A stretch of 63,689 bases of DNA, the filler included, from Guillardia theta CCMP2712 (taxonomy: Eukaryota; Protista; Cryptophyta): assembly GCF_000315625.1 (NCBI RefSeq). It is 5 parts of 5 records of this genome, joined end to end, with 100 filler letters (N's around TTAATTAATTAA, not from the genome) between each part and the next. Parts side by side here need not be neighbours in the genome. Positions count along the whole stretch, not along the records: positions 26,383 to 41,460 come from NW_005434658.1; 4 more parts are not named here. The stretch is one strand, 5' to 3'. This document shows, in pieces, positions 1 through 63,689 of the stretch. The translations under genes and the position numbers were made by a program. Position 1 is the stretch's first letter, and each line of letters opens with the position of its first letter. A model generated the notes under the pieces. The model made no database searches, had not been told where the DNA came from, and worked only from the letters and a program-made list of their open reading frames with translations.

Positions 1-2226
1 GATCAGAGCGAGACACTCACAATCTTATTCTGTCGATCCTCAAAAGAGAATCCCTCAAAGTTGATCTGCAGCCCCTTCTGCTCGTATGAAAGCCACACAG
101 GTACATGGTGACCGCCCTTGCCCTCCGGCTCTCCGAACCTCTTGACCACTGTTGTGTTGTCAAAGAAGACGCAGAGGCATCAAAGAGAACGACGACCATC
201 TACATTGGTGAGATCAAAGCTCAATTCATGGGGGAGAGTATCTTGGTACTTTGAAAACCCATCTTGTCCTGTCACCTTGGTCACCACGACGACATCCCGT
301 CTTGAATGTGACCTTCATTGAAGAAATGCACTGCTGATAGAATCACACTTGATGAATGTTGTTCGAAACCTTCACGATTATTTTCTCAGACGTTGTTTAG
401 AGGGGACCTGAAGCTCACATAGTTGTATTCCCTTGCTCTTGCATGAATGATACTCACAAGCCGGAAGCTTTCCTGTTGACGGATACTTTTGGATTTCCCA
501 TCTAGGACCTCACAATGTCAGGAACATTCGTATCGATTTCTGACTTCATCTTACGGTGAAAAGTACGAGATAACTCGCTGTACCTTCTCCTCCTCTTGAG
601 TGAGTCCCAAGCATTCAATGACGGCGTCGGTCATATGGTCCAACGGCGTTTCCCTCCGGTCTTGTTTGATATTCTCTCCTCACTTTCAGAATCTGCTCAA
701 AACAATCTCATGTTTGCATCCTTCCTTGCTTCAGCTATCTACATCCCCCATCCCTCACATGTACAACTCTGTTGACTGCGCGCTCGTCCACAGGCCCTCT
801 CATCGCCCGCCAGTCCTCCTGACTTTACTCAAGACAGATTAAGTAAAAAATCATTCCTGCTGCCAGTCTGCGGCACCGTGAAGGCCCGGCAGTGCCGAAC
901 CCGGAACTTGTGACTCGGAACCCGCCGCCGGGCCGGACCGGCCCGGGCCGCGGGCGGGGACGGAGTCATGGTTGCCTGGCAGTCGGACACTCAGTGGCGG
1001 CTGGGCCGGGCGGGCCCGCCCATGGTATCCGATCATGCCAGTACGCTGATAGTATGAACGGTACATCCATTACTCAAAGTTTCACGGTTTACTAAGTTAG
1101 TTCCTAGTGAACAAGTGGAGTATGTACAAGTATTTGTGAAGCAGTTTGCCCGCAATGTCAATTATGTCATCATCAATCGAGCTCTGCTATCAGTCATCCG
1201 AGTCACCCGAAGTCTTTCCGTGCCAGCAACAGCTACTTTTCCCCCTGCAAAACAAGGCAAGCATCAGATGGTTCAGAAGAAAGGAGGAAAACTTGGCCGT
1301 CAAGATTACCCGTTGCATGTCAACCTGACAAATGTCGTCGTCCTCAGTCTTGCTGACGCTGGAGGAGGTCCTGAGACTGAAACTGATACCTTTGGAAGTT
1401 TCCCTGTCGCAACGCCTTGAGTGCTGTTGACTGAAAGCTGAATCCTGAGAGTATTCGGAGGTGTACTGGTCGCCGAAAGAACTTCTTCTTCACTGGGCGA
1501 TCTTGCACATTGATCGTCCCGTGTCTGGCCACAACTCTGAACGTCCTTGACTTTCGGATCCGCTGCACTTTGGAGGATAAAATCACCATGCGGCCGAACT
1601 ATCTGAATATGTCTTGTCCTATGATCCTCGGAAAGACCTTCTGCCTCGTTACACTGCAACCCAGCCACGACCCATCCACCTGCACTTGAAAGTTCTGTGG
1701 CTTTGGAGAGTGGAGGACATTCTTCAATCTGCAAATCTTCCACGGTAATCGGTGTTTCGTACTTGTTTTCCTTGTCTTCATTGTTCATTGTGTGAAGAGA
1801 GTGAATCTGTATTTGTCTTGAATTCTTCAACCTGGCTCCAACATGAGACAAAAATACTCGTTCAAAACACCTTGATGAAAAAATCTTTTTGGCAAGACCC
1901 TTTGCGTTCCAATTATTTCTACACTTGTTTGGCTCAGGCTAGCGGAATAGCAAAGTTCAAAGTTTCATCAAGACTTCTCTATAGCTCAAAATTCCCGCAG
2001 AAAAACGTAAAACATCCTTATGAGCATTTTCATCGCTAATCTTTTCTATCTCTGCTTCTCCTGTTTCTCGCTGTAGGCCTTGCCTTCCTCTCAGTTCTCT
2101 TGTCCTAAACATTCTATTACACCACTCCACTCATTTACACAGACCAATCTTCGACATCACTAGGTCACTTGTAGGACAAGAAGTCTCCACTAAGAAGTCT
2201 CCACTGTCCAGTTTCTTCGAGCCATC
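1..2226 (-). CDS. Hypothetical multi-exon gene(s); exon structure uncertain, runs off window start
   Basis: Exon-like stretches (e.g. MNNEDKENKYETPITVEDLQ in ORF 1306..1851; TPLDHMTDAVIECLGLTQEEEK near 590-655) bounded by GT..AG pairs on the minus strand; no recognisable domain. Confidence 0.3.
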
Positions 2227-3265
2227 TTCAGCTCGCCTCCATGAAACCACATGTTGATCTCTTCTGCCTTCAAGTTCCCTCTCTCATTGTTGCCACAGCC
2301 ACTGTGCCACTCTGTTTCTACCGGTACCCCCACCCTAAATATACCATATTCATGTACCCGTGGACGGCGGATTCTGAATGAGGACCCCACCCCTCAAGAT
2401 AAATTAACTTTCAGTTTTTCCCCACTGCCTGCCCTCTACACGTAGGTGAAATCACCCAGTGACGGGAGGGGCCAGGGCTGGGGGCGTTTGAAGGAGGGGG
2501 TGGGTGGTTGGGTTTACCCAGCTAGGCTGATAGAGTCCTCGTCAGAGTCTTACTCCTGCTCAATCCTCTCCTCGTCTCTTACTCCTCCTTACTCCTCTCC
2601 TCGTCTCCTACTCCTGCTGCTTGACTCGTTTACCTCTCATCTTCTCCTCACACGCCTGCTGCTTGTCTCGTTTACATTTCGTCTTCTACTGCTTCTCGTC
2701 TTCATCCTTGAAGCCTGCTTTCTCAATGCATGTGCCTTCCTACTCTTAGGGCCTTTCCTCCGCAGCTCGAAATGTTCACATCGATCCTCTGTTCGAGCCT
2801 TGTAAGCTGTATACCTGGACTGTAAGTGAAGACCAAGAGTACAGCACATTACTGTCGCTCGGTCCCCCCCACTCTCCATCCACTTTCCGTTGGGAGTGCT
2901 GATAGCAATAAACATTTACACATGCCTGATAGATAAACAAATTATCCTCTACTTTCATGACGAACAATTTACAAGATCGTTCTGATTAACTTAACTTTGA
3001 ATTGGAGGATCGGACTAAGAGTGACCAGCGGCAATCCCGGCGATGATCTCCGGGTCCGGGTCCAACGCGGTTGAGTTCCTGCATTTATAACGAATGATAA
3101 AGTATTCAATAACCTTCTAGTGTAAGAAAATGACAAATACACAACACACATGCAGGTACTCTTCACCTGCTATCCCTTGACTATACATAACCCTTCCCAA
3201 GTCTTCCAGATACTACACACCCTTCACGCGCGGCCTTCCTCCTTAGCCGACGCCGGCAGGCTTGA

Positions 3266-4558
3266 CTAGCTGTACAACCGCCCCGTGTAGTGATATGAGT
3301 CCACCGAGAAGTAGATGAAGCCCAGCACTATCCCTCCCCCAAACATCCCCGGCACGGCAAACATCGACTTCAGTGACAGCAGCGCGACCCCCGATAGCCC
3401 ATGCCCGCTCGTGCACCCCGACGCAAGCCGGCTCCCGAAGATGGCGCAGAAGCCTCCTATGAACGCCTCTCCCGGCGTCACGCCCTGGAACTTCCCGTAC
3501 GTCCCTGCTGCGTTGGCTGCGATCGCGGCTCCTCCGATGGCGGATACAAGATACACGGCCTGCCACCAGTTGATGATCCCGGTCCTGTATCCGTTCAGGT
3601 GCTTGAACACAACTTGCCAGTTCTGAGATAGCGCAAGAGGCTGAGAGGTATATGTCATGTACGCCGAGCTGCTCCCCAGGGTGTCTTGGACGAACAAGAT
3701 AGCTGGGATCTGTAGGAAGCCGATGATCGCCCCCATAAGCTCTGGGGGGAGCGCCGTCTTCCAAGGCGTCGTCCCTACCGGCACCTCCTCCTTCCACGGG
3801 AAAAACACTTCGAGGATGACGATGAAGATGGTCATGCAGACCGCCAGAGCAAGCGCAAGCCCCCAGAAAGGCACCTTCTTCAGAGGCCCGTAGTCCTCGA
3901 TCTTCGGTGACTTCATCTTCCCTGCCTTGAGGTACGGCTCGATCTTGGGCTGCACCACCCCATACAAGGCCGCGCCCGACAGGCCCCCGATGAGCGTCAG
4001 CCACGAGTAAGGGATGCCTGCTCCGACTTGTACCAGCACCATCCCTGGGCATGACCCTGACAGACACATGCCGCATCCTAGGATGAAAGCTCCCAGAATG
4101 ATCGGTATCAGCCCCTTGCACTGTAGCGAGCTCATGAACCCCTCGCGAGCTATTTCAAAGTGCATGGGGAAGATCAGCGACACTCCCGCGATGCAGTATG
4201 CCGACCCCGCCGACGCTCCCAAGAACATCTTCAGCATGATCTCCCGCCTGAAGATAAACTGCTCCCTGATCACCAGCGGTAGCGTCACCTTCCCCAGATC
4301 CATCGCCGACCCGAAAACAAGGCCCATGAACATGGCTGCGAGGATGCCCTTGACCCATCGCGTCCTCCCTTCCCATGATTGGCTCTCGCTGTTGTTACCC
4401 GCTGCGAGCTCCTCTACGGCTACCTTGTACTGGCTGGGAAGCTTGGGGGAGCTGGTGCCATCCAATCCTTCGTTCTTCATGTCGGTGAAGTCGTCGACGG
4501 GAGTTGTGGTGTAGACGACGTGGGGCTCTACCTTGACGGAGATAGCGGCTTCCGGCAT
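3266..4558 (-). CDS. YeeE/YedE-family sulfur-compound (thiosulfate-type) transporter, copy 1, 430 aa
   Basis: Intronless, Gly-rich multi-TM ORF with family motifs GSCPG and SGCTSGHG; ATG at 4558 shared with the other copies. Confidence 0.85.
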   Translation of the reverse strand: MPEAAISVKVEPHVVYTTTPVDDFTDMKNEGLDGTSSPKLPSQYKVAVEELAAGNNSESQSWEGRTRWVKGILAAMFMGLVFGSAMDLGKVTLPLVIREQFIFRREIMLKMFLGASAGSAYCIAGVSLIFPMHFEIAREGFMSSLQCKGLIPIILGAFILGCGMCLSGSCPGMVLVQVGAGIPYSWLTLIGGLSGAALYGVVQPKIEPYLKAGKMKSPKIEDYGPLKKVPFWGLALALAVCMTIFIVILEVFFPWKEEVPVGTTPWKTALPPELMGAIIGFLQIPAILFVQDTLGSSSAYMTYTSQPLALSQNWQVVFKHLNGYRTGIINWWQAVYLVSAIGGAAIAANAAGTYGKFQGVTPGEAFIGGFCAIFGSRLASGCTSGHGLSGVALLSLKSMFAVPGMFGGGIVLGFIYFSVDSYHYTGRLYS

Positions 4559-5763
4559 CGTACAAGGTAGGGGGGATGAAGGCAGGGGGACGAGATAACA
4601 GCGGAAGAGAATGCGACTCGGGAGCCGGGAGGACGGCAACCCCTACCCCTCTCTCTTCCCTATGCATGGGGGGTTACCCTTCTGCACCATCGGGATGTGC
4701 GAATTAACCCTTATTGAATCCACCCCTCGCCCCAGCCAGATAGACCACCCCTCCCTCTTTCTAGCGCTATCCAGGAGGATTGCCCTCTTGGGTTGAGGTG
4801 TCGGCCCTACCACCCATGCAGAGAGAGGGTAGTCAAGGTCGAAAGAAGGGGTACCACAAGGTACTTCGGCAAGGTCACAGCTGAAAAACGGTCTGCTTAC
4901 ACTGCTGGTCAGATCGGAGTTGTTATCTTGAACGCGGTCAGTACTAAGATGCCAGTGTAAGCTTGCAACGGCGACGACAGGCCGATGCTGCACAGTGACT
5001 GAGAGCCGAAGCCAGTCCGCTCATGCTCATGAAATGTCTCATACTGGAACACAAGCAGAGACACATGAGGCTGTTCCCCTTGCCACCTTACCTGGGTGAC
5101 GCATGCAAGGCCACGGTGAGTCAGTGATAACCTAGTCCCTCCTCTGTGATGCGGAGATAATCCAACAACTGAGCGATAGTGCACTTACGAGTGAACAGAT
5201 GCGCAATGAAGCTAGATTTGATTATGTACGTCAGCGCTCCTGCAACCCGCTTGCCGCGGCTTAAATGCCAATCCAGGCTGCTTATATGTCGATTCTAGTT
5301 GGTGCTCGTAGTAGCACAATGAGTAAAAATGTGTGCTGAACTGGTACCTAGCGTCATGCTTTCATCGTACTAATGCGCCATACGTACAATTTTACACATC
5401 TTGCCAGCGTACGCAACCGCTCACGACTGCTCGCATGGTGCTGCCATGTCCGTTACCAATGTAACGTCATGTGGCTGCAACAACATACTAACCACAAGCG
5501 CTTCCGCTTGCAGCAAGCAACTTGAATGATCCATCACCAGTAGCTCGAGACCAAAGATAGCAGGGTAGAGTTGCTTTTTTAATTGCATAAGGAACGAAAC
5601 GATTCAATAACAAATTGACCTAAGACAATGACAAATACACAACACACATGCAGGTACTCTTCACCTGCTATCCCTTGACTATACATAACCCTCCCCAAGT
5701 CTTTCAGATACTACACACCCTTCACGCGCGGCCTTCCTCCTTAGCCGACGCCGGCAGGCTTGA

Positions 5764-6876
5764 CTAGCTGTACAACCGCCCCGTGTAATGATATGAGTCC
5801 ACCGAGAAGTAGATGAAGCCCAGCACTATCCCTCCCCCAAACATCCCCGGCACGGCAAACATCGACTTCAGTGACAGCAGCGCGACCCCCGATAGCCCAT
5901 GCCCGCTGGTGCAGCCCGACGCAAGCCGGCTCCCGAAGATGGCGCAGAAGCCTCCTACGAACGCGTTCAGGTACTGCCTCATATCCTGGCAGTTCTTGCA
6001 GATAGCAAGAGGCTGGGAGGTATATGTCATGTACGCCGAGCTGCTCCCCAGGGTGGTATTGATCAGCAGGATAGCTGGGATCTGTAGGAAGCCGATGATC
6101 GCCCCCATAAGCTCTGGGGGGAGCGCCGTCTTCCAAGGCGTCGTCCCTACCGGCACCTCCTTCTCCCACGGGAAAAACACTTCGAGGATGACGATGAAGA
6201 TGGTCATGCAGACCTCGATCTTCGGTGACTTCATCTTCCCTGCCTTGAGGTACGGCTCGATCTTGGGCTGCACCACCCCATACAAGGCCGCGCCCGACAG
6301 GCCCCCGATGAGCGTCAGCCACGAGTAAGGGATGCCTGCTCCGACTTGTACCAGCACCATCCCTGGGCATGACCCTGACAGACACATGCCGCATCCTAGG
6401 ATGAAAGCTCCCAGAATGATCGGTATCAGCCCCTTGCACTGCAGTGTGCTCATGAACCCCTCGCGCGCCCTCTCAAAGTGCAAGGGGAAGATCAGCGACG
6501 CTCCCGCGATGCAGTATGCCGACCCCGCCGACGCTCCCAAGAACATCTTCAGCATGATCTCCCGCCTGAAGATAAACTGCTCCCTGATCATCAGCGGTAG
6601 CGTCACCTTCCCCAGATCCATCGCCGACCCGAAAACAAGGCCCATGAACATGGCTGCGAGGATGCCCTTGACCCATCGCGTCCTCCCTTCCCATGATTGG
6701 CTCTCGCTGTTGTTACCCGCTGCGAGCTCCTCTACGGCTACCTTGTACTGGCTGGGAAGCTTGGGGGAGCTGGTGCCATCCAATCCTTCGTTCTTCATGT
6801 CGGTGAAGTCGTCGACGGGAGTTGTGGTGTAGACGACATGGGGCTCTACCTTGACGGAGATAGCGGCTTCCGGCAT
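5764..6876 (-). CDS. YeeE/YedE-family transporter, copy 2, 370 aa, internally deleted (may be non-functional)
   Basis: Near-identical to copies 1 and 3 but lacks 54 nt (junction 6214/6215) and 126 nt (junction 5964/5965), both in frame. Confidence 0.75.
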   Translation of the reverse strand: MPEAAISVKVEPHVVYTTTPVDDFTDMKNEGLDGTSSPKLPSQYKVAVEELAAGNNSESQSWEGRTRWVKGILAAMFMGLVFGSAMDLGKVTLPLMIREQFIFRREIMLKMFLGASAGSAYCIAGASLIFPLHFERAREGFMSTLQCKGLIPIILGAFILGCGMCLSGSCPGMVLVQVGAGIPYSWLTLIGGLSGAALYGVVQPKIEPYLKAGKMKSPKIEVCMTIFIVILEVFFPWEKEVPVGTTPWKTALPPELMGAIIGFLQIPAILLINTTLGSSSAYMTYTSQPLAICKNCQDMRQYLNAFVGGFCAIFGSRLASGCTSGHGLSGVALLSLKSMFAVPGMFGGGIVLGFIYFSVDSYHYTGRLYS

Positions 6877-7856
6877 CGTGCAGCTCTGAGGGCGCTACTC
6901 TGATGAGTACGTTCGACTGTGGCTTGGGGGAGCAGGACAGCGAGGTAGGGGGGATGAAGGCAGGTGGGACGAGATAATCAGCGGATGACGATGCGAGGAG
7001 CCGCAAATTCTGCACTGTTCCATGTCTTCTACACCACCGTTTAGCCTTGCTGTTGAGCTCCATGTCGTCGACGCAGGGTGTCACTGAAGCTGGATCAAGC
7101 ACGGAGCATTAACTAGATGAGTGCCTCGTTTATAGCGGCTGAGCCTTGAAATAGGCTATTTGAACGTTAAACTTTCTCCTGTATGTTTCACTAGTCTTGT
7201 GGTGCCTTCTATAGAAACATTGGGTGTAGTGATGCATGTTGATGAATTGGCGGCGGATATTATTCATCGGGGCAAAACTGTATCGAACGTGTTCGCTGTG
7301 TTCAAGAAATGAACTGATATCTGATAACGTTGACCGTATGATCATCGATCCATTTTAAAATCCTTTGTGGGTCTTGTTTTCCTTTGCGACTGCTGAATTC
7401 ATACTCAGTCGTTCGCGTGACCAAGTAACGCTTTTATTGGTCCCTTGTAGTCCCAGGGTGATTCTCTGTTCTTTGATAAAATCCAAAACGTTTTGTTTCT
7501 GCAATGTTTGAGAAACATTGTTTGTTTCCCCCCATAGCGTAATGTGCTCGATCTGATACAGTGAATTTCATACTTGTAATTTCATGTACATCGTGAATCT
7601 CAATTCGTTGCGCGTTGGTTGGTGATGCACGTCAAAATGCTTGTGAGCCCCGTACTGAATTTTAACTTAACTTTGAGTAAAAGCAGCTATAAAAGTTAAA
7701 AGGAATGATTTTTTCATAGGGCGGTAGGACCATTCTATGGCCCTGTTATAGGAGGATAGGGGCGAAGACCAGGGATAGGAGCTATGGAAGGCTGAGCAGG
7801 CTGAGAGGGAGAGGGTTGAAGCAAGATATCATCTTGTGCTACAAGAAACTGAGAGC

Positions 7857-9287
7857 ATGGAAGAGCAGCGGGAGACATTCGGTTCCTTCCATCAGATCCC
7901 TTCGAACTTTGGGGGTTTTCAAGATACGGTTTTTCAGCCACGATTTCAGCCATTTGTCCATGTAAATCAACTTCAGCCGACCATGCAGCTACCAGGACCA
8001 ACAATCGACTCAAGCTCTCTCCAGTCCATATCACAGTTTCTGGAAAATCCAGGGGGCAGCTTCTCTTACTTGTCGTCCGTGCCTGCCAGTCATGCGCCTG
8101 CTCTATCTTTGCCTGTCCCTCTTCATCCTCCTGCTTTCAAGCTTCTGGAGGTTGCGAATGAAAAGAAAGAGAAGAGACAAGCACGCAAACTCAAGTCTCG
8201 GTTACAACATCGCGGTGCCTGCTACCAGTGTAGACAAAAGAAGTGGAGATGTTCCAACAATCGTCCATGTGAGAAATGTGTCATATACGAAACTGCACAA
8301 TCCTGTGACAAATCAGACATCCTTCATCCTGTTGAACGTCCGCTGCCATCAAAAATGTGGGTCGAGATTCAAGACGATGTCTACACAAACATGGTCGCCA
8401 TGAAGAACGCGTCGGTGTCAGAGGGAGTCAACTTTGCGCTTGTGCGCATCACGTGGGAGATCGGAATGAGCGTGAACCAAGTGCTGCAGGCCTTCAGGTT
8501 CTTGCCTACTAACGTCAAGAAGGTCATCGATGAGTCGATCCAGGCGGTACAGGGTCACGCCCAGAGAACTCTGATGAAGGAGCGGTCGTGCACGACAAGC
8601 CTCAAGGAGCTCATGGCCAAGCAGGAAGTTGGCCGTATCTCTGCATGCGCTTTGGGCACGCATGGAGAATATGAAGAACCGCCAGAACCCTCGGACGAGC
8701 GCTGGGGACATGGGCGATGGTTCTCTCTCGAGTACGACAAGAACACTGCGACAAGGAAATACTACAAGATCGGTTCCGAGCTCGCAGGGCTGCACGGGTA
8801 CCACTCTGAGGAGTTTCTCTCGCGCATCGCCGAGAACAAGCTGCCCATCCACGCTACACACTTCGACATGCTCTGCATCGCTATGGACACCCTCTGCCGG
8901 TATCAGGAGAACACGATGGTGAAGTACTGGAGGTTATGGAAGGAAACCCACGACCCGCAAGTGTTCGCTTCCTCGTTCTTACGCTGTTGCATCATCCGAG
9001 ACTTCGATGCCCTCGGCCGGAAGATCCGAACAGCACTGGTCTACGATCACCTTGACGAGAATGATTTTCAGCAGCTCGCTCAAGGAGGCCAGGGAGACAG
9101 CAATGATTTGCTCGCGATCTCCCTCCTTGACAGGCGATCTTTTCAGGAGTTCATGTCGGAGCATAAGCGCGAGCTGCAGTACTCGGGCAAACTCATGGAC
9201 ATGCGCAAGAAGCGATTAGGTCAAGAGAAGCTCGACGAGTTTGTGAAGCGATTGCAGCATACAGTCCAGAAGTTGGTCGGAGATTGA
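7857..9287 (+). CDS. Zn(II)2Cys6 binuclear-cluster (GAL4-type) transcription factor-like protein
   Basis: A-CYQCRQKKWRCSNNRPCEKCVIYETAQSC fits C-x2-C-x6-C-x5-C-x2-C-x8-C; preceded by a basic NLS-like stretch and a Q/P/S-rich N-terminus; intronless. Confidence 0.8.
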   Translation: MEEQRETFGSFHQIPSNFGGFQDTVFQPRFQPFVHVNQLQPTMQLPGPTIDSSSLQSISQFLENPGGSFSYLSSVPASHAPALSLPVPLHPPAFKLLEVANEKKEKRQARKLKSRLQHRGACYQCRQKKWRCSNNRPCEKCVIYETAQSCDKSDILHPVERPLPSKMWVEIQDDVYTNMVAMKNASVSEGVNFALVRITWEIGMSVNQVLQAFRFLPTNVKKVIDESIQAVQGHAQRTLMKERSCTTSLKELMAKQEVGRISACALGTHGEYEEPPEPSDERWGHGRWFSLEYDKNTATRKYYKIGSELAGLHGYHSEEFLSRIAENKLPIHATHFDMLCIAMDTLCRYQENTMVKYWRLWKETHDPQVFASSFLRCCIIRDFDALGRKIRTALVYDHLDENDFQQLAQGGQGDSNDLLAISLLDRRSFQEFMSEHKRELQYSGKLMDMRKKRLGQEKLDEFVKRLQHTVQKLVGD

Positions 9288-9619
9288 AGAGGATTCAAGT
9301 GCAGGCGGCCAGGTCACTTGATTGGTTACTACGAACAGAGAATCTAGAATCATTTGCTTAACAACAAAGTTTTACCTACAGTCAGTTGGCGCCGTTTAGG
9401 GTTTAACACTTTATGAAGCAGTTTACAGCTGAGTGTTTCATGCTCATTGTGCTCCCTTGGCTCTTTGGGCAGCCTCTTGGAAGTAGCCTCAGCCTTCACC
9501 GGCCACTCCTCCCTGCTCCCCTCCTATCTCCCTCTGAGCCGCATTCACCATTGCTTTGCTCTCATATGATGAACAAGTGCTCTACAAGGCACAGAGGGAA
9601 TTGCCCTGCATCCCAGTGA

Positions 9620-9659
9620 CCTCCTCTCTCTCTCTCTCTCTCTCTCCCTCCCTCCCTCC

Positions 9660-9703
<44 letters not shown>

Positions 9704-9770
9704 CGCTCTCTGACTCTCTCTGTTTCTCTCTCTCCCTCCCTCCCTCCCTCCCCCCCCCCCTCTCTCTTCT
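9620..9770. repeat. (CT)n/(CCCT)n microsatellite
   Basis: Visible di- and tetranucleotide runs. Confidence 0.9.
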
Positions 9771-10539
9771 AGATCGCGTTCCTGCATCCTCCCCGTCAAG
9801 AGGATAGGAGAGAAGTGGAGAACTATTGTTGTTCGACTTCCAGCTCATGTAGCTGTTTTGAATCGAAGATAGACATGCTCTGAGATCAGCTGGAGAAGCC
9901 TTGAGAGTGGTATGTCAGGTGGAAAAATATCTCCGCAAGCATCACTCTATTTCGAAAAATGTTTCCCAGCAGAGAACGCGTCCCATGGTGGCTTGGACGA
10001 AGAGGACGAGGAGGCAGCAGATCGCAAGGGAGAGGTGATCTAGAAACAGTTCAACAACATTTGAGAGTAAATCCAAGTCAAGGCAACTTTCGCACTCTTC
10101 TCTGACTCCTTCAGCACAAGTTGAAGGGGTGGTGAGCATGGAAGAGGTAGTCCTACACTCATGAACAGGGAAAGGCACTGCAAACATTCTCTTCTTGTCA
10201 CTATCAACTGGGGATGAAAGGATCTTCTCGTTGTATTCAAACTGTTGAGAGTCAAAGCTGCAACACAGCAAGGAGCAAAAGAACAACATCTCATACATCT
10301 CTTTCATTCAATCTTCCCACGTCTCTCAGTTGTACAAGTCTTCAGACGTTATTTGCGTCACGTTCATCTGCTGAATAACTCTCATGCCACATGGTTGACT
10401 GCTCTGGTTCGACACCAGCCTAAGAGTTCTTGCTGCTTCCCAAGCTACTGAAACACTTGGTTCGAAACAACTGGATCACTTCCTCTCAAATCTGCAGAGC
10501 ATGGATCGGTAGTGTCGACATGTACTTCCGCCCGAGCTC

Positions 10540-11540
10540 TTCCTCCTCCGAGGACGATGACACGACACGTTCGTCCACTTCACCAGCACCCCTCGCTGGT
10601 CGTTGATGCTTTCCTCGTCCAAGTAGTTGCAGGGCCTCTTGGTCACTTCCCTCGCATGCACGTCGATGACGATGAGGTCTGCCATGACGGATCGCTGGAT
10701 GCTCGTTAGATCGTGCGAGAGGACTTCCACCAATTTGTCGCTCTGCTCGACGAAGTATCAGTACTGCTGGAAGTCCAGCAGGTCGTTAATCGCGATGGTA
10801 GCTAGACGAGTCTAGGCATGGTCGACAGTGGAGATGAAGGCGGCGGGGAACTGAAAGAACCAAGTCTCTCTCACGTCGTCGTTGTAAGCCGCTCTGGCCT
10901 TGATGGTCCAGTCAAACAGACTCTGTCGCATAGTAAACTCGAGATCGCACATCCTAAGCTCAACGCTCTTGGGAGCAGTTGCTACGGGTTGTTGAACCTT
11001 ACTTGTCCTTCTCGGCACTGTTAATTGGGGCAAGATGGATGGAAGGGGCAGACTGAGCTCAAGTGGGGGACCCTCCTCGAAATCAGCAGACGCGATGGCG
11101 TCGAAGCATTTGCGGAGGTGAGGCTGGACGGCCGTGGGGACTCTGATCTGGGACAAGATCGCAGGGAAACTCCATTCTCTTCGTCTCTAGGTAATCTTCG
11201 AGGGTGTTCTGGATCTTTTCCAGGACTTTGTTGGCCTCCTGGAACAAGCCCAGCACACCTTCACCCGTGAATGCCTCGATGCAATTTTGGCGCTTCTTTG
11301 TCTTGTTCATGATGTCGTTTCAACTCTGGTCCACCCGCAGAAACTGGATGGTCTCCTGCGGCAGCTGCTTCTGGACAGCGAACCACACATCAAGAGTCTC
11401 CGAGAGGAGGGAAAGTTTCTTGTCCCAACAGCTCTCGACTTCTGTACAATGCCAACCATGAAGTGGGAAGCAAGCCCGGTCTGCAACGCCGCCTGGTTGT
11501 CCTGAAGCTGTGCAGGCACTTCATCGAGATCTGTCAACCA
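10540..11540 (-). pseudogene. Dynein heavy chain fragment (linker region leading to AAA1), degenerate
   Basis: Pieces ETLDVWFAVQKQ, LFQEANKVLEKIQNTLEDYLETKRMEFP, PTAVQPHLRKCFDAI and DLTSIQRSVMADLIVIDVHAREV match DHC motifs; in-frame TGA at 11320-11322, frameshifts and missing intervening motifs. Confidence 0.8.
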
Positions 11541-12316
11541 GCACGGGAGCGAAGCCTTGAAGGCTTCGTGGAAAGCTTGGTCATTGCCTAAATCTGTTTG
11601 TCAATATCGTCGGGCTTGATCATAGCATTCCAACCCTCCTGCTTCAGGGTCAAGAACAACGCCAGATCCGAGAGAAGCAATTTCACTCTGACCTCATCGG
11701 GCCTACGAAGCTACTGGATACTATAAGCCGCAGTCAATCTCTTACAGTAATAGCTCGGAAAGGGCTACTAATAAGAGCCCCCCTGGCCCCCCCCGCGAAT
11801 CTCACGGCGTCGTGTTCATCAGCAGCACATGTTTGCAACGGCGACGACGGCATGATTGTCATGCTCGGACAGGCCGATGCTGCACAGTGACTGAGAGCCG
11901 AAGCCAGTCCGCTTGTGCTCAACAACGTCTCATACTGGATCACAAGCAGAGAGCAGACACATGAGGCTGTTCCCCTTGCCACCTCACATTGGTGCATGCA
12001 AAGCCACGGTGAGTCAGTGATAACCTAGTCCCTCGTCCGGTGCACCACACGCGCTTCCGCTTGCAGCAAGCCATTCGTACTCTCCACAAGCCGCACGTAA
12101 CCAGCAGCAGATCACACGAAGGAGTTTCTCCTTTTTGCAATGAGAAACGAAACGATTCAATAACCTTCTAGTGTAAGAAAATGACACATACACAACACAC
12201 ATGCAGGTACTCTTCACCTGCTATCCCTTGACTATACATAACCCTTCCCAAGTCTTCCAGATACTACACACCCTTCACGCGCGGCCTTCCTCCTTAGCCG
12301 ACGCCGGCAGGCTTGA

Positions 12317-13609
12317 CTAGCTGTACAACCGCCCCGTGTAGTGATATGAGTCCACCGAGAAGTAGATGAAGCCCAGCACTATCCCTCCCCCAAACATCCC
12401 CGGCACGGCAAACATCGACTTCAGTGACAGCAGCGCGACCCCCGATAGCCCATGCCCGCTCGTGCACCCCGACGCAAGCCGGCTCCCGAAGATGGCGCAG
12501 AAGCCTCCTATGAACGCCTCTCCCGGCGTCACGCCCTGGAACTTCCCGTACGTCCCTGCTGCGTTGGCTGCGATTGCGGCTCCTCCGATGGCGGATACAA
12601 GATACACGGCCTGCCACCAGTTGATGATCCCGGTCCTGTATCCGTTCAGGTGCTTCATTACATCCTGGCAGTTCTTGCAGATAGCAAGAGGCTGGGAGGT
12701 ATATGTCATGTACGCCGAGCTGCTCCCCAGGGTGGTATTGATCAGCAGGATAGCTGGGATCTGTAGGAAGCCGATGATCGCCCCCATAAGCTCTGGGGGG
12801 AGCGCCGTCTTCCAAGGCGTCGTCCCTACCGGCACCTCCTTCTCCCATGGAAATAACACTTCGATGATGACGATGAAGATGGTCATGCAGACCGCCAGAG
12901 CAAGCGCAAGCCCCCAGAAAGGCACCTTCTTCAGAGGCCCGTAGTCCTCGATCTTCGGTGACTTCATCTTCCCTGCCTTGAGGTACGGCTCGATCTTGGG
13001 CTGCACCACCCCATACAAGGCCGCGCCCGACAGGCCCCCGATGAGCGTCAGCCACGAGTAAGGGATGCCTGCTCCGACTTGTACCAGCACCATCCCTGGG
13101 CATGACCCTGACAGACACATGCCGCATCCTAGGATGAAAGCTCCCAGAATGATCGGTATCAGCCCCTTGCACTGCAGTGTGCTCATGAACTCCTCGCGCG
13201 CCCTCTCAAAGTGCAAGGGGAAGATCAGCGACGCTCCCGCGATGCAGTATGCCGACCCCGCCGACGCTCCCAAGAACATCTTCAGCATGATCTCCCGCCT
13301 GAAGATAAACTGCTCCCTGATCACCAGCGGTAGCGTCACCTTCCCCAGATCCATCGCCGACCCGAAAACAAGGCCCATGAACATGGCTGCAAGGATGCCC
13401 TTGACCCATCGCGTCCTCCCTTCCCATGATTGGCTCTCGCTGTTGTTACCCGCTGCGAGCTCCTCTACGGCTACCTTGTACTGGCTGGGAAGCTTGGGGG
13501 AGCTGGTGCCATCCAATCCTTCGTTCTTCATGTCGGTGAAGTCGTCGACGGGAGTTGTGGTGTAGACGACATGGGGCTCTACCTTGACGGAGATAGCGGC
13601 TTCCGGCAT
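12317..13609 (-). CDS. YeeE/YedE-family transporter, copy 3, 430 aa
   Basis: Full-length paralog with GSCPG and SGCTSGHG motifs. Confidence 0.85.
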   Translation of the reverse strand: MPEAAISVKVEPHVVYTTTPVDDFTDMKNEGLDGTSSPKLPSQYKVAVEELAAGNNSESQSWEGRTRWVKGILAAMFMGLVFGSAMDLGKVTLPLVIREQFIFRREIMLKMFLGASAGSAYCIAGASLIFPLHFERAREEFMSTLQCKGLIPIILGAFILGCGMCLSGSCPGMVLVQVGAGIPYSWLTLIGGLSGAALYGVVQPKIEPYLKAGKMKSPKIEDYGPLKKVPFWGLALALAVCMTIFIVIIEVLFPWEKEVPVGTTPWKTALPPELMGAIIGFLQIPAILLINTTLGSSSAYMTYTSQPLAICKNCQDVMKHLNGYRTGIINWWQAVYLVSAIGGAAIAANAAGTYGKFQGVTPGEAFIGGFCAIFGSRLASGCTSGHGLSGVALLSLKSMFAVPGMFGGGIVLGFIYFSVDSYHYTGRLYS

Positions 13610-15569
13610 CGTGCAGCTCTGAGGGCGCTACTCTGATGAGTACGTCGCTTGGGAGGGCAGGGGGAGGAAGGAAGGAGATCTCGAGGGAGACGAGCAAGCG
13701 GAGTTTGTTTCAACTTTGTTGGATGTGAAGGGTTCTCGAGAGTCAGACTAGAAGTGCAATCGTAAGGGCAGGAGCTCAGTCAGGAATGTCCAAGAGAGAT
13801 GGGGTAGAGCAACGGAGGGTCGGAGGATGAGAGCGATAGAACCAAGCTCAGGGCAGGGGGCGGGGGACAGTCGTGGGGAAGCAGGGGAGCAAGGAGGCAC
13901 CGTGGAACTTGAATCACCCCACCTCTTCATTTTCTTCACCCTACCTTTCTCTCATTGATACTTCGCAGAGTGTATGTACCCCCTACCCACCTATTTACTG
14001 CTTTATTCCTCTCTCAGCACCTGGTACTTCGACTCAATGTCAGAGCTCTGTCGACCCTCACCCCTGTTGTCTCTGTACCCCACCCCCTCACATCCATCTT
14101 CCCAATCTCCGCTCCACGGACGATGTGGTAAAGTTCGCCAATGATGACTTAGGATTTTTGCATGTGTGCGCGCATGCATAATCAGGGGTGAGCTGACTGG
14201 TGGCCTGTTGGGGTCATTTGATAGGTAGGTGCTCATTTGAACTAGCGTTTATTTTCGGGCGACTCCGTGACTACGTGGTAGGAAGGTAGAATCGTTATAT
14301 ATATTTATAATCTTCGAGATAAACCCAATACGGTACCTGCGGAGGAGGGTGGGGGTAGCAAGGATATCCATTGTCCTGCAAAAATGGCATTGTAGTTGTG
14401 GGGGGGCTGGGGGAGGAGAGGGGAGGGGTGGGTGGGTGGGTGGGGGTTCCTGACGGGGGTAGTCTGTGGGGTGAAGGTCCCCCCCGAGATCCAGTCAGCA
14501 GTTGGTCATGTACCACCGTAGATCTCCATGACTGTTAAAAAAACAAAAACATTTCAGATACTCTATCAAACTTTGAAGCTGAAGGATCAATTTTAATGGG
14601 AGAATTTCCTATTATTGATAACGAAATCGAGGACACCTCAAAACCGTAATGATCAATCTTAATGGTTTTGGTCAAAAATTCAATATTTGGAGTTACATTT
14701 CACTACTTTAACATTTCGCTCTGCAAGCGCGAAACGACGGGGCTGAAAATGACCGCAAGGGTACATATCTTACGGTTTCATCTAGATGCCTCAAATTTGA
14801 AACATACAGATTCTCAATTTCAAATGTACTCATGTTTGTCACGTGACCATGTGACCCGGGTGTTCGGATCTGCGTGACTGGCCATGACAAGCTCGAAGGA
14901 TCTTTCAAACATTGTATGCCCCTGCCTGGGGTGGTCGCTGATTTACGTATGTCTCTCTATCCCAGGTGGTACCATGGAGGGTGGTGTAATAGCTCCATGG
15001 AGGGTGGTGTGATCATGAAGGGGGTCGGGTAGTCAGATCTTGATTACAGTTACCCTGCAGGGTGAAGGGGTAGGGGTTATCCTACCGGTGGTGGTAGCAG
15101 AGAAGATATGGTGGTAGTGGTCGGGTAACCTCTTCAACACGATGATCCCTTTCTGAGATGGGGGTAGTCTTGTTTTCAGGGGTGGTAGTAAGATTGAGTG
15201 AGGATGGGTGGGTAGTAGCAATATATGATAGTCGGGGAGTCCCTTGGTTGTAGGGCGCCTGTGAGGAGACGCTGTCGTCATATCCCTCCTATCTCCTTGT
15301 ACTTCCTACCCTATCTCCTCCTCCTCTGGGAACTATCCTTCTCGCCTCGCCAATCTTGCGTTCTGATCCTCTCTGCTCCGTGTTTTCATCTAGACTCCTT
15401 CTGTGAACAAAGAGGGCTGCGAAGTCCGAGCACGACCAGGCTTGTTCGAGCATCACAAACACCGTGAAGAAGCAAACTAGTTGCGTGATTGTGCATTTAG
15501 GTGTCATATTGCTCAGCTAAAGACANNNNNNNNNNNNNNNNNNNNNNNNNNNNNNNNNNNNNNNNNNNN

Positions 15570-15581
15570 TTAATTAATTAA
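15570..15581. other. Artificial contig linker TTAATTAATTAA within N runs (also at 26327-26338, 41505-41516, 60493-60504)
   Basis: Identical all-frame-stop 12-mer flanked by about 44 N on each side, four times. Confidence 0.95.
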
Positions 15582-15625
15582 NNNNNNNNNNNNNNNNNNN
15601 NNNNNNNNNNNNNNNNNNNNNNNNN

Positions 15626-15674
15626 TAGCTGAGGTGCTGGACAAGGCCAAGAACCAGCACTACCAGGTGACCTA

Positions 15675-15757
<83 letters not shown>

Positions 15758-15763
15758 CTTGCT

Positions 15764-15859
<96 letters not shown>

Positions 15860-16361
15860 CCTGCTCCTCCTGCTGCCCCTCCTCGTTGACCTCCTCGATC
15901 TCCCCGTCCTCCTCTTCCTCGATCTCCTCCTCCTTCACTTCCTCCTCGTTCTCGTCCTCTTCTCCCTCTATACATCACCTCCTTCCTTAAGCTTCTCCCT
16001 TCCTCCCCCCCCTCCCCCGCTAGCTCTACCTGTCTTCTTCCCCTCCTCTGCTTCTCCTGACTTGTCTTGGCTCAGATTGCCTGCCTGCAAGTCTACGAGG
16101 CTCTTCATCCTGGCGGCACCGTAGACTCGCTCAATCATCCCAACCAGTACTTCCTCGACAGCGTCAGGTACGTCCACCCTCCTGCCTCCTCTGCTACTCC
16201 TCTCTGTTCCCCCTCTCCCTCCGTCCATCCTCGCCATCAGCTTCAACATGGCCTGACCTCATGGCAGGTACCACGAAGCCAAGGAACAAGACCAGCAGCA
16301 GGCGTCCAACGTGAAGCAGGAGGAGGCGACTGCTGCGTCCACGGCCGTACAGGCGTCATAA
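15626..16361 (+). CDS. PRIM2: DNA primase large subunit, last three exons (15626-15666, 16076-16167, 16268-16361); 5' part lost in gap
   Basis: Spliced peptide EVLDKAKNQHYQ|IACLQVYEALH...LNHPNQYFLDSVR matches the conserved HYQxAC...H...NHPNQ C-terminus; GT-AG introns keep frame. Confidence 0.8.
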
Positions 16362-16775
16362 CTACAAGTGTAAACTCTCTCTACCTTCACGCAGCCTTGC
16401 CTGCCCTCATCCCCCCTCATCCCCGCATGCTGCTATCGTCGCCAATGTGCCACCATCCTCGGTTCCGCTTCTTGTTCCTCCCAGGTCGTCCGATACTGTA
16501 AGTGTTTAATGCTCGACGAATACATTACAAATTAAGCTTCAGCCCTTTCCGCTGACCTCAGGCAGCCGCCAGCAGCTCAGGCGCTGGCGAGGAGGAGCGG
16601 AGGACGAGGGAGGGAGAGGAGGGGAAGGAGGGGCAGAGAGAGGGAGAGACGAGCAGAGGAGACCCAGCGCGGATCCCTCGAGGAGGAGGCGGCAAGTCGA
16701 CTGCCTATCGACCCACAGCGAGAATGTTATGAGCCTCGACTTCATCGGTTCTCAGCTGATCCCCAGCCGTCGCCA

Positions 16776-18095
16776 TCAGCCGTTGCCTGACGAGCCCTTG
16801 GGCGGAGGAAACGCGTTCGGCCCAGTCGCCTACGAGCCGTGAGATGTGGCGGGACAGCAGGCAGAAAAGGAGGACAGGGAGGAGAGAATGTGCAAGGGGG
16901 CAAGAGCGTTGGACGAAGGAAAAAACCTTGGCAGCGTTGGCAGATGAAGCAGGAGATTTCGAGTCAGGCCACGTCAAGTTCCCTGTGGGACAAGCATAGT
17001 GAGCGGAGAAGTAAGTGAGGTTAGGGGTTTGACCTAAAGGTGATATCGGGGTTGAGAACAGGGTCGATTGAGGCGTTGTTAGGAAGGTATCGGCAAGGAT
17101 TGCGTGACTCGAACTGTTCGAGGTTAGTTGTCGGGAACATCAAGCATAGGAAATGACTCACGATGGATCAAGAGGTACCATGGAGGACGGCGACTGACCT
17201 TCTGCGTTCCCTGATCTGTTCAAGGGGTCAGGAATGGCTGGACAGACATGGATATCCAACTTACAAGACTGCTACGAGACCGGGAGAACCGTCAGACATC
17301 AACTGCATCGAAGAAGACTGCATGTTGGAAGACGACTGAGGAAGTCATTGTCAGGTTCAATTCTTACAAGGCCAAGTCTCCATGCGGTACCTGGATCCCA
17401 GGATGCAAACCCTGCTCAGGTATGTCTAGTTTCGGCGCTTTCTTTGGCGGTGCACTTTGACTAGCTGCTGCTGGCCGCTTTCCGCTTTTGCCTCCCGCGT
17501 TTGTTGACTGAGACACTCTCTCCATTTCCGCGTCGTTCATCGATTGACCCATCTGCCCCGAGCTTCCTTGCGAGTTGTTCACAGAAGCAGCGCCAGGGGG
17601 TAGCACGAGCGCTTGTGTGGCGTGATCCATGCTGCTGGAATTGGACGGGCTCGCTGCTAGACATTGCGTTATCAACAAATCATTGGTATTCATATCCAGA
17701 GCTTGATTCCCCGGCATGATGTAAGCGCTCTGTTCAAGCCCGGAGACTCCCTTAATGTCGACATCGTATTTATCCTTCTCATCTTTCCCACAAAACTGTC
17801 CGTACTGCATGCAAGTCAGTGCACGAAGTCACCACTGTAGATCACTCACAGAATCGTTTGTGTATTGTTCAAGAGGCTTCTCGTCAATGAACTTTGACAG
17901 AGTCTGATCAATATTGCCGCTTGCGTACTGCGTTAATTTCCCTTGGGAGTTGAAGATGACGAGAGCTATCTCGCAGTCGCACAGGATGCTCAGCTCTATC
18001 GCTTTCTTCACCAGCCCGTTCTTTCGTTTGGCGAACGTCGCGTGTCTACTTCGCTCGTCATTGATTCTCGCGATCTTAATCTTCTTTCTTCCCAT
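16776..18095 (-). CDS. MEF2-type MADS-box transcription factor, multi-exon (3' exons inferred)
   Basis: [48 protein letters not shown] from ATG 18095, followed by S/Q/P-rich exons separated by short GT-AG introns. Confidence 0.85.
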
Positions 18096-20779
18096 GTCTG
18101 CCCCCAACCCCGAAGAAACAGTCTCCCAACGATCGTCCTTGCGGGAGGCCAGTCGCTCAGCGAGCTTGGCCTTAGCGCTCTGAGCGGCTGCGGAGGACGT
18201 TGCTACTAATGGATGGCGCAATCAGCGCCAGAAGGAACAACAGGAGAATGAGCCGAAGCAAGCAGACAGCGAAGACCTGAGGCGGGGTCAGTGAAAAGAA
18301 GCGAGAAGGCGAGGTAAGAAACAAGTTGAAAGGGCAAGTTCCTCTAAGCAAGAGTCACACACCTTGAAGTTTTTGTGGACCAAACTGCAATCCAATGTGA
18401 TCCTCTTCAGAAAGGAGCGAAAGTTACTGAAAGAGAAGTTAAGAAACCTCAAAACCAGGAAGGAAAATTATGGAGAACAGGGGGATGCTATATTTTCAAA
18501 TTAAGCAACAATTGACGGATGGAACAGATGTTTCAATTTGAAAAGTTGCATACACATCAATCAGTTAAAAAAGAATCGCTCTCGAGGGCTATGTTAACGA
18601 ACAAACTTGAGTGATCCAACTTGTAAATATCACTCGCTGTCTTTTAGCTTCGTGCTTTCCCTCAGCCCCATCAGTTCTCAGATTCTCAACAAGGATGTTT
18701 AAATTAATCCTTCAGCAAGGAGTTCTTGATGTCTTCTCATCCTCCGAAGTTTCCTGTCTCCTCCGTGTAAAGCATCCCTTCTCTACTTCAGCTGTACACC
18801 CGACCTCTCCACATGCTCTTGGTTATCATCACCCCTTATACCCTGAGCTATGTTGACTCTATTGATTTCTCTAAACAAAGATTGACTGTTTCTGACGCGA
18901 ATCCTCGAATGAACAAATAGCATGTAACAAGCCTTGCAACCCTTCTAGTTTTGAACTGGACAATTCCACCCACTCTCCCTCTTTCTTCGCCCTGCATCGT
19001 ATCTCATCTCTGTCTCTCTCTGCGATCTCCTTCATTTGCTCCATGATCTTGTTTGTTTCTCTTCCTCCTTCCTCGCAACCATACTCTCTCTCCGCCTCCT
19101 GCCCATCTCCATCCACTACTTTCCCTCCTCGCCATGAGAGGCGCGCGTGGACTCTCCCAGTTTCTCCTAGGGTGCTTGTCTCCCTCGTCGTTCGAAGAGG
19201 ACCTACCTATTACCCATAGTAGTTAAAGATTTCAATACAGTACTATAAATTATCTGATAGTAAATATTAGTCTTTATTTTATCAACATAAATTATCATAC
19301 AAATGTTTTATCATCAAATCACCCACCTCAGACAACGCTGGTTTGAATGTCCAACCACCCCACCCATAAGTCATGAGAGGACCCCACCTCTTCATTTCAT
19401 TTCATGATCCCACCCCTACCCTGGCATGTTTCAGGTTCTAGTTTACAACCCATGCTGGCTCCTCTCTAGTACCCCGTAATCTGTACTGATTTGGGACCCC
19501 TTTGACAGGGTACCCAGGCCTTCTACTGTCATACCCACCCTAACAAACAAACAACCTCTTCCTGAAAATGTGTTCGAGATGAGAGGTGGGGTGATATACC
19601 CCTACCTGCTTTTCTCTGTTATAGTACCCACCTTGGTAGCTCATCGATTCAAACAAAAGTGAAAGGACCCTTCCTCACCATAAAAAGACCCCCCCATGTA
19701 CCCCATACCCACTTGTAACGGACTGGTGTTGTCACACCGGTACTTGTCCAGGGAGAAATACGGGTGTGCAAAAACCGAAAAACGAATTACCCACGGGTGT
19801 TAATTGCCAATCAATAGGGGGGTGGGTTCGGAGTTTAGGGGGGTAGGGTCATAATAGGGTTGAAACATTGAAAAGGGGATACAGGGGTACAATCTTACGA
19901 TGCATGGGGTACTTTTTCACTATCAGATAGTTGATCAATGTGAGGTAGGGTATATGACCCCACCTTACTCATAGCTGAGTCAATTTCGGACAACCCCAAC
20001 AGAAATTGAAGGACCCACCCATTCTTCAAAAATGAGACCCCACCAGCATAGCCCTTAGTACCCAGCCCACCATTCAGATGAATTCAAAATACCCATCAAT
20101 TACACCAAATAGTTGATTCAAAGAGTAGGGTAGGGTATTTTGGGGTGGGGTAGGGGATGGTAGAGTAGGGTACCAAGAAGTGCACCCACTAGGTTGTTCA
20201 TATTTGGCCCTCCCACCCCACCCAGTCATGACCCGCCCGGTCACAAGGCACCACCCTACTCCACACGTTCGAGCCTACACCACCCCTACCCCAACCGGTC
20301 ACTCACCGCCAAGTTGGCTCCGGCGGTCACGCCGGGTCACTCTGAATGGCGCCGGGCAGCCCCGGCACTTCCGAAGTTCCACCTCACCGGGCGGCCCGGC
20401 GCGAGACTGCCCCGGCCGGGCCCGGCCGCGGCGGGCCTGCACGGCGGCGAGATCGGACAAGTAGCCCGGCCCGGCCGCGCGAGACTGCCCGGCCCGGTAC
20501 CGGTGCGGGCCTTGAACCCCGCAACTTCAACTTTTTTGCCAAGTTGGCAACTTTCAACTTCCGGCAGTCAGAGTCACCGGGGGCGAGGCCGCTTAGTAGC
20601 CTCCGAGGCTCAGGCCCGCGGGGGCATCGTGAACCGTACCGTACCGGGCCCGGGGTCGGCGACGGCGTGGCACTGAGTGTCCTTCCCCCGTGACCGGCCG
20701 GGGGGGAGGGTTTCTCTAGTGGGCACAGCACGCCTCGCGAGGAGACGATTGAAACTTTCAGACTCAGAGAGTAGAAGCT

Positions 20780-21862
20780 ACCGTTGAACGAAAACAGTTC
20801 ATCCTCCTCCTCAGGCTTGCCTGCCGCCTTCCTCAGTCATGCTCCTCCTCCTAGTCCTCCTCCTCCTCCTATTCCTCCTAGTCCTCCTAGTCCTCGTCCT
20901 CCCCTCAGCAGCAGCTGCTTACTCCTCATGTGAACTCGATGAGTTTCTTCTTGGTCGGGGGACGAGTCTTGACCTTGACAGAGAGAAGAGGAGGAAAGTG
21001 GAGAGAAGATTGAACGATGAGGCAACAAGGAGAGGATAGGGGTAGAGGAGGGCTGGGGGGAGAGAAGGAGCAATACCTGTGCGATCCTGGCATCTTTCCC
21101 TCCCCTCGTCCATCGCTCAGCTCCGCCGAGGTGATGGAGGAATCGCTCCCCTCCTGGAAGTTCAGCCATCTCCGTATCCTGCTCACTAGCGCATCCACTT
21201 GGGCCAGGTCTGTGAAGCGCTCCTCCTGGATCACATTGTTGTACTCAGTCCAATGCGCATCCGCCCAGCACACATGGAGGATGTAGGTCTGCTGCTGCTC
21301 CGCCAGCTCGAGCAGGCTTCTCGACTAATCTAGAGACTGCAAGCGAGGGGCCACTAATGACTCGCTGGTAAAGTTTTTCAGCTTGTTGAAAGAGAGAAAC
21401 AAGTAGGCTGGGAAAGTTGCATAAGTCTTCTCTGTCGAGGATTGCTCCATTACATATTAGGTCGAGATCGTTGAAGTGCAAGGTCTCATTGATTACCCCT
21501 GCTGCAATATCCTGGATTTTCAAATGAACCAAATCCAATGATATGCACAAATATGATATTCACAAATATCTACTTTCAAGTGAACCAAATCCAATGATAT
21601 GCACAAATATTTACTCCCAGTCCTTCGCAAGATACCTTCGTCGGAAACCGTGAACGTACATCCAGGTACTGAAGATCGATCTACGGACATCGTGGACAAG
21701 AAGAGAGAAAGGAAAGTAGGCATGAATTCGACAGTTGACTTCCCTGCAGCGCTTCAAATTGACTTCGCGCAAAACTGCCATGCTGTGCGATTTGAATTCC
21801 TTTGCTGCTGGTCTGCTACCAAATCGTGGCAGTCGAGCCAAAATCATTAATTTATAGTTCAA
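20780..21862 (-). CDS. Hypothetical spliced gene; its 3' exons are duplicated near 25.5-26.0 kb
   Basis: Exon-like segments (YNNVIQEERFTDLAQVDALVSRIRRWL; KMPGSHR|GT); paralogous KMPGSYR|GT near 25960. Confidence 0.35.
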
Positions 21863-22053
21863 GCTGCTATTGATTCGGGAAGTTCTTGTCTGACTCTCAT
21901 GGGCTATTGAATGTGTGACTTCAAGCGAAAATAAAAATGGTTTCTAGGCCAGCAACCAAAACTTTTGTTTTGTGGCCCATGAGAGCAGACAAGAACTTCT
22001 CGCACTCTGGTGGCTCTTCTCTTCTTTATCTACAGAAGAAAGCGATCACCTTG

Positions 22054-24343
22054 TCATGTCAGTGATTGCAGATACTGCACCACCTCCCATTGACCCGCAT
22101 AACTCGCCATGAACTGGCATGTCGCGCCGTACACATCCTTTACATAGAACAGCTCGTTCCCGCATGTCTCCGCAAGGTACCGCAGAACCTCCACGTGCCC
22201 ATTCCTGCTCGCCTCATGCGCGCATGTCCAATTTCGCTTCTCCTTCACTTTCAACATACTCACTCCGCATTTCTCCTTTAGATACGTCAGCACCTTCAAG
22301 TGCCCTCCGTTGCTCGCCCAATGCGCGCATGTGCAGCCGTCATTATTCGTCATGTTCAAAATTTCTCTCAGCCTCTCTTCTCCACATTTGCTTTCAACGG
22401 TCTCCAGCACCCTCAGGTGTCCATGTCCACTCGCCCAGTACGCGAATGTCCTGCCAACTTTGTCCCTCAAAGTCAGATCAGCCCCTGCATCCACCAGCTC
22501 TGCCACGCTTGCTTCCTGCCCCAGCATCGCTGCAACGTGCAACGCCGTCCTTCCATCGTCGAGTCTTGCATCCATGTTGCATCCTGCTTTCTTGAGGAGA
22601 CGGATAAGCCCTCCTTGTCCTCGAACAATCGCTGTGATCGCCGGTGGCTCAGCCTGCTCCTCCCTGCTTGTGATGGACAAGCCGTACATCTGACAAAGCA
22701 GCTTGCTCATCTCTTGCGAGTTATCGGCCGATGTATCCTGCCTGTTGATCTTGTCGGACAGTATATTCATCGTCTTCCAGTACACCGACTTCATGGACTC
22801 ATTTGGTTCGCATTTCCAGTCTCCTTGAGTGTCCTCAACCCAGTGCCTGATCTTGTTCATTGCCATCTCTTTGAGGATGTTTGACTGCTCGATTGCTTCC
22901 TTGTATCTCGAGTCATCGTTGTACCACTCCCTGTCTCTCTCTCGACTCACCTCAACCAACTTCCGGCATTCATCTACTATCGATTTCAAGAGCTGTTCAT
23001 GATGTCGATTACGTGAGGTTTCAGGAGCACTTTTCAGCCGCTCCTTGATCCTCGGCACCCACCCTTTCAGATCTCGCTCTACCTCCCTCGCGATGTTCTC
23101 CATCAGCCCCACGTACAGCTGCTTCCTCTTTCCCAGCATGTCCTCGATCGTCGAGCTCATCACATTAGCGTTGATTCTCAGCTCCAACACCTTTACCCTT
23201 TCACCTGCTAGCACTCGATACCGCGGCTTCTTAAGCACCTCCAAGTACGACAGCGGAGGATACAACATCTCCTCCTCCCCCGGATACTGAGACAAGAACG
23301 CCAAGCTCGCCCCCCGGTCGATCGCCCCGCAGCTGATCTCGAACACGATCGGATCTTTCCCCGCACCGGCGTACTGGATCGCCGTTCTGACGTCTGTCGT
23401 CGTGCTCAGCAGCCCGTATTCGACTCCTCCTGACACCCCGAGCTCGTCCTCCTTGAGGAAGCTCTCCGGCAGCCTCAGACCTTTCAGCCCTCTCCACACC
23501 CGACGGTCCTCCATCAGAGACGTGTGACGAGCCAGTTTAACGAGTCCGCTGACAATGCAGTGCAGGGTGGTCGTGTACCTGTTGGCGACCTTGTCGGGCT
23601 CTCGCAAAGCACGGTTGTACTTGACGTACATTGGTCCTGTAGCAAACTAATCATCAGACATTCTCCTCCTCCCTCTTTCCATCTCGCTCTCTCCTACCTG
23701 TGTAGAGCTGCAGCGCGATCAGCTCCTCCTCCAGAAGATTTGCCTTGATCGCCATCGGGTCCTCCTTCAGTTCTTCTATCCCTCGGATGATCCGCTTCCG
23801 ATCGAGATGATGCGTGTTCGTCTCGGATAGTCCATCTTCACCCTTTCCTGGTGACCATCTTCGCCTCCTCTCCGGATCTATCACGTTCCAAAACTCGTCC
23901 TTCGGTGTTGTCGAGATGTCGTAGTTACTCGAAGTAAACCTTTCCTCTGCGTCCTCGCCAATGCAGTGCTCCTCCTTTATCGCCTTCATCAGGTCCATCT
24001 GAGGCAGCCCGATCCGGTCGATCAGCCCCCCATAGAACTCCACGATCTTCCCGTACACAGCTTCGTACGTCTCCCCGCTGTCTGTGACCTCTGCCTCGTT
24101 GAGCGAGTACTTGCTGTTATGTGTGGTCTGACAGCCTCCTAGACCCCCCCCTCGAGCTTCCACTGGCTCCCTCAGCGCCTCCTCGAGCCTCCTCGCTATC
24201 GCCGTCTGCCATAGAGCCGATAGAGCGCTCTCCGTCATCCCCTGTAGCCCCGCAAGAGGACTCGCCGCGCTCCCGCCGGGGATGCACTCAGCCATGACGC
24301 GGAGAAGGTCCATATCGGCAAGTCTGCTGGCCTTGCGAGCGAG
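22054..24343 (-). CDS. R-S-E (ARTC-type) ADP-ribosyltransferase domain + C-terminal ankyrin repeats; intron 23637-23697; 5' end in gap
   Basis: Spliced LYTG|PMYVKYN; catalytic-type motifs VWRG, LSTT and QYPGEEE (E-x-E); ankyrin repeats GRTALHVAAMLG, GCTCAHWASNGGH, NWTCAHEASRNGH. Confidence 0.85.
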
Positions 24344-25541
24344 NNNNNNNNNNNNNNNNNNNNNNNNNNNNNNNNNNNNNNNNNNNNNNNNNNNNNNNNN
24401 NNNNNNNNNNNNNNNNNNNNNNNNNNNNNNNNNNNNNNNNNNNTATCGTCACTCTCCCCCTTGGAGTCCTACAGGCCTCAGCCGTCTCCTTCTCTCCTCC
24501 TCTCCCCGACGAGAAGCTGCAGGCCATTCACGCGCTAGGCATGGGGGTCGAGAACAAGGTGACAGAGCGAGGGAAGGAGAGGGGGAAGAAGGAGCGTCAG
24601 GTTCATTCAGCATGCAGGTCATCTTGCGGTTCTCGCGCTGCTTTTGGCCAAAAGACGTTCCCTACCTTCAGTGTATCCACCCCTGCGTGAGGTGACTCCT
24701 CCTTCTCCTCCTCTCCCTCCTTCTCTCCTTCTTCCTTCTTTCATCTCACCCTCTTCATGTATGAGGCTGGCGTGAAGGAAATCAGAGGGTTTGTTACGCT
24801 TTTCACATGTATTGATCTGCATTGCTTCAAGATCTTCATAACCGAGGCAATGCTATCAATCTTTGATTCAATTGATTTCCAATGCTTCTAACAATCTACA
24901 AGTCAATTGTTTTCGCCGATTCTCCTTTCTCTTCCCCCCTTTCACTTTCCTTACTTATGTCCGTGCCATTCACTATATGCGACGTCATATTCCTCGGCTT
25001 ACATCTCCCACCTCCCCTCCTCTCTCTTTCTGCTTCTCTCTCACCTGTCCTTCATTCCCTCGCTCACACTCTCCTCTTTCCCCCTCCCTCCCAGTCTCTT
25101 TCCATTCCTAGACCCTTGCCAAACTCTCTCTCCCTCTCAACCCTCTGCAGCATCTTCGTCTATCTCTCACTCTCTCACCCGCCCTATCTCCTCTCTTCCC
25201 CTCCCTGTGTACGGACATGGGGCCGGGACCATTTTTTTTTTGCGCTTTTATTGTTATAAGTTGGTGCTGGCAGTAGCGAGTGCGCCTCAGATCATGGAGA
25301 GAGACAATATTGGCCTTCTTGGTAGGATCGACGCGTCTCTGGTACTACGGTACGAGTCCGCCTCGTCACCTCCGCGTCCGGACTCGGACCGTCCCGGGCC
25401 CTTCTTCGGGCCCGACGACGCCGGCACCCGGCCGGCTGCCTGCGGGGTTCTGATCAGAACATAACTGCGGCACCCGGCCGGCTGCCTGCAGGGCCCGGGG
25501 GGTTCAAGGGGCCTTGAAGTTCTCTAGCAGTGGACCGTACG

Positions 25542-25985
25542 CCCCGCGAGGAGACGATTGTAACTTTAATCAGACTCAGAGAGTAGAAGCTACCGTTAAA
25601 CGAAAACAGTTCCTCCTCCTCCTCCTCCTCCTCCTCCTCCTCCGAGTCCCTCCTTGCCGCCTTCGTCATGCTCCCCCTCCTAGTCCTCCTAGTCCTCCTA
25701 GTCCTCCTAGTCCTCCCCTCAGCAGCAGCTGCTTACTCCTCATGTGAACTCGATGAGTTTCTTCTTTGTCGGGGGACGAGTCTTGACCTTGACGTCCCCG
25801 TAGACATTGACACAACAAGACAGCCTGACGCCAGCTCAGACGGCGCGGGAGAGAGGAAAAAGGTGGGGGAGGGGCAGTGGGGATGAGAGAAAAGAAGGAA
25901 GGAGATGGAGGCAGTGGGGATGAGGGGGAAGGGGAAGAGGCGGGGGGAGAGAAGGAGCAATACCTGTACGATCCTGGCATCTTAC
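25542..25985. repeat. Diverged segmental duplicate of 20733-21100
   Basis: Shared CGCGAGGAGACGATTG...CAGACTCAGAGAGTAGAAGCTACCGTT...CTCCCCTCAGCAGCAGCTGCTTACTCCTCATGTGAACTCGATGAG...GAGAGAAGGAGCAATACCTGT. Confidence 0.85.
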
Positions 25986-26505
25986 GTAAGAAATTCTCTT
26001 CGTCGATGGACTTGCTGTTAGTGTACTGCAAAGACAATAAGACGAGAAGTGGGAAAAAGAAGGAGAAAATAGGAGAAGAAGATAGAGAAGGAGAGAGCAG
26101 AGAGGAGAGAAAGGGAAACGATGATCATTGCGATAATTGAGTGAGGAAAGGAAAGTGACAAGGAGAGGGGGGAAGAGAGAAGGAAAGGGGAGGGGGAGGG
26201 AGGGGGGAAAGAGGGAGGGGGTGGGAGAGGCAAAACGAGGAGAGCGAGAGAGGGGGAGGGGAGAGGAGGAGGGAGGAGACGGNNNNNNNNNNNNNNNNNN
26301 NNNNNNNNNNNNNNNNNNNNNNNNNNTTAATTAATTAANNNNNNNNNNNNNNNNNNNNNNNNNNNNNNNNNNNNNNNNNNNNTTCCTCCTCCTGCACCTT
26401 CTCCTCCTGCACCACCTCCTCCTCCTGCACCTTCTCCTCCTGCACCTCCTCCTGCACCTCCCCATACTCCCCATTCCGGGGCTGACCAGCAGCAGTGGAG
26501 GACAG

Positions 26506-26731
26506 GTCAAGGAGAATCAGGACAGCACGCTCGCTGTTTCTCTCGCAGGCCATGGGGACGTGCTAGCTGTAATGGACGGGCACGGCGCTGCTGGAGCTCT
26601 GGTGAGCCAGTTCGTGGCGGAGACCCTCAAGGTGAGTAGAGGAGGAGGAGAAGGAGGAGCAGTGGATAGTGAGGACGAGGACGAGGACGAGGAGGACGAG
26701 GACGAGGACGAGGAGGACGAGGGAGTAGGAT

Positions 26732-26764
<33 letters not shown>

Positions 26765-28819
26765 AGAAGTATCTCGTGATGACGTTGTGGTTTGAACAGG
26801 ACAAGTTGCTGAAGGTGCTGCAAGAGGCTGGGCCCGTGCGGCAGGACGAGACTCTGACGGAGAAAGAGCGGAGAACGCTCAAGGAGAAAATAGCTGCAGC
26901 GTTCAAGGAGACAGATGTGGAGCTGAAAGCGGTAGGGGGAGGAAGAGGAGAGGAGGAGGGAGAGGAGGGAGAGAGAGGAGGGAGATAGGGAGGGAGGGAG
27001 GGGAGGCGGAGATGAGGAGGAGCAGTAGTAACAGAGGAGAGTAGGAGCAGGACGAAGGGAAGGGAGTAGTCCAGTAGGGGGGAAGTGGGGGAAGTGGAAG
27101 GAGGAGTGAGGGAAAGGGCCGGAGGAGGGGCAGGAAGGAGGAGGGGGAACGTCATGGTGCGGAAGCGAAAGTGATGGTTGTTCCTACAGGCGCTGGGAGA
27201 ATTTGTTCGTCTGGATTTCGATGGATCAACAGCTGTGAGCTCCTCCTCCTCCTCCTCCTCCCCTTGCTCCCCATTCTCTCTCCTCCTCCTCCTCCTCCTC
27301 CTCCTCCTCCTCCTCCTCCTCCTCCTCCTCCTCCTCCTCCTCCTCCTCCTGCTTTTTCCTCTCCTCCCCCCCTCCTCCCACTGCTTGCTGACACGATCTC
27401 TCAGTGCGTCGTCATCCGTCGGGGCCGATCGCTCATCACGGCGTCGTTGGGCGACAGCTCGTCGGTGCTGGGAGGGAGGAGAGGAGAAGTCCTGAAGCTC
27501 TCCCGCGAGCACGTGCCCGCCGACGACGAGGAGAGGAGCAGGATCGAGCGAGCAGGAGGCATGGTAGCTGCGTTCCCGGACGAGCCTCCACCAGAGGTCA
27601 GGGAGGAGGAGGAGGGGGGGGAGGGGAGGGGGAGGAGAGGACAGAAAGGAGGAGGGCGAGGGTGAAACGAGGGGAGCGAACGAGACAAGTCGTCTTGGGA
27701 GTGAGGAGGAGGCAGTGGATGTAATTGGGAGGGGGGAAGGGGAGGGGAGGGGGAGGGGGAGGAGGAGGAGGAGGGAGGGGATACTGAGAGGAAGAGCAGG
27801 TGACGGGAAAGGGGCGAGTGTTCGTAGCAGGAGAGATGTATCCTGGACTCGCAGTCTCCCGCGCGTTCGGCGATCTGGTGGCAAAGACAGTAGGAGTGAC
27901 AGCCGACGCGGAAGTCACGTTCACAGACGTTGAGGACAAGCATGCGGTGAGAGAGGAGGGAGGGAGGAAGAGGACGCAGGACGCAGGACGCAGCAGGCCT
28001 GAGAGAAGCGAATAGAGCAGAGCAGAGCAGAGCAGAGCAGAGCAGAGCAGAGCAGAGCAGAGCAGAGCAGAGCAGAGCAGAGCAGATTTCTTGTCTTCCC
28101 CTCCTCTCCTCCTCACGATCATCTCACGTGCTCTCAGGTTGTCATCATCGCGTCTGATGGCGTCTGGGATGTGACGACCAGCGAGGAGGCGGTGGCGATT
28201 TGTCTGTCCTACCTCGACAAGAAGGTACATCCTCCTCCTCCTCCTCCTCCTCCTCCTCCTCCTCCTCCTCCTCCTCCTCCTCCTCCTCCTCCTCCTCATC
28301 ATCNNNNNNNNNNNNNNNNNNNNNNNNNNNNNNNNNNNNNNNNNNNNNNNNNNNNNNNNNNNNNNNNNNNNNNNNNNNNNNNNNNNNNNNNNNNNNNNNN
28401 NNNGTTCCCCTGCTCCTCCTCCTCCTCCTCCTCCTCCTACACTAGCCCACTCCCTTTCGTGTGCTTTCCAATCACTTTCTTCCAGGATGCAGTTTTAGCG
28501 GCAGCAGAGTTGGTGGAAGGCGCGAGAGCACAGGTGAGCAAGGGAGGAGAGGGAAGGTGGGAAAGGGGGATGGGGGTGGGGAGGAGGAGGAAGTGGAAGG
28601 GGAGGGGAGGGAGAGGAGAAGCGAGGGAGGGAGAGCAGTCAAAGGAGGAGAATAGTGACTCTTGGTTCAGTGGGAAAATTTCCAGGCTGAGGCGATCGAG
28701 CAAGGGGTAAGGGAGGAGGAGGAGGAGGAGGAGGAGGAGGATAGCAGCTAACAGGACGGCAGAGCAACATCGAATCTTTCCCCATCGATGACATTTCAGC
28801 AGTCGTTGCGTTTTTGTGA
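26506..28819 (+). CDS. Protein phosphatase 2C (PPM family), many exons, 5' end in gap
   Basis: ENQD, VMDGHG, DGSTA, ASLGDS, LSREH, LAVSRAFGD, IASDGVWD and DDIS motifs in order, across GT-AG introns. Confidence 0.9.
28015..28085. repeat. (AGAGC)n intronic pentamer array
   Basis: About 14 perfect units. Confidence 0.9.
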
Positions 28820-29485
28820 CGTTGCGAAATCATGAAATGCTGACTTGACTTGACTTGTTGTCTTTCTTGTTTTCACCTGTCTTTTGATTCTTTCTAGTGC
28901 AATCAGAATAAATTTTTAATGAGAACCTGCAACATGAACTCTGAATGATCAAGAGCGACCAAAACAACAGGCGGCCGTGAAAAATTTCAGCGGACTATCG
29001 TAGGAAGGAAAACACAACAAACACAAGGGGGAGCACATACGAATGATCAATGGAGGTGTGTTGATGAATCATAGTGTGCGTGAATGTCGTAACTAGAGTC
29101 CCTGACGGAAGTTTAGGAAAGCAAACGCAACTTGAACAGCAACAACCATCACGACCACAACCACGTTCGTCATCGTCATCATCATCATCATCGTCATCAT
29201 CATAATTTCCATAATTGTCATCATCACCACCACCACCACCACCATCTCAATCAACAACAACAAAAACATCGTCATCATCATCATTTCATCACTATCACCT
29301 GAACTTGTGATGAGTCGAGTTAAAAGACTCATGCCCGTGGTGCTGATGTGAGCTGCTCTTGCTCAGGCAGGGCACCTGAGATAAGAGTGAGGACATAGAA
29401 GTGAAGGTGATGATGGCGAGCAGGAGGAGGACATGGGGGGAGCAGGGGGAGGCAGGAGAGAGCAGGAGCAGGAGCAGGGGGGGGG

Positions 29486-29530
<45 letters not shown>

Positions 29531-29537
29531 GGGGGGG

Positions 29538-29637
<100 letters not shown>

Positions 29638-29689
29638 TGGGAAATGAGAGCAGATGAGACGAGGAGGAAACAGGGGTTGTAAGATCTGA

Positions 29690-30061
29690 CCAGTGTTCTG
29701 AAAGGTCTCTTGGGCCCATGCAATCTCGTGTGGTTCTTGGCCTTGATGAAGAGAGATGAAGGAATAGTCTTGTCCTCCGAAAGCTGCGCGTTCTAGTTAC
29801 TCCTCCTCCTCCTCCTCCTCCTCCTCCTCCTCCTCTCACCTCAAACTCTCCCTCAAGTCTTCCTGCTGGGATTCCCTTGTCAATAAGATCAACTTGGAAC
29901 TGGTTCAGTCCGTCCTCCGCATCCTTCAAGCTCACTGTCCCACACCTGCTCTCCTTGTTACCTCAAGGCCATCACCAACACAACCAACATCTTCTCCTCC
30001 ACCACCACCACCACCACCTCCTCCTCCTCCTCCTCCTCCTCCTCCTCCTCCTCATCCACCA

Positions 30062-30092
<31 letters not shown>

Positions 30093-32355
30093 ATCATCAT
30101 CATCATCATCGCATTCATCTCGAATGCTAAGTCACCCGATAAGATCGTCAGAGTTGGCAACGTCATAGTCCATGACAGAGAGGCTGATCTGCTCAAAGCT
30201 GCTTCAAGTCAGAAACGTTCCTCTCCTCGACCTTCCCCCTCCCCCTCCCGTCCCTCCCCCGTCTCTCTCCCTCTTCTGTTCACTCCCCTTGACTCCCCTC
30301 CTCCCTTCCTTCTCCCCCTCTCCTCCTCTGTTCTCCCTCGCTCACCGCAGGTCTTGTCTGCTGAATCCCACCAGCCTCAGCTCCGGCAGTCCCGACGGGG
30401 ACCAGTCGGGGTTCAGCGTTCCCAGCTTCACTTCCGTGTACCTTGGCTGCATGACGGAGTCGCCTTGGAACAGGATGTACGGGTCCGACTTTCCCCCCAC
30501 GTCGCTGGCCTGCAAGTCAAAACCTTGGAGGCTCGTGAACTTGATCTTCCAGGTCTGCAGAGGAGGCAGGTCCTCCCCGTGCCGCAGGTGCAGGTGGATC
30601 CGCTCCGAGCTCGTCCTCTGCTGCGTGAAGCCCTTCACTCCCCGCAGCGGCCACCAGTGAGGACGCGGAGGCCTCAGCTGAAGGTTCAGAACGGCGGCCA
30701 CGGGCTTGTGGTCGGAGGAAGAGACCTCGTTGCCGCTCCACAAGTCGCTGCACTGGGACATCAGCGTGTCGAAACTTCGCCAGAGGATGCGGTCGCAGTA
30801 GGCGGGGGAGCGTTCGGAGATGTACTGGATTCCCTTCTTTCTCTCCACCTTGAACGTAGGAGGATGCGTTATCTGTCCCTCGTGGAACCCGAGGAACGAC
30901 TCCCGCTGCTCTCTCGCCTTGATGAGCTGGTCGTAGGACAGCAGCTCCGCAAACTGCTTCTCCTGCACCATCTTCTCGATCGTGTCAAACAGCTCCTTGG
31001 GCGGGGTTTTGGAGTTGGCTCCTTCCCCGAACACCTCGGGGTTAAAGTCGAGCCTGTAGTTCAGGTCCCCCATCCACGTCACGTGGTGGAACTGGCTGAA
31101 GAGGTCGCAGTTGGAGTATCGCCCGAGCTTCAGGCCTCCCGCGATCTCCGAGTAGTCCTCGTTCCTCCTCTTCGTCTGGTTCTGGTGGGCGGCGAGGTGC
31201 GAGGCAACGAACGCCATCGATGTATCCCACACCCACAGCCCGATCCCGACTCCTCCCTTGTTGGCTACCACGTGCCCCAGTCCGCATGCTTCCCCGTCGC
31301 TATGCAGCCCAAGGATCCCAGCCACAACGTCAAGCCGCGCCCACACCCCCATCCTCATCTGCCCCAGCGACTCGTCCTTGACTAAGGTGAAACTGTCGCC
31401 AAGGCACTTGGAGATGCTCTCCATGAAGTCGTCATGGCATGCCAGCTGCCCGCGGGGCTTGTACTCGCACTCTTGCGTGCCAACTACCACCAGCCCTGAT
31501 CGGTCCACCTTCTCCCGCGGGAGCCAACTTGTCAAGTCGGCGGAAGGAACGGCATTCCCCACATTCCAAGTGCCAGCCAGCACGTTGATGTTGGTTGGGG
31601 AGCACGTGGTTTTGACGATCAGCAGCTGCGCGAAGATCTTGCAGGGTAGAAAATCTCCATGGGGGTCCTTGAGAGGAAGTTTTATCACCTCTACCTGCCC
31701 CAGCCCCTCCGCCTCCATGCTCTGCAGGTCCACAGTCTGCAAGTTGTCCAGACTGATGCGCGCAGTTCCGTAGCACACGGACTGCCCGATCCTCCTCGTC
31801 GTCTTCACAGTCATCTCGATCGCAGTCTCGTCGTTGATCTCGAAGGAAGCCACATGGTCGAAGTTCAGCACAGTCCCTGACATCACCTTCGTCTTCGCTT
31901 TCCTCTGACCCATCACCAGCTTCACCAGCGCGTTTGACAAGGTCCCTTCAGACAGAGCGACGGACTGGATCTTGATAGCGACTCTCCTCCTCACGTAGGT
32001 GGCAGAGTATTCCTTGGCCTTCTCCTTGGGGCTCATCCGCGCGGCATTCAGCCGGCTTCTCGCCTTGAGCTCCTTCACCTCGTTGGAGAGCGATTTAACG
32101 ATCGAATCGAACTCGGCCACATTCGCCCGAAGCTCGGCGACCTGAGACCTCAGCGAGAGGATCTCCCCTTCCCTTCCTAGCTCGATTGCCTTGGTTCCCG
32201 ACAAGTCGTGTGCGTTCACGTGGATCGCCATCTCGTGCGGTCCAATCTTTGACTCCAAATTTTCCGGCCACATTGCGTCCGCCCCCAACGCATCCTTCGG
32301 AGTGCTGATGGGCCAGGAGCGGAACAGGAGCTCCGGGGCCTTGGGAAGCTCGCTG
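29690..32355 (-). CDS. Inositol polyphosphate 5-phosphatase flanked by C2 domains; ends uncertain
   Basis: GTWNVG, GTQEC, KGGVG, SHLAAH, WMGDLNYR, PPTFK, PAYCDRILW, SDHKPV; downstream C2 (GKSDPYI...TLNPDW...VMDYD...DDLI) and an upstream C2-like region. Confidence 0.9.
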
Positions 32356-35334
32356 NNNNNNNNNNNNNNNNNNNNNNNNNNNNNNNNNNNNNNNNNNNNN
32401 NNNNNNNNNNNNNNNNNNNNNNNNNNNNNNNNNNNNNNNNNNNNNNNNNNNNNNNAAAAACTACTCAGCTCACTCTCTTCAGCTCCGCCTGCCCCCACAC
32501 GATTGGTACCCCACCTCTCCCTGCTCCCTCACGATGAGACCTGCCCTTCTGCCTGCCTCCTAGGGTTAACTGGTTTCTTCCTCATTCGCCATTATCCCTC
32601 CTCTCTCATGATCGCCCATAGGACTCGTTCTGCCTCTTCCCGATCTGACGAGCCCTCGCGCCTCTCATACCAGCTCGCCGCTCCTCCCTTGGCCTTGTCT
32701 CTTCACTTCTTGCATGTTGACTCACCTCTCTCCTCCCTCTCCTCCTCCTCCCTCTCCTCCTCCTCCCTCTCCTCCCTCTCCTCCTCCTGTCTCTCCTCCC
32801 CTCCTTCGCTCCAGCGTCGCTGCATGTAACTACTCGCAACTTGAACCCTATCCCCCCCACCCACCCCTGTCCTATCCATACCTGTCCCCTCCTTTGTACC
32901 CCACAGTGCCCATTCTGGACCCCACCCCCTATACCAACAGTGACCGACAAAACCACCCTATTGTAAAACTTGAAACTACCCACCCCCTCAAATACCTGTT
33001 CGACCGATTCTGTACCCACCAGTACCCTCCAGCCAAACTTTCGGACCCCAAGAGATGTTCACCCCTTCTTTGCTCTTTGTGGACCCACCCTTTCCCCCAC
33101 ATCCATCCCCTCCCTACCCTTCAACGTTTCATAAAGATTAACTTACTTGAGGACCCCACCCCACCTTCTACAGTCTCCTCACCCTAACCCCACCCCTCTA
33201 CTCCCCTCTTCTTTTCTCCTCCGTCTGTCAGCCGCTCACCGTTGTTTGACTCTTTTTTTTGTTACTCGGACCCCCCGGACCCCCCCTCCCCACCGCCGGG
33301 ACCCCCCAGACCCCTCGCCCCCCCCCGGACCGTCACGGTATGCCAACCCCGTACGCAATTACTAGTAACTATTTGACTACCGTGCACTGCCTCCCCTGCC
33401 TTTACTCAAACTTTTTAAAAGGACCGTAGTTTGATGGCCCCCGGCGGCCCCGGGCCCGGAACGGCGCCCCCCCCCCCCGGCCGGGTGACCGTACCCCGGC
33501 CCCGGCGGCGGCCCGGCCGGGGCCACGACGGCCGCCGCCCCGACGGCACATAGCGTTGACATTTTGCTTTTTCTGCTTTGGGCTGTATGTTTTTCCGTGA
33601 GGGGGTTGTTCTGCTTTCTATGTGGATTGGGGGGTGGCGTGTTTGAGGATTTGAAACAGGGTCCAAATTTCAGGTTTATAACTCTGATGTTGTTTTCCAA
33701 TAAGATATTTTAAACTGTATTGTGGAATGGTTGAGTATAAACAGAGAAGTAGGGCTGCACCCCAGAAGTTGCAGTGAGATCATGGGGTAGTCGACTAACT
33801 AATTTGTAGAGCCTTCTTATGGTACAATTTTATAAACAAGTTTGAACGACCTCTCTACACGCCATGAGCCTCCCCTTGTTTCGGGGCACGTCGCACCGCT
33901 CTGTACTGCCCTAACCATGGCTCGCAAACAGCGAGCCCGCGGCAGCGTGTGCAGACATCAGATGTTCACCGAACCTCCTCATGGGAAATTCCTGAGGTGT
34001 AGAGATGATGATCCTTGAGGAGTGCTTCGTACAGTGCGTGGATCTCACGAAAAATCGTTTGGTGAGCGAAGAGCATCAATAATACAAGTGAAAATCACCA
34101 TCACAGGGATACGTTGCAATCGAAACCGGGTTGTGAAATACCCTAAGCTATCTGCGATGCATGACAGGGAAACTGAGTTGGAGTAGATGGATGGAGATTA
34201 CACACAAGACGACAGGGAATCATCATCCGACGGTGACTGGATTGTTCAAAAGCCGTACAGTCACCAGTGAGCTCAAGAACACATGTCTTCACGATGATGG
34301 CTGATTTGCTCGCAAGAAATACAGTGCATTTTAGCAGTGAGCTGCTCGATTGCTTGAAACCACGATGATCCACAGCACTATCGAATGATAACAAGCAAGT
34401 CCAGTGGTTCGTGAAGGATTCTTCATCCGGTTTTCAAGGATGTGTTGGAACGATGAAACATGTTGCAAATCACCAAGGTCTATGCCATTTGATCACATGA
34501 TGCATCATCTAACTATTACTGGTGTGAACTTGCATCAGATCGTGTGTCCATCAATGAGCCGCTGCCAAGCAAATGATACGGTCACAGCAAACACGAGCAC
34601 TTTGAAGATGCTGATATTCCAGGCCGTTGAAGATGCTGATATTCCAGGCCGATTTGGCAAATCAAAATGGCACACTGACAATCATGATGACTTAACTAAG
34701 TTGAGTAAATATATGACAGTGATCCGATCCCAGACCATCTGGGTCGCAACCGTCACGGAGTCCAGGCGCACAGCGGCCCTCATCGGATCGGACGCAGTCC
34801 GGCCCGATGACCAGTCCGATCAACCGATTTGGATTGAGGGCCTCGGCAGTGCGGCCGGGCCGCGCCCCCCGGCGGGCTCATTTCAGTTTTACTGCCAGAA
34901 CTTCGGAACTTGTGACTCGGCACTGACCGTTGAAACCCACGGGCGGGCCGCCACGGTGACCGCGAAGAAGGTAGTACTAGGTTGACCGTGACCGTTAGGA
35001 CCTCAGTGGCGGCCGCCGGGGCCGGCAGCCGGCGGGCGGCCCGGGCCACCGCGGAACTCACTGAGTCAGGCTGGCACTGAAGCCTCCAGGCTGTACCGAC
35101 AGCCGTTGCGGTTATTAGTACGAGTCACGTGCCGGGGGGGGCACCGTAAACCGCCGCAAACTCCAAAATTAGCATCGAAACCCAAAAAGAGTCTAAAAAT
35201 ACCACCCCGCGGTTCCCTAGTAATGACCAGTCTATTTGATGATGGAGGCAAGTGCAGGAGCACGGCACGTAAGACACGCGGCATAGAGCTAGCATCCCTC
35301 CCTTGCTCTTGCTTGACCAGAACACTCTTAGTCT

Positions 35335-35535
35335 ACCTCCTCCTCCTCGTCCTCCTCCTTCATACTCCTCCTCCTCCTTCATCCTTCATAATCCTCCTCC
35401 TCCTCCTCCTCTTTCATAATCCTCCTCCTCCTCCTCCTTCATACTCCTCCTCCTCCTCCTTCATAATCCTCCTCCTTCATACTCCTCCTCCTCCTCCTTC
35501 ATAATCCTCCTCCTCCTCCTTCATAATCCTCCTCC
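35335..35535. repeat. Composite (CCT)n-TCATA(A/C)T repeat in the probable 5'UTR intron; length variant at 39645-39810
   Basis: Visible units; upstream GT donor (GTAAG/GTGAG) and TCTCAG acceptor conserved in both copies. Confidence 0.7.
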
Positions 35536-35614
35536 TTCTCCTTGCTCTCGCACCTTCTTGTCTTGTTGCTCCGCGCTGAGCTTGTCTCAGGTTGTGAATT
35601 GAAGACGCTCAACC

Positions 35615-38289
35615 ATGACTGTGCGTCATCGCTACGGATACATCGGCGTCTTCGGGGACGAGATTGATACGTACGCAAAGGAAGCAAGCGAGCAGGAGCA
35701 TGTGGACATGCCTCACACTGCTCCCTACCACATGACCTTAATCGCCAAATTTGAAATCCAGCAGCTGGTACTAGAGAATCGCATCAGCCTGGAGGGTCTG
35801 GTGGAGGAAGCGCAACAGTTGGAATCAAGATCCATCTACCCGCTGGGGGTCGGCGGGGATCCCAAGGGAGTCTGCTGGGTGGTCATGGTGTGGAACGCCG
35901 GCAACATCTTCAGGAAGAAACTTGGCCTGCCTTGCAAGCAGTTCCACATCACTCTCAGCAAAGTCGATGATCACAATGTTGACAAGGGAGTGCGATCACT
36001 TAGAGACGAGGGGTTTACAGCAAGACTGGATTCAAGTCAGATGGATCACCTGGTCGTCTCCTGCAACCTCGGCGGCGAGTCCTTGCTCGCCTCCTGCTAC
36101 GCGCGGGAAATGTGCGCCAGGTTCCCTGAGGTAGGAAAGGGCTGGATCCGACTCGGAGACTGTGCTCGGCAGGAAGGAGCTAGCAAGCTTGCGATGCTAG
36201 CGTATGCTCGGAGCCTGCTGTGTCCCCAGGAGAGCGCGAGGCTCGGGGACTACTGCGCCAAGAAGCTCTTGCAGTGCTCTCTTGAGACGGGGTGGGGATG
36301 CTTGTTCGGAGACAACGAGTATGAGCAGATCCCCGACGAGCTGAGAAGCCACCTCCTCTCTCCCTGGCCACGGTCGCTGCGGGAGACGGCCATGCGCATC
36401 TACGAGAGCAACGCTCCTCTCCTTGTCAGCACTCCTCGCATACACCTGCAGGTCCCGCTGGTCAACGTAGGGAGGGCCAAGGCCGAGGCAGGTACAGGAA
36501 GCTTGCTCTTGCTCGTGACTCCATTGACGGCCTGGCAGAGCTCTTCTCTCTCCCCCGCTTCTTCAGCTGGGTCGTCCCTTACTTCCTAGCTGGCATGTCC
36601 ACACCGCGTTGCGAGGCTGACGTCGTTGCCTTGAGCTCCCCGCACGTCGGCGTGCGCCATGTGGTGACGCTGACCGAAGAGGAGCCGCTTCCGGAGGAGT
36701 GGTTCCAGGGCAAGACCGTCTCGCATACTCACCTGCCGATCAGCAACTACCGAGCTCCTTCCATCGAGCAAGTCGACTTCTTCCTCAGGCTCCTCAACGA
36801 CCCGACCAAGACGCCGCTGCTCGTGCACTGCGGGGGTGGCAAGGGTCGAGCTGGGACGTTGCTTGCATGCTACCTTGCCGTCTACGGATGCCAGCCCCCT
36901 GCGACTCAAGATTGGTCTCAACCCGCCATGTCAGCCGGGGAGGCCGTCGCCATGATCAGGCAGCTTCGGCCAGGAAGCATCGAGACGGAGGAGCAGGAGA
37001 AGTTCGTCCACACCTTTGTGAGCGCAGTGTGGAGGAGGCAGTCGGCGCTGGCCGAGCTGCCAGAGGAGCCCCAGGGGATCTCGCTGGAGGTGGAGGGGGC
37101 AGTGGACGAGAACGCAGACCTGGTTATCTTGTGCGGCCTCCCTGGCTCAGGGAAGTCACACGTGGCGAGGATGATGGCGCTGCGAGACGAGCGATGGCTG
37201 GTGGTGTCTCAGGACGAGGCTCGATCCCGCGACGCGTGCGAGCAAGAGGTGTCGAGGCCCGGCAAGCACGGCAAGGTCATCCTTGATCGCTGCAACCCTG
37301 ACCGGGAGGACCGCCGGCGCTGGCTGGCGCTGGCGCAGTGGGCGAGGAAGCCGATCTGTGTGCACTTTGACTACGAGCAACAGCTGTGCGTCGCTAGAGC
37401 ACAGCAGCGGATTGACCATCCCACCCTCACCCCCGGACGTCGCGTGCTGACTGCGATCGAGGCGATGGGGAGGAAGATGGAAGCGCCTGGTCTTGACGAG
37501 GGGTTCGTGGGGGTCTGCCGCGTGCGGTCCTTGGATGCCGCCAACGAACTGATAGGGCGGCTGACGCCGATGCGGATCTGCAAGTTCGTGAGGACGGGGC
37601 ACCTGATCAATCTCGGAGCAGCGACGCCCGACGACATCCTGCTGAAGCTGCCGAGCTCGGGGACAGACGTTGTCATCACCGAGAAGGTGGACGGAGCGAA
37701 CCTGGGCTTTTCCCTCTCCAACGAGAGGACTATCCTTGTGCAGAACCGTTCCCACTACATCAACGCTGCTACCCACGCTCAGTTCCGCCCTCTCTCCGAC
37801 TGGGTGGAGGACCATAGGGAAGGCCTGTACCGCGTCCTCGATCGCGATCCCAGCTTCCCCGAGAGGTACATCCTCTACGGGGAGTGGCTTGTGGCTACCC
37901 ACTCCATCCCCTACACGCGGCTGCCCGATCGCTTCCTGGCCTTCGACCTCTACGACCGCAGCAGCAGGAGCTGGGCGGACCGAGACTCTCTCGCGCTGCT
38001 GCTGGAAGGGACGGGGATCCACATGGTGCCTGTGCTGTACCGGGGGCAGCGACCGAGCGAGAGCCGCCTGCGGGAGATGGTCCATTCGCCCTCCAGCTTC
38101 TACGACGGGCCGGTGGAGGGGATCTACGTGAAGGAGGAGGAGAACGGCCGCGTGCTGAGCAGAGGGAAGATCGTTCGCGCGGACTTCACGGCAGGGATAA
38201 GCGAGCACTGGGAGAGAGCGCCGTTGAGGAAGAACGGGATCGTCCGGGAAGGGGAGGAGGAGGACGGCGAGGAGGAGCTCGGACGATGA
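35615..38289 (+). CDS. Multidomain RNA repair enzyme: 2H phosphoesterase + TPR-like + Cys-based phosphatase + P-loop polynucleotide kinase + ATP-dependent RNA ligase (875 aa; intron 36492-36538)
   Basis: HMTL and HITL (2H); HCGGGKGR (CX5R); GLPGSGKS, SQDE, ILDRCN (kinase); TEKVDG, QNRS, YGEW, FDLYD, EGIY, GKIV (ligase motifs I-V); the 47-nt GT-AG intron joins the two ORFs in frame. Confidence 0.9.
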
Positions 38290-38519
38290 TGGAGAAGGGA
38301 GGGAGGGGAGGGAGGGAGGGGAGGGAGGGAGGGAGGGGAGGGAGGGAGAGGGAGGGAGGGAGAGGGAGGGAGAGGGAGGGAGGGAGAGGGAAGGAGGGAG
38401 AGGGAGGTAGGGAGAGGGAGGGAGAGGAGAGATGATTTCAATGTGATTGAATGAAGTCTTCTGCACCTTGACTGATCTCAGAGTCTGCTGCTCACTCACT
38501 CCCAAGGCTTCAGCCCCGT

Positions 38520-38900
38520 CTTATACCAGCAGAGCACCAGCGGCGCTCAACCTGACCCTCACTGCTAGAGCAAGAGCTCACCTTGCTCGACCCGCTCAGG
38601 ATCACTGGCGGCAGCGAGCCTGTCGACCCTCAGGCTGCCGCCAGCGACGCTGCCGACTTGCCTGCCGGATCGACAGACGGGGGGGGGGTCGAGGGTGCCC
38701 ACCAGCGTGACTGCGCGTGCAGTGGCAGCACTACCGGCATACCAGCAGAGGTGCCAGTCATGGGCGGGATTGGTGGGAGGAGCGTCGGATCAGCAACGAG
38801 ACTCGCCAGATGCCTTCGCGCGATCGCGAGGCCGACGGCAAGCAGCAGCAGCAGAGGAAACAACATCAGGCAGTCACAACTCCAAGGGGCTCTACTAGGC
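38520..38900 (-). CDS. Small hypothetical spliced protein with a hydrophobic segment
   Basis: MLFPLLLLLAVGLAIARRH followed by short GT-AG introns. Confidence 0.25.
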
Positions 38901-39886
38901 AGAGAGCGTCATGCTGCTACTCTACATGGAACTTCTCAGGCGCGCAGGCTCGTTGGGTACGAGAGTCCCGCCGTGCTGGGAAGGGAAGGGGATCAACTGA
39001 CTCCCGATGCGTCGCTGCTTCATCCTTGAAGGATCTGATCTTTCTCTGGAACAGCCCCCGCTCGAGGCTTGCAGCCAAAGAGCCCTTGAGGCCAGTCCGC
39101 TGGCTTCTCCTGCAGTATGGGTAGGCAAACATGCATACAAGTCGCGGCGGCCGTGTCACCGGGCTCAGTTTACCGTGAAATCGGCACTCAGTGCCTGTTG
39201 ACTCAAAACCCACGGGCCGCCGCGCCGCGCAGCACCAGGTTGATGCGACGTTACTGACCGTTGACCGGCCGGGCCGGCACCGGCCGCGCCGCCGTGGGAC
39301 TGGCACTGAAGCCTCCAGGCTGTACCGACAGCCGTTGCGGTTATTAGTACGAGTCACGTGCCGGGGGGGGGCACCGTCAACTGCCGCAAACTCCAAAATT
39401 AGCATCGAAACCCAAAAAGAGTCTAAAAATACCACCCCGCGGTTCCCTAGTAATGACCAGTCTATTTGATGATGGAGGCAAGTGCAGGAGCACGGCACGT
39501 GAGACACNNNNNNNNNNNNNNNNNNNNNNNNNNNNNNNNNNNNNNNNNNNNNNNNNNNNNNNNNNNNNNNNNNNNNNNNNNNNNNNNNNNNNNNNNNNNN
39601 NNNNNNNCTCCCTTGCTCTTGCTTGACCAGTACACTCTTAGTCTACCTCCTCCTCCTCGTCTTCCTCCTACATACTCCTCCTCCTCCTTCATCCTTCATA
39701 ATCCTCCTCCTCCTCCTCCTCTTTCATAATCCTCCTCCTCCTCCTCCTTCATACTCCTCCTCCTCCTCCTTCATAATCCTCCTCCTCCTCCTTCATAATC
39801 CTCCTCCTTCTCCTTGCTCTCGCACCTTCTTGTCTTGTTGCTCCGCGCTGAGCTTGTCTCAGGTTGTGAATTGAAGACGCTCAACC

Positions 39887-41440
39887 ATGACTGTGCGTCA
39901 TCGCTACGGATACATCGGCGTCTTCGGGGACGAGATTGATACGTACGCAAAGGAAGCAAGCGAGCAGGAGCATGTGGACATGCCTCACACTGCTCCCTAC
40001 CACATGACCTTAATCGCCAAATTTGAAATCCAGCAGCTGGTACTAGAGAATCGCATCAGCCTGGAGGGTCTGGTGGAGGAAGCGCAACAGTTGGAATCAA
40101 GATCCATCTACCCGCTGGGGGTCGGCGGGGATCCCAAGGGAGTCTGCTGGGTGGTCATGGTGTGGAACGCCGGCAACATCTTCAGGAAGAAACTTGGCCT
40201 GCCTTGCAAGCAGTTCCACATCACTCTCAGCAAAGTCGANNNNNNNNNNNNNNNNNNNNNNNNNNNNNNNNNNNNNNNNNNNNNNNNNNNNNNNNNNNNN
40301 NNNNNNNNNNNNNNNNNNNNNNNNNNNNNNNNNNNNNNNATCACTTAGAGACGAGGGGTTTACAGCAAGACTGGATTCAAGTCAGATGGATCACCTGGTC
40401 GTCTCCTGCAACCTCGGCGGCGAGTCCTTGCTCGCCTCCTGCTACGCGCGGGAAATGTGCGCCAGGTTCCCTGAGGTAGGAAAGGGCTGGATCCGACTCG
40501 GAGACTGTGCTCGGCAGGAAGGAGCTAGCAAGCTTGCGATGCTAGCGTATGCTCGGAGCCTGCTGTGTCCCCAGGAGAGCGCGAGGCTCGGGGACTACTG
40601 CGCCAAGAAGCTCTTGCAGTGCTCTCTTGAGACGGGTTGGGGATGCTTGTTCGGAGACAACGAGTATGAGCAGATCCCCGACGAGCTGAGAAGCCACCTC
40701 CTCTCTCCGTGGCCACGGTCGCTGCGGGAGAAGGCCATGCGCATCTACGAGAGCAACGCTCCTCTCCTTGTCAGCACTCCTCGCATACACCTGCAGGTCC
40801 CGCTGGTCAACGTAGGGAGGGCCAAGGCCGAGGCAGGTACAGGAAGCTTGCTCTTGCTCGTGACTCCATTGACGGCCTGGCAGAGCTCTTCTCTCTCCCC
40901 CGCTTCTTCAGCTGGGTCGTCCCTTACTTCCTAGCTGGCATGTCCACACCGCGGTGCGAGGCTGACGTCGTTGCCTTGAGCTCCCCGCACGTCGGCGTGC
41001 GCCATGTGGTGACGCTGACCGAAGAGGAGCCGCTTCCGGAGGAGTGGTTCCAGGGCAAGACCGTCTCGCATACTCACCTGCCGATCAGCAACTACCGAGC
41101 TCCTTCCATCGAGCAAGTCGACTTCTTCCTCAGGCTCCTCAACGACCCGACCAAGACGCCGCTGCTCGTGCACTGCGGGGGTGGCAAGGGTCGAGCTGGG
41201 ACGATGCTTGCATGTTACCTTGCAGTCTACGGATGCCAGCCCCCTGCGACTCAAGATTGGTCTCAACCCGCCATGTCAGCCGGGGAGGCCGTCGCTATGA
41301 TCAGGCAGCTTCGGCCAGGAAGCATCGAGACGGAGGAGCAGGAGAAGTTCGTCCACACCTTTGTGAGCGCAGTGTGGAGGAGGCAGTCGGCGCTGGCCGA
41401 GCTGCCAGAGGAGCCCCAGGGATCTCGCTGGAGGGGAGGG
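39887..41440 (+). CDS. Tandem duplicate of the RNA repair gene (2H + TPR-like + phosphatase visible), cut by contig end
   Basis: Near-identical to 35615-37090 with the same intron; sequence degrades just before the gap at 41461. Confidence 0.8.
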
Positions 41441-41759
41441 GCATGACGTTATAGCCTACCNNNNNNNNNNNNNNNNNNNNNNNNNNNNNNNNNNNNNNNN
41501 NNNNTTAATTAATTAANNNNNNNNNNNNNNNNNNNNNNNNNNNNNNNNNNNNNNNNNNNNAATGTCGTGCTCCTGGAGGAGGGAGGGGGGAGGGGGGGGG
41601 GGGGGGGGAGGGAGGGAGGGAGGGAGGGAGGGGAGGGAGGGAGGGAGGGAGGGAGAGAGGGAGGGGAGGGGAGGGGAGGGAGGGGAGGGAGGGGAGGGAG
41701 GGAGGGAGGGAGGGAGGGAGGGAGGAGGATACCCGAAACTTTCTTGCAAGCTTTTCATG

Positions 41760-41873
41760 TGCAGAGGGATCTTGTGAGCAGAACCCTGTGGAGGGAAAAA
41801 AAGCAAGGTGAGGACGAGGAGTGAAAGGAGGGAGGAGGAGGAGGAGTGAAAGGAGGAGCAGGAGCAGGAGCAA

Positions 41874-41913
<40 letters not shown>

Positions 41914-43190
41914 AGCAGGAGGAGCAGGAGGAGCAGGAGGAGCAGGAGGAGCAAGAGTAGGAGGAGGAGTAAGAGAAGGAGGAGGAGGACAGGGATAGTG
42001 AGAGGAGGGAATGGGGATGACTTTACAGATCTGTTTGTGGAAGGAGGAGGGGTGGAGGAGACGATAATCGGTCGAATTGTTTCCAGCTGAGAGGTCAAAA
42101 ACCAGACATTTCTGATGAAAACGTTAGAACGCAAGAGCAGGAGGAGGAGAAGGACAACGATGACGAGGAAGAAGGAGAAGGATGACGACTAGGGAGCAGG
42201 AGAAGGAGCAGGAGCAGAAGCAGGAGGAAGAGGAGGGGGGGATAGGGGGAGAGGGGGAGAGGGGAAGGAGAAGCAGGAGCAGGAGGAGCAGGAGAAAACC
42301 TTTTTGATCAGCTCGATGAAGGGGAGGAAGAGATCTCTGTTGATGCCTGGGGCGGCTCAGCGTATTTTCTCAGCTCGTTCAGTCTCACCATGAGAGTAGA
42401 GGTCGTCAGGTGGACGATTGCTCGTTGCGATCAGGAACTACAACAGACGTCAATCCTCCTCCCCTTCCTCCCCCCATTCTCCTTGTTCCTCCCCCTTCTC
42501 CCGCTCCTCCCCCTCCCCTTCCTCCCCCTTCTCCCCTTCTTCTCCTTCCTTTCCCCTCCCCTCCCCTCGTCCTCGTCCTCTCCACGTTCTCCTTCATTCT
42601 TTCCTTCCTCCTTCCCCCACGTCGCTCTCACCACATTCTTCTTGAACAACGTCTCGAACACAACCCGCAGGATCATCGCGTCAGCCACGTCCGTGACCTG
42701 TGAAAGAATTGTAAAGAGATCTTGCTCAACGACCTTCTCTACTCCCAATCTTCTACTCCCTCCCCTTCCCTCCCTTCTCCCTCCCCCTCCCCTCCCTCCC
42801 TCCCCTCCCCTCTCCTTCCCTTCCTCTCCTTCTTTCTTCCCTGTCCTTTTCCACACCTGAAACTCATCGAAGCAGATGACATCTGCCTCAGTTGCCAGAA
42901 GCTCTCCTGCGAGCGAAACAATCACATTCGTCCTCCTCCTCGTCCTCCTCCTCGTCCTCCTCCTTCTCCTCGTCCTCATCCTCGTTCTCGTTCACTCCCA
43001 CGTGTCTCCTCACCGATCAATCTAGGAGTTTCTCTCAGGAAATTCCCGTTGGAGCGGAGCAGGTGAGCTTTCCTGTGCTGACTCGACCGTCACCTCCAGC
43101 TGATCGCCCAGCAGCCTCACCATCTCGAGCATGAAGGAGTGAAAGTGAACCCTCCGCTTGCGAGATGTTTGCAAAGTCTGCGAGAATGTC
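41760..43190 (-). CDS. AFG1/ZapE (LACE1)-like ATPase, internal exons
   Basis: RRVHFHSFM, ICFDEFQ|VTDVADAMIL, IATSNRPPDDLY, GINRDLFLPFI, DYR. Confidence 0.9.
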
Positions 43191-44493
43191 GAAGTGAGGA
43201 GAAGAAGGAAAAGGAGCAGGAGGATGACGATGTTGGCAAGGTAGAGAAGGAGGAGGACGAGAGGAGAGAGACGGGTGAAAGGGGAGGAGGAGGAGGAGGA
43301 GGAGGAAGGGAGGGGACGAGAAGGGGAAGGGAGGGAAGGCAAGAGAGGGAAGGCAAGGCAAGGCAAGGCAAGGCAAGGGAGGAGGAGGAGGAGGAGGAGG
43401 AGGAGAAAGGTAAAGAAGGAGGAGGAGGGAGGAGGAGCGAGGAGCGAGGAGGGAGGAAGAGGAAGGAGAGGAGAAGGAGGGAGGAAAGGAAGGAAGAGTG
43501 CGTGGTGACGTNNNNNNNNNNNNNNNNNNNNNNNNNNNNNNNNNNNNNNNNNNNNNNNNNNNNNNNNNNNNNNNNNNNNNNNNNNNNNNNNNNNNNNNNN
43601 NNNNNNNNNNNNNNNNNNNNNNNNNNNNNNNNNNNNNNNNNNNNNNNNNNNNNNNNNNNNNNNNNNNNNNNNNNNNNNNNNNNNNNNNNNNNNNNNNNNN
43701 NNNNNNNNNNNNNNNNNNNNNNNNNNNNNNNNNNNNNNNNNNNNNNNNNNNNNNNNNNNNNNNNNNNNNNNNNNNNNNNNNNNNNNNNNNNNNNNNNNNN
43801 NNNNNNNNNNNNNNNNNNNNNNNNNNNNNNNNNNNNNNNNNNNNNNNNNNNNNNNNNNNNNNNNNNNNNNNNNNNNNNNNNNNNNNNNNNNNNNNNNNNN
43901 NNNNNNNNNNNNNNNNNNNNNNNNNNNNNNNNNNNNNNNNNNNNNNNNNNNNNNNNNNNNNNNNNNNNNNNNNNNNNNNNNNNNNNNNNNNCTCCTCCTT
44001 TATCCTCCTTCCTCATACTCCCTTCGTCTTCCCGTCTCCCTCCTTTCTCCCCTCCTCCCCCTCCTCCCCCTCCTCCCCCTCCTCCCCTGCTTCTTCCCAT
44101 TTCCCCTCCGGTTGTTTTGGGTCTCCGAGGAAAATCCCCCGGCCCCTTTCCCCTCCTCGGCCATCCGCCCCTATCCCCCCTGTCCCCCCCTGTCCCCCCA
44201 CCTCAGCAGCAGCAGCATCAGCAGCATCAGCAGCTCCTTCCTCCCTCCTTGCTGCCTCCTCCTGTCTCCTTCCTGTCTCCTTCCTGTCTCTTTCCTGTCT
44301 CCTGCCTCCTCCTGCCTCCTTCCTGTCTCCTTCTGTCTCCTCCTGCCTCCTGTCTCCTGCGTCCTTCCTGTCTCCTGCCTCCAAGCTGCCATGATGCCCC
44401 TCCCTTGTTCCTCTCTGCGATGATGGGTGGAATCTCCCATCCTTTCCTCCCTCCTCCCTTCGCTGCTGCTCCTTTATCTTCTTGGTGGACATA

Positions 44494-45230
44494 ATGAGGG
44501 CAACGTTATCCTCCCCCCCCCTCCTCCTGCTCCTGCTCTTGATCCTCTTCGCTGTCGGTCCTACGGTATGTGGAACGAGCGAGAAAGGAGCCGTCGAGCG
44601 AGACAAACGCATGTCGGCGCTCCTGCGATGGCTGGAGGGAGGAGGAGTACAGCTCGGGGGAGTCGAGGCTGTGTGGAGGGAGGGGATGGGATGGGCCCTA
44701 CGAGCGAGCAAGCGCATCAGTCCGGGCGAGACCTTCCTCAAGGTCCCCCGCCACCTCCTCCTCGGCCCCCACCAGCTCAGGGCCAGCAGCCTTGACAGGC
44801 TCCTCGAGGGCTGGCAGCTTCCCGACTGCATGCTGCTGCTCCTCATGTGCGAGAGCGTAAACAGCAGCAGCTTCTTCCGCCCCTACCTCGACCTTCTCCC
44901 CGACACCGTCGACACTCCCATCACCTGGAGCAAGGAAGAGGCAAAGGAGCTGGTTGGGTCCCCCGTCCTGCATAGGGCAGTGAAGCTCCGCCATGAGCTC
45001 GCGCGATCCTTCCAGGAGATGAAGGACAAGGTCTACTCAGCCCCCAGCTACCCTTCAGCTGACCTCCAGCTGATGCCGGCAGGTCTTTGACAAGTATCCT
45101 GACCGTTTCCCTCCCCTCCTCTTCTCCTACGAGCGCTACCAGTGGGCATACTCCATCCTCCGCTCCCGCGCCTTTGGGAACTACACGCTCATGCCCCTTA
45201 TTGACTTGATGAATCATCATCCAGGTCCTG

Positions 45231-45274
<44 letters not shown>

Positions 45275-45601
45275 CCTTGCCCCCTCCCCTCCTCCCTCCC
45301 TCCCTCTTCTCCCTCCCTTCCTCTTCTCCCTGCTGCTATCTTATCCCATTGAGCCTTTTCCTGCAGATTCGCGCCTCGCTCCAACTCTCCTTTCCGACGG
45401 GTCCGACGCGCTCATCGCCCGCAGGGAGTACAACGTGGGGGACGAGGCACGTGCGAGAGGACGCGGCGACTTCTTGTGAGGTTTGCGGCAGGTGTGGGGA
45501 TTCTATGGCAGGAAGTCCGACGCTGATCTCCTCCTCAACTATGGTTTCACTTCATCTCCGTATCATCACAATAAGTTCAACCAGGTCCTTTCCCCTGCTC
45601 T

Positions 45602-45667
<66 letters not shown>

Positions 45668-47161
45668 CCCCCTCCTTTTCTTCTTCTTGCTTCTCACCAC
45701 ACCTTCAGGTTGAACTCGTCCTAGATCTCGACCTATCTCGACCTTCCATCTCAGAGTCCGCAGGTTTCACTTCCTCCCGCCCATTCACCTGCTGCCCCCC
45801 AGCGCAATCGTATCTCATGACTTCCGTGTTATCAGATCTCAAGCACATGCTCGTACAGGCGTGCGGCTTCTCCATCACCCAGCAGAAGTTCGCGGTACGA
45901 CGAGGGCAGGAGAGGAAGGAAGGAGGGGAGGAGGGAGAACAGTCAGAGAATGCAGGAGCAGCAAGGGAGACCAAGAAACATCGAGGGAGAAGATGGAGGG
46001 GTAAGAATAGCTAGAGAAAGGCAGCGGCTGGTAGGAGGAGGAGGAATGAGAAGGAGAAAGAAGAGGGGAAGGAGGATGAGGAGGAGCAAGGAGAAGGAGA
46101 AGGAGGAAGAACGAGGGAGGAGAAAGAACGAGGAACGAGGGAGGAGGAGGAGGAGGAACGAGGAGGAAGTAGGAGGAGGGAGGAACGGCTGACCACGTGG
46201 CAGCTGTACAAGGGTCTCATCTCTTCTTCCTTGATCACTTTCCTCTCCATCGACGCTGCTGACGACGTGGACGGGGAGGAGACGGTGAAGGTCAGAGGAG
46301 CCGGCGACCGCTGACCCTCATACAGCTCATTGCGCTGGCGCACGGAGACGTCAGGACGATGAGGGTCCAGGTGAGGTCACTGCCCAGCTGCTCTCCTGCT
46401 TGACGAGTCTGCCGGTGGTTGAAGATGCTGTCAAACATCCTTGATAAAGTCTTCCGCAAGATTTCCCACCTCGCCAGAGCTCTTTTGACAAGGTAACCCC
46501 CCACCCACCTACACAGACACCCCTCCACCCCCCCACTTGTCTGGACGTCTGCTGAGGTTGAGGGCTCAAGCTACCCGAGCGGAGATCTCGTGGCCGACCT
46601 CAAGCGCTGGCGAGGAGGCGGAAGAGCGACGAGGCGACGACAAGCCCTCACTATCCGCATGGGTGACCCGATGCGACCCTCCGCAAATCCCAGCTGACAT
46701 CCAGCAGTCGAGAAAGACGTCCTGACAACCCTCGATCAACACGCGAGGATGGCGGCAAAGATGGCGAGGCGATGCCGAGGTTGTCACCTCCCCCCTCCTC
46801 CTTCCGGTCCTCCTCCCCCCTCTCCCCACCCCCCTCCCTCTCCCCCCTCCTTCTCCCTCCCTCCCTCCCTCCTTCCTCCTTCTCCCTCCCTCCCTCCCTC
46901 CCTCCCTCCCTCCCTCCCTCCCTCCCTCCATACCTACCTACCTACCTACCTACCTACCTACCTACCTACCTACCTACCTACCTACCTACCTCCCTACCTC
47001 CCTCCCTCCATACCTACCTACCTACCTACCTACCTCCCAGCTCCCCCGTGACTCTCTCGCACGCAGAAGGTTGCGAGCTTCTCTACCACAACCTGGGGAA
47101 CTTGACGTGGCTCATGGAAAATGAAGAGGGCGCCTGTGAGCGAGGAGAAGGAGGAGCATAG
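44494..47161 (+). CDS. SET-domain lysine methyltransferase (Rubisco LSMT/SETD3-like) with N-terminal signal-like peptide
   Basis: GMGWALRA, FFRPYLDLLP, LMPLIDLMNHH, YGRKSDADLLLNYGF; hydrophobic N-terminus; 3' exons approximate. Confidence 0.8.
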
Positions 47162-47585
47162 AGTCATAACGGCTCTCCTCCTCCCTCCTCCTCCTCCTTC
47201 AAGAGCCTCAGCATGCAGTGAATCTTTGCTGCCTTCTTGCTCCTATGTGCACCAAATCAGCAGACAAGCCTGGGCCTGCTGACTGAGACGTGGGGCCCAG
47301 GGTCCGCAGTCCGGGACCAGTTGGAGATGTAGTATGACAGTCGGTTCCATGCAGTTTGTACGATACAGACAATCTGTATCGGGGTTTAGGGTTTAGAAGT
47401 GCCGGGGCCGAGGAAGCATAAGGCAAGGTGATAACAAACCTTGAAAGCACCTAGCATTTTAATAGATTGTCTGTATCGTACAAACTGCATGGAGGGTTTA
47501 GGAGTGCCGGGGCCGAGGAAGCATAAGGCAAGGTGATAACAAACCTTGAAAGCACCTAGCATTTTAATAGACCGTCTACTACTAC

Positions 47586-47624
47586 TAGGGTTTAGGGTTT
47601 AGGGTTTAGGGTTTAGGGTTTAGG
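47586..47624 (+). repeat. Interstitial telomeric repeat (TTTAGGG) x about 5.5; shorter runs at 47382-47396 and 47494-47502
   Basis: TAGGG(TTTAGGG)4TTTAGG. Confidence 0.9.
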
Positions 47625-47699
47625 CTTTTTCCGATCAGTGACCTTGGCCTGCCACCGGCTGCAGGCTGCCTTAATCATCCACCTCAGTTAAGTCTATGT

Positions 47700-48717
47700 A
47701 GACATCCCACAGTCCTGCCCTGGCGCCCCAGTGCCCGGTGGCATCCAGCTTGCTGAGGGCCACACGCTCTGCCTGCTCCGAGGCTCAGCTGCCGGAGGCT
47801 CTGCAGCTACCCGGTGACCTGCTCTCCCTGCTGCCGCACGCGGCAGTGCTCTCCCATCATGGCATTGTGCTCTCCGAGTTGTGGCTGGGCAGGGCGGGGA
47901 TGCGGGTCTAGCAATGATACCAGCTGATCCAGACCCCAGACAGGAGGGAGGGAGGAAAAGGGGAGGGAGGGAGGGAGGGGAAGGGAAGGAGAAGACCATG
48001 ATGAGATGGTGAGAGGAGGAGAGAAAGGAAGGGATGCAAAGGTGCAGAAGGAAGGAGACGGACAGAGAAGACATGGAGGGATGGGCATGACAGCAATGCA
48101 GTGACTAGTCAGGTGTGCAGGATGCAGGAGGAGGGAGGGAGCGCGCGAGGGCTGCTCCTGACGCAGCTGCTCCTCTCCATCATCGCCTCGCTGATCATCT
48201 TTGTCTTGTTCATCTCCATGTTCGACGGATGCTTCAGGCGCAAGAAGCAAAATCAATCGTGATATCGGAGAGATGCGTCCACCCCAGCTCCTTTTGTCTT
48301 GCTGGGCAGGTAGACTAGCATGCAGGTCCTCGTGAGCTGATTCGGACGTGTCAGAGCAACATGGCAGGACGAGGAGAACTGGCAGCTGCGCTCGAGCCCT
48401 GTCAGGATGTCCTGCAAGCGTGCTGGCTGGACGGCAACGTGAGGTGAAGGAGAGTAGAAGGAGGAGAGCGCGGCAGTCATTGCAGCGGCAGATGGGCCAT
48501 GGCGGAGGAGCCGCTCCATAGAGAAGTAGATGATATTCCTCTGCGGGAGGCAGCGAACTCTCCGTCCAAGAGAGCGTGCGGGACAGGGCCAGGGCTGTTC
48601 TTCGCGCACGAGCTGACGAGGTTGATGCGAGCGAACAATCAGAAGGAGACTGCGGAGCCCCTCCGGTAGCGCGAGTGATGTTGCTGGCAGCGCAATATGA
48701 TGGTAGTGGTGTTGATG

Positions 48718-48749
<32 letters not shown>

Positions 48750-48784
48750 GATGATGATGGATGATGATGATGATGATGATGGAA

Positions 48785-48832
<48 letters not shown>

Positions 48833-48841
48833 ATGATGATG

Positions 48842-48888
<47 letters not shown>

Positions 48889-50031
48889 ATGATGGAGATG
48901 ATGATGATGAGGAGGAGGAAGAGGAAGAGGAAGAGGAAGAGGATGATGATGATGGAGATGATGATGATGGAGATGATGATGATGACGACGACGGCGGAGA
49001 TGATGATGATGATATGAGGAGGAGGAGGAGGAGGAGGAATAGATGAAGCTTCAGCGCAGAATTGGACTCATCCCAACAGCCGTTGGAGGAACATGGTGAG
49101 TCTGACCAGCATTTCAAGGGAGACGGTTTGAGGGGGAGTGAGGGGTAAGGGAGGAGCAGAGAGGAAAGGAGGAGGGAGAAGAGGAGGATGAGATGGTTGT
49201 GCGGTAGCGATGGTGGCAGAGGGGGAGGAGGAGGAGGAGGAGGAGGAGGGACTGACTGGAGGACAGCATAGATCGCTGGCTACCAGGAGAAGTTCTCTTC
49301 GAGAGCATGGTGAAGAGGACGGAGGAGGTGCTGGCAGTGACGGAGAGGGTGAGGAGGAGGACGGATGCGTGTCTGAGGGTGAAGACTTAACATCAGGCCC
49401 AAGGCTCTCGTCCCCCCATCTCAGGCATCCTGTTCTATCAGGGCGAGTCAGACGCCCTGGAGGAGACTGCGGCGCGAGCATGTGAAGTTGACCCACTGCT
49501 GAGACTCCCTTTCACTCCTTCCCGCAGACCAGCACAAGCTTGTAAGGTTCATCGACGGGGCTCGAAGAGCTCTGGGCGGAGGAGGAGCAGGAGGGCAGGC
49601 AGACACCATCCCCGTCATTCTCTGCAAGATCTGGGGAGACGAGAGTCGCGTCCCTCACAAGCTCATAGTGCGAGAGGCGCAAGAGAACGTGAGGGAGGGC
49701 AGGGGTGGAGGAGGAGGACTCTGAGACTGATGCCGCAGGTATGCAAGCAAGTTGAGCTCGTCGACAGTATCGACGTAGAGGATCTTCCCTTCCAGGTGAT
49801 GCAGACTAGGGACGCTGCTGCTGCTGCTGCTGCTCTTCCACCACCACTACCACCACCACCACCACCTCCTCCTCCTCCTTCTCACATTTTTACGTTATGC
49901 AGAGCGATGGCCTGCACTTGAGGGCAGAGGGAGCGGAGGTGAGGGAACCTGGCCGCGGTGACATGCCAGTAACTAGACGGCAGGAGGTGGGAAAGCGACT
50001 GGCCCGACGAGTGTTTGAGCGACTTCGCTAG
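47700..50031 (+). CDS. Hypothetical multi-exon single-pass membrane protein
   Basis: TM-like LLLTQLLLSIIASLIIFVLFISMF followed by RRKK; further exon-like segments with GT-AG boundaries. Confidence 0.3.
48712..49012. repeat. (GAT)n microsatellite, probably intronic
   Basis: Long imperfect GAT run. Confidence 0.9.
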
Positions 50032-50099
50032 AATGAGATGTAATAGCAGCCCAGCAACAGCTGGCTGCAACAAGAGCATGCAACATAAACCCCTCTCCT

Positions 50100-63689: not shown

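Follow-up and report, generated by a model that had tools for sequence, protein, structure and literature searches.

A spliced cryptophyte gene of the Swiss Army Knife RNA-repair family shares an intron position with its bdelloid rotifer relatives

Among the described RNA-repair systems, Trl1 and AtRNL combine in one polypeptide a ligase with a P-loop 5'-OH kinase and a 2H cyclic phosphodiesterase (in Trl1 in the order LIG-KIN-CPD), and bacterial Pnkp (with Hen1) and T4 Pnkp plus Rnl bring together a 5' kinase, 3' dephosphorylation to a diol by a metallophosphoesterase or HAD, and an ATP-dependent ligase. Enzymes of the Rnl5/Rnl2 kind seal 3'-OH/5'-PO4 ends, whereas the Trl1 ligase is 2'-PO4-dependent. 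A further family, the 'Swiss Army Knife' (SAK) RNA-repair proteins, was reportedly defined computationally by Burroughs and Aravind in NAR in 2016; Pfam holds dedicated SAK models for it (PF22547, 2H-SAK, and PF22784, PTP-SAK), and the literature that we searched yielded no enzymatic or biochemical study of any SAK protein. The Mucorales kinases RazKIN and MciKIN, RNA 5'-OH kinases that function in yeast tRNA splicing (PMC11571804), are, of the close relatives of the modules discussed below, the only ones characterised by experiment.

Evaluating a 63,689-nucleotide stretch of Guillardia theta CCMP2712 DNA (filler included; hereafter the window), we found a SAK gene whose modules run, from N to C terminus, 2H, TPR, cysteine phosphatase, P-loop kinase and ligase. 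Its features, in positions of the window, are:

35071..39299, plus strand: first unit of a ~4.23-kb tandem duplication, comprising the gene and its flanks
35615..38289, plus strand: SAK gene copy 1, ATG to TGA, 875 codons once spliced
35615..36491, plus strand: exon 1, aa 1-292 and the first base of Glu293
35636..35974, plus strand: 2H-SAK phosphoesterase domain, aa 8-120 (PF22547, E 2e-25)
35729-35737 and 35945-35953, plus strand: HxT motifs H39-M-T41 and H111-I-T113 of the 2H-SAK domain
36014..36409, plus strand: helical TPR domain, aa 134-265, with a TPR core at aa 136-226
36492..36538, plus strand: intron, 47 nt, GT..AG, phase 1
36539..38289, plus strand: exon 2, aa 293-875 and the stop codon
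36553..37008, plus strand: PTP-SAK cysteine phosphatase domain, aa 298-449 (PF22784, E 1e-62; DUSP23, E 1e-22)
36829-36831 to 36847-36849, plus strand: HCGGGKGR active site of the PTP-SAK domain, C390 to R396
37099..37578, plus strand: P-loop polynucleotide-kinase-like domain, aa ~480-639 (AAA_33 PF13671, RazKIN, PNKP)
37135-37158 and 37213-37215, plus strand: P-loop GLPGSGKS and Asp518 of the kinase domain
37564..38211, plus strand: ATP-dependent RNA ligase nucleotidyltransferase domain, aa ~635-850 (PF09414, E 1e-35)
37684-37686, plus strand: motif I lysine K675 of the ligase domain, in which motifs III, IIIa, IV and V are also present
39887..41460, plus strand: SAK gene copy 2, truncated where the piece ends and interrupted by N's at 40240-40339

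As it stands in the genome, copy 1 comprises two ORFs in different frames, 35615-36589 (324 aa) and 36595-38289 (564 aa), and removal of 36492-36538 leaves a 2628-nt CDS encoding an 875-aa protein with no internal stops. The original prediction had proposed that this 47-nt GT-AG intron merges the two ORFs, and transcripts and homologues both bear it out: exactly these 47 nt, with their GT..AG ends, are absent from a 1430-nt contig of one RNA-like run (X3) and from a contig of a second RNA-like run from a different study (X9), while the aligned sequences of 12 full-length homologues span the junction gaplessly. No break occurs across the intron site in a DNA-like run (X2). In protein terms, the intron falls in the stretch that links the TPR domain to the phosphatase domain.

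Normal retention of the intron, which would leave a 2H-TPR protein of 324 aa and a PTP-kinase-ligase protein of 564 aa as separate products, could appeal to the openness of each ORF, each with its own ATG, to the same split seen in rotifer contigs under prokaryote-style gene calling, and to an additional, unspliced contig in X9 whose depth is 531.7 against 4050 for the spliced form, or roughly one eighth. We judge this reading extremely unlikely and reject it, as the spliced form dominates in both X3 and X9, a relative with 85% identity is represented by a transcript-like contig with one unbroken ORF, and the N-terminal phosphatase strand, FSLPRFFSWVVPYFLAG, precedes the ATG of the second ORF, so that it is translated only once the intron is spliced. 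The raw RNA-seq run X24 contributed 9 reads in all, none informative on splicing, so expression of the SAK gene in X24 is low. Once spliced, SAK gene copy 1 is an expressed nuclear cryptophyte gene.

The second copy is 99% identical to the first, from which it differs by T258K and L400M, and keeps the same 47-nt intron (40837-40883). Two of its variants, 36387 C>A and 36859 T>A in copy 1 coordinates, were seen in both X2 and X9, the latter at about 9% of depth in X9.

To place the modules, we took up the per-domain HMM and structure searches that the original prediction had proposed, and these returned Pfam matches for four modules, with the TPR found by structure model. Every motif named beforehand (paired HxT, CX5R, Walker-A, and KxDG to motif V) was located in the 875-aa protein: H39xT41, H111xT113, C390X5R396, G492LPGSGKS499, K675 (within EKVDGAN), E741, D762, E819/K824 and K836. 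These catalytic motifs are intact and near-invariant across 121 sequences, with both HxT motifs kept in more than 90% of homologues, HCGGGKGR invariant in 120 of 120 sequences, and GLPGSGKS, D518, EKVDGAN and motifs III-V invariant in the homologue alignment. The PF22547 match covers positions 1-124 of the 124 in the profile, the PF22784 match likewise extends over its full profile, the HxT motifs fall in predicted strands of the structure model, and LigT_PEase was matched weakly by 14 of 47 family members (best E 6e-4). At ~115 aa, the 2H domain is unusually small.

For the adjoining helical region, a TPR-like helix pair had been suggested; its helical TPR nature stands, although the domain consists of about three repeats (residues 136-226) rather than a pair. 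The TPR model has pLDDT above 90 and superposes on the TPR domain 3ma5 with Z 11.6, which lies below the caution line of about 13 for helical repeats, with the low rmsd (1.5 A) and full coverage (88 of 90 residues aligned) backing the TPR call. Profile searches matched TPR_14 in 20 and TPR_2 in 11 of 47 members, and a fold search with the N-terminal model (Foldseek, VIA) returned only TPR proteins, the TPR part dominating.

By its domain matches, the 875-aa protein is a member of the SAK family, which vindicates the proposed kinship with the 'Swiss army knife' RNA-repair fusions and their five-module layout (PF22547, PF22784, PF09414 and AAA_33). The family being already defined computationally, the protein is no new kind of system. 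We recovered 767 homologues, the full-length ones bearing the same Pfam set (PF22547, PF22784, PF13671, PF09414), and the algal protein is colinear over its full length with 12 full-length homologues, with no large gaps. Agaricomycete members match it in the identity and order of the five modules and in every catalytic motif, and are 52-59% identical over the PTP-kinase-ligase part; the algal gene differs from them in its cryptophyte host, in an intron missing from four Agaricomycete genes and in belonging to a distinct clade with bdelloid rotifers.

Compared with Trl1 and AtRNL, with which it shares ligase, kinase and 2H modules in one chain and an expected substrate of 2',3'>p / 5'-OH breaks, the algal protein has its domains in reversed order (2H-TPR-PTP-KIN-LIG, with the 2H N-terminal and the ligase C-terminal) and adds two modules, the TPR and the cysteine phosphatase. 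Its ligase fold scores Z 11.3-11.9 against Trl1-LIG structures and 16-17 against NgrRnl/Rnl2, the Pfam search gave no match to the Trl1 Pfam domain in the 875-aa protein, and no RtcB domain matched at E <= 1 in Pfam or NCBIfam. Reversed order, ligase fold and missing RtcB domain agree with the prediction of a system distinct from Trl1 and RtcB.

The ligase domain (model pLDDT 84) has as its best fold matches NgrRnl, an Rnl5 (Z 16.8), T4 Rnl2 (Z 16.0) and TbREL1 (Z 15.1), each over about 190 residues and with motifs I, III, IIIa, IV and V in common, but at a sequence identity of just 14-17%. Searching PDB sequences with the ligase domain, as a single sequence and as a 43-sequence profile, gave no credible match, and the placement is by fold alone. 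The module has only 36 residues after motif V in place of an Rnl2-type C-terminal domain (TIGR02307 reaches 12.9 bits, its cut-off being 197). Where Rnl5 enzymes (NgrRnl, DraRnl) have an N-terminal OB-like domain before the NTase and no C-terminal domain, the algal protein has its kinase upstream of the NTase, the NgrRnl match being confined to NgrRnl residues 135-339. The ESM Atlas gave one lead, a phage kinase-ligase cluster at 0.79, which is below threshold. In a tblastn search of phages, jumbo phages among them, only the ligase domain found matches, 25-32% identical, which we take as distant kin and not as a source.

The kinase aligns with RazKIN (9D8A) over 144 residues (E 4e-20), keeping the P-loop, catalytic Asp, DRCN motif and lid arginines, and with the mammalian PNKP kinase at E 2e-6. 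RazKIN and MciKIN are free-standing, GTP-preferring proteins of ~170 aa, whereas the algal kinase is a module in a fusion, and the guanine-reading Ser146 in the G-loop of RazKIN aligns with an Ala in the algal protein. Bacterial and T4 Pnkp resemble the algal protein in the combination of activities predicted for it but have a metallophosphoesterase or HAD where it has the 2H and cysteine phosphatase; the NCBIfam model bacter_Pnkp (TIGR04075) matches just the kinase part, with 22 bits where the cut-off is 750. For the phosphatase, the closest solved relative is human DUSP23 (2IMG/4ERC), with the HCX5R loop and a C-terminal 'RPGSIET' in common, although DUSP23 stands alone as a protein phosphatase of ~150 aa and the algal domain is embedded in an RNA-repair fusion.

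Putting these modules in sequence, we propose that the 2H domain would turn the cyclic phosphate into a phosphomonoester and that the DUSP23-like cysteine phosphatase would then strip that phosphate to leave a 2',3'-diol, the PTP substrate being our guess. The kinase, closely related to the RNA 5'-OH kinase of Mucorales, would phosphorylate the 5'-OH, and the Rnl5/Rnl2-like ligase, adenylylated on K675, would join 3'-OH to 5'-PO4. Because the protein has an extra phosphatase relative to Trl1, the predicted junction lacks a 2'-PO4, so that the outcome would be a clean phosphodiester for which Tpt1 is not needed; the TPR domain is a probable recruiter of a partner or substrate complex.

The phosphatase step invites another chemistry. 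RNA-directed cysteine phosphatases known so far act on 5' tri- or diphosphates, and we know of no cysteine phosphatase established as an RNA 2'/3'-phosphomonoesterase. The PTP might instead act on RNA 5'-tri/diphosphates (cf. BVP, PIR1/DUSP11), on protein or on a small molecule, leaving the 2H alone to heal the 3' end with a 2'-PO4 that stays as in the Trl1 pathway, and its nearest solved relatives, protein and atypical dual-specificity phosphatases such as DUSP23, would fit such a role. We regard this as rather unlikely, given that in all full-length homologues the PTP is fused between 2H-TPR and kinase-ligase, and that the ligase fold is nearest to joiners of 3'-OH/5'-PO4 ends and farther from the 2'-PO4-dependent Trl1. 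On balance we favour the four-step scheme ending in a clean phosphodiester.

Turning to the history of the gene, the 120 best of the 767 matches comprised only the cryptophyte pair, bdelloid rotifers and Agaricomycetes, and among them the closest non-cryptophyte relatives were bdelloid genes at ~70% identity; one further full-length copy was seen, a divergent Phytophthora ORF. In the tree, the window gene and P0001 are sister to the rotifer clade (100/100), itself supported at 95/93. In the bdelloid orthologues an intron interrupts the same codon in the same phase, matching to the nucleotide in four genomes, and three bdelloid contigs hold the SAK gene within conserved synteny. One bdelloid orthologue is the Adineta vaga gene at CP075495.1:10734641-10740331. 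Outside this clade the site is intronless in all five genes: three Agaricomycete genes have no intron, a Tulasnella gene has one elsewhere, and the Phytophthora ORF is single-frame. The cryptophyte and bdelloid clade, marked by the shared intron, supports transfer of the SAK gene, in either direction, between distant eukaryotes.

Two independent insertions at a proto-splice site would make the common position uninformative on transfer, and the AG|A/G-like exon context in all copies, the poorly conserved linker around the site and the unrelated alga and rotifer intron sequences would all suit them. Such a coincidence seems improbable to us, since the lineages that share the position and phase to the nucleotide across four genomes are also sister clades at 100/100, and none of the five genes outside has an intron there.

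Even less plausible, in our assessment, is a vertically inherited housekeeping ligase of tRNA splicing or the UPR, in place of a laterally moved conflict or stress enzyme. Its merits are a kinase closest to a Mucorales kinase that complements yeast tRNA splicing (PMC11571804) and a wholly host-like gene composition, with no compositional sign of recent transfer, since GC3 (0.78 vs 0.81) and codon usage (RSCU r 0.90) of the SAK gene match those of its neighbour. Against it stand the narrow range of the 120 best matches plus the Phytophthora ORF, the intron common to alga and rotifers, the departure of the tree from organismal relationships, and an alga-animal identity of 70%, whereas the gene next door reaches just 43-46% identity with that of another cryptophyte. 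That neighbour, whose ORF runs over a 100-N scaffold gap, is 78% identical to its counterpart in the cryptophyte Hanusia phi, in agreement with the algal host first proposed. Lateral acquisition had been proposed too; the transfer stands, on the rotifer sister relation and shared intron, but the reason then given, an intron-poor gene amid an intron-dense region, is weak, as introns are not dense throughout the region, where one neighbour has an ORF that runs unbroken for at least 670 aa, and codon usage is host-like.

Overall, the gene is very probably an expressed, spliced SAK member that has moved between distant eukaryotes, and its product is predicted to heal and seal RNA ends. More tentatively, a single intron-bearing gene may have passed directly between an alga-like eukaryote and a bdelloid ancestor, the intron surviving in both, and may serve both as a one-polypeptide defence against ribotoxin-cut RNA, a possibility in keeping with the report that bdelloids attacked by fungi induce RNA ligases of horizontal origin (PMC11258130).

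The SAK protein is predicted to pack a whole RNA break-repair pathway into a single chain, and because the algal gene is intact and expressed, with its splice verified, its catalytic residues mapped and its host culturable, it offers biochemistry a usable entry. Less common is the observation of a ~70%-identical gene with the same intron in an alga and in asexual microscopic animals, and not in fungal or oomycete kin. This pattern marks gene transfer between eukaryotes fairly cleanly, and it links the algal gene with the set of foreign RNA ligases reportedly switched on in bdelloids when fungi attack.

Two adjoining open reading frames on the forward strand form, after removal of one short intron, a single gene of the Swiss Army Knife (SAK) RNA-repair family, SAK copy 1 (35615-38289), with the following parts:

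35615-36589, + strand, ORF 1, 324 aa, in a different frame from ORF 2
36492-36538, + strand, intron of 47 nt, GT..AG, phase 1
36595-38289, + strand, ORF 2, 564 aa, adjoining ORF 1

Excision leaves a 2628-nt coding sequence for an 875-aa protein with no internal stops; the intron splits a Glu codon, whose G closes exon 1 and whose AG opens exon 2. Three lines of evidence establish this splice as real. Among assembled contigs, a 1430-nt contig from run X3 and one from run X9 (both assigned as RNA only by a guess of run type) joined 36486 to 36534 and skipped 47 nt, and shifting the cut by 5 to a GT..AG boundary places the splice at 36491/36539; a 2374-nt contig from the DNA-like run X2 was unbroken across the site, so that the joined form, seen in X3 and X9 and not in X2, follows the pattern expected of a spliced transcript. 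The junction was also ungapped in an alignment with 12 full-length homologues, and the ORF 2 ATG comes after the conserved FSLPRFFSWVVPYFLAGMSTPR with which the phosphatase domain begins, a segment that can be read only after splicing. On these grounds the original prediction that the two ORFs encode one 875-aa protein holds. A further X9 contig (36463-36563) is unspliced, its depth roughly one eighth that of the spliced one (532 vs 4050), and retention of the intron would stop the frame at 36589 to give a 324-aa 2H-TPR protein. Low-complexity tracts flank the gene, one at 35290-35560, a CCT/TCATAATCC-type repeat within the 5' UTR (the X3 contig reaches back 136 nt or more ahead of 35580), and one at 38290-38430, a (GGGAGGGA)n tract immediately past the stop codon.

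Evaluating the protein for domain content, we found full-profile Pfam matches to the two SAK-specific families, the 2H phosphoesterase domain (PF22547, E 2e-25) and the DSP-PTPase phosphatase domain (PF22784, E 1e-62), along with AAA_33 (E 2e-12) and RNA_ligase PF09414 (E 1e-35); NCBIfam returned weak polynucleotide-kinase matches and nothing else. The 2H domain begins at residue 8, with no signal or transit extension ahead of it. When the protein was aligned with the best 120 of its 767 homologues, the catalytic motifs were invariant or nearly so: H39xT41 and H111xT113 (2H), HC390GGGKGR396 (phosphatase), G492LPGSGKS499 and D518 (kinase), and EK675VDGAN, GE741W, FD762, E819GxYVK824 and RGK836xVR (ligase). 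Residues 1-292, modelled with AlphaFold2 (mean pLDDT 90), show a compact alpha/beta domain at 1-125, its strands carrying both HxT motifs, and then a helix stack of which residues 136-226 superpose on the TPR domain 3ma5 (Z 11.6, rmsd 1.5 A, 88 residues). TPR profiles also match SAK family members, so that what had been described as a TPR-like helix pair is TPR in nature and larger than proposed, a domain of about three repeats, and with the four Pfam domains it makes five modules a fair count. The canonical 2H family, LigT_PEase, was touched by 14 of 47 SAK family members (best E 6e-4).

All sequence-level tests for the SAK family were passed by the 875-aa protein, and those for RtcB and bacterial Pnkp were failed, as were those for Trl1, on domain order and ligase class. 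The protein is accurately described in the original prediction, which nonetheless overstated its novelty: the alga has a new member of a family that was already computationally defined.

Comparing the modules one by one with CHARACTERISED enzymes, we found human DUSP23 to be the closest solved relative of the phosphatase module (E 1e-22). The kinase module aligned with Rhizopus RazKIN (9D8A) over 144 residues (E 4e-20) and more weakly with the mammalian PNKP kinase, retaining the P-loop, catalytic Asp and lid arginines. RazKIN and MciKIN are RNA 5'-OH kinases that prefer GTP, and MciKIN complements yeast tRNA splicing at the kinase step (PMC11571804). Because the guanine-reading Ser146 of RazKIN is replaced by Ala, the phosphate donor of the SAK kinase is not inferable from this likeness. 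For the ligase domain there was no sequence-level match in the PDB; its model (pLDDT 84) resembled Naegleria NgrRnl (Z 16.8, 192 residues, rmsd 3.4), T4 Rnl2 (Z 16.0), TbREL1 (Z 15.1), Rnl3 (Z 13.9), Rnl1 (Z 13.7) and Trl1-LIG (Z 11.9), which ties NgrRnl and Rnl2 as nearest structures and sets Trl1 clearly farther away. Just 36 residues follow motif V, which means that the Rnl2-type C-terminal domain is absent, so the protein falls outside Rnl2 proper; the SAK ligase would work like enzymes of the Rnl5/Rnl2 class.

To summarize the biochemistry that these modules would permit, we infer that together they match a full heal-and-seal route for breaks with 2',3'-cyclic-phosphate and 5'-OH ends. 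The 2H domain would open the cyclic phosphate, the cysteine phosphatase would remove the resulting monoester, the kinase would phosphorylate the 5' end, and the ligase would join 3'-OH to 5'-PO4 through K675-AMP, with the TPR domain likely serving as a docking module. Such a route would be closer to T4 and bacterial Pnkp logic than to that of Trl1, since an additional phosphatase leads one to expect no 2'-PO4 at the junction. In the literature searched we found no experimental test of any of these steps for any SAK protein.

The piece carrying the gene (26,383-41,460; NW_005434658.1) is 58% GC, with many (CCT)n, (GGA)n and (GCAGGA)n tracts, is gap-free between 32456 and 39507, and holds these further features:

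~26500-28750, + strand, PP2C phosphatase gene with short exons, Ns at 28304-28403
30342-32498, - strand, inositol polyphosphate 5-phosphatase with C2 domain, intronless ORF of at least 670 aa spanning a 100-N gap
35071-39299, tandem repeat unit 1, ~4.23 kb, containing SAK copy 1
39300-41460, tandem repeat unit 2, running to the end of the piece
39887 to the piece end, which cuts it, SAK copy 2, same 47-nt intron at 40837-40883, Ns at 40240-40339

Copy 2 is 99% identical to copy 1, with T258K and L400M over the assembled part; its last ~20 bases shift the frame, probably from poor contig-end sequence. Its variants 36387 C>A and 36859 T>A both occur in X2, and the latter also in X9 at ~9% of depth, so both versions are present in independent data; the copies may be tandem paralogues or alleles placed in tandem. 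In composition the SAK gene and the 5-phosphatase are alike (GC3 0.78 vs 0.81, RSCU r 0.90). Lateral acquisition had been suspected from an intron-poor gene in an intron-dense region, which is a weak argument here: the 5-phosphatase ORF is uninterrupted, and the PP2C gene is split into small exons with long stretches of (CCT)n/(GGA)n between them (exon 27408-27569 covers Pfam PP2C positions 106-159).

The transfer itself has better support, from the tree and a shared intron. Among the best 120 of 767 homologues, found with the phosphatase-kinase-ligase part as query, the closest was P0001 (883 aa, 85% identity), a single continuous ORF on a 2913-nt transcript-like JGI contig (GC3 0.77), probably from another cryptophyte. 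Bdelloid rotifers (Adineta, Rotaria, Didymodactylos) and other assemblies contributed about 20 proteins at 68-71% identity, and the rest came from Agaricomycetes (52-59%). The 5-phosphatase neighbour stands in contrast: it is 78% identical to its best named relative, in Hanusia phi, over 99% of the query, but identity falls to 43-46% in the cryptophyte relatives that come next (Rhodomonas, 43%). The Hanusia match places the host among cryptophytes of the Guillardia/Hanusia group, a placement drawn from an ORF that spans a 100-N gap. In a tree of 32 rows and 864 columns, the window protein and P0001 formed a clade (100/100) sister to the rotifers (95/93), both joined at 100/100, and Agaricomycetes formed the other side (89/69), roughly in species-tree order. 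The outgroup is a 963-codon single-frame ORF of Phytophthora cinnamomi (JAFJYM010000093.1; our L009:2030-4921) that matches residues 25-862 with 41% identity and has all SAK modules and motifs (HxT, HxS, HCGGGKGR, GIPGSGKS, EKVDGAN); its long branch makes the root tentative. An annotated 306-aa 'ATP dependent DNA ligase' is just the 3' end of this ORF, and that public gene model looks truncated.

The intron interrupts the Glu codon ahead of [LMI]FSLPR[FY]F, at identical nucleotide position and phase, in Adineta vaga (55 nt), Rotaria (1172 nt) and contig L002 (54 nt). It is absent from the intronless genes of Coprinopsis, Jaapia and Trametes, from Tulasnella (one intron elsewhere, residue 737) and from the uninterrupted Phytophthora ORF. 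This distribution supports the same cryptophyte and bdelloid grouping as the tree. Downstream of SAK, a multi-exon Abhydrolase_2-like gene is found in Adineta (L003:4451-5691), Rotaria (L004:5830-6809) and L002 (10035-13217, duplicated), which makes L002 a bdelloid-type contig. Independent insertions at a proto-splice site would also yield a shared position, and we regard this as improbable; the simplest account has the intron gained once in an ancestral cryptophyte and bdelloid gene, which then passed between the two or into both from a third eukaryote. Since neither clade is nested in the other, we assign no direction. In Adineta and Rotaria the gene has host-like composition (GC3 0.08-0.16), and synteny is conserved around this gene of foreign origin. 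A fungal pathogen is reported to induce foreign RNA-ligase genes of bdelloids strongly, PF09414 ones included, and ribotoxin repair has been proposed for them (PMC11258130).

Several gene models and partial architectures were also seen among the relatives. Many rotifer-clade entries of ~577 aa (P0005, P0007, P0016, P0017 and others) miss the 2H-TPR part, gene callers having halted at the shared intron; in L002 (5044-7737) a 2H-SAK ORF (5044-5952) lies immediately upstream of a 578-aa ORF. The Adineta vaga model P0018 lacks 12 ligase-domain residues (~721-731, after AQFR) that all other homologues keep, possibly through a mispredicted second intron or a frameshift. The jellyfish Rhopilema esculentum has a stand-alone ligase-domain gene (L010:3992-5210, one intron, sharing 39-45% identity with the ligase domain of SAK), with no other SAK module within 4 kb upstream. 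Kinase-ligase proteins of ~380-400 aa (AAA_33 and PF09414; P0320, P0322, P0325, P0342 and others) are common among assemblies, their ligase part 39-59% identical, and a similar cluster in Atlas is mostly viral; they could represent a two-module core of the SAK architecture.

Together, these results yield a verified gene model in an enzyme family not yet studied and, in the shared intron, an unusually clear marker of transfer between eukaryotes.
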